From a virus (taxonomy: Duplodnaviria; Caudoviricetes), in IMG/VR virus record IMGVR_UViG_3300027863_000043, positions 1 to 57,924 of that record: a DNA stretch of 57,924 nt, one strand, 5' to 3'. Position numbers and translations under genes: made by a program. The notes beneath the pieces were generated by a model. It ran no database searches and was not told the origin of the DNA. It was given only the letters and a program-made list of their open reading frames with translations. Positions 1 through 57,924 of this stretch are shown piece by piece (within the stretch, counting starts at the first letter, position 1; each line of letters begins with the position of its first letter).

Positions 1-151
1 CCATCTTGGAGCGTCACTAATGAGTCTGTAACGCTGCGCACAGGTACAGTCGTCACGACAAAACCTCCTTCAGTCGATAGGGTGGGGTTAGGCGCCGATG
101 AGGGCCACACTAGGCGCGACGCTGAATGTCACGGTGATCTGATCCGCCCGG
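1..151. repeat. Terminal overlap identical to 57774-57924 (circular contig)
   Basis: 151 bp match with one mismatch (T25 vs C57798); genes continue across the junction. Confidence 0.97.
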
Positions 152-424
152 TTGTAGCACAAACGCCCCGCTGGTCAGCCCTGTATTGGTTGAGGCTTGA
201 GTCCCGAGCGTAAGAGCAATCTGCGTCACGGTGCCGCCCTGCAAAATGAGAGTCACGGGCACATTGTTGGTATTGGTGTAGGCCGTGCCGCTCGTGAGCG
301 TGGGGGCGGTTAGAATGCCAACAGGGTTGTAGCCGGGGTTGTTGCGGGCGACGGATGTTGAACCGGAGGCGAACACAATTGCGGCTCCCGTGTTGCCGCT
401 AAAGGTGTTGCCACGCGGACTCAC
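88..424 (-). pseudogene. Truncated and frameshifted tail fibre/tailspike remnant
   Basis: Starts abruptly with beta-helix-like GNTFSGNTG. Removing one G at ~144-145 extends ...VLQPGDQITVTFSVAPSVALIGA* to TAA at 88-90. Lies at the end of the tail operon. Confidence 0.55.
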
Positions 425-478
425 ACTCCTTTTTGATCAACTGCTTGGTGCGGTACTGCTTCCGGCGCACGGCCCCGG

Positions 479-1054
479 CTAATAGCTCGCCGGTGCCCAC
501 GTCACTGCTTGGGCCTGCGCGACAGTGGTGGTAGCTTTAGCCTCAGCCACCAGCGTGCGCAGTTGCTTAATCTGCGCCCAGGCGAAGCTGTTGGCCGCCA
601 CGTCAAGCTCATCCAGCGTGGTCTGGTCAGGGATGCTGACGGTGTTCCCGTTGATGTCGGCGTAGGGCATGGGGAACGTGTCGATTCCCTTGTCAACCGC
701 CTGCTGGACCTGCATGAGATGCATCTGGTCCATCTGTTGCCAGCCGAATGTGTACGAGGCGCCACTGATAGTCGCCTGAAATCCTGCATTGACCGTCTCC
801 TCGTAGCCCCCTTGAATCGCAGCTATCGCTGAGGCCTGCGCCTCCGCGAGAAGTTGCGCGTTCGTTACGGTGCTGATGAGTTTGTTATTGACTACAGTGT
901 AGTGGGATGGGTTGTTGATTGCGTCCTGAGCGGTGGTGTCAGTTTCGTCGAACGACACGGACGATTGGCCCTCTGTCGTCTCCCACTTCGATACATTGGA
1001 TCTATGCCGTTCGAGGATCTGCCCAGTGGACGTGTCGTAGATGAACCAATACAT
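479..1054 (-). CDS. Tail fibre assembly/chaperone-like protein (DUF4376-like)
   Basis: Directly after the fibre gene; AAGGAGG RBS; C-terminal 'TTVAQAQAVTW' typical of Tfa/DUF4376 proteins. Confidence 0.6.
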   Translation of the reverse strand: MYWFIYDTSTGQILERHRSNVSKWETTEGQSSVSFDETDTTAQDAINNPSHYTVVNNKLISTVTNAQLLAEAQASAIAAIQGGYEETVNAGFQATISGASYTFGWQQMDQMHLMQVQQAVDKGIDTFPMPYADINGNTVSIPDQTTLDELDVAANSFAWAQIKQLRTLVAEAKATTTVAQAQAVTWAPASY

Positions 1055-1066
1055 TTGGTCCCCTCC

Positions 1067-2038
1067 TTAGCTACCGATGGCTAACCAGCTGATGGCCGCC
1101 ACACCAGAGATGCCGGTGTTCTCTACACCGAGGGAAAATCCGGTGGGCGTAACCGCTGAAACACTCACATACGCCGCGTTGTTGTTCTGCGCGTACGTCG
1201 CAAGTACGACAGGCGCTGAGGTGTAGGGGGTTGGGAAGGTGACCGCCTGAGCAACCGTAGTGTTTTGAGTCGTTGTGACATAGGCGGTTCCGCTCTCTAC
1301 TTTGTATCCTCCGCTGAGGGCTTCAAGGAGCGTCCCGTCGCGGCCATACGGGACAAAGGCACCGCCAACACCCACCCCCGCGACCCGAAAACAAACGACA
1401 CCCAGCGGATCGGTCACGTTGAAGGCGTCAGCGGCGGCTGAGTTGGTTTTGGCCCCCCATGTTGCGCCTCCGCTTCCGGTGGATAACGTCGCGCCTCCCG
1501 GTGTGACAAAGCCGGTCCCGTTTGACATCGCGACGTTACCCGTCGGAGCTACGGTACCTTGCAGACTAGCCAAGATCCGCTCGTCCGTGATGTTAGCCTG
1601 TGTAATGCCTGTGGCGCCGGGCGCAACGTACACGTGCGCCAGTACGATACCCACATACCCTGCTGGCAAGGATGGCGCTACGGGAGCGGCCGATGCGATG
1701 CCCGTTACCGACTGGACAATCGGCGTGTACGGCGTTGTGGTCGTGTTGATAGCCGCAACGATAAGGTCGATGCGCGGATTACTGGGGTCAGCGGTGGCAA
1801 TCGTCAACGTTTGGGGGGCATCACTGCAGAAGCGGTACCCCCCAGGTAGCCAAGCGTTGCCCCCTGTCGTACCCTGCGCCGCCCCGGCCACTGTCACGCT
1901 CATCGCGTTTGGAGTGGAGGCCGACACCCCCAGATCCTCGCTCGTTACGACACCGGGACTGACCCAGTCCGTCCACTGCTCCATAAAATCCTCGGGAGCG
2001 TACGAACCACCTGAATAAAAACTGGCATGGATAGCCAC
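1067..2038 (-). CDS. Tail fibre / receptor-binding protein
   Basis: N-terminal baseplate-anchor motif 'ADPSNPRIDLIV...ITDER'; C-terminal 'VTFPTPYTSAPVV...VTPTGF' gp53/H-lectin-like domain. Confidence 0.75.
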   Translation of the reverse strand: MAIHASFYSGGSYAPEDFMEQWTDWVSPGVVTSEDLGVSASTPNAMSVTVAGAAQGTTGGNAWLPGGYRFCSDAPQTLTIATADPSNPRIDLIVAAINTTTTPYTPIVQSVTGIASAAPVAPSLPAGYVGIVLAHVYVAPGATGITQANITDERILASLQGTVAPTGNVAMSNGTGFVTPGGATLSTGSGGATWGAKTNSAAADAFNVTDPLGVVCFRVAGVGVGGAFVPYGRDGTLLEALSGGYKVESGTAYVTTTQNTTVAQAVTFPTPYTSAPVVLATYAQNNNAAYVSVSAVTPTGFSLGVENTGISGVAAISWLAIGS

Positions 2039-2050
2039 GCGAAAACCTCC

Positions 2051-3055
2051 TTATGTGCTGACCTGCGTGACACTTCCTGTATCCCAGTGCACATAACTCG
2101 TTGTACCCAGGGCTTGCACCTGCTGCATGGTTTGAGTGACAGAGATCTGACTGTATGTCGTCTGGTTCGGGTTGTTAATGTAGACATCAAGGATGAGAGC
2201 GGCAGACGTACCGAAGGTCACGGGGAAGGTGACCGGGAACGCCTCGGTTCCGTTCACGCGCACCACCACCACCGGATACGCCCCCACAATGCCTGCGATG
2301 AGCGTAATCATCGACGAAATCATGGAAGACGTTGAGTAATCGAGCGTGGCCTGATAGCCAGCCGATTTGACCCGGTTCAGGATTTGGAGCATCTGGCCCG
2401 TGGTGTAGGCATACCCTGTGGAGCTCCCCGCGCGCGACGCTTGGACGTTAAACGTGCCGGGCGACACGTCATAAACGGCGGCCTTATAGCCGAGAGTGGC
2501 AAACAACTTTTGAATGGCGAAGTTGTTCTGCGTCGGGCCAAACCGCATGGCGACCAGACGTTGCATGTACATCGCGTCTGGCTCCCCTTGAAACCGGGGA
2601 ATGCCCACTGAAGCTCCCCACCAGTCCGCGCAACGTGTCAGCGCGGCTTGCAGGTTCACCTGCGCCGCTTCTGCGTTCGCAAACCGCTTGTTCCCTTCGA
2701 GGAGGCGGCCCATCATCCCGAGCACCGCATACGTCGGATCGCTTGGCAGGGAGAGCGACACGGGCAACGGGCTTGACGCCACTTGGTTCGGGAGGGTCAA
2801 CAATTCCGCGAGTCCCACCGTGGCGGCGGAGGTAGCGACCACACCGAATTGCGCATTGATCTGGTCGGCAAGTTGCGTGACGGTTAGACCATAGAGATCG
2901 AACGCGGCAGAGGTAGCGCCCACGGTCATGTACAACGTGTTGCCTGACAGACTGACACTGCCACTCCCGGCGAGAGACAACGCGGAGAACGTATCCGTGG
3001 GAACCGGCAAACCGCCGGGGATATTGGTGACCAGGCGACTAATAAACGGGTTCAT
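2051..3055 (-). CDS. Baseplate wedge protein (gpI/gp48-like)
   Basis: 'DWWG..GIPRFQGEPDAMY..R' motif; follows baseplate J. Confidence 0.65.
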   Translation of the reverse strand: MNPFISRLVTNIPGGLPVPTDTFSALSLAGSGSVSLSGNTLYMTVGATSAAFDLYGLTVTQLADQINAQFGVVATSAATVGLAELLTLPNQVASSPLPVSLSLPSDPTYAVLGMMGRLLEGNKRFANAEAAQVNLQAALTRCADWWGASVGIPRFQGEPDAMYMQRLVAMRFGPTQNNFAIQKLFATLGYKAAVYDVSPGTFNVQASRAGSSTGYAYTTGQMLQILNRVKSAGYQATLDYSTSSMISSMITLIAGIVGAYPVVVVRVNGTEAFPVTFPVTFGTSAALILDVYINNPNQTTYSQISVTQTMQQVQALGTTSYVHWDTGSVTQVST

Positions 3056-3066
3056 CGCGCCTCCTC

Positions 3067-4515
3067 CTAGCTACTCGCCTGTTGAATCGTCGGCACGCCC
3101 GAGAGCACATACACATTCCCGTTGATGAGCGCCGTGTTGCTCGTAGGTGGCGACGCGGCCCCGGCGGCAGGTAAGGCCGTCAGGGTCTCCTGAGCACCGT
3201 TGCCGGAGAGCGCGAACGTAACGGACGCCCCGCCCTCTTGTGACAAGTAATAGCTCACGCCAGTTGCGCCGACCGCCAGCGTTTGCGCGGGTATCTGGAT
3301 GGCTTGTCCAGCCGTAAGGGTGACCGACCCGAGCGCAGAGACCGTTGTCTCGCCCCATGGGTTCGTATACGTGATGCCCACTTGATACGTGCCAGCTGCC
3401 AGAGACGTTGAGGCGCCCGGTGTAATGGCAACCGGCACAGGGGCTGCACCGGGGGGCGCCACGTACGGCGTTGCCGGCTGGTCCGCAGACGGCGAGAGGA
3501 TTTGGACGTTCCCAACCCCCGGGACGGCACGAATGGCTGTCGCGAGCGCTGTGACGCTGAACGTCTCGCCCAAGCCGAGTTGCGCAAGGTAGTTCTGAAT
3601 GGCCGCTTGCACACCGGTTTGAACGGCTGCCAAGGTATAGCCATTCGCCGGATACACGGCCGCGGTTACGGATAGCGGAGTTTGCGGTGCGTCTACGACG
3701 TACAGGAAACACCCTCCGGGCTTCGGGCCCACCACGACGGTGCCATTCGTGTCGGTGTAGCCGTACAGCAGGTTTTTCGTCTGCGTCAAGAGGGCCGTTG
3801 ACATTGATCCGACGCCGTTAAACACGTAGCAGTACCCGGTGCCCGGCGCCACCCCGTCGTACCATTTGGCTTTGACGACCTGCTCGGTCGGGTTCCCGGA
3901 CGCATCCGTAATCTGGCTCTTCACGGCGGCCGCTTCAATGGATGGCCCAATACCCTTTTGGATTTGTTCCAGTTGGTTGGCGATTTGCGCCTGTATCTGA
4001 ACCTGCGTCGGTGCGTCCTGTCCCGGTACAACAGGCGTACTAGACTCATTCGTCACAGTGAGACCGCTGACAGGGACCACCATCTGCGTGATGCTGTTCG
4101 CAGGAACGTTGGTGATGCTTCCTGTTGAACTACAAAGACCTGTAAGGGTCACGGACTGACCCGGCTGTAACGTGCCAGACTGCCCGATGACCCATTGGAG
4201 TGTGCTAAGCGGGATCGCGGCAGCGGTGCCCGACGTATACGTCCAGACCGGAGCCGAGGCGGACAAGGTGAAGGTGAGGGCGTACACCGAACCAGTGGCA
4301 CCGATGGGAGGTAGTCCGAGCATCCCGGAGAGGACGTTTAGGACCGCGACCGCAAACAGGTCTTCCGTTTGTTGCTGCTGGACGGACGACTCCACGGCGA
4401 AGCTATCCACCAGGCTGCGAATCACGGTGCCGGTATTAAAGTTTGTGGCCGTTGAAGTACTGCTTGTAATAGTCTGAACAGCGGAAGTGGCAATCTGAGT
4501 TGGGGTCTGTGGCAA
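3067..4515 (-). CDS. Baseplate J-like protein with C-terminal extension
   Basis: 'NFNTGTVIRSLV', 'GSITNVPANSIT', 'IRAVPGV' J-family motifs; TTG start with AAGGAGG RBS. Confidence 0.85.
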   Translation of the reverse strand: MPQTPTQIATSAVQTITSSTSTATNFNTGTVIRSLVDSFAVESSVQQQQTEDLFAVAVLNVLSGMLGLPPIGATGSVYALTFTLSASAPVWTYTSGTAAAIPLSTLQWVIGQSGTLQPGQSVTLTGLCSSTGSITNVPANSITQMVVPVSGLTVTNESSTPVVPGQDAPTQVQIQAQIANQLEQIQKGIGPSIEAAAVKSQITDASGNPTEQVVKAKWYDGVAPGTGYCYVFNGVGSMSTALLTQTKNLLYGYTDTNGTVVVGPKPGGCFLYVVDAPQTPLSVTAAVYPANGYTLAAVQTGVQAAIQNYLAQLGLGETFSVTALATAIRAVPGVGNVQILSPSADQPATPYVAPPGAAPVPVAITPGASTSLAAGTYQVGITYTNPWGETTVSALGSVTLTAGQAIQIPAQTLAVGATGVSYYLSQEGGASVTFALSGNGAQETLTALPAAGAASPPTSNTALINGNVYVLSGVPTIQQASS

Positions 4516-4530
4516 AGCTCAACCCTCCTT

Positions 4531-5379
4531 TCAGGCGAGGCTGACCGTAGTATTGACGGACAGAGGAGCGTTATTGCCAGTAACGTACGAGTCACCCGTA
4601 ATCGCTAGACTGGAGCCCGCGAGCGTCGTCTGGAGGTTGCGAATATCCATTATCTCGGGTAGTTTCATCAGCGCTTCCCGTGCATACGCAGGCCACGGGG
4701 TGTCGGGTGACGAAGATCCGAGTTTTGCGCGAAGCTGGGCTCCGAAGTCCGGGTGAAGCGGTAAGCTCTGCAAGTCAGTTCCGAGCACACTGGCGAACCG
4801 CTGCTGCGCCATCGCCTCCCCGCTCACCGTGGCCAGGTCACCGGACGCATCCCACTGAAGCGGCCACGCGAGATCGGTTCCAAACGCATCCACCAACTCG
4901 GCCAAGGCGCTCAAGTTGAAGTTGTTTGTCGCGCTGGTCACCGGGACATAGACGGTGTCCCCCGGCAGGAGGACGTGGACGTTGCCAACCGAGAACGCAG
5001 TGAACATCTGCACTTGCGCACTGAGCCCGTACGAATTCTGCAGCGGGGTTGACAACTCAAACGTCGTCCCGTCGTACGCCCTCACGCCAACGGCTTCTGC
5101 TACCAAGCCAGATGCTCCGCTGTACGCAAGGTAGAGCGTGTTGATGCTCTGGGGCTGACCGGGGAAACTGACGGACGACGATCCAGCCGTCAACGGTTGC
5201 GTGGACGTTACCGATGCAAGGGGGGGACCGTAAACCTCCGACGGGTTCAGCGTGATATACGGTGGCGCGAGCCGATTCGTCGAGATGAGCGTGCCCACGT
5301 CCGTCCCGAGTTGGGTGGCAACGGCCTCGATGCCCCGTTCAATATCGGTCACGCTAAGGATGTGTGGTTGCCCTATCAT
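4531..5379 (-). CDS. Baseplate wedge gp25/W-like protein with LysM-like N-terminus
   Basis: 'NRLAPPYI', 'FGTDL...GDLATVSG', 'LPLHPDFG' motifs; synteny. Confidence 0.7.
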   Translation of the reverse strand: MIGQPHILSVTDIERGIEAVATQLGTDVGTLISTNRLAPPYITLNPSEVYGPPLASVTSTQPLTAGSSSVSFPGQPQSINTLYLAYSGASGLVAEAVGVRAYDGTTFELSTPLQNSYGLSAQVQMFTAFSVGNVHVLLPGDTVYVPVTSATNNFNLSALAELVDAFGTDLAWPLQWDASGDLATVSGEAMAQQRFASVLGTDLQSLPLHPDFGAQLRAKLGSSSPDTPWPAYAREALMKLPEIMDIRNLQTTLAGSSLAITGDSYVTGNNAPLSVNTTVSLA

Positions 5380-5831
5380 CTCACCGTCACCCCTCCCATC
5401 AACGTGTTCAGCAACTGCACCGGATTACTGGGTACGCTCGTCTGCTGCACCGGGTCCCATGCCGTTAATGACGTTAGCGCGGTCTGTGCGCCTTGGGTCA
5501 GCGTAAGGCCTACCGAGCCGCCTGTACTGGCCTGCGCGCTCAACGTCGCGTTGGCGGATACCGCACGCGCGGACGAGGAAAGGTGGAGCAGGTACTGACT
5601 GCTGTAGATGCTCTGCGTCGTCGCGGTGTATAAGGCATCACACACGTTCGCGACCGATAGCGCGATGCTCGCCAGATTTCCGAGGGCCCCCGCAGAGAGG
5701 GTATCGTAAACGGCCTGCGCGCTCGCTAAGAACGTGATCCACGTCTCGAGCGCCGGAACCTGGCTCAATAAACTGGTGAGAGGCGCCAAAATCTCCTGTT
5801 GTGACGGTACAGATGCCGGATAGCGGAGCAT
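5376..5831 (-). CDS. Baseplate-region hypothetical protein
   Basis: GAGGAGG RBS before ATG at 5831; coupled to the next gene. Confidence 0.6.
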   Translation of the reverse strand: MLRYPASVPSQQEILAPLTSLLSQVPALETWITFLASAQAVYDTLSAGALGNLASIALSVANVCDALYTATTQSIYSSQYLLHLSSSARAVSANATLSAQASTGGSVGLTLTQGAQTALTSLTAWDPVQQTSVPSNPVQLLNTLMGGVTVR

Positions 5832-5842
5832 GGTTTCCCTCC

Positions 5843-6622
5843 TCAGTTCGGAATTTTGAGCCACAAGCCGGTGAAAATGAGATTCGCATTTTGCAGGTGA
5901 TTGAGCGCGACAATTTGAGCGACGAAGCTCTCCACTTGCGCTTTCGACGCTTGCCGTGGGAGATAGGACTGAGCCATCGTGTACAGAGTGTCGCCGCTCT
6001 GGACCTCCCGCAGCAGGTAGGGGGTTTGCTTCTGGGAGAGCGCCTTTTGGTGCGCGGTCGTCACGCTTTGCTGCGCGAGTCGAGCAATGGCGGCTGCGCT
6101 GTGAAACTTCGGCGCTACGGCGTCAGATGCTTTCTCAACCGGGCCCTTGGTGAGATCCTTAAGCACCGTAAAACTGACTCCATACGAGACGGTGGTCGGG
6201 CTTGCCACCGAACGCGTCAATTGTGGCTGTCCAACCGGTTCGAGCTCCCACGTTTCTCCGGTGGCCCCGTTGATGCCCGTCAAGGTCTGGCTGTTTGGGT
6301 TCGAGAGTTGTCGCGTGGCGTAGTATTCGAGAATGTCCATCGCCAGGTGCCGAACGGCGGTATTGCCGTCCACATGCTGCCCGTTAAATCGACCATCCGG
6401 GCTATCCCAAGCGGAATCCCCCTGCAACGCGATCGACTGCGGACCTAAGCCAAAACGGTCTACCCAGATCCCCGACAGGGTCTGCGTGATAGTGGTGCGA
6501 AAGAACAAGGCCACGCTCTGACTCGGGTTGACTGGCAGCGTGAGCGTGTTCACAGAGGCCTTCCCCGTCGGTCCGACTTCCAGGGTAAACGTGCCCCCGA
6601 TCTTCAACCCGACCATTGCCAT
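5843..6622 (-). CDS. LysM-domain tail tube initiator-like protein
   Basis: 'LPVNP...DRFGLG...I.LQG' N-domain; C-terminal LysM 'VQSGDTLYTMA...LNHLQNANLIFTG'. Confidence 0.75.
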   Translation of the reverse strand: MAMVGLKIGGTFTLEVGPTGKASVNTLTLPVNPSQSVALFFRTTITQTLSGIWVDRFGLGPQSIALQGDSAWDSPDGRFNGQHVDGNTAVRHLAMDILEYYATRQLSNPNSQTLTGINGATGETWELEPVGQPQLTRSVASPTTVSYGVSFTVLKDLTKGPVEKASDAVAPKFHSAAAIARLAQQSVTTAHQKALSQKQTPYLLREVQSGDTLYTMAQSYLPRQASKAQVESFVAQIVALNHLQNANLIFTGLWLKIPN

Positions 6623-6634
6623 CTCCCTCACCCC

Positions 6635-7405
6635 CTACCCGGCATACACCTTTGTGCTGGAGGCCTGAATCACTCCGCCGACGACCACATCGCCATCTCG
6701 CGCAATCGGCTTGCCCCCTCCCGTCACCGTCCCCACGTAGACTTCCGAAGCATTCACAGTAACCGTCCCACTCACGGTGAGGTTGACGGTCCCCTTCACG
6801 TTCAGCGTGAGGTTGTACGGCGTGGTCGTGGTCTGCGGGGACCACTCTGCATTCTCTTGCGTCATGTCTACGGGAGTGTCGCCGGTGGACGCCAACGTAT
6901 AGGACCCGTCTGGATACCCTGTCTGCACGTCGCCGGCAGGTGAAATGGCCGTCCAGATCCCGCTCTCGTGCAAGCTCACTTTCCACCCTGCATTCACGGT
7001 GTGAACCTGCGAATTGTATGGGCTTTGAAAACCCAGGCAAATAGGACGCTGCGCTCGTCGACCGAGAAAAACGATGACGGCCCAAACGTCCTGATCGCCC
7101 GATGGGATAGGTTGGTCGTAGGCTCCGAATTCGGTCGGTATCGGAGCGGCCAGCTTGATGTTGCTTGGCAAGTAGGTCTCTCCCGTTTGCGTCCCGTAGG
7201 ACCAACTCGTGACCGGGACCCCGTAGAGAATGCCGCCTTGGACTTTCCCATCGAGTGCCACGTCGATGCGACCCGTATCGGAATGGACAGCGATGACCTT
7301 CGCCAAGAACGGCCCGGGCTCATTGCTGTATGGGTTGGAGTTCTCGACACGAGCGCGAGCGGCGAGCGCCGGGTCAATGTGATTTGACTTCACGGGACGT
7401 CCCAC
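6635..7405 (-). CDS. Baseplate central spike (gpV/gp45-like)
   Basis: OB-fold-like N-terminus, beta-strand repeats, C-terminal 'GKPIARDGD...STKVYAG'. Confidence 0.75.
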   Translation of the reverse strand: MGRPVKSNHIDPALAARARVENSNPYSNEPGPFLAKVIAVHSDTGRIDVALDGKVQGGILYGVPVTSWSYGTQTGETYLPSNIKLAAPIPTEFGAYDQPIPSGDQDVWAVIVFLGRRAQRPICLGFQSPYNSQVHTVNAGWKVSLHESGIWTAISPAGDVQTGYPDGSYTLASTGDTPVDMTQENAEWSPQTTTTPYNLTLNVKGTVNLTVSGTVTVNASEVYVGTVTGGGKPIARDGDVVVGGVIQASSTKVYAG

Positions 7406-8700
7406 CCCCGAACCCCTTGTAACGTGGCATCCCAGCCGTTATTCGCGTACTGGAAGTTCTGCGTCACCTGCGAGAGGTAGTACTCACGCTTCTTCTCCGG
7501 CACGGTGCGGTAGGTGCCGACTTGCAAGGCCTCGTCTCCATGCGCGTGGATCGAGCCGCTCCAGAACTGCTCCACGTCGCCCAATGTGGCAATCAGCCAT
7601 GCGTTCAAATCAGCGGCTTGCTGCAGAAGCGGCATCGTGTTCTTCGCCGGTTTGCCGTTGCTCTGCGCGATGCTGATCCAAGGCGTGTCGAGCTGCAACG
7701 GGTTAATGCCGTACAACTTTGCTTTGCTCGTCATGACCCCATTGGACAGCCCCGGCAGGAACGTGGGTTGGGTCATGTTGAAAAGCTGACCGTCCGCCGC
7801 CCACGTAAGGAAATAGGTGTACAGGTCCGCGTCCGTCTGGGCGTCCACCACACTATCCACGTCGAGCACGTCCCCGGAACTCGGGCGAGACCGTCCATGC
7901 GCCGGCGTAGCACCGGTAATGGTTTTGTACGGAGCCATTCGACCAACGAGCGTCGGACCTTCGGCGTCGTCGCGGACAAACAACTCACCCCACGGAGGAG
8001 AGGACGCGTACTGCAGAAGGTTGTAATAGCTGCCGGTGTAGGAGGCAACCGCGAGACCATTCATCGAATAATGAGGAAAAGTGAAGTCGTGACGAAAGTC
8101 GGGTAGCGTCGGATAATTGTGCGCCTGGAGTCCTTGCATAAGAGGGCCGGCCAGGTTCGCAAACGCCGCGGTAATCCACTCGTTGACGCTGTTTGCAAAG
8201 AGCGGAATCTTGAAATTTGCAAACAGCCCGAAGCCTGCGTACTCTGCGGCGATGCCTTTTAACTGCGCTGCACCCGACTTCTGAAACACGTTTTGCGTGA
8301 ATAAGTAGAGAATCTGCCACCGATTCAGGAGTTTCGTATAATCTGTTCCCGTGAGAACAATGCGGGGTTCGCTCAGGCCGCCGCCTTGACCGAGGGACAG
8401 GTTGTTGTTCGGCGAGTCGAGAAACCCACGCATGATGATCGGATACTCTCCGTTGACCTTCTGCCCGGTCTTGCTCGCTCGTATCTCCACGTAGTCCATG
8501 GGTTTTAGTAGGGCCGACCACTGCTTGCCAAGCTGGTAGGACCCGGGGGTGAGGGACAGCTTGAACGTTCCGGTCGTGAAGGACTTGGTTGTCGTCCAAG
8601 AGTATAGATCACCTGCGAGCTCGTAGGTTTCACCCCGCCACGTATGTACAGTAACGCTGCTCTTTGACGTGTATCGGTTGACCGCGAAGCTCACTGGCAA
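7390..8700 (-). CDS. Baseplate hub protein (gp27-like)
   Basis: Between tape measure and spike; 'LKPMDYVEI', 'GTDYTK', 'PWGELF', 'LQGVRG'; TTG start at 8700 with AGGGAGG RBS. Confidence 0.7.
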   Translation of the reverse strand: MPVSFAVNRYTSKSSVTVHTWRGETYELAGDLYSWTTTKSFTTGTFKLSLTPGSYQLGKQWSALLKPMDYVEIRASKTGQKVNGEYPIIMRGFLDSPNNNLSLGQGGGLSEPRIVLTGTDYTKLLNRWQILYLFTQNVFQKSGAAQLKGIAAEYAGFGLFANFKIPLFANSVNEWITAAFANLAGPLMQGLQAHNYPTLPDFRHDFTFPHYSMNGLAVASYTGSYYNLLQYASSPPWGELFVRDDAEGPTLVGRMAPYKTITGATPAHGRSRPSSGDVLDVDSVVDAQTDADLYTYFLTWAADGQLFNMTQPTFLPGLSNGVMTSKAKLYGINPLQLDTPWISIAQSNGKPAKNTMPLLQQAADLNAWLIATLGDVEQFWSGSIHAHGDEALQVGTYRTVPEKKREYYLSQVTQNFQYANNGWDATLQGVRGWDVP

Positions 8701-8743
8701 TCCCTCCCTTATGGTATTGTACGGAGTAGAAAGGGTGAGGTAG

Positions 8744-9205
8744 ATGAAAGGTCGATGGGCGATCTCCGTTTTATTCCTTGCAAATACCATCTTCGGTATT
8801 CGTGTGAACGCGCATCCTCTCACGGTTCGCCAGGTGCTCCTTCAATTCGTCCCTCCTGGCGAACCTGGCGCGCCACACAATCTTGAATGGCTAGTGGAGC
8901 ATCGGGCCGGCGACGGAGGGTATTACGGAACTCGTTACTTTCCCGGTACCCTTCGCATCACCAAACAGACCGATAGAGTGATCCTCCACTACAAAACAGT
9001 AGAAACCATTTCGGCCACCGGGATCACAAAAACCCAACGCGTGCTGTCCGGAACCACACATGTCTGGAACAATGTGCTGTGGTCGGCAGAGTGGAAGCTG
9101 AACGCCCGTGATTTCACTTTCTTCCTTTATCAAAACTTGAAAAGGCCGCATACGTGGCAAGTTGTCGGTCAGAACGATGCGGGAATCCAAGTGTTGCATT
9201 TCTAG
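8744..9205 (+). CDS. Counter-oriented moron; predicted exported protein with signal peptide
   Basis: Own RBS (AAGGGTGAGG); MKGRW plus hydrophobic stretch plus VNA cleavage-like site; fills the gap between TMP and hub. Confidence 0.65.
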   Translation: MKGRWAISVLFLANTIFGIRVNAHPLTVRQVLLQFVPPGEPGAPHNLEWLVEHRAGDGGYYGTRYFPGTLRITKQTDRVILHYKTVETISATGITKTQRVLSGTTHVWNNVLWSAEWKLNARDFTFFLYQNLKRPHTWQVVGQNDAGIQVLHF

Positions 9206-11697
9206 TGTGTCGGGAGCGCGTTCAGGTAATGGGCAATCTCCTGTCCGAGCGCCTGAATGGACTCCTGCGCAATAGACACCTGGGTGGCACCGTTGGCCAG
9301 ATTGTTCGCTCTCGTCAATACCTTCTGCGCATAACCGGGCGTCCCCCCGCTGTAGTTCTCCAGCGCGGTCTCCCACTGAGCGGTATTCATGGTGCGCGGA
9401 TCCTTCCCTTGGAGGAGAATGTTCAGCGCTTCGTTTGCGCTCCAGGTTGGATTGATGGCGCTGAGCGGGGTTACACCCTTGTGAAAATTCTCCAACTGGA
9501 ACGCCCCGAGTGCGAGCTGGTGATGTTTCGCTGTTAGCTGGTTCGCCGTCGTGAGGTACTGCTGTCGTGTTTGAAAGGAATAAGACTTGCCCGTTGAATT
9601 GTCGTTGATGACGTAAGGATTTCCGCTGCTCTCCTGCGTGGCGACAGACTGCATGATGGCGTTCACCATGAGGTATTCACCCTGCAAGGCTTGCGGCACG
9701 TGGTGGCTGGCCGCTGCCTGGTAGGCCTTCGCGACGCTTGGGGGCGCGTAGGGGCCCGTATAGGGGTTTCCTGCCGTACCGGTCGGTGTCACGTACGAGG
9801 AGCCCCCGGCAACTTTCGCACCGAGATTCCCCAATAGACTGCGCAGCGCACCCAGTTTCCCAGCCAGCACCTGCATCTTGGCCCGTGCGAACGCATTTTG
9901 TTCGCTGATGGTAAGGCGTGTCTTCTGCCCGCTCACCGTGGAGACGTGTTGCGCGTTCAAAGCGCCAGACTTCAGCATCTGCACGGCTTGGTTTTCGCTG
10001 ATGCCCGTCATCTGAGAAAGGATCCCCGCTTGCGTGAAGATATCGCCCGGGGCCATCTGCTTGACCATCCTGGTCAACTGAGCGCCAAGGGTAGTTCCCC
10101 CCACTTGAGCACCAAGGCCCTGCTCCATAATGCTGCGCATCTGCCACGGATTTGTAACTTTACCGTTGCTAGCTTGGTAGATTGCCGCCATGCTCATGAG
10201 GCCACCGAGACCCGAGCCACTGCCGATGGAGCTATTCATCGTCGAGAGGATGTTGGCCCCAGCTGGGCCTTGCAAACCTTGAATGCCCGTGGCGCTCATG
10301 GCGGTGTACTGAGCGGCGGTGCTGTTCGCTGATGTGATGATGGGGCTCATAGAGCCGAGACCTGAGTACACACTCAAGAGTCCCGTCGCCAGTGCGCCCT
10401 GACGGCCTTGCATGTGACCTTGTTGGACCATGTTGAGGAACATCTGGTTATATGCCGACGGGTTCATGGAGCTCCCCACGCCGTTGGTGATGCCCAGCTG
10501 GGCGGCTTGCGCCATGATGTTCGCCTGCACCTGCGGATCCAAGCCGTTCAGAAGGGCATTCGCCCCCGCTTGTTGGACCATCCGGGTAAGTCCTCGCATT
10601 CCGAGACTGTTCCCAAACCCCTGCATAAGCGTTTGCGCAACTTGAGTGGACTGGACGGGGCTCATCGCGACTCGAGCCCCCGCCATCTGAAGGCTCTGCT
10701 GGAAACCCAATGCCGAGTTCGTGGCGTTATCAAGAGCGTGCGACATTTGCGAGAATACCGGAATGGTCTCGCTGAAGGTCTGCATCCCCTGCTTAATTGT
10801 TCCGCCCACGAGGTTCAGGATGGAGCCCACACCGGCAGCAATCGCCGCTCCAAGGGGTCCGCCCAGCATACCGCCAATCCCCGCTCCCCCGAGACCCCCG
10901 GCCACCGCTCCGGCTTCGCCACCGCCTGCCAGTGCGTCAATCGCTGAACCCGCAACGCCACCCTTGATGCCCCCGACGATTTTGCCCACCAAGCCACTGC
11001 CGGACGCGTTGTTCGTGAAGTGCTGCGCAAAGCGTTGGAGCGGCGTCTGCGCAATAGGCGTCTCGGTGACCAGCCGCTGCGCTTGCGGTGCGCCCAGCCC
11101 GGTGCCGTACTCCTTGTAGAAATTCTTTATCGCGGAGGGGAGCGCCACATTCGAGCTTCCGGCACTGTACGCGGCATTCAAGTACGCCAACTGGGTGTCG
11201 CGCTCCATGGCAGAGAAATTGCTCTGCAGTCCCTGGAACCAGCTCTTAATCTGCTGGGAGGTGACGCCCACTTTCTGAACGCTGGTGCTCACGGGACGGC
11301 CCGCGTACTTGACGCCCCACAGGTTCTGGCCTGCTCCTCCCCGAACCGTGCCCGCAATCGCCGTCATGGCCGGAGCCACGACATTCTCGTAATACTGGGT
11401 GTACCCTGCAGTCGTCGCTAGGTTATAAGAGGGACCCCCGCCGCCGATCCGAGCCGGCATTCCCGCCGTTCCGGGAATCGGAGAATCTGGGGGCGCATGA
11501 TGACCGACAGAAGGGCGCCCTCCTACGGCTACCCCGCCGCCGGATGCCGCCATTTGCGCGTGACCGGCGTCCACTTGTCCGACCGAACGCATCAGGGAGG
11601 TGTACTTCTCGGCCTGTTGGATCATCTTCGACATCTCGTTTTGGAGTTGTCGATAGCCGCTTAAGTCGGCTTTCGTGCTGACTTTAATGTCCGGCAT
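9202..11697 (-). CDS. Tape measure protein with C-terminal lytic transglycosylase (SLT) domain
   Basis: Gly/Ala/Met-rich; 'QESSGNPYVIN...LGAFQL...ALENYSGG..Y..KV' SLT motifs. Confidence 0.85.
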   Translation of the reverse strand: MPDIKVSTKADLSGYRQLQNEMSKMIQQAEKYTSLMRSVGQVDAGHAQMAASGGGVAVGGRPSVGHHAPPDSPIPGTAGMPARIGGGGPSYNLATTAGYTQYYENVVAPAMTAIAGTVRGGAGQNLWGVKYAGRPVSTSVQKVGVTSQQIKSWFQGLQSNFSAMERDTQLAYLNAAYSAGSSNVALPSAIKNFYKEYGTGLGAPQAQRLVTETPIAQTPLQRFAQHFTNNASGSGLVGKIVGGIKGGVAGSAIDALAGGGEAGAVAGGLGGAGIGGMLGGPLGAAIAAGVGSILNLVGGTIKQGMQTFSETIPVFSQMSHALDNATNSALGFQQSLQMAGARVAMSPVQSTQVAQTLMQGFGNSLGMRGLTRMVQQAGANALLNGLDPQVQANIMAQAAQLGITNGVGSSMNPSAYNQMFLNMVQQGHMQGRQGALATGLLSVYSGLGSMSPIITSANSTAAQYTAMSATGIQGLQGPAGANILSTMNSSIGSGSGLGGLMSMAAIYQASNGKVTNPWQMRSIMEQGLGAQVGGTTLGAQLTRMVKQMAPGDIFTQAGILSQMTGISENQAVQMLKSGALNAQHVSTVSGQKTRLTISEQNAFARAKMQVLAGKLGALRSLLGNLGAKVAGGSSYVTPTGTAGNPYTGPYAPPSVAKAYQAAASHHVPQALQGEYLMVNAIMQSVATQESSGNPYVINDNSTGKSYSFQTRQQYLTTANQLTAKHHQLALGAFQLENFHKGVTPLSAINPTWSANEALNILLQGKDPRTMNTAQWETALENYSGGTPGYAQKVLTRANNLANGATQVSIAQESIQALGQEIAHYLNALPTH

Positions 11698-11700
11698 CCG

Positions 11701-11952
11701 TTAGTCCTCCCATCCGAGTTCTTTCGGCGTCGTGGGTACCTGCTCGGCGTCTTTGGCCAAGTGCGCCCGTATCCTTGCGTACCGTTCGTTCATGCTGGCG
11801 ACCTGCTCCGAGAGAGAGGTCGGGCGTCGAGGTTTCCCGCTCATCACGTTGCCAAACTCGAATCGAGCTTGGATCCACACGTCCAAGTCGTGATCGCTCA
11901 AGCGGTCAAGGGCAGCGTCATGCGGCGCAATCCCGTAAAGCATCGCGTACAC
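11701..11952 (-). CDS. Tail assembly chaperone, frameshift-extension part (GT)
   Basis: No clear RBS; frame is open back through the 3' end of the upstream chaperone. Confidence 0.6.
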   Translation of the reverse strand: MYAMLYGIAPHDAALDRLSDHDLDVWIQARFEFGNVMSGKPRRPTSLSEQVASMNERYARIRAHLAKDAEQVPTTPKELGWED

Positions 11953-11992
11953 AAAGCGTCGGTCGTCGAGCAGCGCATCAACCGCGTCATCT

Positions 11993-12301
11993 CTAAGCTT
12001 TTCCCACTGCTTTTTCGGGAGCTTCCGAAAAGGAGTTAAGCCACTTCCATAGCCCTCCTCCGAGTTTGTTTACGACGTGAAAGTCTAGATCCTCGAAATT
12101 CACATTATCAGGCGATGTGCACAAGAGATTCAATGCCGCGAGATTCTGCGAATGGGCGTACGCAAGGGGAACGCCATCAGATACCCCTCCGCGCATCTGG
12201 AGTGCGTCGAGGTCAAGCTGAATCATCTCTTTGGACGACGGAAGCCGGAACGTGTACTTCACGCCTCCGGCTTCGATGGTTTTATTGATCGGCGGCATCA
12301 T
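11993..12301 (-). CDS. Tail assembly chaperone (G)
   Basis: Small ORF between tube and TMP; AAGGAGG RBS; ends W-L-N-S-F. Confidence 0.7.
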   Translation of the reverse strand: MMPPINKTIEAGGVKYTFRLPSSKEMIQLDLDALQMRGGVSDGVPLAYAHSQNLAALNLLCTSPDNVNFEDLDFHVVNKLGGGLWKWLNSFSEAPEKAVGKA

Positions 12302-12309
12302 AGCCCTCC

Positions 12310-12771
12310 TTAGACTTGCCAGACACTCGAATCCGGTGCAATGAAGGACAGGTTGTACGAGACAATGTCGCCGGCGGCCACAGCCACCGCGTCGTTGTTG
12401 TACACACAGTTGTCGATTTGATAGAGCGCGGTGCCGACGGTGTCGACGGCTTCATGCACCGCAATCGTGACCCCTCTCGCCCCGACCTCGGAGACGAGAC
12501 TATCATGGACGGCATTGTGGGCGTTGTTCTGCAGAACCGTGTTTCCCGACAGCGTGCTCTGCGGCACCATGCCCGTCAGTTGCACACTAACGGTGATGGT
12601 CGTTGGAGGGGCGTCCTTGTACCTCGGGTCGCCTACGGCAAAGCGCGGCTGACGGTTCACACTTCGAGTAATCGTGATGTTCTCGCAAAACCCGTACGGC
12701 CCTCCGTTGACCCAGATATCGACGTTATTCGCCGTAAAGAGCGGCGTCAGCTGCGCGCTGTTTTGAGCCAA
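12310..12771 (-). CDS. Tail tube protein
   Basis: 153 aa beta-rich protein immediately after the sheath. Confidence 0.75.
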   Translation of the reverse strand: MAQNSAQLTPLFTANNVDIWVNGGPYGFCENITITRSVNRQPRFAVGDPRYKDAPPTTITVSVQLTGMVPQSTLSGNTVLQNNAHNAVHDSLVSEVGARGVTIAVHEAVDTVGTALYQIDNCVYNNDAVAVAAGDIVSYNLSFIAPDSSVWQV

Positions 12772-12783
12772 TCAACTCACCCC

Positions 12784-14469
12784 CTACGCCACTGCAATGG
12801 GCGTCAGTTGCAACCCAATGTAGTTGGTCGGTACCGCGAATGCGCCTAGAACGCTCCCCGCCAGTTGGTCCGCTGCAGGCTGTGTCAACTGGATGTCCGA
12901 GAGCTTAGGTTGAGCAACGAGGTACTTTTGCTGGTACCAGTAATTTAGCCGCGCAAAGAGCGCCGCGGTGGCCACGCCAATAGGCGTCGGTTGCCCGATA
13001 AACGGCTGCATTGTCGCGTTGAGGTCCTGCGCGACGATATCCACGCACAGCCCCGTGGAATTCTCCACCTTGTCGTATGCGGTGGATTGTAGCCAAGTCG
13101 TGCGATCCTGCTGCAACACCACTGTACCCGCTTGATTGGGCGCGACCACGGCGATCCCGGATGCCAGCCCTTGCGCCACCATCGCTGGCGTGACCGTCAC
13201 GGCCATCCCGCTTGATGGCACAGGTTGTTGCGTCAACGCGTTGTATAGCGGGGTCGCGGCTCGCGCTCCCACGATGGAGCAGGCAACAAGATAGGGCGGG
13301 AACGTCACTTTCGTGTTTCCGTTGTAGTCCGTTCCCTGTTGCTCTGGCCAGACCAGGGTTGACCGATTGCTGTTCAGCGCGGCTTGCGCGGTCGATTCAG
13401 CGGTTAGACTTTGCCCGCTTGCATCCCCTAGATAGCCGCGCCGAGGAACGCCGATGCTCGCCATGTACTTACAATGGGCATCATTCATCGCCCAGACGCT
13501 CTGCGCGGAAGACACGGGTTGCACGAAGGTCACCCCCGTGGTGCTCTGCGCCGTGGTGTACGCGTTTTGCCAATCCGCGTTCGTCGCAGAGGTGGACGTC
13601 CCACCGGTGGCGTAGGTCCACGATGCGGACGTTTGGATGGCCGTGGCTCCTGCCTGACGAACGGCCGTAAAGTAGAGGTTGGCGTTGTTAAAGTAACGCA
13701 CCACCGCTTCCACGTTCCCGTACAGCGTGGTCGGCGTCGCACTTAGCGTTCCGTTCGTGACGTTGTCAAACAGCGCCGCCGTTGTGTCGCTCGGGTTCGG
13801 GTCGGCTACCGACGCGGTAATCGTCGACACCTGATTCAACTGATTGACCACCTGTTGTACGGTCACTGTACTTCCGAGAGCCACGGTTGCAATCACCGTT
13901 CCGTTCGAGTTGACCGTCAGTGCGCTGTCGGTTGCCGAGACGGTTGGCGTAGCTGCGGTACACGCAATCGTCAGGATGGGAAGACTGATGTTATCCTGCG
14001 AATCTGAAGGATAGGTCCTCCCAGCTGGGCCTTGGTAGTCGCTGGCCTGCTGGACTTTGTAGCCAACCGTCGAGCCGGCGGACACCATCCATTTGTTCGT
14101 GTTCGCCGACAAACCCTGCTGAACGGTCGTCAGCGCGATCTGAACCACTCCGCCGGACGAAGGAATGTTGCTTGTCGCAGGCATCAGCTCGTCCACGTTG
14201 ATCGCGCTAATGGACACGGGGCCCCCCACGAATGTAGCACCGGCGAAAGTGTTCAGGATGCCTTGCAACAAGTCGCCACCCTTTAGCTGGGTGATGGCGT
14301 CGTTGGGTGTAGAGAACGGTCCAAGCAGGGTATTGGTCTTCCCGTCGACCGAGGGCCCAATGAGAAGGACGCCAAGACCGCCTACGTTCGGGGCGCCCTG
14401 AAAATTCGCGTCGTTTATGGCGGTCTTGACCGCAGGGGCGTCGAACCATATTCCATTTACCCAAGGCAT
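12784..14469 (-). CDS. Tail sheath protein
   Basis: 561 aa; 'LIGPSVDG...GGDLL', 'AHCKYM', 'PPYLVA', 'LQQDRTTW' motifs of contractile sheaths. Confidence 0.85.
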   Translation of the reverse strand: MPWVNGIWFDAPAVKTAINDANFQGAPNVGGLGVLLIGPSVDGKTNTLLGPFSTPNDAITQLKGGDLLQGILNTFAGATFVGGPVSISAINVDELMPATSNIPSSGGVVQIALTTVQQGLSANTNKWMVSAGSTVGYKVQQASDYQGPAGRTYPSDSQDNISLPILTIACTAATPTVSATDSALTVNSNGTVIATVALGSTVTVQQVVNQLNQVSTITASVADPNPSDTTAALFDNVTNGTLSATPTTLYGNVEAVVRYFNNANLYFTAVRQAGATAIQTSASWTYATGGTSTSATNADWQNAYTTAQSTTGVTFVQPVSSAQSVWAMNDAHCKYMASIGVPRRGYLGDASGQSLTAESTAQAALNSNRSTLVWPEQQGTDYNGNTKVTFPPYLVACSIVGARAATPLYNALTQQPVPSSGMAVTVTPAMVAQGLASGIAVVAPNQAGTVVLQQDRTTWLQSTAYDKVENSTGLCVDIVAQDLNATMQPFIGQPTPIGVATAALFARLNYWYQQKYLVAQPKLSDIQLTQPAADQLAGSVLGAFAVPTNYIGLQLTPIAVA

Positions 14470-14488
14470 TCGTCAATGCGCCTCCTTT

Positions 14489-14731
14489 CTACTTCGGGGT
14501 TGCCTGAAGCCACGCATCGAGGTCCAGTCGCCACTGGCTTTCGGTCTGCTTGAGGCGACCGAGAGCCTTCTTCGCATTGGCGAACGCGCTCAACGCCTCT
14601 ACGTGCACCTGCCCAAGTTTGCGCTGTATCTCATCATGAGCCACGTTTAAAAAGTCGTCCAAGTGCAACAAAAGAGCGTCTTCTTCAGACGCCGGCGCGG
14701 GAGTTGCGGGTGTCGTTTCATCCGGTGTCAC
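14489..14731 (-). CDS. Small conserved protein upstream of sheath
   Basis: 80 aa; 'HLDDFL' motif; operon position. Confidence 0.55.
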   Translation of the reverse strand: MTPDETTPATPAPASEEDALLLHLDDFLNVAHDEIQRKLGQVHVEALSAFANAKKALGRLKQTESQWRLDLDAWLQATPK

Positions 14732-14733
14732 GG

Positions 14734-15345
14734 TTACACCTCCACAAAGTCGACGGTCACTGAAGCCGAAGTCAGAACCGGCTCAGCCAAACGATTCCAA
14801 CCCGCCATGGTTTGAGCGTTCAAGGTCACCGTCCGTGTGTACAGGAACGTAATGGCCCCACGTAAGTCGTCGGGAGCTGGTTGCATCGGACCGAGAGACA
14901 ACTTTTGCTGCTGCAGCCCATACAGCCCCTCGATGGTTTGGCGATAATAGAGAAGCGCCCACTTACACAGCATTTGCGACCAGCGAAGCCAGTTTCGATT
15001 CGGCCCGAGGCAGGCAATCATGACGCTGACGTCAAAGTTGGTGGTTTCCGTCTTCACACCACCTATCGTCGCTGCGCGACTGCCGATGGGCTGTTTCTCG
15101 ATGTCCTCGTCTTCCACGCCACCAATCAAATTCCACGCGAGTCCCTTGACGGGCTGGTTCGTGAAACCCTCTTGGATGACCAGTGTGTTAGCCGCATTCG
15201 CCCACCACGTTTCGATTTCCGTTTGAGCTTCCGTGGTTTCGAACGAGTAGATGTCTGGGGCAAACGTGCTTAGGTTCTGCCGAAACAGCGTCACCGCGCT
15301 CTGAAGGGCGGTTATGACGACTTGTTCTGCACTTAGGATTGCCAT
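14734..15345 (-). CDS. Tail completion/terminator-like protein
   Basis: Position before sheath; start re-set to MAILSAEQ. Confidence 0.55.
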   Translation of the reverse strand: MAILSAEQVVITALQSAVTLFRQNLSTFAPDIYSFETTEAQTEIETWWANAANTLVIQEGFTNQPVKGLAWNLIGGVEDEDIEKQPIGSRAATIGGVKTETTNFDVSVMIACLGPNRNWLRWSQMLCKWALLYYRQTIEGLYGLQQQKLSLGPMQPAPDDLRGAITFLYTRTVTLNAQTMAGWNRLAEPVLTSASVTVDFVEV

Positions 15346-16046
15346 GGAGTTGTCACCGCCTTTTCCCACGCCGCCACCAACGCGGCCTCAATCGCCGGTG
15401 CGACCGCATTCCACGCCGCCTCCGTGATGGGATTTGCCGGGAGGGCCGGGTGAATCCACGAGTTGGGCGCCGATCGAGTCGACACGGTCCGGAACGTGAG
15501 GTACTTATCCTTCCCGAAGCGATACAGATTGCTGTAGCGCTTATCTTCCAGCGCCCCGAGATTGTCGCCCCACTTGTAACGATTGCGCAAAACTTCCCAT
15601 TGATCGTCCGCGCGCACCTCAAGGTAACGGCGCGTGATGCGTGAAATCTTGAGTTTTGCCGCCATCTCCGCCATGGCCTCGGGTAAGTCCGAACCTTTGC
15701 GTACAAACGGAACGATAGTATACGGTTTCCCGTCCTTCGTGACCCGGTGACGTGGCCCCCGCAGTAAAGCGGGTTTCATGTCATAAGGCGCCACAGGCTG
15801 TTCCGGCTCCTCAGGGGTTTGAACTCGAAACGCGAATAGTCCATCGATGGACGCATGGATCGCATTCGCCGCGTTCGAGTTAACCACCTTTCGTGTCATG
15901 CCCGCCAACACCACACCCGAGTAGGCCGCCTGAACGGCAGCCACCATCACCGCACTCGATTCCAGGACCGCCTTGGCGACGGGAGAGTAATCCGGGGTGC
16001 CGGATACCGCACTGGCCAGAGTGCCGAAGTCAAAGGTTACCCGCAC
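15333..16046 (-). CDS. Neck/tail completion protein
   Basis: 'PYDMKPALL...YTIVPF...YLTFRTVS..S.PNSWIHP' motif of myophage neck proteins. Confidence 0.65.
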   Translation of the reverse strand: MRVTFDFGTLASAVSGTPDYSPVAKAVLESSAVMVAAVQAAYSGVVLAGMTRKVVNSNAANAIHASIDGLFAFRVQTPEEPEQPVAPYDMKPALLRGPRHRVTKDGKPYTIVPFVRKGSDLPEAMAEMAAKLKISRITRRYLEVRADDQWEVLRNRYKWGDNLGALEDKRYSNLYRFGKDKYLTFRTVSTRSAPNSWIHPALPANPITEAAWNAVAPAIEAALVAAWEKAVTTPWQS

Positions 16047-16052
16047 ACGCCT

Positions 16053-16745
16053 TCACGCCCCAATCGGGCTCGGGCAGCCCTGGAAGACGACATGCCGCTT
16101 CCTCAACGTCACAATCTGACCTAAGTCTTGCCCGAATACGAGGCGTGGCGTGGGGGGATCGTACGCGACCCACTCAAACTGTGCGGCATACCGCAGACTG
16201 TACATTTGACCTGTCGTGGGGGCGTTCGCGCCCCACGTGATGGTCTTCCCGGCAGCGGTGAAATCCGTTCCCGGCGTGTAGGCCGTCGCCACGCCCGTGG
16301 TCGGATCCACCGTCCACGCTCCTTCCGCAACCGCGATGTTGTAATCCGCCTCGTCGGTGCTCCCCGTCCCGCGTTCAATCGAATCGCTATAGGTGGGAAA
16401 GCTCGCCGTAACCGGGAACATCAGTAGGTCAAACGTGGACAACCGGGGACCTTTCGGATCGGGATAGGCCGTCAGTTCCCCCTCCTGCGCCAAACCGTAG
16501 CCTTGATCCATCATGTCCGTCTGTTGAGAAGGGTCCGACACCATGACCGTCAGGGAAACGGGAGGGTTGGGATACAAGAGGCCAAGACCGTGGCACGCCG
16601 CACAGTTGATGTTGCTTGCCGCGCCTGGGGAGTTCCCACAAGGGCAAAGGACAGCTTGGTACAAGGCGGCCGGGTAGCCTTGGTATCCAATCACCGTAGA
16701 GATGTCGCCTAACACGTCCTGATAGGGACTATCCCCAAGAGCCAT
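16053..16745 (-). CDS. Head closure/neck protein with Zn-binding motif
   Basis: 'LCPC...CAACHG.G' and 'YSLRY' motifs; synteny. Confidence 0.6.
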   Translation of the reverse strand: MALGDSPYQDVLGDISTVIGYQGYPAALYQAVLCPCGNSPGAASNINCAACHGLGLLYPNPPVSLTVMVSDPSQQTDMMDQGYGLAQEGELTAYPDPKGPRLSTFDLLMFPVTASFPTYSDSIERGTGSTDEADYNIAVAEGAWTVDPTTGVATAYTPGTDFTAAGKTITWGANAPTTGQMYSLRYAAQFEWVAYDPPTPRLVFGQDLGQIVTLRKRHVVFQGCPSPIGA

Positions 16746-17448
16746 ATGGGAACCCCCAATCGAACTTATCCAAGCTGCCACCCTTGGTGCCGCGCGGTCG
16801 GCTCATAATCTGGTCGTTCCACACCTGGCGGAAGTTCTCCGCCCTCGCCTCGAGCGACTCCACCATCTTGGAATTGTCGACTTCCACATCCTTAGCCTTG
16901 TAAACCTGCGTCTTGCCAGCCTTGTCCGTGACTAACGCATCGAGGGCCTGGGCGGCCGCCCAGTACATCGCGACATACTGCTCATCCGCCGGAATCGTAC
17001 AAGCTACCGTCGGAGACACCTGGTGCAACGCGAAATAGTCGAAGTTCATGGTGTAGTCGATGAGGGGAGTTGGTGTCACCGTCAAAGATTGGTCAGAATC
17101 GTACCAATCGAAGCACAACTGACGAAGTTCCAAGTTTGCGGGCATCGTCATGATGACGTCGAACTCATACGCATACACTCCGTAGAGATACAGCTCGGAT
17201 CGGTTCGGACTTTTTGCGTAATCGAAACTGGGCCGATCGACTCGAATCCAGTCTGTCGGGAGCGTGTAGCTTGCCGTACCCGCAACCAGGTTGAGCGTGT
17301 AGGGGCGCTTGCGGGGTTTGTATCGGCTATACTGCGCGACCGCATCCATGATGAACTGGTCCAACTCGATGTTTTGAAAGGCCTGCGTTGTCCCGTTGTC
17401 GCGAATCTGGGTGCGCACCAGAGTCTCGAGATCAGATAGAAGCGCCAT
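16729..17448 (-). CDS. Head-tail adaptor protein
   Basis: 'LVAGTASYTLPTDW', 'PTP', 'IP' adaptor motifs; follows the capsid gene. Confidence 0.65.
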   Translation of the reverse strand: MALLSDLETLVRTQIRDNGTTQAFQNIELDQFIMDAVAQYSRYKPRKRPYTLNLVAGTASYTLPTDWIRVDRPSFDYAKSPNRSELYLYGVYAYEFDVIMTMPANLELRQLCFDWYDSDQSLTVTPTPLIDYTMNFDYFALHQVSPTVACTIPADEQYVAMYWAAAQALDALVTDKAGKTQVYKAKDVEVDNSKMVESLEARAENFRQVWNDQIMSRPRGTKGGSLDKFDWGFPYGSWG

Positions 17449-17716
17449 CGTCCGTCACCACACCGTCTGCGGGTTTCTCCGGGCACTTCTCCACATGCGC
17501 GTCGTAATTCTTCTGCGTCCGGTACGATTTACCGCAAAAGGGGCACTCAAAACCGTCCGTCGCATTCTCCGTGAGGAAGTCTTCAACCGCTTGCCATTCC
17601 CCATTTTCGTGGTCTTGGTGCGCGATGCCCTGATACCATTGGTCCCTCCCCACGAGCTCGTGGGTAACCGGGTGGTAGAATGGCGCTCCTGCGTTGTATA
17701 TCCACTTCGCTTCCAT
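17432..17716 (-). CDS. Small Zn-finger protein
   Basis: 'CPFCGKSYRTQKNYDAHVEKC'; GGAGGTG RBS. Confidence 0.65.
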   Translation of the reverse strand: MEAKWIYNAGAPFYHPVTHELVGRDQWYQGIAHQDHENGEWQAVEDFLTENATDGFECPFCGKSYRTQKNYDAHVEKCPEKPADGVVTDDGASI

Positions 17717-17801
17717 CCCTTCACCTCCCGACGACGCAAGAAAGGACCGGCGGTCCACGCCAGTCCTCTCACGTCGGTATGCTGAGTTGTCGTAGCGGAG
17801 G

Positions 17802-20800
17802 TTACGGCACGATCCGGATGGTGCGGCTGACCGGGTTGATGACAGTGCCACTGACGTTGGTCACCTGCGGCGTGGCCAGCACCGAGTACTCTTTTCCGTA
17901 CCACACCTTCGCGTCGATGACATTACCGGTGGTCGGATCGTACTTCTGGAACGGTCCTTCCATCACATAGGGGGTCTGGATACCGTATCGCGTCGAACCT
18001 TTCTGACTCAGCAGGATGCGACCGTCGCCGGCAATCCAGGGGGCGTTGATGCGATTGAAGCTGACGCCAGAGCGCTTGCCGAAGTTGTTATCCGTCACCG
18101 GTGTAAACTCGGAGCCGTCTGGGCTGTTCAGCCGGTACCACATGGACGCGTTCTCGATGTAGGCCGAGGTGTTGAGACTCATGATGGCCGTGTTCGGCTT
18201 TTTGAATCGAGGCGCACTCCCCATGTAGGCCGTGGTCCGTGTCATCTGTTGCAAGAGGGTGTTGTAATAGTCTTCTGGACGCTCGCCGGTCGGCGACGTG
18301 TAGTGCCAGGTGTCGTAGTTAGTGGAGGCGCTGTAACTGATCGTCGGGAGAAGCGTACTCGTGATGCCCGCTCCAGTCGTGAAGTACACGATGCCGTTCT
18401 CCCAGTCAACCGCGTAGGTCGCAGTCGCTCCGGTTGCACTCGCCCCTGCCACGTTTCCGGCCGAATCGAGATATCCGGGCACCAGGGTAGCTCCGTTGAC
18501 TACGATCGTGAACGGATTGGTGAGAACCGTGGACGTCTGGCCACTGGCGCTGGTGATTTCCGTCCTAGTCCGGGGACGCACGACGGGGAACGTCGAACCC
18601 GCCGCCGCCTGCAACTGATACTTGTATTCAACGTTTGTGCCGTTGTTCACCGCCACAACGTCATTCGCATTGGTGCCTACCGCGGCTGGAGTTTCGTTAT
18701 TCACGGCAGTCGGGTTGTATTCATCGGATGTCAGAATCATCTCAGCGTACGCAGCCAAATCAAGGCGCCTGCGTTTCTCATAGCCGAGGTGGTAAATGGC
18801 CCGTGCCACCGCGGGATACTTCGCAGGTCCGGTCAAAAGGCCACGCAGCGCGTCTTCGGTCATACTGAACGCATTACGCCTCCAATACGGCGCAAACGAC
18901 AGCCAGTTCAAGTTCGTGCTGGCCTCGGGGATGGCTTGCCCCTCGCTCACAATGATGTCCAGCAACCCGGTAGTGGGGTCAAAGGTTGCGGCGCTTGTGT
19001 AGGTCTCGACTGGCACACGCCACTCTGTTCCGTCGAAGGTGTCCACCATCATGAACTGGGTGCTCTCGACGTCCTGGAAGGCTTGGACGACGACCGCCTC
19101 GAGAACGGTGGGCTGGTTAAGCAGTTGGCTTGTCGTGATCGATACGCTGTCCGCCAGAGTTCCGGCCTGCACGCTGTCCATAAACGCCGCCGAGTCCGTC
19201 ATCTGTTGGTAGGTGTTGTCCTTTTCGAACTTCGCCAAGATGCGGTCGATGATGGGCTTGTTCAACTTGCGCAAATTCATGTCGGGTTCATGGCCAAGTT
19301 CGCGCCCGTATTCGTCAAACGCATTCACCAGAGAGTCCACAACCGGTTGCCACGGCTTCGGCTCATTGGCCACCTGTACTTGCGTTGCCGTCGCTTGATT
19401 GGCCGCTCCTGTGAACCCGAGTCCGCCCAATGCCGTCATCGCCCCGCTTCTGCTCACGAGCTCCATCGCCGCGTCAAGAATGACGTCGGCCTGCTCCTTG
19501 TTCTCCGCCTTCCCTTTTACGCTATCCAGGATGGTAACGATGGCCTTTTCGGAGAACTTGTCCTTCATCGCGTTCAGCCGCTCCTGGATGTGACTTTCGG
19601 CCTCGGCTCGCGCGGCCTGTCGAGCTCTTTCCTGCTCTTGGGTTTGCACGGAATCAAGGGCTGGCTGCGCGATCGCGCGCGCACGTTGCTCAATCAGTTC
19701 CTGGAGCTTAGGGCTTGCCAGGAGCTCTTCGATGGACGGCATGGGGTCATCTCCTCCGGTCTGGCGACTGTCTGTCGCCGGTTTGGGCTTGTTGTTGCGT
19801 TGCCACTGACGGGCTAATGAGTAATTACCGCCATCGTCTTCGGGTGGCAGTTTGCGCAAGTACTGGTGGGCGTGCGTCTCATGGCTCATCCTGCGCTCCG
19901 TCATAAACACTTCGCCCTTTGGGTTCGTGTAGAAATCCACATCGCCGTCCCCGTCCGGGTCTTGCGGCTCCAGTTCCTCACCCGTGGAGGGGTCGATTGG
20001 CTTGTCAGTGAACTGCACCGAGTCCGTTATCGACTGCCCCACGTCGAGAACTGCAAAGCGAATGGGTGTTTGCGCCGGCACCGTGTCACCTTCTTCCATA
20101 GGCGGTCCAGCCGCCAAGATGTCGGAGAGCTTGGAGTCCGCAATGGGAACCAGCGAATCGGTCAAGACGCTGACCACCTGACTCCCCGCGGTCGCCTCGT
20201 TCATCACGCAATCAAATGCGTGGATGTCGAGGTGTGTGGCCACTTGCACGTTTCGATCGTCGATCTGGCGCGTTGTCCAACGTCCGATGGCGCGCATCGA
20301 GTCACCAACCGGAACGCCGGCTCGAATGTTCGCTTCCACGTCTTTTCCCGTGGAAGTGGGGATCATCTCCACGTCGGTATAGACCCACCCATCCGCGTCC
20401 ATGAACACAGCCGTGTGCTTCCACACGCTGCGACTCGCATTTGTGTCGAAAATGGGCTTGCCGTTCGCATCACGCAAGGCCTTCGGATGAGGACTTTCCC
20501 CAACAGCTCGCCCAGACTGGATGCGGTCATTGAATCGCTGCACAGCGTCTTGGAGTACGTCGAGGGGGTACAGGCGATTGTTGTCGTTGATGACGTTGGC
20601 CCGCGTCCCCTTGAGTCGCACACGAAGCGGTTTACCCTCTTGGGCACTGTCGAGAATCTGCGCTTCGGCCACAATCACGTCGTCGGTCGCGGCTTTCTCC
20701 CAGTCGGAAGTATCGATGCCGAGGACCTTGGCCCGCGTTTTGATTCGCTTGCGGGCTTCCTCGCGCTCGGCATCTGACAGACCCTCGGTGCGATCTATCA

Positions 20801-20912
20801 TGTCCCAGGCCAATTTCACGTGTTTCTTGTCGTGAATCGGTAGTTCGCGCTTACCCGGCACAGCGAATTGTCCATCAGGCATCTTCTTGCGTTCTTCTGC
20901 GCTTAGTGGCAC
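17802..20912 (-). CDS. Fused prohead protease-scaffold-major capsid protein, with DUF6582-like N-terminus
   Basis: N-terminal 'EERKKMPDGQFAVPGKRELPIHD'; protease motifs 'NDNNRLYP','GESPHP','GVPVGDSMRAIG','FDCV'; coiled-coil scaffold; HK97-like C-terminal half. Confidence 0.8.
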   Translation of the reverse strand: MPLSAEERKKMPDGQFAVPGKRELPIHDKKHVKLAWDMIDRTEGLSDAEREEARKRIKTRAKVLGIDTSDWEKAATDDVIVAEAQILDSAQEGKPLRVRLKGTRANVINDNNRLYPLDVLQDAVQRFNDRIQSGRAVGESPHPKALRDANGKPIFDTNASRSVWKHTAVFMDADGWVYTDVEMIPTSTGKDVEANIRAGVPVGDSMRAIGRWTTRQIDDRNVQVATHLDIHAFDCVMNEATAGSQVVSVLTDSLVPIADSKLSDILAAGPPMEEGDTVPAQTPIRFAVLDVGQSITDSVQFTDKPIDPSTGEELEPQDPDGDGDVDFYTNPKGEVFMTERRMSHETHAHQYLRKLPPEDDGGNYSLARQWQRNNKPKPATDSRQTGGDDPMPSIEELLASPKLQELIEQRARAIAQPALDSVQTQEQERARQAARAEAESHIQERLNAMKDKFSEKAIVTILDSVKGKAENKEQADVILDAAMELVSRSGAMTALGGLGFTGAANQATATQVQVANEPKPWQPVVDSLVNAFDEYGRELGHEPDMNLRKLNKPIIDRILAKFEKDNTYQQMTDSAAFMDSVQAGTLADSVSITTSQLLNQPTVLEAVVVQAFQDVESTQFMMVDTFDGTEWRVPVETYTSAATFDPTTGLLDIIVSEGQAIPEASTNLNWLSFAPYWRRNAFSMTEDALRGLLTGPAKYPAVARAIYHLGYEKRRRLDLAAYAEMILTSDEYNPTAVNNETPAAVGTNANDVVAVNNGTNVEYKYQLQAAAGSTFPVVRPRTRTEITSASGQTSTVLTNPFTIVVNGATLVPGYLDSAGNVAGASATGATATYAVDWENGIVYFTTGAGITSTLLPTISYSASTNYDTWHYTSPTGERPEDYYNTLLQQMTRTTAYMGSAPRFKKPNTAIMSLNTSAYIENASMWYRLNSPDGSEFTPVTDNNFGKRSGVSFNRINAPWIAGDGRILLSQKGSTRYGIQTPYVMEGPFQKYDPTTGNVIDAKVWYGKEYSVLATPQVTNVSGTVINPVSRTIRIVP

Positions 20913-20918
20913 ACAGAA

Positions 20919-23456
20919 TCAGCTCCCTTCCTGTGCCCGAACAGGCACTGTGTAACAGCGGCAACGAGGATGGCTGGGAATCGCAGGAAGCGAGTCCAGG
21001 GCAAACGTAGCGCCGTTACGCGACGCACAAATGGGACAGGTTTTATCGTCCATGTGCGTCACCCACTGCACCTGGTCCACTCCGGCATCGCTATAGAGCC
21101 TCTTCAGCGCCTCGTTGAACGCGTTGGACACTTCCGTTTGCGCAATCATGTCAGCACGCCAATCAGGCAAGTCCAACACACTGAGCGCACGTCTCACCCA
21201 GCCATCGACGGGATCTCCACTCGCCATGGCCTCCATGAGCGCCTTCGCCAACATCTTTTGGGTCGTGTCCACGATGTCAGCCGCGCGCTGCGCAACAGTA
21301 AGGTCCTGCATCTGTTGCGCCCTTGCGCTCTGCACCTCGAGACTCGGTGCCACCTCGCGCGACGCCTCCATGGGGCCTGTGGGAGGGGCTTGCGGCGGCG
21401 TGACGGTTTCCGGTTTCGGGACGAATTGAAGTGTCCCCGTTGCCGGCACAGACGTCTGAAGACTGGGCTTGTAGGGCTGCTCCCTCGGCACCTGCGGGAT
21501 GTTCCCGTGTTCATCCTTCGGCGCATGAGGGATACCAGCCGCCGCCAGACCCGTGAGAATCGGATTCGCGTGCCACGTGGTCGGAGACCGAACGGGCGCA
21601 CGAACCGTGTGATTCGTTTGCTGGTACACCTGTTTCAGAAGCTCCGTCAACTGCGCCTTCAAGTCGTATCGCTCCATCAGGTCCGCAAGGAGCGGATAAA
21701 TCGCCGGGTTCACCTGAAACGTCTGCGGGGCATCCGTCGAGTGTGAATGACCTCCAAGCAGCATCTCGGTATACGGGTCTATCGTCACGGTGTAGCTGTC
21801 GAGAATGCCTGTCGCGATGGAGGGTTGCACATCCGCGAGTTTTGCCATGTTCTTTCGGTTTTGCAGGACAAACCGCTGGGCGACCGTTCCGAATAGGTTC
21901 TTGATGCGCGTGCGAATCTGCTGCTCCAACTGGAGTAGATGCGGGTCGTTCCTCGAGGGCGAAAAGATGTCATTGCCCGTCGCGCGCAGGTTCACGTTGC
22001 GATAGGCCTCGTTTGCCCCCTGAAACTCCGTGCTTGCGGCGTCCGTGAGTGGCGTTGGGTCCGGAGTCCCGGGAGGGTTCAGCGCATTCTTGGCGACCTG
22101 TTCTTCCTGCATGGCGTCGGCCTGCTCAGCCTTTATTTGCTCGAGCTCTTGTTCGAGTGAATCATCTGTATCCAGGCCAATGTCGCGACCCAGCAACCGC
22201 ATCGCCGTCTTGCGACTAAGGAGCGGGTCGGGAACAGCTGACCGCAGTTGGGTAATGCGATTCACCCGATCGTTGGCGGTATCGTTATCCGCCTCGTACC
22301 AGATAATGTTGTAGTCCAGGATAGATGGGTCGATTGCTTGAAGTGCCAACTGGAAGTCGAGAATGTTCCGGAACCCGCTGTACGCCGCGCCGTCGCCATA
22401 CTCCAAGAGACGCCGCAGTTCTTCTACGTCCTCCTTGAACTGGCGCATTTGGTCTTCGAGTATGTCTCGATTGACCTCTTCCCCGAAACCAAGAATGGAA
22501 AGCGGCACGCCGGTTCCAACCATGTGAACGTTGTTCAGGTACTGAATGTCCGCGATATGGTCCAGTTGGGCATCGGCGTTCAGGTCCGTGATGCTCGTCA
22601 ATCCGTTGCCGAAGTAGTCTGTGGCGATCTCTCGCTGGGAGCCGCGTAGTTTGTTACGCTCCATATACGCGTCAATCTCCGGATCCGTACCCGGATGGTC
22701 CGCCGTCCCGACATTGTGCAATCGTTTGGGAGCCGCCCGGGTTCGCCGGCGCACCACAAGGTCTTGCTCCGTCATGTTCAACATACGCCAGGTGCGAAGA
22801 TTGCCGAGGTACTGACTTCGCCCGTACCGTTGGCCGTCCTCATGGCTCCAACGGATATGGTTGACCTGCCAGAGCTCGAGCTCGAGCAACGGCTGAAGGC
22901 TGATCGGGTCGATTTGCTGAAACGCCTGACGTAGATCCGGGAAATTGCCCGTGATGTCGTCATTCCGTTGCATGGAGATTGCGGGAAGGCTCTTAATCTG
23001 CAACACGAGCCGCGTCGCCGGGTCCACAAATGGGTTCAGGAACAAATCGCCGTCCCGAAGCAGCACACGCGCCCACTGCGTTAGCTTCGCGTTGAACTGC
23101 ACACGACGGATGAAGTCGTTGACGACGTCTTGTGCCTTTGCCGCCTCTTTGCGGCTGACCTCGGACGTGATCCGGATGTCAAACCCGCGCCGAACCGCCG
23201 TCGACGCGAACACGTGGTTGGCTCGCTGTAGCCGGGTGTCCTCCCGGAGCATTTCGTACAGGTCTCGCAAGATGGACCGCCTCGTCCACTCGATGCGGAA
23301 CATATCGTATTCCCACACCGTCGGGGACGTTTTGCTAACCATCGTGCGGTCATCGTCACGCGACTGCTGCGCCCCGTCGGGCAACGACCGGAAAAACGCG
23401 TTCGAGGCGGCAGCGATAGACGGCGGCTGCCGGATCATCATCACATCATGCGCCAT
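20919..23456 (-). CDS. Portal protein fused to a MuF/gp7-like head morphogenesis domain
   Basis: Portal motifs 'LLRDGDLF','VNHIRW','YGRS','RRTRAA'; C-terminal 'RADMIAQTE...WVTHMDDKTCPIC...PSHPRCRC'. Confidence 0.85.
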   Translation of the reverse strand: MAHDVMMIRQPPSIAAASNAFFRSLPDGAQQSRDDDRTMVSKTSPTVWEYDMFRIEWTRRSILRDLYEMLREDTRLQRANHVFASTAVRRGFDIRITSEVSRKEAAKAQDVVNDFIRRVQFNAKLTQWARVLLRDGDLFLNPFVDPATRLVLQIKSLPAISMQRNDDITGNFPDLRQAFQQIDPISLQPLLELELWQVNHIRWSHEDGQRYGRSQYLGNLRTWRMLNMTEQDLVVRRRTRAAPKRLHNVGTADHPGTDPEIDAYMERNKLRGSQREIATDYFGNGLTSITDLNADAQLDHIADIQYLNNVHMVGTGVPLSILGFGEEVNRDILEDQMRQFKEDVEELRRLLEYGDGAAYSGFRNILDFQLALQAIDPSILDYNIIWYEADNDTANDRVNRITQLRSAVPDPLLSRKTAMRLLGRDIGLDTDDSLEQELEQIKAEQADAMQEEQVAKNALNPPGTPDPTPLTDAASTEFQGANEAYRNVNLRATGNDIFSPSRNDPHLLQLEQQIRTRIKNLFGTVAQRFVLQNRKNMAKLADVQPSIATGILDSYTVTIDPYTEMLLGGHSHSTDAPQTFQVNPAIYPLLADLMERYDLKAQLTELLKQVYQQTNHTVRAPVRSPTTWHANPILTGLAAAGIPHAPKDEHGNIPQVPREQPYKPSLQTSVPATGTLQFVPKPETVTPPQAPPTGPMEASREVAPSLEVQSARAQQMQDLTVAQRAADIVDTTQKMLAKALMEAMASGDPVDGWVRRALSVLDLPDWRADMIAQTEVSNAFNEALKRLYSDAGVDQVQWVTHMDDKTCPICASRNGATFALDSLPAIPSHPRCRCYTVPVRAQEGS

Positions 23457-23733
23457 CTACCGCATCACCTCCCTTCGGTACCGTGAATCCGACACCGGCG
23501 GACTGTCTCAAACGAAAAATGTGAACAGCGGATATATCCCGTCGCCTCACAAAAGTAGCTCCGTTATCGGCGCCCACTGAACGCGCAACGTAAAATTCGC
23601 AATCGTCAACATTCCCGCTCAGCCAGGTTTCCAAGCGGTCACGACCTTTGGCCGAGGTGCTATAGCTGACGCGCTCACCGGGTGTCAGGAAAATGTAAAC
23701 GTCGTACTTTTCACCCGTGGTCCGGTCGCTCAT
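23446..23733 (-). CDS. Hypothetical protein (95 aa)
   Basis: TAATG coupling to the upstream ORF. Confidence 0.5.
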   Translation of the reverse strand: MSDRTTGEKYDVYIFLTPGERVSYSTSAKGRDRLETWLSGNVDDCEFYVARSVGADNGATFVRRRDISAVHIFRLRQSAGVGFTVPKGGDAVDGA

Positions 23734-23987
23734 TACAGTCGACCAAATGGCCATAGTCGGATCGGACGGCCACGTCGGGTAAGCCAGAACACACTGGCAG
23801 CATCCGTTGCGTCCCATCGCGACTCCAGGAACCGCACGATGGTGCCGTCCTTCTTCGTAATCTCGAACCCCCCGTCGAACACACACGACACCACGGCCTT
23901 GACGTAGCCGCCCTGCTCGTGATAGTGGCAGAGCTGCCTTCGTTTCACGCTGGGGAACCGGGGCTGAATCTGAGTGTCGGCTGCCAT
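23733..23987 (-). CDS. Hypothetical protein (84 aa)
   Basis: AGGAGT RBS just after the terL stop. Confidence 0.5.
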   Translation of the reverse strand: MAADTQIQPRFPSVKRRQLCHYHEQGGYVKAVVSCVFDGGFEITKKDGTIVRFLESRWDATDAASVFWLTRRGRPIRLWPFGRL

Positions 23988-23997
23988 GAAACCACTC

Positions 23998-25545
23998 CTA
24001 GAAATTCGGATAGGGGGCATAGCTGCCAAACGCCGACGGCGCATTCAACAGCTGGTCATAGGTGTGCGTAATGGGATCTCCTGTCACAATCTTGTCCGGG
24101 CTCTTCACTGCGTAGTTGGCCAGCGCGAGGGCCCAGAACTTATCGCCGTGATGCTTCTCGTTGCGCTCCGCCGAGTAACGGAACGCCCCGTTTGCCGTCA
24201 CTTCGCGCTTGATGCTGACGATCTGCGTGATAAGGTCGCGGTCGTTCGGGATGAGAATGCCGGCTCGCCCGCGCTCAAACTCGGTGTGCAGCTGCACCGC
24301 CATCAGCTCTTTGGTCGCATTGGTGAACGGCACGCGCTCCACTTGTGCGCCGTAGGTCTTGAACATCCCTTCCGCCAAGTCCATGCCGATGCCATTCTCG
24401 TCGATGCACAGGCGAACCGGTTGCGCGATGTCCACGAACCGACGCAGTTCCTTACGCTGCAAATCAAAATCGGACTGCTTGTACGTTGCCATGAACCGCA
24501 GGATTTTTCCGTTGTCTGTGGCGTCGAGCGCCATGAGTTCCGAGGCGTCCTTACGACGGCCCACGTCAAACCCGCCGCCAAGGCGCCCCGTCGTTTTGGC
24601 CCGCAAATCCTCGAGCCCGGAGGCCATCAGGCGCTGCTGCTCGGGTATGCCGTCCCCTGCGGGCTCATCGTTCATCAGGCAGCTGTAAATCATCTCGAGC
24701 GGGAAATAAGACGACGTATCGTCGATGAACGCGCACTCGAACTCCTGCTGAAAACTTTCAAGGTCCATCGCATTGAACAACTCGTGAAGCTGTTCGGTGC
24801 CAAAGACCTCCACGCGATGGAGGGTGTGCATAGCGTGCGCTTCCTGGCGTGCACGCTGGACGTCCTTGCACAGCAGGCTGAAGTCCCACCAATACACCAC
24901 TTTGCGTTTGTAGCTCTTGTAGGTTTTTGCCCCGTCCCAGATGTCGTAAAACTTGCCCAGCTTGCCAAGAGGCGTGCTAATCAGGGTCAGACTCCCGTGC
25001 TTGGCCCGCGTCAGCACCGGAACGGCGGAGGTGTACACCTGGTCATCCCACGCGCCGAAGAAGGCGAACTCGTCCAGCACCACGTCGACGAACGTGCCGC
25101 CCTTCCCGCGAATTGGCCCCTTACCTTGCGCAATGATCCGAGCACCCGTCGACTGCCTCCCGGACTTACTGACAAACTCCAGTGACGTCGTGTTGTCGAC
25201 GAGCTTGCGCTTCTTGTACTGGTCCGGCAACGCATCGTACAGCTGCTTCGCGTACCGGATTTTCTCCTTCGCGTCGTCGAGCTTGTACGATGCCAAGAGG
25301 CAGGTGTAATCGTCCAAGTTCTGCGCTCTCGCGAGGGCCCTTGCGGCCGACACGAAGCTGAACCCCAACTGGCGACCCTTGAGGTAAATCTGGAATCGGG
25401 CCGTCGACTCCAGGAAGTCACGTTGGTAATCGTCAAATCGAATCGGTGGGTCAGAGAGGAGCTCGATGTATCCTGACTCCGTTGCAAGCGCGTCGCCCAA
25501 AACCTCCGCTGAAATATTCTTCGGTGTCACAATGGTCGGCGCCAT
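23998..25545 (-). CDS. terL: Terminase large subunit
   Basis: 'KGRQLGFS' Walker A, 'VVLDEFAF' Walker B, 'ISTPLG', 'FQQEFEC', nuclease 'GFDVGR...D', 'HGDKFWALALA'. Confidence 0.95.
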   Translation of the reverse strand: MAPTIVTPKNISAEVLGDALATESGYIELLSDPPIRFDDYQRDFLESTARFQIYLKGRQLGFSFVSAARALARAQNLDDYTCLLASYKLDDAKEKIRYAKQLYDALPDQYKKRKLVDNTTSLEFVSKSGRQSTGARIIAQGKGPIRGKGGTFVDVVLDEFAFFGAWDDQVYTSAVPVLTRAKHGSLTLISTPLGKLGKFYDIWDGAKTYKSYKRKVVYWWDFSLLCKDVQRARQEAHAMHTLHRVEVFGTEQLHELFNAMDLESFQQEFECAFIDDTSSYFPLEMIYSCLMNDEPAGDGIPEQQRLMASGLEDLRAKTTGRLGGGFDVGRRKDASELMALDATDNGKILRFMATYKQSDFDLQRKELRRFVDIAQPVRLCIDENGIGMDLAEGMFKTYGAQVERVPFTNATKELMAVQLHTEFERGRAGILIPNDRDLITQIVSIKREVTANGAFRYSAERNEKHHGDKFWALALANYAVKSPDKIVTGDPITHTYDQLLNAPSAFGSYAPYPNF

Positions 25546-26180
25546 CAGGGATCCGCCGCCTTCGCGCCATCCGAGAAACGAGCGGCAAACCGCGCATGGA
25601 CTTCGTCCGCAGACACCCCGATGTTGACCTGCACCTGCGGGGGACCGTCCTTCTGACTTTTCGGTGTCATCAGGAACTCCCCGAGGTCAATCCCGAGCGT
25701 TTTCATGAGATTGGCTGCCTGGGACAGCGCGGGATGAGCCACCTTCTCGGTGTAATGATCTCCCGATGCGCTGTACTTGTCGACCTCAATCACAGCCCCG
25801 TCCGCGTTCACCGCCTCCAGCAGACGGCCAACTTGCACCGCCATGGAACCCGCCACCGTGCCGACATCGTCCTTCAGGGCGTCCAGCTCCCCTTTGCGAA
25901 AGGCAACCTGCCACTTCTTGATGCGGCGCAGTTCCGGACGGCACAGCTCGTTGTCTGCCACCCGGCCAGACTGGAAATCCTTGCAGCGCGCACGCAACGT
26001 ACAGGAGTCCGTGCAGGGGCGGACTGGGATTTCGGACGTGAGGTAGGTCTTGGTGCGCTTTTGACGATGCACCACTTGCGCGTCCGCCACTTCGACCAGG
26101 GCCTTTTGGTACTCCTCGTCGAAGTGGTTCTCATCGGCTACAGTGGTGTACTCCACGTCGTCGTCGGATACCTCGGTCAC
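25545..26180 (-). CDS. terS: Probable terminase small subunit
   Basis: Directly upstream of and coupled to terL; Cys cluster; 'HPAL...LG..TPKS' P27-like motif. Confidence 0.65.
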   Translation of the reverse strand: MTEVSDDDVEYTTVADENHFDEEYQKALVEVADAQVVHRQKRTKTYLTSEIPVRPCTDSCTLRARCKDFQSGRVADNELCRPELRRIKKWQVAFRKGELDALKDDVGTVAGSMAVQVGRLLEAVNADGAVIEVDKYSASGDHYTEKVAHPALSQAANLMKTLGIDLGEFLMTPKSQKDGPPQVQVNIGVSADEVHARFAARFSDGAKAADP

Positions 26181-26205
26181 TGACCTCACCTCCCGTCCTG
26201 GGTCG

Positions 26206-26319
26206 CCGCGCTCTCGGGCGCAGACAGCCGAGCCGTCCGTAAGCTTCGCGCCATGGCTCCCTCGTATGGGTTAGGCGGCTTCAACGTCGCACGGCTGTTC
26301 CCTGCGCCCGACAGCGCGG
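26206..26319. other. Long imperfect inverted repeat (rod hairpin) upstream of terS
   Basis: CCGCGCTCTCGGGCGCAGACAGCCG (26206-30) pairs with CGGCTGTTCCCTGCGCCCGACAGCGCGG (26292-319). Confidence 0.7.
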
Positions 26320-26516
26320 TGCTGGCGTGTGGAAATAAGTGGAAATCGAAAAGGGCAAAGGAAATTTGGCGGAAAATTTACGGGGAGGAGTACAGTGCCC
26401 CCAACCGAAAAAGTTCCGCCTTCGCGCCGCCCGTCGTCGCACACGGACGCACGCGAAATGGCCCTCCGCCGCGTGAAGCCGGGAGGGCCGAAGATGGCGG
26501 CATGTTGGCCGTGCGG

Positions 26517-27374
26517 TCAGGTGTAGTTCAACGTCTCCATCGAGTTTTGGAGGTCGTCCAGTCTGGGGCGCGTATAGATTGCCGTCGTGTTGAGGCTCGA
26601 ATGTCCGAGAATCACGGCAACTTTGTCGAGACTCACCCCTGCGCCGACCAGATTGTGTGCCATCGTGTGCCGAAGCACATGCGGTGTTAAGTCAGCGATT
26701 TTTGCTTTGCCGCCAACGCGCTTGCAGAGCAGCTGTACCGCACGAGGCGTCAGCTGCGGGTCACGCTGGCCCTCGAACAGGAACCTTCCCATCGAACGCC
26801 GCTTCGTGAGAAATTCCCCTAGCGGTTTACGAAGGTCGCGAGGAATCGGCACCTCTCGGTATTTGTTCCCTTTTCCCGCTCGCACGGTAATCACCCCGGC
26901 GCGCTCACTGATGAGCACGTCATCCGGTGTCAAGTGCACCAGCTCCGATACACGCAGCCCCGAGAACAGCAACGTCAGCACGATGACGCCGTTCCGCGAG
27001 TCCTTCTCTGCGAGAGCCGTGCGAATCAACCGATGCTGCTCGTTTTTGGTTAAGCCGCGCGGGGCTTTCTGGGCGACTTCGATGCGCTTCACGTCTCGAA
27101 CAGGGTTGTGGGTCAGGTAGCCCTCGTTTGCCATCCAAGCGCAAAACGCGTCAATGGACGACAGGGCCGTGTTGACCGTGTTCGGTTTACGGCCCAGGTC
27201 TTGCAGGTGCTTGCGATATCGCGCCGCGTCAATGGACGTGATGGAAAGCTCGTCACGACTGCCGGTTGTCTGTTCCATCCAGTCCAGAAACTGCGTCAGC
27301 ATGATGCGCCGCGTCGCAATCGACTTCGGACTGCCACCCGTTGCTTCCAGGGCATCGAGATACTTAGCCAACAT
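26517..27374 (-). CDS. XerC/XerD-like tyrosine recombinase (second recombinase)
   Basis: SAM-like N-domain; 'SGLRVSEL', 'GKGNKYREVP', 'TPHVLRHT', 'LGHSSLNTTAIYT'. Confidence 0.92.
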   Translation of the reverse strand: MLAKYLDALEATGGSPKSIATRRIMLTQFLDWMEQTTGSRDELSITSIDAARYRKHLQDLGRKPNTVNTALSSIDAFCAWMANEGYLTHNPVRDVKRIEVAQKAPRGLTKNEQHRLIRTALAEKDSRNGVIVLTLLFSGLRVSELVHLTPDDVLISERAGVITVRAGKGNKYREVPIPRDLRKPLGEFLTKRRSMGRFLFEGQRDPQLTPRAVQLLCKRVGGKAKIADLTPHVLRHTMAHNLVGAGVSLDKVAVILGHSSLNTTAIYTRPRLDDLQNSMETLNYT

Positions 27375-27390
27375 ACTACCCGCTCCCATC

Positions 27391-27491
27391 AATAAGCGAA
27401 CAGTTTTTCGGGGGATAGCCCGACGGTACAATGCGGTCCCTTCGAAACCATTGTACCTAATCTGTTCGCTTATTGCACAGTAAGCGAATAG
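27391..27491. promoter_or_regulatory. Putative dif-like recombination core plus accessory site
   Basis: CTGTTCGCTTAT-tgcaca-GTAAGCGAATAG (27462-91: inverted arms, 6-bp spacer); extra arm AATAAGCGAACAG at 27391-403. Confidence 0.6.
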
Positions 27492-27550
27492 TTTTTTTGA
27501 ATACCCCAAAATGCCGATTTCGGTCCCTCGGCACCTACGGGATGTTCCCG

Positions 27551-27721
27551 TCACCCGTCATCGTACCGTCTTTGCTTCACTCGACCGCCACGACGCTCAT
27601 AGGTGTTTCCCGCTGACATCATGCGCTCCAGACTCCTCAGCTCTCGGTCACGCGCCAACTGCTTGCGCTCGTCATCAGATGGCCGTCTATACTCACGCCG
27701 TCGACGTCGCTTTGCGCTCAC
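27551..27721 (-). CDS. Small Arg-rich protein (56 aa)
   Basis: AAAGGTGG RBS, GTG start. Confidence 0.45.
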   Translation of the reverse strand: MSAKRRRRREYRRPSDDERKQLARDRELRSLERMMSAGNTYERRGGRVKQRRYDDG

Positions 27722-27801
27722 AGCTCGACCACCTTTGCCACTGAAAAAGGTTTTGGCGCTCGGGTCGCTCCACCCGGGCGCCGAGAGGAGAAGTCGGAAG
27801 T

Positions 27802-27934
27802 GGGCACGCCTGGTCAGGACGCACCACGGACGGCGCAAGCGGAGCCCAGCGGATACGCCTCTATACCGTGCCTCGTGCCGCTTGCGAGGGGGTCTTCCGT
27901 CCGTGCTACGCCCCGATTCCTCGGAAGTATGCCC
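27802..27934 (-). ncRNA. Candidate structured RNA (nested long stems)
   Basis: 27816-33 pairs with 27897-914 (G-U pairs on the minus strand); inner GCAAGCGG/CCGCTTGC stem. Confidence 0.4.
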
Positions 27935-27943
27935 CTTAGCAAA

Positions 27944-27975
27944 TCAAAAAGGGCACCCGTCACCGGATGTCCTTG
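27944..27975 (-). terminator. Intrinsic terminator/attenuator
   Basis: Minus strand AAGGACATCCG-GTGA-CGGGTGCCCT followed by TTTTGA. Confidence 0.6.
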
Positions 27976-28008
27976 GGCATACTCCCTCTAGGGGTAAAAT
28001 TACACCCG

Positions 28009-28062
28009 ATTTCGCACGAACACAATGGTAATTTCGCACGGATTTCGCACGGATTTCGCGCA
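28009..28062 (-). promoter_or_regulatory. Four ATTTCGCACG-type direct repeats; probable late-promoter activator sites
   Basis: Copies at 28009, 28031, 28042 and 28053 (last imperfect) just downstream of the ArpU-like gene. Confidence 0.6.
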
Positions 28063-28076
28063 TTTTTCGTCCCATT

Positions 28077-28580
28077 TTATTCCTCCGTCACCGTTACCCC
28101 GAAAACACTGGCTAGCGTCCACAGTGCTCGCGACTTCTGGTGATCGTAAAATCGCTTTTGATACACCCAATTCGGGCGCATTGTTTTCAGCTGCTCTAAC
28201 ACAATCTGGTCCGTTGGAAGCAGGTCTGCCACGGACAGGAACCGCAACTTGATCAGCTCCCGCTGATACGCCGGCAACGCACCCACCGCACTGTCCACGC
28301 GCTTGATATGGGCTGTCATCATCTCGTCGCGTGCGGATGGACGGGCCTCCAATACGCCCATCCGGCTGCCGCCCTCGCCGTGGATCAGGTCTGGGTCCAT
28401 GGCTTCTGCGTACTCAGGCAACGCGGGCTCCAGTGGACCCTGCAACCCCTCGCCGCCCGCTAACTCAACCCGGTACTGTCGGTAAAGGCTGAAGATGAGG
28501 TCCAATCGCTGCCGGGTCGGTGTCCAGAGGACTTTGGACTTGATCGTCTCTGCTGACACGGGCGATTCCGACGAAGTCAT
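28077..28580 (-). CDS. ArpU/RinA-like late transcriptional regulator
   Basis: 'VDSAVGALPAYQRELIKLRFL...FYDHQKSRAL' sigma4-like HTH; last gene of the replication operon. Confidence 0.7.
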   Translation of the reverse strand: MTSSESPVSAETIKSKVLWTPTRQRLDLIFSLYRQYRVELAGGEGLQGPLEPALPEYAEAMDPDLIHGEGGSRMGVLEARPSARDEMMTAHIKRVDSAVGALPAYQRELIKLRFLSVADLLPTDQIVLEQLKTMRPNWVYQKRFYDHQKSRALWTLASVFGVTVTEE

Positions 28581-29965
28581 ACAGGCACCCCCTCGTGAAC
28601 GTGGGCGATCCTCGCTTTCAGCGCTTCCAGCAGACGGTCCTGACTACTGCCCTTCTCGTTCAGGGCTCTCATCACGTCCGCATCCACTCCCTCCTCGACC
28701 ACCAAGTGGTGAACGATCACCGTCTCCGTCTGGCCTTGGCGGTGAAGTCGCTTGTTGGCCTGTTGGTACCACTCGAGGTTCCACGTCAACCCGAACCAGA
28801 TAACGTGATTCCCGCCTGCCTGCAGGTTGAGGCCGTACGCCGTGCTGGCCGGATGGGCCAACAGGATGTCAATCTTGCGAGCGTTCCAGTCGTCCACGTC
28901 CGCTGGGCTATGAAGGAATCGAACCTTCAGCCCGGACTTCGCCAACGCCCCTTCAAGGCGTGCCGCGTCGTGCTGAAAGCCGTAAAATACCAACGCCGGC
29001 TTACCGTTCAACGCCTCCACCAGCTCCATGAACGCCTCCACCTTGCACCGATGGATCTCGACGGCGCGGTGCTCCCCGTCGTATACGGCCCCGTTGCACA
29101 GCTGCAGCAGCTTCCCCGTGAGAACTGCGGCACTCCCCGCGTCAATCGTCGCCTCGTCCACCTCAAGCAGCATCTCGCGCTCCAGCTTGGTGTAGGCCGC
29201 TTGCGCTTTGGCGTCCAGGACAACGGGGACTGTCACCGATACCGCCTCCGGCAAATCGAGATAATCCTCGGCCCGCATGCTCACACAGATGTCCCCGATC
29301 AGCTGGCGTATGATCTCGTTGGCGCCCGGCTTCGGCGCGTAGCTGTATACCCGATCCCGGTCTCGTTGGTCCGGCTCAAAGTACCGTTCCCGAAAGCCTC
29401 CGATACGCGTTCCCAACCGTGCGCCCTGGTCCAGCAGATAAATCTGCGCCCAGAGGTCCATCTCTCCGTTCGGCGCTGGCGTCCCGGTCAACTCGACGAT
29501 GCGGTCGATGTGCGGTCTCACCCGGGCAAGCGCCTTAAACCGTTTGGCATCCGGATTCTTGAAACTCGACGACTCGTCCAGAATGACCATGTCGAACGGC
29601 CACGCGTTCCGGTAGTACTCCGTGAGCCACTCGGTATTCTCGCGGTTGATCACGTAGATATCCGCCGGGGTATTCAACGCCCGAATGCGCTTCTGCTGGG
29701 AACCTAGGACCGGCACAATCCGCAGATGCTGCAGGTGGCTCCATTTCTGCGCCTCGCGCGACCATGTGGCTTCGGCCACCTTCTTTGGCGCGATCACCAA
29801 AGCCTTTCGAATGGCGAAACGGTTGTATTTCAGGTCATTCACCGCCGTCAAGGTGATCACCGTCTTTCCTCAACCCAAGCCCATGTCGAGAAACAACCCA
29901 AGGGCGGTATCGGCGATGAGTCGGGAAATCGCGTAGCGCTGATAGGCGTGCGGCATGAACTTCAT
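28577..29965 (-). CDS. SNF2-family helicase with in-frame TGA at 29870-72 inside motif I
   Basis: GAGGAGGTG RBS and MKFMPHAYQ...FLDMGLG*GKTV; DESS, LTGTPAPN, GLNLQ, QANKRLHRQGQ all intact. Confidence 0.88.
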
Positions 29966-29996
29966 TCGGCATCACCTCCTCGAATCGCGGGAGATC

Positions 29997-30302
29997 TCAT
30001 GGCTGCTCGAACACTTCGCGGATGAACTCGTCCACTCCGGCTTTGCTGTCGATGACACGTACATCATTCCCGAGACTGCGGATCCGCGACATCTGCAACT
30101 CCTGCAACCGTTTCGGCTTCTTCCCCGGCGCCTTCATCTCGACGAAACACACCCTGCCGCCAGGCAAGAGAACCAGGCGATCGGGCACACCATCGTTCCC
30201 GGGCGACTCGAACTTATACGCGATACCGCCCCGCGCTTTGACCTTGTCCCGAAGATAGGCCTCGATGTCTCGCTCACGGACGTTTGTTACCCTTGCTACC
30301 AT
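29997..30302 (-). CDS. VRR-NUC domain nuclease
   Basis: 'KFESPGNDGVPDRLVLLP...FVEMKAPG..P..LQ'. Confidence 0.9.
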   Translation of the reverse strand: MVARVTNVRERDIEAYLRDKVKARGGIAYKFESPGNDGVPDRLVLLPGGRVCFVEMKAPGKKPKRLQELQMSRIRSLGNDVRVIDSKAGVDEFIREVFEQP

Positions 30303-30396
30303 CCGGCATGCCTCCCTACACATTCACAACGATTGCGAATTTGGGCTTGTCTACTTTGTAAACGTTGTAACCACGCGCGCGTATATAGCGCATAAA

Positions 30397-30643
30397 TAGG
30401 CGTTTTAGGCGTTTTAGGCGTTTAGGGTAACTACCTAAATTACCTATCTAAGATCTCTATAGAGAATCAAAGTATACAAGGTATACAAATGTCCTTTATC
30501 TCTTACTGTGCTTGAGTTTTTTCGTCTACCTTCGTCGTATACCTCGGCATTTACCAAGGTTGACAAAGTATACAGTCTGCAAGGTTGACAAAGTATACAA
30601 GGTTGACAAAGTATACAAGGTATACATTCTGCAAAGTATACAA
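30397..30643. repeat. AT-rich iteron-like repeat region; putative replication origin
   Basis: TAGGCGTTT x3 (30397-424); AAGGTTGACAAAGTATAC x3 (30556, 30581, 30599); further GTATAC units; directly downstream of the primase-helicase. Confidence 0.75.
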
Positions 30644-30644
30644 A

Positions 30645-33071
30645 TCACATTCTAAGATATCCTCCTTTTACCATCCCGTATGGCCCAAAGCGAAACGGGT
30701 TTTTGTGTTTCGCCCATCCGTCAATCTCATCCAGGACCTCGTTTATGGACATCGTATCGGTCCGTTTCATCCACCGGATGTCGCTTCGAAGGCATTCGCA
30801 CCACACTTCTGCCGCGCATATCCGGTCTCTCGGCACCAGTGTCGACGGGTCTACGTTTCCCCGGCCAAATTCGCCGGACCAGTACAACATCCGGTCGCTG
30901 AGGGACTGTTTATCCCAGCCTTCCGGCACCATGCGCTCCACGAATTCGCGGATCACACCTTCTCGCGGATCGGCCTCCTGATGAGCTTCCTGTTCCGCCG
31001 TGGCCGCTTTCTCGAGGTCGCCCGTCAGGTACAGCGGCTCAGCCAGCTGCCAGCGCACGTACGCTTCCGCCCACACTTGGTCCACTTCCTCATCGAGGCC
31101 CCCAAAGACGCGCTTGGAGGCGTCCTGGACGCCGACGTCCACCGGCCAAAATCGCCGATTCCCTGTCCGATCCCTCAGGTATTCCCCGTTGTTGCTGGTC
31201 CCGAAGAACACGCACCGGCGCGGATACCACCCCACGTGCCGCCCGTAGGCGGCCCGGAAGATATCCTCCTGCTGGGACAGGAACTGCTTGATGCGGCCTG
31301 TCTCGGACCGGTTGAACGCCTCCAGTTCGCTGATTTCCACGATCCAGACTCCGCGGACCAGCTCCGACGCTTCTTTCCCTTCGAACGTCTTGATGCTGTC
31401 GCTGAACCACGCACGACCCATCTTTTTCAACAGTGTAGATTTCCCAAGACCCTGGGCACCGGTGAGAATGGTCATGTTGTCGAACTTCGTACCGGGTACC
31501 ATCGCACGGGCCACAGCCGCGGTAAACGCCTTGCGCGTCACGGCGCGCACGTACGGGGTGTCGGGGGCGCCCAGGTAGTCAATGAGCAGGGTGTCGAGGC
31601 GCGGTGTGCCGTCCCAGGACAGCGACTGCAGATAGGCGGTCACCGGGTTGAAGCCATACTTGGCCGCATGGTCGCCCACCGCCACGTCCACCAGGTCCCT
31701 CGATTGCCACCCAAGGACGCGTTCCATGTACTTGCGTAGACCGCGGTCATCGTCGTCCGTCCAGCGGAACGCCCCGACCTCCCGCTCCCGCGCGCCCCAT
31801 GGCAGCGGGGCGACTCCGAAGATCGCCTCCGCGAAGGTGTCCTTTCGGATCCGGGCCTTGAGCAGCGGGTCGTGTTCGAGCATGATCTGCACGTTGCGGA
31901 TGGTCTTCGCCGGCGCACCTGAGGAAGGGTTGACCTGCAGCAGGGGCATCCAGTTGGCCGGCTCGTCCTCGGCTGGCGGCACGTGGGTGAAGTCCTGGGT
32001 CGCCTGTTCGTATCGTTCCTGGTTGATGAGCGCGGCCACGCTCGTGTCGGCCACCGCGAGCTCGCACATCGCGGTGTAGCTTGGCAGTTTGTTCACCGGG
32101 GTGTCGGGCTTCGACTCGTCGTCCATGTCGCCGAAGCGGTGCAGGCGCACTAGGTCGAAGCTGTTCACCAGGCGCCCGCCGCATGGGTCGGTTGCGTGAT
32201 GCGAGAACAGGAAGTCCCCGTTGTCATACACCACCGCGCCGCCGGTCGTACTGCCACCCGTGTACGTCAGGCGTCCGCTGTCGTCCTCCGTGGGCACGTA
32301 GACACCGGGCAGGAACGTATCGAGCGCGCGGTAGATGTCGTAGACCTGGCAGAACGCGCCCACTACGCCGTGCTTGGCTCTCGGGTCGCCCTGGCGCGCG
32401 GCGAGCTTGACGTGCGCTTGGCCGACGCCGGGCACCTCGGGCCACTCGCGGACATCGTGCCAGTCCCGGTAGAGACGCAGGAGGCCATCGACGTCGAGGA
32501 ACGGCTTGTCCGCGTAGTGGAAGATGTACTGGCTGTCAGCCGAACAGCTGGGCCAGTACATCAGGCGACTGGGCTCGAAGGAGCTTGGGTCGAACAGGTC
32601 GATGCCGATGAGCTGGCCCACCTTGCGCCCGCACGGCTCGTACTCGTCTGTCTGCGCCGTCCGGTTGAACGGGAAGAGCGCGCGCAGGCGCGGTCGCCCT
32701 GGCTCATGCTTGCGCGTGCTGTGGGCGGCAAAGGCACAGCCAAGGCCCTCGAGACGACGGAGCACGTCGTCCGTCCCCCCGGCAGGGATATTGTCCAGGT
32801 CCAGCGACAGGAAGTCGCGGCCGAGAAGGTTGGCGGCTTTGCGACGATTGCCCCTCAGCGTGCCGCCCACGTAACCGCCGACGTCTTTACGCTCGTCCTG
32901 CTTGGCCTTGGGCAGCCGCAGATACTCGGCGAGGGTCTCGGTCCCGCGGGCCGGATGCCTTAGACGCTCCACGAACTCCGACCAGTAGAGCGTCTGGGGT
33001 GGCCACGAGGTTGCCCGTCGGTTGCCGGCGGCGGATAGGGTGAGCTGTCGGTCATACTGCAAAAGAACCAC
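30645..33071 (-). CDS. Primase-helicase (VirE/virulence-associated E family)
   Basis: N-terminal primase 'KDVGGYVGG','LDLD','HSTRKH','RLMYWPS','SHHATDP'; SF3 'GAQGLGKST','WIVEISEL','GTSN..EYLRDRTGNRRFWPV'. Confidence 0.92.
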   Translation of the reverse strand: MVLLQYDRQLTLSAAGNRRATSWPPQTLYWSEFVERLRHPARGTETLAEYLRLPKAKQDERKDVGGYVGGTLRGNRRKAANLLGRDFLSLDLDNIPAGGTDDVLRRLEGLGCAFAAHSTRKHEPGRPRLRALFPFNRTAQTDEYEPCGRKVGQLIGIDLFDPSSFEPSRLMYWPSCSADSQYIFHYADKPFLDVDGLLRLYRDWHDVREWPEVPGVGQAHVKLAARQGDPRAKHGVVGAFCQVYDIYRALDTFLPGVYVPTEDDSGRLTYTGGSTTGGAVVYDNGDFLFSHHATDPCGGRLVNSFDLVRLHRFGDMDDESKPDTPVNKLPSYTAMCELAVADTSVAALINQERYEQATQDFTHVPPAEDEPANWMPLLQVNPSSGAPAKTIRNVQIMLEHDPLLKARIRKDTFAEAIFGVAPLPWGAREREVGAFRWTDDDDRGLRKYMERVLGWQSRDLVDVAVGDHAAKYGFNPVTAYLQSLSWDGTPRLDTLLIDYLGAPDTPYVRAVTRKAFTAAVARAMVPGTKFDNMTILTGAQGLGKSTLLKKMGRAWFSDSIKTFEGKEASELVRGVWIVEISELEAFNRSETGRIKQFLSQQEDIFRAAYGRHVGWYPRRCVFFGTSNNGEYLRDRTGNRRFWPVDVGVQDASKRVFGGLDEEVDQVWAEAYVRWQLAEPLYLTGDLEKAATAEQEAHQEADPREGVIREFVERMVPEGWDKQSLSDRMLYWSGEFGRGNVDPSTLVPRDRICAAEVWCECLRSDIRWMKRTDTMSINEVLDEIDGWAKHKNPFRFGPYGMVKGGYLRM

Positions 33072-33081
33072 CGCCTAAGGC

Positions 33082-33921
33082 TTAGTTTGCCGCCGCTGCC
33101 ACTCGTGACGGCCGTACCACCAGCGCTTGCAGGCCGTCGTACCACTCTGCCTCACAAGGCGTGCCCGGTGGCAGCCCCGCGGCGTGGACCTTGTCCATCA
33201 GGCGTCGTCCGCCGAAGTACAGGCCCCTGGTTTTGTCCTCGGTCCGGGTGCGCCAGCCGACCGCCGAGGCCTGCACGGCTAGGGCGCCGTCCTGGATCCC
33301 GACACGCACCCTGGTCGCGTCACGGAGACGTTCCCGGGCCCAGCCGGTCAACCGAATGGAAGACTTGTTGATGTGCACGACGGCGTCGGACAACGGGGCT
33401 GACGTTGGGAGCACCCAGTCGAACGCGTTAAGGTCGATCGGTTGGGGCGATGGGTCGATGCTAGCGGGCGGCGTTGATACGTCGGCCGACGCTTGCGTCC
33501 GTGGCGAATCGGGCTCTCCTACAGGTACACCGTCGAACCGTTCCATCTCGGCCAACTCGACCGACATGTCCCGGAGGCCCCATCGGTCGAGGTAGGGATT
33601 GAGCGTTGGCGGTTTGACTCCCGCGGCGCGGGCTACTTGAGCCCTCGTGAGTCCGGAGCGGCGCATCTCGAGATACGCTTCCTTCGTGAACATGGCCATG
33701 GTGGTTTCCCCCTTTTGCGGTTGCCGACGCGCAGCCAAGTCTTCCGCCGCAGTCGATATCGGACGCTTGGACGGCTTCCCGACGTGCTTGTACCGTTCAA
33801 GCATTTCCGGCGACGCCTGGTAGGTAATGAGTGCTCCTGGCGCCTGTGACTGCGACTCCTTCTCACGGCTCGGTATGGGTGTGCCGGTGTGGCGGATGCT
33901 GGTATCACGGTAGAGGGTCAT
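33082..33921 (-). CDS. HTH-containing hypothetical protein (possible internal start at 33699)
   Basis: 'LTRAQVARAAGVKPPTL' HTH; AbrB-like beta C-terminus. Confidence 0.55.
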   Translation of the reverse strand: MTLYRDTSIRHTGTPIPSREKESQSQAPGALITYQASPEMLERYKHVGKPSKRPISTAAEDLAARRQPQKGETTMAMFTKEAYLEMRRSGLTRAQVARAAGVKPPTLNPYLDRWGLRDMSVELAEMERFDGVPVGEPDSPRTQASADVSTPPASIDPSPQPIDLNAFDWVLPTSAPLSDAVVHINKSSIRLTGWARERLRDATRVRVGIQDGALAVQASAVGWRTRTEDKTRGLYFGGRRLMDKVHAAGLPPGTPCEAEWYDGLQALVVRPSRVAAAAN

Positions 33922-33969
33922 GGGTGAGGCTCACCGTCCTTCCTCGTGTGTGGCGATTTCTGCTTCGGA

Positions 33970-34752
33970 CTACACGTATTTTGTGGCGGCCGGAAATCGA
34001 GCTACGAATTCTCTCCACATTTGCGGATAGTGGCGTTTGACAAAGGCCCACCTCCCGCGCGACAACGTGCCCTCTGTTGATCCGGCGTAGGCCCCCACCC
34101 GGATTGCCTCGCGGCCACCCGGCCACGCTTTGTCGTATACCGGGTTGTATGGTAGGTCTTCTGACACGATGTAGGCCCACACCTCTTCCGTTCTCCATTG
34201 GGAGACCGGGAGACAGTGCGTGATACCGTCGTAGGCGCACTCGTAGGTCTCGCCTCGCACGCCAACGTTTTTACGTCGGGCGGGGCTCTCCTCGGCTCGC
34301 AAGCCAACAAACGCTAAGTCGCACCCATGACTGAGATTCATGTGCCGGGCCGGATCCTTGATGAGGATGCGCGCCAGCTCTCCTGTGTGAAGCTCGCGCA
34401 TTTGTGGCTTGTTTTGCCACACCCCAACCAGCTCATAGAGGTCAAGCATGCCCATGGGTGGGTCGACCCAGTGCAGATCCAAGTCCCAGGCAGTCGCCGT
34501 TTTTTCGACGAACCGATAGGTATCAGGGAACTCAGCTCCCGAATCGAAGAAGGCGACTTTGATATCTGGTTTTAGGCTACGGACTAAGGCCAAAGTGACG
34601 GTGGAATCCTTTCCGCCACTCCACGATACGTAAGGTTGGCGTGCTTGCCGTAACGCCTGCTGGATGACGCTCAGGCTGTGCGCAAGACGCCGGCAGAAGA
34701 CCGGCATCTTGGCACACAGCAAATAGCGTTCGCGTTCGGCAGAGGGCATCAT
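33970..34752 (-). CDS. cysH: CysH/PAPS-reductase-like PP-loop protein of a type IV-B CRISPR-Cas system
   Basis: 'SWSGGKDS' PP-loop, 'FDSGAEFPDT', 'GLRAEES..R', 'PVSQW..EEVWAYI...LPYNPVYD'; adjacent to csf3. Confidence 0.88.
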   Translation of the reverse strand: MMPSAERERYLLCAKMPVFCRRLAHSLSVIQQALRQARQPYVSWSGGKDSTVTLALVRSLKPDIKVAFFDSGAEFPDTYRFVEKTATAWDLDLHWVDPPMGMLDLYELVGVWQNKPQMRELHTGELARILIKDPARHMNLSHGCDLAFVGLRAEESPARRKNVGVRGETYECAYDGITHCLPVSQWRTEEVWAYIVSEDLPYNPVYDKAWPGGREAIRVGAYAGSTEGTLSRGRWAFVKRHYPQMWREFVARFPAATKYV

Positions 34753-34850
34753 CGATTGCCGCCGCCTTTTTCCGGGCCGCCGCTTCCCCCGCTTTTTGTG
34801 GGGCTAGTTTTGGGTGCGGCGCCTTTGGCGCTCTCACGCTTAATTGCCAC
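34749..34850 (-). CDS. Unannotated 33-aa Lys/Gly/Ser-rich micro-protein MAIKRESAKGAAPKTSPTKSGGSGGPEKGGGNR
   Basis: AAGGGAGGTG RBS with GTG start; stop overlaps the cysH start (ATGA). Confidence 0.6.
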   Translation of the reverse strand: MAIKRESAKGAAPKTSPTKSGGSGGPEKGGGNR

Positions 34851-35517
34851 TGATCGTCACCTCCCTTCGGCACAGCAACCGTTCAGAACCGGGCGGCCAT
34901 TTGCATACGCGCAGGTTAGAGGACTCCCAATAGGGAGGGCGAATGGACGTCACTTCGTCTCCATTTTCGTCCGGTGTCGGACGCATCCAGGATAGGTCCT
35001 CGCTTGTTTCGCCAACCGCCCATCGGCGTATGCGCCCGTACCCCTGACTGCGTTTCTTACCGATGTGGGTGACGTTCTCGAGGAGCTCCCGGATCTCGGT
35101 GGCGTCTCCCACGCAGTACCAGGTCAGACGAGGAATCAGAAAAATCGTGATCGGCATGCGGTATCCCTTGTATGGACCGCTCTTTGAGTTGACCTTGGCC
35201 CTACGCCCCCCAAAGTCCGCATAATCCTCTGCGATCTGGGCGTCGAATCGTTTATGCCAGAAGGTTGTCCGCTCTCCGGCCGTCTCTCCTATCGCGAAGG
35301 AGCATGCGTACCACCAATCGTCGCCAATCTCGACTCTTTTCAAGGGGACAGGGGGGTGGTAGATTTCTTCGGCTATCCCGCTCGTCGTCATTGCCAAACG
35401 CTCTGGCTCGTGCTCGAAGATCCACGACCAAGCGAGGAGACTGTCTAGCGGAAGATACAGATCGGACGTTGCAACACGCCCATCCACCATCCAAGCGTCA
35501 ACGCGCAACGCCTTCAA
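34840..35517 (-). CDS. csf3: Type IV CRISPR Csf3 (Cas5-family RAMP)
   Basis: 'LPLDSLLAW', 'WWYACS', 'SGPYKGYRMP', 'WYCVGD', G-loop 'IGKKRSQGYGRI', 'RPPYW'. Confidence 0.88.
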   Translation of the reverse strand: MKALRVDAWMVDGRVATSDLYLPLDSLLAWSWIFEHEPERLAMTTSGIAEEIYHPPVPLKRVEIGDDWWYACSFAIGETAGERTTFWHKRFDAQIAEDYADFGGRRAKVNSKSGPYKGYRMPITIFLIPRLTWYCVGDATEIRELLENVTHIGKKRSQGYGRIRRWAVGETSEDLSWMRPTPDENGDEVTSIRPPYWESSNLRVCKWPPGSERLLCRREVTISGN

Positions 35518-36529
35518 TGGCCCTCACCAGCCCTTCCCGGTCAGAGTCGAGGTACTCCGTATACCGTTGGAGGTAGGCATCATAAGCCTGCTTAGCTGCC
35601 TCAGCTGTGGGCCCGAGTGTTGGGCGATTTCCGTCGACCTGTAGTAACAGCTCCTCTCGTTCTGATCCAAACGGCGCCCAGGTCGAAACGAGAGAGACGC
35701 GCCCAAAGCCGATCCGGTTCTGTCCGCCGAGGTACGGTGCGGAGGACCACTCATGAAGGGCAGAGGCCAGAGCTCCGAATTCGAGTTCGGTAAACCCCAG
35801 AAGGTCTGTGGATTGATATAGTCGGGCACCGGCCGAGAGGCATTCCATCGTATAGCGCATTTGTTGAGGCTTGGATTCTTCTTTCTTGGAGGATCTAGAT
35901 TTCGGAGTATCGCCTGGATCGCGCCCCGTTTGGTCGCCGTCCTTTACTGCCTCTATGAGTTTTGCGTCTTCGGTCGATTGGACGTAAACGGATAGGTTGC
36001 TGTCCTTTGCATCGTCTTTGCGACTGTGGCTGCGCTCTGTCGTCATCTGCCTCCAAGAGACTGCGTCGAGGTTGCGCAGCGATTCTGGTAGCAGGTGTTG
36101 CACTTCAGCGCAAAGCGGATATGCATCCCCAACGGCCATTTTGCCGGGCAGAAGCTGGTTCCCGACACCGCCTCCGAACACGGACACGAGAGGGAGCGCC
36201 TCGCGTATCCGCAGGGCCTGATCGATATCGATGGACTGATCTCCCCCGATGGAGCCACCAGAGAACAGGAGGTAAAAGATTTTTAGTGGAACCCGGAGGG
36301 TTTCTGACCTACCGAGGGCGTCCAATAGATACTTGGAACCGCAGTCCCGAAGTTGCCCGCGCCAGGCGTTTCCGTGGTACACGAATACTTCCGTCGGCAG
36401 TCCCTCGGGCCCGAGGATGTCTTGGGTGTCCAAGTAGCTGTCAGGACCGTGGCTTGATCCAATATGCGACATGGGCGATAAGAGGGTAAACAGCGTCTCG
36501 ATGCGTCCTCTCAACTTTCCGTTACTCAT
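35498..36529 (-). CDS. csf2: Type IV CRISPR Csf2 (Cas7-family backbone)
   Basis: 'LLSPMSH', 'GNAWRGQLRD', 'LFSGGS', 'PLVSVFGG', 'SRKDD', 'QQMRY..E', G-loop 'LGGQNRIGFG'. Confidence 0.9.
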   Translation of the reverse strand: MSNGKLRGRIETLFTLLSPMSHIGSSHGPDSYLDTQDILGPEGLPTEVFVYHGNAWRGQLRDCGSKYLLDALGRSETLRVPLKIFYLLFSGGSIGGDQSIDIDQALRIREALPLVSVFGGGVGNQLLPGKMAVGDAYPLCAEVQHLLPESLRNLDAVSWRQMTTERSHSRKDDAKDSNLSVYVQSTEDAKLIEAVKDGDQTGRDPGDTPKSRSSKKEESKPQQMRYTMECLSAGARLYQSTDLLGFTELEFGALASALHEWSSAPYLGGQNRIGFGRVSLVSTWAPFGSEREELLLQVDGNRPTLGPTAEAAKQAYDAYLQRYTEYLDSDREGLVRAIEGVAR

Positions 36530-36995
36530 TTTCGTCGTCCTCCCCCTGAATAAGTCCTTTCACTTCGAGCGGTTTCTCCCGTTCCAAGCGGTCGCGCACG
36601 AGAGCAATGATGAGTGCCGTGCGCCCATAGAGCCTTGAAAGCACAACCTTGTCGTCGGCATCCTCTAGGACGGATGTCCAAAACACGCGCCGCCCACGGT
36701 CCTGCACCTGTGTCATTTCTCCGGTAGTTCGGTCGACGGCCATTGTGATGGTGTTCCCGCCATCCCACATCCAACGCGGCTGGAGGGTGGCGCAATGTAA
36801 CTTCGGCTTTAGGCGCTCGATAAAATCTGACAGATTCAGTGCTCGCTTGCTGCTGGACTTGACGGCGGATTCAACGGTACCCCAGATGCCCGGCGTGATT
36901 TTCAGGCGTTTCACGTCACGGCTGCGCCAAATTCCGTATACGAGAAGCGCACCTATTGCGGCGTCTTCATCGCGGGTGTCAAAGCCGTAGAACAC
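36522..36995 (-). CDS. cas11: Type IV-B small subunit (Cas11-like)
   Basis: 157-aa helical protein between csf1 and csf2; AAAGGGG RBS, GTG start. Confidence 0.7.
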   Translation of the reverse strand: MFYGFDTRDEDAAIGALLVYGIWRSRDVKRLKITPGIWGTVESAVKSSSKRALNLSDFIERLKPKLHCATLQPRWMWDGGNTITMAVDRTTGEMTQVQDRGRRVFWTSVLEDADDKVVLSRLYGRTALIIALVRDRLEREKPLEVKGLIQGEDDENE

Positions 36996-45264: not shown

Positions 45265-46479
45265 TCAGTCCTCGGTAACGGGTGAGAAGTCGTCAGCGGC
45301 CGTGCTACGAGTGATCGCTTCACGCTTGTCGGTTGCGGGTACGAGTGTCGGTTTGCCGGGTCGCATCTCAACGTGCGGTTCGAGCAGCTCCCGATACCGC
45401 GCCTTGCCGAGTACCTTTTCGACGGCGGCAACGGTCAGGGGTCGCCGCTCGTACAGTACCGCCTCCTCCACGCCGCTGGCGACCAGTGCCGCGAACGCTT
45501 CATCGAGGTCTCTGTACTGTCGACTCCCGCGGCCTTCAACGGCCTTCCAGCCGGGTAACTCGGTGCCTGACAGGCACTGCGCCAGGGCGTACTCCTCAAG
45601 GTCAGCCACCCATTTGGCCAGGTCCTGAGCCTTCGCCAGTATCTCGGCCACTTCTACATCCGAGATGAGCGGGGGCTTCATCTTCTTGAACCCCTCAAGC
45701 GCAAGGTTCGCGTCCGCCCTGGCGCGGCAAGCGTGCCGGGCCCGGCAGAACCGGCAGTGTTCACCCGGGACGTACTCGCCCTCGCCGACGTGGGCCAGAG
45801 CCGCGAGGGGCTTGATGGACGCTCCCCATGCCAACAGCTCGGTCAGAGAGATTGTGTCCTCCGTGATGCTGTCGAGCCGAGGCTGGATGATGGCCATCTT
45901 GATGGTGTCGATGGGGTACAAGAACCCATAGGCCGCGTAGGCCCCAAGTGCGTAGAGTCGCATCTGCGTGTTGCCCACGGCGTCAACGGGGACGCCTTTG
46001 CCGTACTTCAGATCCGTGACGTACAGCGTCCCCCCGCCGATGACGATGCAGTCGCTCGTACCGAACCCTTCGGGCGCCCAGGCCCCGTAGTCCACCTGCT
46101 TCTCGACGGCCACGTACGGCGGAGACGTGTAGGCATGAACGATGGCTTGGACGTACTCGAGGTACACATCGGTGTGCTTGTTCATTCCGCGATCCCAGTC
46201 CGGATGATCGCCCAGCTGTGCCAGGAGCTTTTTCAGCGCCGCGTTATACTTGCGCACCGTCATCGGTTCGACGAACGCCTTGCGGAGCTTGAGCTCGGCG
46301 ATCTCGTGTGCCAGGGAGCCTTCGGCCGCGTACTCCGACCCAGTGTCCGGGAACTGCGCGGACAGCCGGGCGCTCGGTGTACAGGTGAGCCACTGCTTGC
46401 TTGATGAGGCGCTGAGCACCGCGTGTGCGCGTTCGGCGTGAGCACGTTCGGTCGGCGCCGCGGTTGATGTTGAAGTCAT
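45265..46479 (-). CDS. DUF2800 PD-(D/E)XK (Cas4-like) nuclease
   Basis: 'HAVLSASS..QWL.C..S','AAEGSLAH','GFGTSDC','DLKYGKG','QMRLYALG','CRFC...C','GWKAVEGR'. Confidence 0.9.
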   Translation of the reverse strand: MTSTSTAAPTERAHAERAHAVLSASSSKQWLTCTPSARLSAQFPDTGSEYAAEGSLAHEIAELKLRKAFVEPMTVRKYNAALKKLLAQLGDHPDWDRGMNKHTDVYLEYVQAIVHAYTSPPYVAVEKQVDYGAWAPEGFGTSDCIVIGGGTLYVTDLKYGKGVPVDAVGNTQMRLYALGAYAAYGFLYPIDTIKMAIIQPRLDSITEDTISLTELLAWGASIKPLAALAHVGEGEYVPGEHCRFCRARHACRARADANLALEGFKKMKPPLISDVEVAEILAKAQDLAKWVADLEEYALAQCLSGTELPGWKAVEGRGSRQYRDLDEAFAALVASGVEEAVLYERRPLTVAAVEKVLGKARYRELLEPHVEMRPGKPTLVPATDKREAITRSTAADDFSPVTED

Positions 46480-46483
46480 GCGG

Positions 46484-46816
46484 TCATCCCTCCCCTCGTT
46501 CGCTGACCTTCGGGGTTGCCGTTTCGCCGAGGATGAACTGCACGTCGATGACGGAACCCGTCGCAAGATCGTTGAAGTGATCCTCGATGTACTGGTGAGC
46601 GGTCTGCATCGTCCGGGCACGCCAGGCGCAAGGCAGAAAGGTGCACTCATCCAGCCGGAGTTTGTACACCATGACGAGTGGCCTGGTACCCCCGAAACTG
46701 CCATCCATCAGCAGCCAAGCTTCCTTCGGCTCATCAGACGCAAGCTGCGTCGCGATGACAGGAATGGATAGCGGTGAGTCACGGATCTCAAACGCCTTGG
46801 TCACAAGGGGCCTCAT
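46484..46816 (-). CDS. Hypothetical protein
   Basis: ATGA-coupled ORF in operon. Confidence 0.6.
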   Translation of the reverse strand: MRPLVTKAFEIRDSPLSIPVIATQLASDEPKEAWLLMDGSFGGTRPLVMVYKLRLDECTFLPCAWRARTMQTAHQYIEDHFNDLATGSVIDVQFILGETATPKVSERGEG

Positions 46817-47307
46817 ATTCGTGCCCCCAGGCTTCGGAGGGCCGTCGCAAAGTCGCCGTACCGCTCATGCGGCAGCGCGGTAAGCGCGTCGACGCCGTAC
46901 TGCCCAAGGAGGCCTCGGACTTCGGCCATCCGTCCCGCATCAATGAGCTGCGTCGCGGCAACGGCAAGCTGATCCATCGTGTACGTCGGCGCAGACGTGG
47001 GAGCGCCAACTGGCGGCTGTTGAGGCGGTGCCGCTTGCTGAGGCGCCGGTTGAGCTGGGGCGGTCTGCTGCGGCATTCCCGATGACACGGGGACACCCGC
47101 AGGCGGTTGCTGCGGATAACTTGGCGCGCTCCCAGGTTGCTGCACCGGTGTGCCGCTGACCGGTGGAGACTGTGGTGCGGGTGTTGTCCAGGGGGCTTGA
47201 TTCGTTACGGGAGCCGGTGCAGCCACCCCTCCGTGCGACAGGACGGTGAGGGCGGACAGGACTTCAGGCGTGAGATCAGCAGGAGCGAGCTCGATGGTCA
47301 GTCTCAT
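46813..47307 (-). CDS. Pro/Gln-rich protein with short conserved C-terminal domain, typical upstream of DUF2800
   Basis: GAGGAGG RBS; 'LLGQYGV.ALT.LP.E.YG.FA..LR.LGA.I'. Confidence 0.7.
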   Translation of the reverse strand: MRLTIELAPADLTPEVLSALTVLSHGGVAAPAPVTNQAPWTTPAPQSPPVSGTPVQQPGSAPSYPQQPPAGVPVSSGMPQQTAPAQPAPQQAAPPQQPPVGAPTSAPTYTMDQLAVAATQLIDAGRMAEVRGLLGQYGVDALTALPHERYGDFATALRSLGARI

Positions 47308-47339
47308 TGGTGGTCCTCCTCGGGTATGTGCTAGGGTTA

Positions 47340-47972
47340 CTAGACGGCGCGCCGCTGCTGGGCGGTGCGGACGAGCAGGCGGACCCGTTGCTCGGCCGCG
47401 AGGTATAGATGCCAGCATGCCGGTTCGGTCTCGGGGTCCGCATGACGCCACGTGTCGTACCGGGCATCGCGTTCGCGGATGGCCGCAGAGAGATCGGCTT
47501 GGACGTCGGAGTAGTCTGGCGCGGGCATCAGGGGTTTACCTCGCAGGTCGTTGACCAGCTTGGCCATCGCAGCATCAATGGCAGGCGAGACGTCCTTGAG
47601 CAGCCACTGCGGACCGTAGAGTTGGACGGCAAAGTGACAGTCCTCGCAGACGAGCAGCTGCCTGCCTTGTACCTCAGTCTCGTGCCGTACGGGCCCGGTG
47701 AAGCGGTGGCAGTGGTCACAGCGTGGCTGTGTCTCGCGACCTGGGCCACGGGGTGCACGTAGACGGTCAAACAGCTCGGCAATCTTCATGGGCTTGTCCT
47801 CCTTCAATCGGTTGGCGGTTAGACGCTCAGCGTGTTTGCGACGGCGCCGGATGCATCGCGGGCAGAGGTCCACGGGCCCCAACGAGACCCAGGCGCCGGA
47901 ATTGAGTTGTATGCACCTGATTCGGACAGCGCCGACGGATAGGCAGTCCTGGCAGCGCTTCTGGCTACGCAT
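47340..47972 (-). CDS. Cys-rich hypothetical protein (internal start with RBS at 47789)
   Basis: Four CxxC motifs; AAGGAGG before MKIAELF. Confidence 0.5.
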   Translation of the reverse strand: MRSQKRCQDCLSVGAVRIRCIQLNSGAWVSLGPVDLCPRCIRRRRKHAERLTANRLKEDKPMKIAELFDRLRAPRGPGRETQPRCDHCHRFTGPVRHETEVQGRQLLVCEDCHFAVQLYGPQWLLKDVSPAIDAAMAKLVNDLRGKPLMPAPDYSDVQADLSAAIRERDARYDTWRHADPETEPACWHLYLAAEQRVRLLVRTAQQRRAV

Positions 47973-48213
47973 TGGACTTGTCCGGCATAGCTGTCGGCTT
48001 GAGCGCGTCGCGGTTGAGGGCCTCATAAACCGCTCGATCCTTGAATCCGCAGAACAGGCAGTCGTCGTTGTGCCCAATCAACTGAACTCGTCGTAGTTCA
48101 CCGCGCAGACGCTCAACCTCGGCGGCCAGCTGGTTGCGCTCACGTACCAACCCGCGTACGGACTTCAGGTCAATCGCCGTTTCCTTCGGCAGAAGATCGT
48201 CAGTGGAGCCCAC
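47965..48213 (-). CDS. Hypothetical coiled-coil protein
   Basis: GGGAGG RBS before GTG. Confidence 0.45.
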   Translation of the reverse strand: MGSTDDLLPKETAIDLKSVRGLVRERNQLAAEVERLRGELRRVQLIGHNDDCLFCGFKDRAVYEALNRDALKPTAMPDKSNA

Positions 48214-48283
48214 AGAGCTTGTCCTCCCTTGTCGCCCTGTGGCCCAGGTGATACACTGGCCGCAGAGCGTGGCGTTTTGCGCT

Positions 48284-48637
48284 TCACTTGGGCTCGCCGG
48301 CACCTGCCAGGGCTGCGGCGAGCTTTTGCACGTCTACTTCCAGTCGGTCCGTGTGGTAGCGGATACGGGCGGCGGCCTGGCGCGCCTGGATAGCTAAGCC
48401 AAGACTGTACGTGCTATCGAACGTCACGATCTGCGAGGCCTTCGCGCGGGCTAAGTACAGTGCGCCCAGGTCCTCTGCGGCGTGTTCCTCATGCCGTAGG
48501 TCCCTTACGTGTGCCTGGAGGTCGGCGAGGAGCTGTGCGGTGTCACGCGGCACGACGAGTCCGGCCACATACCGCATCCGGTCTCGCCAGTTCGCGCGGT
48601 CCTGCAGCTGCATCGTGAGTGGTCGACTGTCTTCCAT
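48284..48637 (-). CDS. Hypothetical protein
   Basis: AAGGGGGTG RBS; helical. Confidence 0.55.
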   Translation of the reverse strand: MEDSRPLTMQLQDRANWRDRMRYVAGLVVPRDTAQLLADLQAHVRDLRHEEHAAEDLGALYLARAKASQIVTFDSTYSLGLAIQARQAAARIRYHTDRLEVDVQKLAAALAGAGEPK

Positions 48638-48643
48638 GTGTTG

Positions 48644-48811
48644 TCACCCCCTTTCACGGTCGAGCCACTCATCTACCGCCTGACGGATCTCGGCATCGCT
48701 ATGGCCCAGGCGTCTCATACTCGCGATGAGCAACCTCAGGTCTGACTCAGCGCGTCGGGCCAGGTGGGCGCTGAGTGTGTAGTCAGGCGTCGTCTTCTGC
48801 GGTTCCTTCAC
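48644..48811 (-). CDS. Unannotated 55-aa protein (MKEPQKTTPDYTLSAHLARR...)
   Basis: AAAGGAG RBS, GTG start; fills the gap after xis. Confidence 0.5.
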   Translation of the reverse strand: MKEPQKTTPDYTLSAHLARRAESDLRLLIASMRRLGHSDAEIRQAVDEWLDRERG

Positions 48812-49094
48812 CGACGGGTCTCCTTTCGAGTCTGGCCTCGATCCATTTGTCTACATCTTCCAGCCGGAGGAAAATCTTGCTTCGAATCCGGAACGACGGG
48901 ATTTCATCGTTGTCGATCATGCGACGAAGAGTTTTGCTGTGAATACGTAGATACCGAGCGCACTCTTCCACCGTCATGTGCCGGCTGTAAAGGGCTTGCT
49001 CAATTCGCGGTTCAAGGCGTTCCAGCAACCGGCGTTCCAGGTCATCCGTGATTTCTTGGCGCAGTTCCTGGAACGCCGCCTCAAAAAGTGGCAT
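48783..49094 (-). CDS. xis: Excisionase-family HTH protein
   Basis: 'MTVEECARYLRIHSKTLRRMI...IPSFRI...LEDVDKWI'. Confidence 0.8.
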   Translation of the reverse strand: MPLFEAAFQELRQEITDDLERRLLERLEPRIEQALYSRHMTVEECARYLRIHSKTLRRMIDNDEIPSFRIRSKIFLRLEDVDKWIEARLERRPVGEGTAEDDA

Positions 49095-49106
49095 GTGGCA
49101 TCTCTC

Positions 49107-49355
49107 CTAGGAGGATACTTTTTCTCTCATCCGAAAAAATTCTGACTTAACCCCGAAAAAAATTTTGTCCGCCGGAACGCCGTAAACTTGCTCGGCCTGC
49201 AGTACAAAAGTATGCGGTACGCGCGTCGAGTCTTGCTCGTATTTCCACAAGGTGTCTCTATGAATCCCGAATTTCTTTGCGGCCTCGATTAGGGTCAGCC
49301 CGCAGTTTACGCGCGCGGCTTTCAAGGTCAGCTGTATCGTGATGTTCTGCTCCAC
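49107..49355 (-). CDS. Cro-like XRE HTH regulator
   Basis: 'LKAARVNCGLTLIEAAKKFGIHRDTLWKYE'; divergent from the repressor. Confidence 0.85.
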   Translation of the reverse strand: MEQNITIQLTLKAARVNCGLTLIEAAKKFGIHRDTLWKYEQDSTRVPHTFVLQAEQVYGVPADKIFFGVKSEFFRMREKVSS

Positions 49356-49383
49356 GGGACTCGTCTCCTTTCCGCATAGGGAC

Positions 49384-49463
49384 ATCTTATACGAATAAAA
49401 TCGGACTGTCAACCGACTTTTTCGGATATTCGGTTGCTTTTTTCGGTCTGCATCGGATATAAT
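49384..49463. promoter_or_regulatory. Divergent lysis/lysogeny promoters with operators
   Basis: Minus: TTGACA(49412-07)-17 bp-TAAGAT. Plus: TTGCTT(49434)-18 bp-TATAAT(49458). Repeated CGA..TCGG half-sites. Confidence 0.75.
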
Positions 49464-49497
49464 CGAACCGTCCTGGACAAGGCCGAAGGAGGGCTGG

Positions 49498-49905
49498 ATG
49501 GTGGATCGCGGAAAGCACACTGAGTATGAGTCAAAGCTGCGAGACACGATCGCGGCGAATTTGCGCCAGTTGCTGGCGGACCGGAACATGACTCAAATGG
49601 AACTCAGCAGACGCTCCGGTATCCCGACCAGCACGATGTCGGATTACTTAAACTCGAAGTCTCTAGCGGTCCCTGGCAACGTAGAGAAACTCGCACGAGC
49701 GCTGGACGTCGAGAAACATCTGATCGATCCCAGTTTTGCCGACCGAGAAGGATTGACACCAAAGGTTCCACGCATCGGCGTACAACGGATCTTTGACACC
49801 GTTGCGCGGGCAGAAGAACTGCCTGACGAGGATCTGGAAGTGCTGGCAGAGGGTATTGAAGCCTTGGTGAAGCACCATCTCGGGAAACACAAGGACCGGT
49901 CTTGA
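49498..49905 (+). CDS. CI/ImmR-like XRE repressor
   Basis: 'NLRQLL..RNMTQMELSRRSGIPTSTMSDYL'. Confidence 0.88.
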   Translation: MVDRGKHTEYESKLRDTIAANLRQLLADRNMTQMELSRRSGIPTSTMSDYLNSKSLAVPGNVEKLARALDVEKHLIDPSFADREGLTPKVPRIGVQRIFDTVARAEELPDEDLEVLAEGIEALVKHHLGKHKDRS

Positions 49906-49917
49906 CGGAGGTTTTCC

Positions 49918-50559
49918 ATGCGAGAGTGTTCACCGCTAGGCTTCCCCGTGTCAGATTTGCCCCAGAGATGCCGTACATACCGCGCGCTTCGAAAGGCGCG
50001 GGAGTTTCTTATCCGTTCGCACGTGACGAAATTGCCGATTCAACCTCAAGTTCTGTACGACATGTACGGCTGGGGTTTGTATTCCAAAGACGAAGCGCGG
50101 TCGATTTTCCCGGGCGTCGACTTCCTGCGTAAGGGTATCGAGGCTCGCACGGTGCGGCACCGAGAAACGGGAGCCTACATTACGGTCTATGATGAGACCG
50201 TGCTGCCAGAGCGAATCCTTTTCACCCTGGCCCATGAGATTGGTCACATTGAAATGGGGCACCTTGTGGCTCTGTCTCAACGCGACGAGCTCCTTACCGC
50301 ACTAGTGCGTCCTGTTGTTGAGCGCGAGTCCGACAAATTCGCTGCCGAACTGCTCGCCCCGACCGCCGTACTGCGTGCTTTGGGCCTCACCAACCCCGCA
50401 GAGATAGCCAGAGTCTGCGGACTGTCGACTCAGGCATCGCGAAATCGGGCGCGGGAGCTGGCCTGGTATTGCGACACACCGATGTGCCTAGAGATGTCAC
50501 AAGACATGCGCGATCTATTTTCACCGTTCATTTCCAACCTTTGCTCCGTGGCGCGATAG
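49918..50559 (+). CDS. immA: ImmA/IrrE-family metallopeptidase (anti-repressor)
   Basis: 'FTLAHEIGH', 'ERESDKFAAELLAP'. Confidence 0.9.
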   Translation: MRECSPLGFPVSDLPQRCRTYRALRKAREFLIRSHVTKLPIQPQVLYDMYGWGLYSKDEARSIFPGVDFLRKGIEARTVRHRETGAYITVYDETVLPERILFTLAHEIGHIEMGHLVALSQRDELLTALVRPVVERESDKFAAELLAPTAVLRALGLTNPAEIARVCGLSTQASRNRARELAWYCDTPMCLEMSQDMRDLFSPFISNLCSVAR

Positions 50560-50595
50560 TCTAGCATCTTTATCTGAGAAAGGAGGTGATAATCT

Positions 50596-51846
50596 ATGCC
50601 GAGCATTGAGAAGCGCGGCGCGAATTCCTGGCGTCTCGTGGTAGAAGATGGGTACGACGCCACCGGCAAGCGCGTCCAGCGCAAACGAACGGTGAAGGTA
50701 GACGATCCGGAACTGCTGAAAGGCACCAAGGGGGCGAACCAGCGGCTCCAAGACTATCTGCGTATGGAACTGCTCAAGTTCCAACGTGAAGTCGAGTCGG
50801 GGCAATTTGTTCAGCCGTCCAAGATGACCGTCTCGGAGTTTGTCGCGGTATGGAAGCAGAACCACGCTGATCAAAAGCTCGGGGCCTACACGCGCCGGCA
50901 CTACGTGCAGCTGCTCAACGCTCACGTTCTCCCCGCGTTTGGGCGCATGGACATCGACAAACTAAAGACGATGCACCTGGTGTCATTTTTCTCGCGTCTG
51001 CGTACGCCGGAAGGCCGTAAGGATGGACGGAACAAGCTACTGTCGGCCAGTACGCGAATCAACATTTACAACGCCTTAAAATCCGTCCTGGATGCGGCCC
51101 ATCGTTGGCGTGTGGTATCGGCCAACCCCCTGGATGGCGTGGAACGCCCGAAGGCTGACAAGGCGGAGAAACGAGCCGCGAGAGAAGTAAAGCACGCGTA
51201 CACGCGCACCGAGGCTGAGCAGCTCATTGTTGCACTCATGGACGAACCAGAGCACTGGCGGCTGTATTTCCTCGGCGTGCTGTTGGGCGGATTTCGGCGC
51301 GGCGAAATGCTAGGGGTGGAGTGGCCACAGGTAGACTTCGACCACGGCGGCATCCACGTGGAAAAGCAGATTTCTCTGGACGAATTTGGCCGACCGGTGG
51401 AAGCGGAACTGAAAACCGAAGAATCGCGCGCGTACGTCCCGATGCCGCAATGGTACATGGAGGAGCTCGCCCGATATCGCAAGGCGTGGATTGAGCAGAA
51501 ATGGCACCAGCAGGCCCGGCTCAAGTGGACGGGGGGCGACAAGCAGTATGTCTTTCATCCGGGCACCGGCGAGAAGTTCTATCCGCAAAGCCCGTCGCAT
51601 CAATGGCGCAAATTTCTCACGAGACACGATCTGCCGAGAATCCGTCTCCACGACTTGCGTCACACGACGGCCATGTTGCTGCGCGAGCAGGGAATTGACA
51701 TGAAGACCATCCAAGAGCGACTTCGGCACTCGAGGCTCTCCACCACGGCCGACCTGTACACCCACGAATCGGAGCTGGTGAGCCGCGACGCCGCAGATAA
51801 ACTGGAATCGCTCAATCCGTTCCCAACCCGTTCCCAAAGCCACTGA
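50596..51846 (+). CDS. int: Tyrosine integrase
   Basis: Arm-binding N-domain; 'GFRRGEMLG','LKT..S','RLHDLRHT','RLRHS..STTADLYTH'. Confidence 0.95.
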   Translation: MPSIEKRGANSWRLVVEDGYDATGKRVQRKRTVKVDDPELLKGTKGANQRLQDYLRMELLKFQREVESGQFVQPSKMTVSEFVAVWKQNHADQKLGAYTRRHYVQLLNAHVLPAFGRMDIDKLKTMHLVSFFSRLRTPEGRKDGRNKLLSASTRINIYNALKSVLDAAHRWRVVSANPLDGVERPKADKAEKRAAREVKHAYTRTEAEQLIVALMDEPEHWRLYFLGVLLGGFRRGEMLGVEWPQVDFDHGGIHVEKQISLDEFGRPVEAELKTEESRAYVPMPQWYMEELARYRKAWIEQKWHQQARLKWTGGDKQYVFHPGTGEKFYPQSPSHQWRKFLTRHDLPRIRLHDLRHTTAMLLREQGIDMKTIQERLRHSRLSTTADLYTHESELVSRDAADKLESLNPFPTRSQSH

Positions 51847-52099
51847 CCTACGACGGATGACCCATGAAGGGAAATAGAAAACCCCTTGTATCACAAGGGA
51901 TCTTCGGGTCTTCCTTTGGTGGAGGTAGTCGGATTCGAACCGACGGCCCCCTGCGTGCAAGTTTGGTTGCGTTACGGGAACGGCATGGCCTTTCTTCGCG
52001 CCACCCCTTGATAGACTGGGGGCGGCGCATTTTTATTTGGAACGCGATAGACACGTTTGCATCCCTGTGCACGCAATTCCGTTCCCAATCCGTTCCCAA
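51817..52099. repeat. Integrase arm-type sites: tandem CCGTTCCCAA pairs flanking attP
   Basis: Copies at 51817, 51828, 52079 and 52090; inverted partial GGGAACGG at ~51976. Confidence 0.7.
51917..51961 (-). other. attP core: 3' half of tRNA-Ala(UGC)
   Basis: Reverse complement CTTGCACGCAGGGGGCCGTCGGTTCGAATCCGACTACCTCCACCA: anticodon loop, T-arm, CCA; 5' half absent. Confidence 0.88.
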
Positions 52100-52166
52100 G
52101 CGACCGACGACTTTGGGGCTGGGCTTTTGCGCGGAAAAAATATCCCAATCAATCGGCTATACTCTG

Positions 52167-52195
52167 TTGACATACTGTCATGACAATGGTATTAT
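52167..52195 (+). promoter_or_regulatory. Strong sigmaA promoter with palindromic operator
   Basis: TTGACA-17 bp-TATTAT with TG extension; TGTCATGACA palindrome at 52176-85. Confidence 0.8.
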
Positions 52196-52234
52196 AGAGA
52201 CATCAAGAGGAGCACACAAACGGAGGCGGTTGAG

Positions 52235-52648
52235 ATGGCGCAGACAAAATGGATTTACGACACAGCTTACATGATGCGGCGGGCGCATGAAATGGCAAAG
52301 GTGGACAGCAATCGGCTGAAGAACTACCGCCAGAAGTTCTCCGCAGCTCTCAAATATCAGTGGGGACAAGCGCGCAAGGCGCTCCGTGCGGCCCTTGAGA
52401 AGGAACAATCCCGTTCCGCTATCCGTAGCGTCCCTGCTTCCGCGGTGCGCCCGGCGACTCCAAAGCAGCTTGAGTATCTCGGTAAGTTGGCCCGCAGGCT
52501 CGACAGGGTCGAGATGTTCGATTCTTTCTCAGGGACCGGCCGTCAGGCCGCAACCGAAATCCGTTCCAAGTCCCGCAACCGCCTGAGCATGGAAGACGCA
52601 AGCTCCCTGATTGACTGGGCTATCGACCTGCTCGACGACGCGATGTGA
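52235..52648 (+). CDS. Accessory protein (137 aa)
   Basis: GGAGG RBS; 'MRRAHEMAK...FSAALKYQW' and 'PATPKQLEYL...AS.LID' short domains. Confidence 0.75.
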   Translation: MAQTKWIYDTAYMMRRAHEMAKVDSNRLKNYRQKFSAALKYQWGQARKALRAALEKEQSRSAIRSVPASAVRPATPKQLEYLGKLARRLDRVEMFDSFSGTGRQAATEIRSKSRNRLSMEDASSLIDWAIDLLDDAM

Positions 52649-52699
52649 GAGGCTACGCCGCAGGTCACACAGGGGACCGGGCGATAGGAGGAAAAAGAA

Positions 52700-52999
52700 G
52701 TGAAACTGAATCTACGGGTCGTCGATGCACCAAGCAACAGCAAACTCGCTCGTCCACCATTTGCCGCTATCTACCGCAACGGTGAGCGCATCGATAACCC
52801 GCGAGGGCTGTGGGGCAAGGCCGGAGGTGTCATTGAGATGCAGCCTGGCGAGACGTGGGAGATCGAGATGGGCGCGGAATTCCGGGTCGGTCGTCACACG
52901 GAACGCGCGTCCGAGCGCATCGCTATAACGCCGGGCCGCCACCAGCTGGTCCACGGGCAGTCGCAGTATTTCATCGTCCAGATCACCGAGATTGCGTAG
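52700..52999 (+). CDS. Accessory protein (99 aa)
   Basis: AGGAGG RBS, GTG start. Confidence 0.7.
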   Translation: MKLNLRVVDAPSNSKLARPPFAAIYRNGERIDNPRGLWGKAGGVIEMQPGETWEIEMGAEFRVGRHTERASERIAITPGRHQLVHGQSQYFIVQITEIA

Positions 53000-53052
53000 T
53001 CGCCCCGCACCCATAGCAAGGCGCTGCAGGTCACGTCGCCATCTAACAGACA

Positions 53053-53113
53053 GGTCGAAACCTAGCCCCACACGGGGCGATGGTCTGCCCGTGATGCGGG
53101 CACTGAGGAGATC
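53053..53113 (+). ncRNA. Type II hammerhead ribozyme
   Basis: GGTC-GAAA-stem III-GTC(cleavage after 53085)-stem I TGCCCG/CGGGCA-CTGAGGA-GATC (closes stem II with GGTC). Confidence 0.8.
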
Positions 53114-53129
53114 GAAGGAGGGAATCACG

Positions 53130-53555
53130 ATGCACAGAATCAACATTACCGACTCCGCGCAGTGGTTTGACGCTGACAAAGCCACGAGTTACGACGGCTA
53201 CGCGCCCGAGGTCCACGGTAAGTTCGTCGACGTCAACACGGGCGACGAGTGGACGACGCACACCCTCTACCACACCAAGATGGATCAATGGGTGCTGGTC
53301 GTGGATAGTGCCTGGGCCAAGTCGCGCACGGCGGAGATCCTCGAACCGTCCGCCGCCTATGCGTGGCTGGCGCGCAACCGACATCACGACGCGATACCGC
53401 CGGAGGTGGACGACGCCAACAGTTTAGACAGCACCGGTTCGACACCCCGGCGAACCGTCCGTATCCCAGACGACCTGTGGGACCGGGCTCAATCGACCGG
53501 GAACGCCTCAGGCCTGATCAACCACCTGTTGACCGACTATTTCGGTCTGCGGTAA
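53130..53555 (+). CDS. Accessory protein with C-terminal ribbon-helix-helix domain
   Basis: AAGGAGG RBS; 'TPRRTVRIPDDLWDRAQ...ASGLINHLLTDYF'. Confidence 0.75.
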   Translation: MHRINITDSAQWFDADKATSYDGYAPEVHGKFVDVNTGDEWTTHTLYHTKMDQWVLVVDSAWAKSRTAEILEPSAAYAWLARNRHHDAIPPEVDDANSLDSTGSTPRRTVRIPDDLWDRAQSTGNASGLINHLLTDYFGLR

Positions 53556-53665
53556 AATGGACCCAATCCGCGCGATGGCGCGGCCCCTTTGAAGGAACAT
53601 GTCCGAGTCTTGCAAGTGCAAGCGACAGCACAATTTCCGCGCTTCGGCGCGGCCCCGGTGAGCGC

Positions 53666-53702
53666 AAAAAAATCCCACTCCATCACGGGGTGGGCTTTTT
53701 TT
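53666..53702. terminator. Bidirectional intrinsic terminator
   Basis: A-tract, CCCACTCC/GGGGTGGG hairpin, T-tract; between convergent genes. Confidence 0.8.
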
Positions 53703-53712
53703 GCTGTCCTGA

Positions 53713-54342
53713 TTACGCGCCTTGCACGGGCGGCACAACAGCACCGGCGGGTGCGCTTGGTGTTGGTGAGCTTGGTGTTGGTGCACTTGGTGTTGGTGCA
53801 CTTGGTGCCGTCGACGTGTCAACCACCGGTACGGTCTGTGCGGGCGTGTTCGCCTGGGACGCGGCCTGACTCAGCTGGTTCGCCGCGGTCACACTCGGGC
53901 TGCTAGACACCTTGGACGCGAGAGACTGGAACTCACCCACTACCCCAAGCACCTGGCTCACACTGACCGTCTTACCGAACAGGTTGTGGACCTCATTCGT
54001 GATGGCCACGGCGACCGCATTCTTGGTCTCCGGTGTCATGGTCTCAACCTTAACGTCCAGGTTGTGAAGGACCGCCGTAGCGGCCTTGTAGATTTCCGAC
54101 TGCTGAACCTGCGACTCGAGGTGCTTGGCCTTCAGTTCTAGTGCCGCGAGCTGCGGCGCGTGCAGGGCTTCACTTGCAAGCGTCTCGGCCTCGGCAACTC
54201 CAGCAGAGACGATGCCCTTGTGGTTCTCGCCCCACTTCACGAGCGGGCGGATAAACTGAAACTTCTTTTCGAGCCCCGCGACGATCAGGGCATACAGCGC
54301 GGTGGCCTCCGGGGACGTGGCGAGGGACTGCCATGCAATCAC
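53713..54342 (-). CDS. Holin-like membrane protein with Pro/Ser/Thr repeat tail
   Basis: N-terminal hydrophobic helix; lysis module; 15-bp repeats at ~53756-53807. Confidence 0.5.
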   Translation of the reverse strand: MIAWQSLATSPEATALYALIVAGLEKKFQFIRPLVKWGENHKGIVSAGVAEAETLASEALHAPQLAALELKAKHLESQVQQSEIYKAATAVLHNLDVKVETMTPETKNAVAVAITNEVHNLFGKTVSVSQVLGVVGEFQSLASKVSSSPSVTAANQLSQAASQANTPAQTVPVVDTSTAPSAPTPSAPTPSSPTPSAPAGAVVPPVQGA

Positions 54343-54375
54343 GATGATTCCTCCTTGTGCGCTCGATGGCGCGAG

Positions 54376-54633
54376 TTATTCGACAGTCTCCGGCCAGTGC
54401 CAGGAGTGCGGTTCGTGGGCCTCTGAGTAGTGGACGGATGTATACCATCCACCCTCGTTCGGTGCGTCGTTGGTTTCATCGGTGAAAGCCTGTAGGTTGA
54501 CGTGCACGTCATCCCACACGCGGACGATGAGGGCGGGACGGTGAGGATGCACTCTCTCGTTCTTGGCGTAGTCGTACTCCGATGCGTGAGGCAACACAAA
54601 GTGGACGATGCGACCGACAGATGGCTTCGGCAT
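54376..54633 (-). CDS. Small conserved phage protein
   Basis: 'PSVGRIVHF...RPALIVRVW...VNLQ.F.D...WHWPE'; GGGAGG RBS. Confidence 0.7.
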   Translation of the reverse strand: MPKPSVGRIVHFVLPHASEYDYAKNERVHPHRPALIVRVWDDVHVNLQAFTDETNDAPNEGGWYTSVHYSEAHEPHSWHWPETVE

Positions 54634-54721
54634 CGACGAGTCCTCCCTATTGTTTGTTTGTTTGCGACGACGTGTATGGGTGAACGGGGGGAGTTGCCCG
54701 GTGTGTCAGGCGATGGCCGTG

Positions 54722-55483
54722 TCAGGCTTTGACGACCTGTGCGTGCCAGTGGTGCACCAGCGTGATGTCCTTGGCGGCGGCCTCGGCTTTGACCTCGGAC
54801 GGGAACCAGCCGACGACAACATTCCAGTGCTGTTCGGGAGGCGGAGCGGGCTTCGGCGGATCAACCGGATACCATCCGGGTGCCACGTACACTTGGTCGA
54901 CATCCACATCTACGCCGTCCACCTTGGTACTAACCACGTTTTGATACAGGTCGGCGTGCGCGAAGATGCGACCGCCGGACCACGCGATGGTCTGCCAGAA
55001 CTTCTGGACCCCGCTCTTCGCGGCCGCGCTCGACAGGTACTCAAGGACAGGCAGACCACCATAGGCCCCGAGCTCGAAGTGACCGCTCAGCACCCTCCCC
55101 GCTTCCGTGAAGTAGGCGTCCGCCGCCGCGAAGTCCTCCGGCGTGTAGGCGTCGTAGTCCACGCTGAAGTACACCGCGATCTCTGGCGACGGCTTGACGC
55201 CAAGCCATGAGAGCTCGGTTAGCGCGTCGGTCGCGTCCTGCTTGCCCTGCGCGGCGGTGAAGTAGGCGCGAGACGTGCTGTTGCCCTCCCAATTGAACAC
55301 GACCTTGAGTCCGGCTTGCGTGATCTCATGCAGCTCCTCCGGCGTGATGCCCTTGCCCCACTCGGGGTGAGTCTTGGCACCGAGATACCGACACACGCCG
55401 TCGACGCCAGAGCGTTTGAGCGCGAGCGCCTCCGCGCGGATGAGCGGCGAGAAGCAGTCAACGAATTTGGCGATGGGATTCAT
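54722..55483 (-). CDS. Endolysin (DUF1906 glycoside hydrolase + SPOR-like domain)
   Basis: 'GVCRYL','E...I.QAGL','G.QDA..A','VYFSVDYD','GAYGG','WQTIAWSGG','VDVD'; GAGGAGG RBS. Confidence 0.85.
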   Translation of the reverse strand: MNPIAKFVDCFSPLIRAEALALKRSGVDGVCRYLGAKTHPEWGKGITPEELHEITQAGLKVVFNWEGNSTSRAYFTAAQGKQDATDALTELSWLGVKPSPEIAVYFSVDYDAYTPEDFAAADAYFTEAGRVLSGHFELGAYGGLPVLEYLSSAAAKSGVQKFWQTIAWSGGRIFAHADLYQNVVSTKVDGVDVDVDQVYVAPGWYPVDPPKPAPPPEQHWNVVVGWFPSEVKAEAAAKDITLVHHWHAQVVKA

Positions 55484-55524
55484 GCGGGATCTTCCTCCTC
55501 TCACATTCACAAGCGCTTGGTAAC

Positions 55525-55944
55525 TTAGCGAGATTGTGGCGTGGACGCCTTGCGAGTGTTCTCCGCGTCGGCCTCTCGTTTGAGCAGTTCCAGGATGATG
55601 ATTTGATTCGCCGCAATCTGCCGGATGAGCGGGATTTCGTCGTCGTGCGCCTCGGCCAGCGCTAGGATGGCGAGTATCTGAGCGCGCTCCCGCTCCTGCT
55701 TGGCCTCCTCCGTTTGCGCGGCCTGGTTCTGGGCGATCATGATGACGGACCCTTGTACGGCGGCGACGAGCGAGAGGAAAAGGTTGAGGATGATCGTCGT
55801 GGGGTCGAAGTTCAGGTGATGGCGGGCGGCCCAGGACGTGTGGTTCCAAGCGATTTCTGCGAGGCAACCCGCTAGGAAAACGCCCATGAACCGCCACGTC
55901 GCCATGGAACGGGTGATGCGATAGGCCACAGATACCTTCGGCAT
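55525..55944 (-). CDS. DUF1003 membrane protein (holin candidate)
   Basis: 'FDP..IILNLFLS..AAVQG.VIMIAQN'. Confidence 0.8.
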   Translation of the reverse strand: MPKVSVAYRITRSMATWRFMGVFLAGCLAEIAWNHTSWAARHHLNFDPTTIILNLFLSLVAAVQGSVIMIAQNQAAQTEEAKQERERAQILAILALAEAHDDEIPLIRQIAANQIIILELLKREADAENTRKASTPQSR

Positions 55945-55948
55945 CCGA

Positions 55949-56341
55949 TCACCCCTTGAAGATGAGATACTCGACTAGCCAGCCCATAGCCGCCAGCAAC
56001 ACGCCGATAAGGGGACCGACCCACGTGGGCGGTGTCTCGCGGACTTCCTTGACGGCCGAATCAATTTTCGACTCCACCCGACGGACGGTTGTGACCGCAT
56101 TGTCGAGCCGCTCGGAGTTGAGACTGTCGCGTTCCTTCGCCGCCGTGTCGAGGTTGGTGATGCGCTCCTGCAGGTCCACCTTGACGTCGCGCAGGCGCTG
56201 CTCGTGCTTGGAGTCGAGGCCGGAAATGGCTTGCAGGGTTGTCACCTGCATGTCTTCAATCTTCTTGATCCGCGCCGAGTGGTCTTGTAGTTTCTCGCCG
56301 TGGTCTTCCAGCTTTTCCTTGATTTCTTCAATCGGGTCCAA
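55949..56341 (-). CDS. Coiled-coil protein with C-terminal TM helix (XhlA-like lysis protein)
   Basis: Heptad pattern plus a hydrophobic C-terminus. Confidence 0.6.
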   Translation of the reverse strand: MDPIEEIKEKLEDHGEKLQDHSARIKKIEDMQVTTLQAISGLDSKHEQRLRDVKVDLQERITNLDTAAKERDSLNSERLDNAVTTVRRVESKIDSAVKEVRETPPTWVGPLIGVLLAAMGWLVEYLIFKG

Positions 56342-56356
56342 CCGTCCCCTACCTCC

Positions 56357-56869
56357 CTACTTTTCCGGCCACACCTGGTATGGCTTAGCTAACCGCCACA
56401 GGTCCTCGGGGCTAGGCGGCGGCCACTGCGGCACGGCCCACCGCGCGCGGTTGGCGAAGTCGGCGGCGAGCGTGGAGCAGAACGGCCAGCGCGTGTCGGC
56501 CCATGCGATGAGCCAGCGCGGCAGGTGGACGTACCCGCGCGAGAGGTCCCGCAATCCCTGATCGACGACGCCGAGCCAACCATAGAAGCGCCCCAGCTGG
56601 CGCTGCAGCCACGCGATGGCGAGGGGAAGCTTGGCGGTGTCATACGGCGGTCGACACACGACGCCTGCGCCGTAGTCGATGGACGCGCGCACGGTGCGCC
56701 ACCCTGCCGCCTCGATCTTGTCGTAGCGTCCCACAGCGATAGCGACGTGGTACGGGTCAGTACCTGGGCCATCCTCCAGGTGCTCGCCAATCTCGATGAG
56801 ACGAGGGCCGAGTCCGGTGGGGTGAAAATAAAACAGCAGGTCGCCAGGCTGGCACCAGAAACCGGGCAT
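56357..56869 (-). CDS. Permuted papain-like (NlpC/P60, YiiX-type) amidase
   Basis: 'PGDLLF', 'YHVAIAVG', 'IEA', 'LGRFY', 'FCSTLA', 'SPEDL'. Confidence 0.8.
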   Translation of the reverse strand: MPGFWCQPGDLLFYFHPTGLGPRLIEIGEHLEDGPGTDPYHVAIAVGRYDKIEAAGWRTVRASIDYGAGVVCRPPYDTAKLPLAIAWLQRQLGRFYGWLGVVDQGLRDLSRGYVHLPRWLIAWADTRWPFCSTLAADFANRARWAVPQWPPPSPEDLWRLAKPYQVWPEK

Positions 56870-56895
56870 GGGATCGCTCCTTTCGTGGACATAAG

Positions 56896-56923
56896 AAAAA
56901 GACCACCTCCATCCGAGGTGGTC
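56896..56923 (-). terminator. Intrinsic terminator
   Basis: GACCACCTC/GAGGTGGTC hairpin with T-tract on the minus strand. Confidence 0.75.
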
Positions 56924-56945
56924 GGGTGTGTGGTGTCTGGTGGAA

Positions 56946-57215
56946 TCAGCGCCAAGCCGCTAGCTCGGACGCGAACGCCAATTCGGTGTCCGACTCAGGC
57001 AATGCGACCACGGACCCGATCAGGTTGTTCCGCAGAAACGCGAGTGCCCACGCGACCTGTGCGTACGTCAATGTACTCCCCTTCGAGTCTTTGCACGCGG
57101 ACGCAATGGCGGATATCTGCGTGGGGGACGATAGCGACGCGACGTATTGCGCGACGGTTTGCGCGAACCCATCTGCCATCCACGCCTGCTGGATAGGCTC
57201 TGTCACGAGGACCAT
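56946..57215 (-). CDS. Hypothetical protein
   Basis: TAATG-coupled to the upstream gene. Confidence 0.6.
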   Translation of the reverse strand: MVLVTEPIQQAWMADGFAQTVAQYVASLSSPTQISAIASACKDSKGSTLTYAQVAWALAFLRNNLIGSVVALPESDTELAFASELAAWR

Positions 57216-57829
57216 TACAGCACCTCCACAACGTCAACCGTCAAAACTCCGCTAGGGGGTGGCGTAGCTCCGGTAGTTACCTTGACGAGTAGTGTGTCGC
57301 CCAACTGTTGGAGCTGGTTGGCGTCGTTCGAGTCGAACGTAGCGAAATACCTACTGGCGATATTGGCGATGGCGCTTGTGAAGTCCATAAATCGGGAGTG
57401 GTTGATAATGGCCGTTACATCTTGACCCGCTGTGACTCCGCCCAGCCACGACGATAGCTGGACAGCCAGCGCCACGGAGACGTAATCTCCGACCGGAGAT
57501 TCAGTTTGAGAATCGCCAAGCACGCCTAGACCGACTTTGCGGTTGGTACACCCAATCGTCAAAATGGGGAAGGCAAAGACGTAGGAGGTACTGGCGCTAG
57601 GGATCTGCGTGTAACTGATGGTCTGCGTGGGATGGGTGATGACTTGGTGTGCTGACGTGATCAGCACATAGGCCTCCCAACTAATGACCGTTATTGTGCC
57701 TGTTTCGATGCCCTGAACGTAGTTCTGCGACAGATTATCGAGTAGGATGGGCCACGTTCCAACGGAGGTAACTCCATCTTGGAGCGTCACTAATGAGCCT
57801 GTAACGCTGCGCACAGGTACAGTCGTCAC
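57215..57829 (-). CDS. Hypothetical (possibly virion-associated) protein
   Basis: AAGGAGG RBS before GTG at 57829; beta-rich. Confidence 0.6.
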   Translation of the reverse strand: MTTVPVRSVTGSLVTLQDGVTSVGTWPILLDNLSQNYVQGIETGTITVISWEAYVLITSAHQVITHPTQTISYTQIPSASTSYVFAFPILTIGCTNRKVGLGVLGDSQTESPVGDYVSVALAVQLSSWLGGVTAGQDVTAIINHSRFMDFTSAIANIASRYFATFDSNDANQLQQLGDTLLVKVTTGATPPPSGVLTVDVVEVL

Positions 57830-57924
57830 GACAAAACCTCCTTCAGTCGATAGGGTGGGGTTAGGCGCCGATGAGGGCCACACTAGGCGCGACGCTGAAT
57901 GTCACGGTGATCTGATCCGCCCGG
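57774..57924. repeat. Terminal overlap copy of 1-151
   Basis: Direct match. Confidence 0.97.

Follow-up and report, generated by a model that had tools for sequence, protein, structure and literature searches.

A predicted type II hammerhead ribozyme between two cistrons of a small temperate-phage operon, and the subfamily to which its features assign it

The stretch of DNA analysed here in its full length, hereafter the window, constitutes the complete genome (57,924 bases) of a temperate tailed phage, whose gene set comprises a terminase, a portal, a baseplate protein, a family A DNA polymerase and repressor-like HTH proteins. Adjoining the integrase gene and a probable attP lies a three-gene unit on the plus strand (genes A, B and C; Table 1), which is preceded by a sigma-70-like promoter match and closed by a terminator-like hairpin with a T run. 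The fragment found directly after the integrase gene resembles the 3' half of a tRNA, and ARAGORN reports no full tRNA at that position; the same 45 nt occur exactly in seven stretches from Alicyclobacillus, Alicyclobacillaceae and Bacillota genomes. We regard the fragment as the probable attP core, and its matches, which include Alicyclobacillus tRNA genes, point to a host in the Bacillota, namely Alicyclobacillus. Among sequencing runs, no RNA run is listed as containing the stretch; two hot-spring DNA metagenome runs contain it, in near-identical contigs that do not differ inside 53053-53129 and are therefore uninformative on covariation and on expression. A second tyrosine-recombinase gene is present mid-genome (26517-27554, minus strand; Phage_integrase, E 1e-30), and a tRNA-Phe gene (28904-28982, minus strand) is located near it.

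Pfam searches relaxed to E<=10 gave no credible match for any of the three genes, and a blastn search of 52200-53600 against the phage collection was negative. Gene A has no Pfam, PHROG or PADLOC match, its PDB matches (E 0.12-0.89) lying at chance level, while gene B has neither a family match nor a PDB match and finds just one near-identical counterpart (99% identity) among 5.8 billion sequences. An earlier reading of the locus, made from the sequence only, had placed a ribbon-helix-helix gene downstream of the motif discussed below, and an Arc-like match in gene C (phrog_6506, E 3.8e-5, residues 102-127) bears this out; gene C has no relatives in the viral or genome contigs, its protein search retrieved identical or near-identical sequences only, and it has no PDB match. 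Other ways of parsing the interval were discarded: a longer ORF that would start at TTG 52992 and enclose the motif was rejected in view of the strong Shine-Dalgarno (SD) sequence with its ATG at 53130 and of the relatives, which are arranged in the same way, and the minus-strand ORFs 52712-53185 and 53043-53387 found no support.

Table 1. Positions of the predicted ribozyme, its operon and the other phage features discussed in the text
Feature	Position	Strand	Description or basis
Type II hammerhead ribozyme, entire motif (predicted)	53053-53113	+	Core, helices, descriptor, fold, model scores
Stem II, 5' strand GGUC	53053-53056	+	Partner is 53110-53113; helix covaries among relatives
Core GAAA (G12 A13 A14 A15.1)	53057-53060	+	Invariant, 79/79 relatives
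Stem III hairpin	53060-53084	+	A-U, C-G, C-G; internal loop UA/GAU; 5-bp GCCCC/GGGGC; ACAC loop
Predicted cleavage site, after C53085 (C17), leaving 5'-OH on U53086	53085-53086	+	Position from hammerhead consensus
Stem I hairpin UGCCCG-UGAUG-CGGGCA	53086-53102	+	Loop UGAUG matches family consensus U-N-A-N-G
Core CUGAGGA (N7 = G)	53103-53109	+	
Stem II, 3' strand GAUC	53110-53113	+	
A53052, just 5' of stem II	53052	+	Family-specific conserved position; A in 78/79 distinct relatives
Shine-Dalgarno GAAGGAGGG	53114-53122	+	Begins right after stem II
AUCACG, candidate pseudoknot strand	53124-53129	+	Complement of CGUGAU 53090-53095
Sigma-70-like promoter match	52167-52195	+	TTGACA-17-TATTAT, TG before -10, 11/12; consensus scan only
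Gene A	52235-52648	+	137 aa; ORF call
Gene B	52700-52999	+	99 aa; GTG start behind AGGAGG; orphan
Gene C	53130-53555	+	141 aa; C-terminal Arc-like ribbon-helix-helix match, otherwise orphan
Terminator-like hairpin and T run	53674-53703	+	Closes the unit; consensus scan only
Integrase gene	50596-51846		
tRNA 3' half, 45 nt (T arm, acceptor, CCA)	51915-51959		tRNA reads on -; directly after integrase; probable attP core
Csf1	36953-37675	-	E 8e-31
Csf2/Cas7	35498-36529	-	E 3e-61
Csf3/Cas5	34840-35517	-	E 2e-46
PAPS-reductase/cysH-like gene	33970-34752	-	Adjoins csf genes

The interval between genes B and C carries the hammerhead core CUGANGA/GAAA/UH, complete and in the correct order, with U53084-C53085 as the cleavage dinucleotide and helices of 6 bp (stem I), 4 bp (stem II) and 3+5 bp (stem III). 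Stem II, formed by GGUC and GAUC, pairs as G-C, A-U, U-G and C-G, and its one G-U pair sets it apart from the viral relatives described below. The standard pairs adjacent to the core, which constitute the acceptance rule in the methods of PMC3088659, are all present, i.e. A53060-U53084 (A15.1-U16.1), G53110-C53056 (N10.1-N11.1) and U53086-A53102 (N1.1-N2.1). Stems I and III are capped by loops whereas stem II is open, which corresponds to the type II topology, as does the full-length Rfam alignment (model positions 1-66). Re-reading 52800-53400 reproduced every element coordinate of the sequence-only reading, and its central claim, that an entire type II hammerhead immediately precedes a ribosome-binding site, holds as regards the core, the three helices, and GAAGGAGGG and ATG 53130 following the motif, with the descriptor and both covariance models described below in agreement. 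On these sequence features we consider it very probable that 53053-53113 on the plus strand is a hammerhead with the predicted activity.

When both strands of the window were scanned with a descriptor that demands the core without mismatch, the three pairs adjoining it, and at least 4, 3 and 3 bp in stems I, II and III, respectively, a single site was returned, the hammerhead at 53053-53113. The same descriptor gave 12 loose matches in 2000 dinucleotide-preserving shuffles, none of which equalled the real site (stem I at least 6, stem II at least 4, stem III at least 3 bp).

Relatives were sought in IMG/VR with a pattern comprising stem I and the CUGANGA box, which yielded 33 sites in 28 viral loci (L002-L029), stem I being identical to that of the window in these 33 sites. 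Features that the pattern had not asked for came along in all of them: upstream, GAAA together with a stem III hairpin that terminates in GUC was found in 33/33, as was a downstream strand closing stem II, and the 5' strand of stem II before GAAA reads GRYC in 32 sites and ACCC in the remaining one. Stem II itself occurs among these sites in the compensatory variants GGUC/GACC, GGCC/GGCC, GACC/GGUC, GAUC/GAUC and AGCC/GGCU. A covariance model (R1) built from 30 distinct pattern-selected sites (alignment A1, MAFFT) assigns 59.1 bits to the hammerhead site in the window, where the next best position reaches 13.5, and reports 81 hammerheads (79 distinct) in the 28 loci, with up to nine per locus. 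As a guard against circularity, a second model (R2) was trained on 42 viral hammerheads lying outside the search pattern, and it gives 51.7 bits over the full length of the window motif against 13 for the next best position, with an independence that is partial given that its training sites had been found with R1. For both models we rely on bit scores, the E-values stemming from a shortened calibration.

All three stems covary across the 79 distinct relatives. In the corresponding alignment, which is biased towards the model to which it was fitted, 98.2% of the cells are paired and 13 of the 15 pairs show compensatory changes, values that none of 500 shuffles attains; sliding the partner columns lowers pairing to 26-44%. 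The MAFFT alignment A1, in which stem I is fixed by the search pattern, shows compensatory changes in 6 of the 15 pairs and, for stems II and III, leads to the same conclusion. In the four relatives with the stem III subtype described below, the distal helix of that stem also covaries (GCCCC/GGGGC versus GGGGGCC/GGCCCCC). This covariation holds at the level of the family and not of the exact locus in the window, for whose own copy no orthologous locus was found in the phage collection, in viral and genome contigs or by protein searches. At least 120 bacterial and archaeal genome stretches, from many phyla, match the subfamily pattern. On these sequence grounds we assign the window motif to a large subfamily in phages and prophages, which is characterized by an open stem II of 4 bp, a stem I of 6 bp and a 5-nt U-N-A-N-G loop.

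The resemblance extends to positions outside the catalytic core. An A immediately precedes stem II on its 5' side in 78 of the 79 relatives, as it does in the window, and loop I is 5 nt long in 61 of the 79, where positions 1, 3 and 5 are occupied by U, A and G in 60, 53 and 52 cases, respectively; the conservation of both the A and the loop also holds among the 49 sites that were not selected by the pattern. The core of the window is one of the less frequent forms, the relatives reading CUGAUGA in 52 cases, CUGACGA in 21 and CUGAGGA in 4. Its stem III, with an internal loop of UA on the 5' side and GAU on the 3' side, belongs to a subtype (CCUAG...GAUGG) that was found at three sites in L023 (1269-1341, 3499-3569 and 4072-4142) and once, in an AAUGG form, in L022 (76-145); because it recurs in these four relatives, the internal loop is to be taken as a recurrent subtype rather than as a defect, and it could be a structured motif in its own right.

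Against this background, the outcome of the search with curated Rfam models requires some care in its interpretation. At the curated gathering cut-offs the whole window has no match. At relaxed thresholds Hammerhead_II (RF02276) is the sole ribozyme match in the window, aligned over its full length to 53053-53120 with 17.9 bits (cut-off 37; E = 0.015, single family, whole record), and a search of the whole window at E<=1 recovers no other ribozyme class. A Thr_leader match at 53664-53805 on the minus strand, in the terminator region, also appears at E<=1 and lies at chance level. The sub-threshold RF02276 match means little when considered alone, because a lenient Hammerhead_II search at E<=10 also matches 11 of 14 control genomes. 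The check proposed with the sequence-only reading, an Infernal search with Rfam hammerhead models, thus gave literally no match at the gathering cut-off; this does not amount to a refutation, because the cut-off under-detects the subfamily, three sites reaching it in the 16 viral loci L002-L017, in which R1 reports 40. In other words, the curated RF02276 model is not sensitive enough for a subfamily in which stem II has 4 bp and loop I has 5 nt (loop I measures about 10 nt in the model consensus), and scans performed at gathering thresholds under-count phage hammerheads, missing the window copy and 37 of 40 related sites.

The low Rfam score and the frequency of sub-threshold matches in control genomes would fit a chance resemblance without ribozyme activity, an explanation which we nonetheless hold to be extremely improbable in the face of the shuffled sequences, which contain no equal match in 2000, the wide separation between the scores of both family models for this site and those of the next best positions, and the extra-core features and placement that the motif has in common with its family.

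The predicted energetics of the RNA depend on the context in which it is folded. For the isolated 65-nt RNA the hammerhead fold is the minimum free energy structure (-26.5 kcal/mol), whereas in longer contexts that include the upstream flank (96-171 nt) an alternative fold, in which CGCCAUC (53036-53042) captures the 3' strand of stem III by base pairing, is better by 2.6-5.1 kcal/mol, and by 3.9-5.1 kcal/mol when the 3' flank is present. In contexts with the upstream flank the hammerhead fold receives a probability of at most 0.01 from a thermodynamic folding model that leaves out tertiary structure and co-transcriptional folding. A competing fold is not unusual in the family, because a penalty of at least 3.9 kcal/mol is also carried by 18 of the 79 relatives. 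The segment involved, 53027-53042 (CAGGUCAC...CGCCAUC), contains a repeat of the ribozyme's GGUC and a complement to the 3' strand of stem III; its competing pairing, as modelled, could be due to chance or could act as a folding trap or regulator.

A distinctive trait of the family is where its members stand with respect to genes. In 65 of the 79 relatives stem II is followed within 45 nt by an SD and the start codon of an ORF encoding 50 aa or more, an arrangement present at 15% of 2025 random positions, and the stop codon of an upstream ORF lies within 60 nt in 72 of the 79, mostly at 10 nt or less, as compared with 34% of random positions. On its 3' side the window follows the family, with an ATG 16 nt after stem II, whereas its 5' side is looser, the stop codon of gene B (52999) lying 53 nt upstream as opposed to about 10 nt in most relatives. 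The sequence-only reading had proposed that self-cleavage separates the regulator mRNA from the genes upstream, and the order stop codon, hammerhead, SD seen across the family agrees with that proposal; we infer the cleavage at the window copy, the protection afforded by terminal hairpins and the effect on expression alike. The placement in the 79 relatives provides quantitative backing for the idea that these ribozymes may process polycistronic phage mRNAs. The cutting of long phage transcripts into gene-length mRNAs was put forward in PMC3088659, and a 2019 review (PMC6765202) makes the same suggestion while stressing that the purpose is still undefined.

The course of events that we envisage begins with a transcript of genes A, B and C that would span the promoter-like site at 52167 to the terminator-like site at 53674. 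Once transcribed, the RNA would fold and cut itself after C53085, between the cistrons. Because of the type II topology, both products would bear terminal hairpins: the upstream one, with genes A and B, would end in the stem III hairpin and a 2',3'-cyclic phosphate, and the downstream one would begin with a 5'-OH placed directly on the stem I hairpin, with no overhang, 12 nt after which would come the SD and then gene C. After the cut, the 4-bp stem II would dissociate and free the region just 5' of the SD, gene C would acquire a short defined leader, and its stability and translation would be uncoupled from those of genes A and B. Taken as a whole, the reading of a functional type II hammerhead that splits the A-B-C operon mRNA appears to us reasonably probable, and a role in intercistronic processing or insulation is one towards which we lean with moderate confidence.

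The sign of the effect on gene C may be the opposite of the one just outlined. The product of the glmS ribozyme in Bacillus is a substrate for 5'-end-dependent decay by RNase J1, and because of this precedent an active ribozyme could lower the expression of gene C, the 5'-OH product being degraded and the regulator kept at a lower level than the products of genes A and B; that the putative host, Alicyclobacillus, is likewise one of the Bacillota lends this scenario some weight. 5'-Terminal stem-loops should, however, hinder 5' exonucleases, and the type II product would start at the stem I hairpin without a single-stranded overhang; moreover, the SD that follows directly in 65 of the 79 relatives looks designed for a translatable downstream cistron. 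We therefore rate lowered expression as unlikely.

A passenger that is or was recently active, has no adaptive role and travels with mobile cassettes (morons), whose boundary it would merely mark, has several observations in its favour: the copy in the window is single as compared with up to nine per locus in relatives, it lies between orphan genes and at an unusual distance from the upstream one, and the subfamily extends over many phyla, with its matches in at least 120 genome stretches. An idle element would nonetheless hardly be expected to keep its core, helices and extra-core positions intact, which speaks for purifying selection, or to hold the same position before the SD as its relatives, so that we consider this explanation distinctly unlikely in comparison with intercistronic processing.

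A further proposal of the sequence-only reading concerned a pseudoknot between the tip of the stem I hairpin and the region preceding the start codon. The part of it that can be read directly is correct, CGTGAT (53090-53095) being the exact reverse complement of ATCACG (53124-53129) over 6 nt; its standing above chance is not, as 171 of 5000 shuffled tails (3.4%) match it. Were loop I (UGAU, extendable to CGUGAU) to pair with AUCACG before the AUG, folding of the ribozyme and initiation at gene C would be coupled in a pseudoknot switch, and PMC3088659 indeed describes pseudoknots that join loop I to the 3' tail as critical in many type II hammerheads. Beyond the exact complementarity, a weak excess of loop-tail complementarity is found across the family (3.20 versus 3.04, with 25 of 1000 permutations as high), yet it disappears when the flanking stem bases are counted (350 and 671 of 1000 permutations), and matches as long or longer also occur in the tails of 6 of 73 other hammerheads. 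Furthermore, for two of its six pairs the pseudoknot would be in competition with the top of stem I, and the pseudoknots described in PMC3088659 involve nucleotides immediately 3' of stem II, where loop I of the window has no pairing partner, its 4-6 bp match being located 10 nt further on. The pattern of conservation points in another direction, for loop positions 2 and 4 vary freely while positions 1, 3 and 5 are conserved, which suggests a tertiary contact of non-Watson-Crick type; similarly, the conserved A 5' of stem II together with the U-N-A-N-G loop suggests a contact other than the canonical pseudoknot. On balance the switch appears to us improbable. If it were true, ribosome loading, temperature or Mg2+ would set the extent of cutting, the cut would in turn set the amount of the Arc-like regulator, and the phage would provide a natural ribozyme-based translational switch in a thermoacidophile.

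The phage also encodes a type IV-B-like module on the minus strand (33970-37675), next to which no array was noticed. The module comprises csf1, csf2 and csf3 and the cysH-like gene. The sequence-only reading had ventured, as a speculation, that cleavage by the hammerhead might generate small RNAs that load the Csf complex. That idea found no support: a distance of 15-19 kb and a change of strand separate the csf genes from the ribozyme, and a single ribozyme would make a single cut, whose 3' product would extend for about 620 nt to the terminator-like site and carry a gene. In addition, a type IV Cas7 was sought in five phage records rich in hammerheads and matched in none, and the subfamily is spread over many phyla; such a role thus strikes us as very improbable.

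A functional analogy to the window copy is an engineered one. RiboJ is a synthetic insulator derived from a satellite-RNA hammerhead of another topology that cuts upstream RNA just 5' of a ribosome-binding site; as in the window, a hammerhead 5' of the RBS confers on the downstream cistron a defined leader, which is an analogy of function and not of membership. Among natural systems, the viral relatives share with the window the position before the SD and, in L023 and L022, the stem III subtype; unlike the window, they usually contain several copies, and the upstream stop codon usually abuts stem II.

With regard to the hammerheads already in print, Perreault et al. (2011, PMC3088659) describe the type II form as common in bacteria, often close to prophage integrases and flanking genes. 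The window conforms to the hammerheads of that account and of RF02276 in its core, its permuted topology, its location near an integrase in a prophage-type genome and its position between genes, and it departs from them in several respects: stem II measures 4 bp where PMC3088659 commonly reports stems as short as 2 bp, there is no pseudoknot immediately 3' of stem II, and the ribozyme is present as a single copy rather than in an array. Three type II hammerheads near phage-like genes of Desulfovibrio vulgaris cleave both in vivo and, during transcription, in vitro according to Olzog et al. (2021, PMC8782182); like the window copy they are of type II and stand beside genes for hypothetical, phage-like and DNA-binding proteins, a likeness by description between different hosts, with cleavage shown for the D. 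vulgaris ribozymes and the window copy known from its sequence.

In the light of these comparisons, the ribozyme of the window looks genuine and is well supported but ordinary, that is, a common and already described kind of phage ribozyme in a typical setting; as a ribozyme it adds little, the occurrence of type II hammerheads in prophages, close to integrases and in intergenic positions, having been published as early as 2011. What sets it apart is its occurrence as one copy before a small regulator gene, which makes it a simple test system for the effect of cleavage on expression. In related phages, by comparison, hammerheads form arrays gene after gene over about 4-7 kb, with nine sites each in L007, L024 and L028 and eight in L023.
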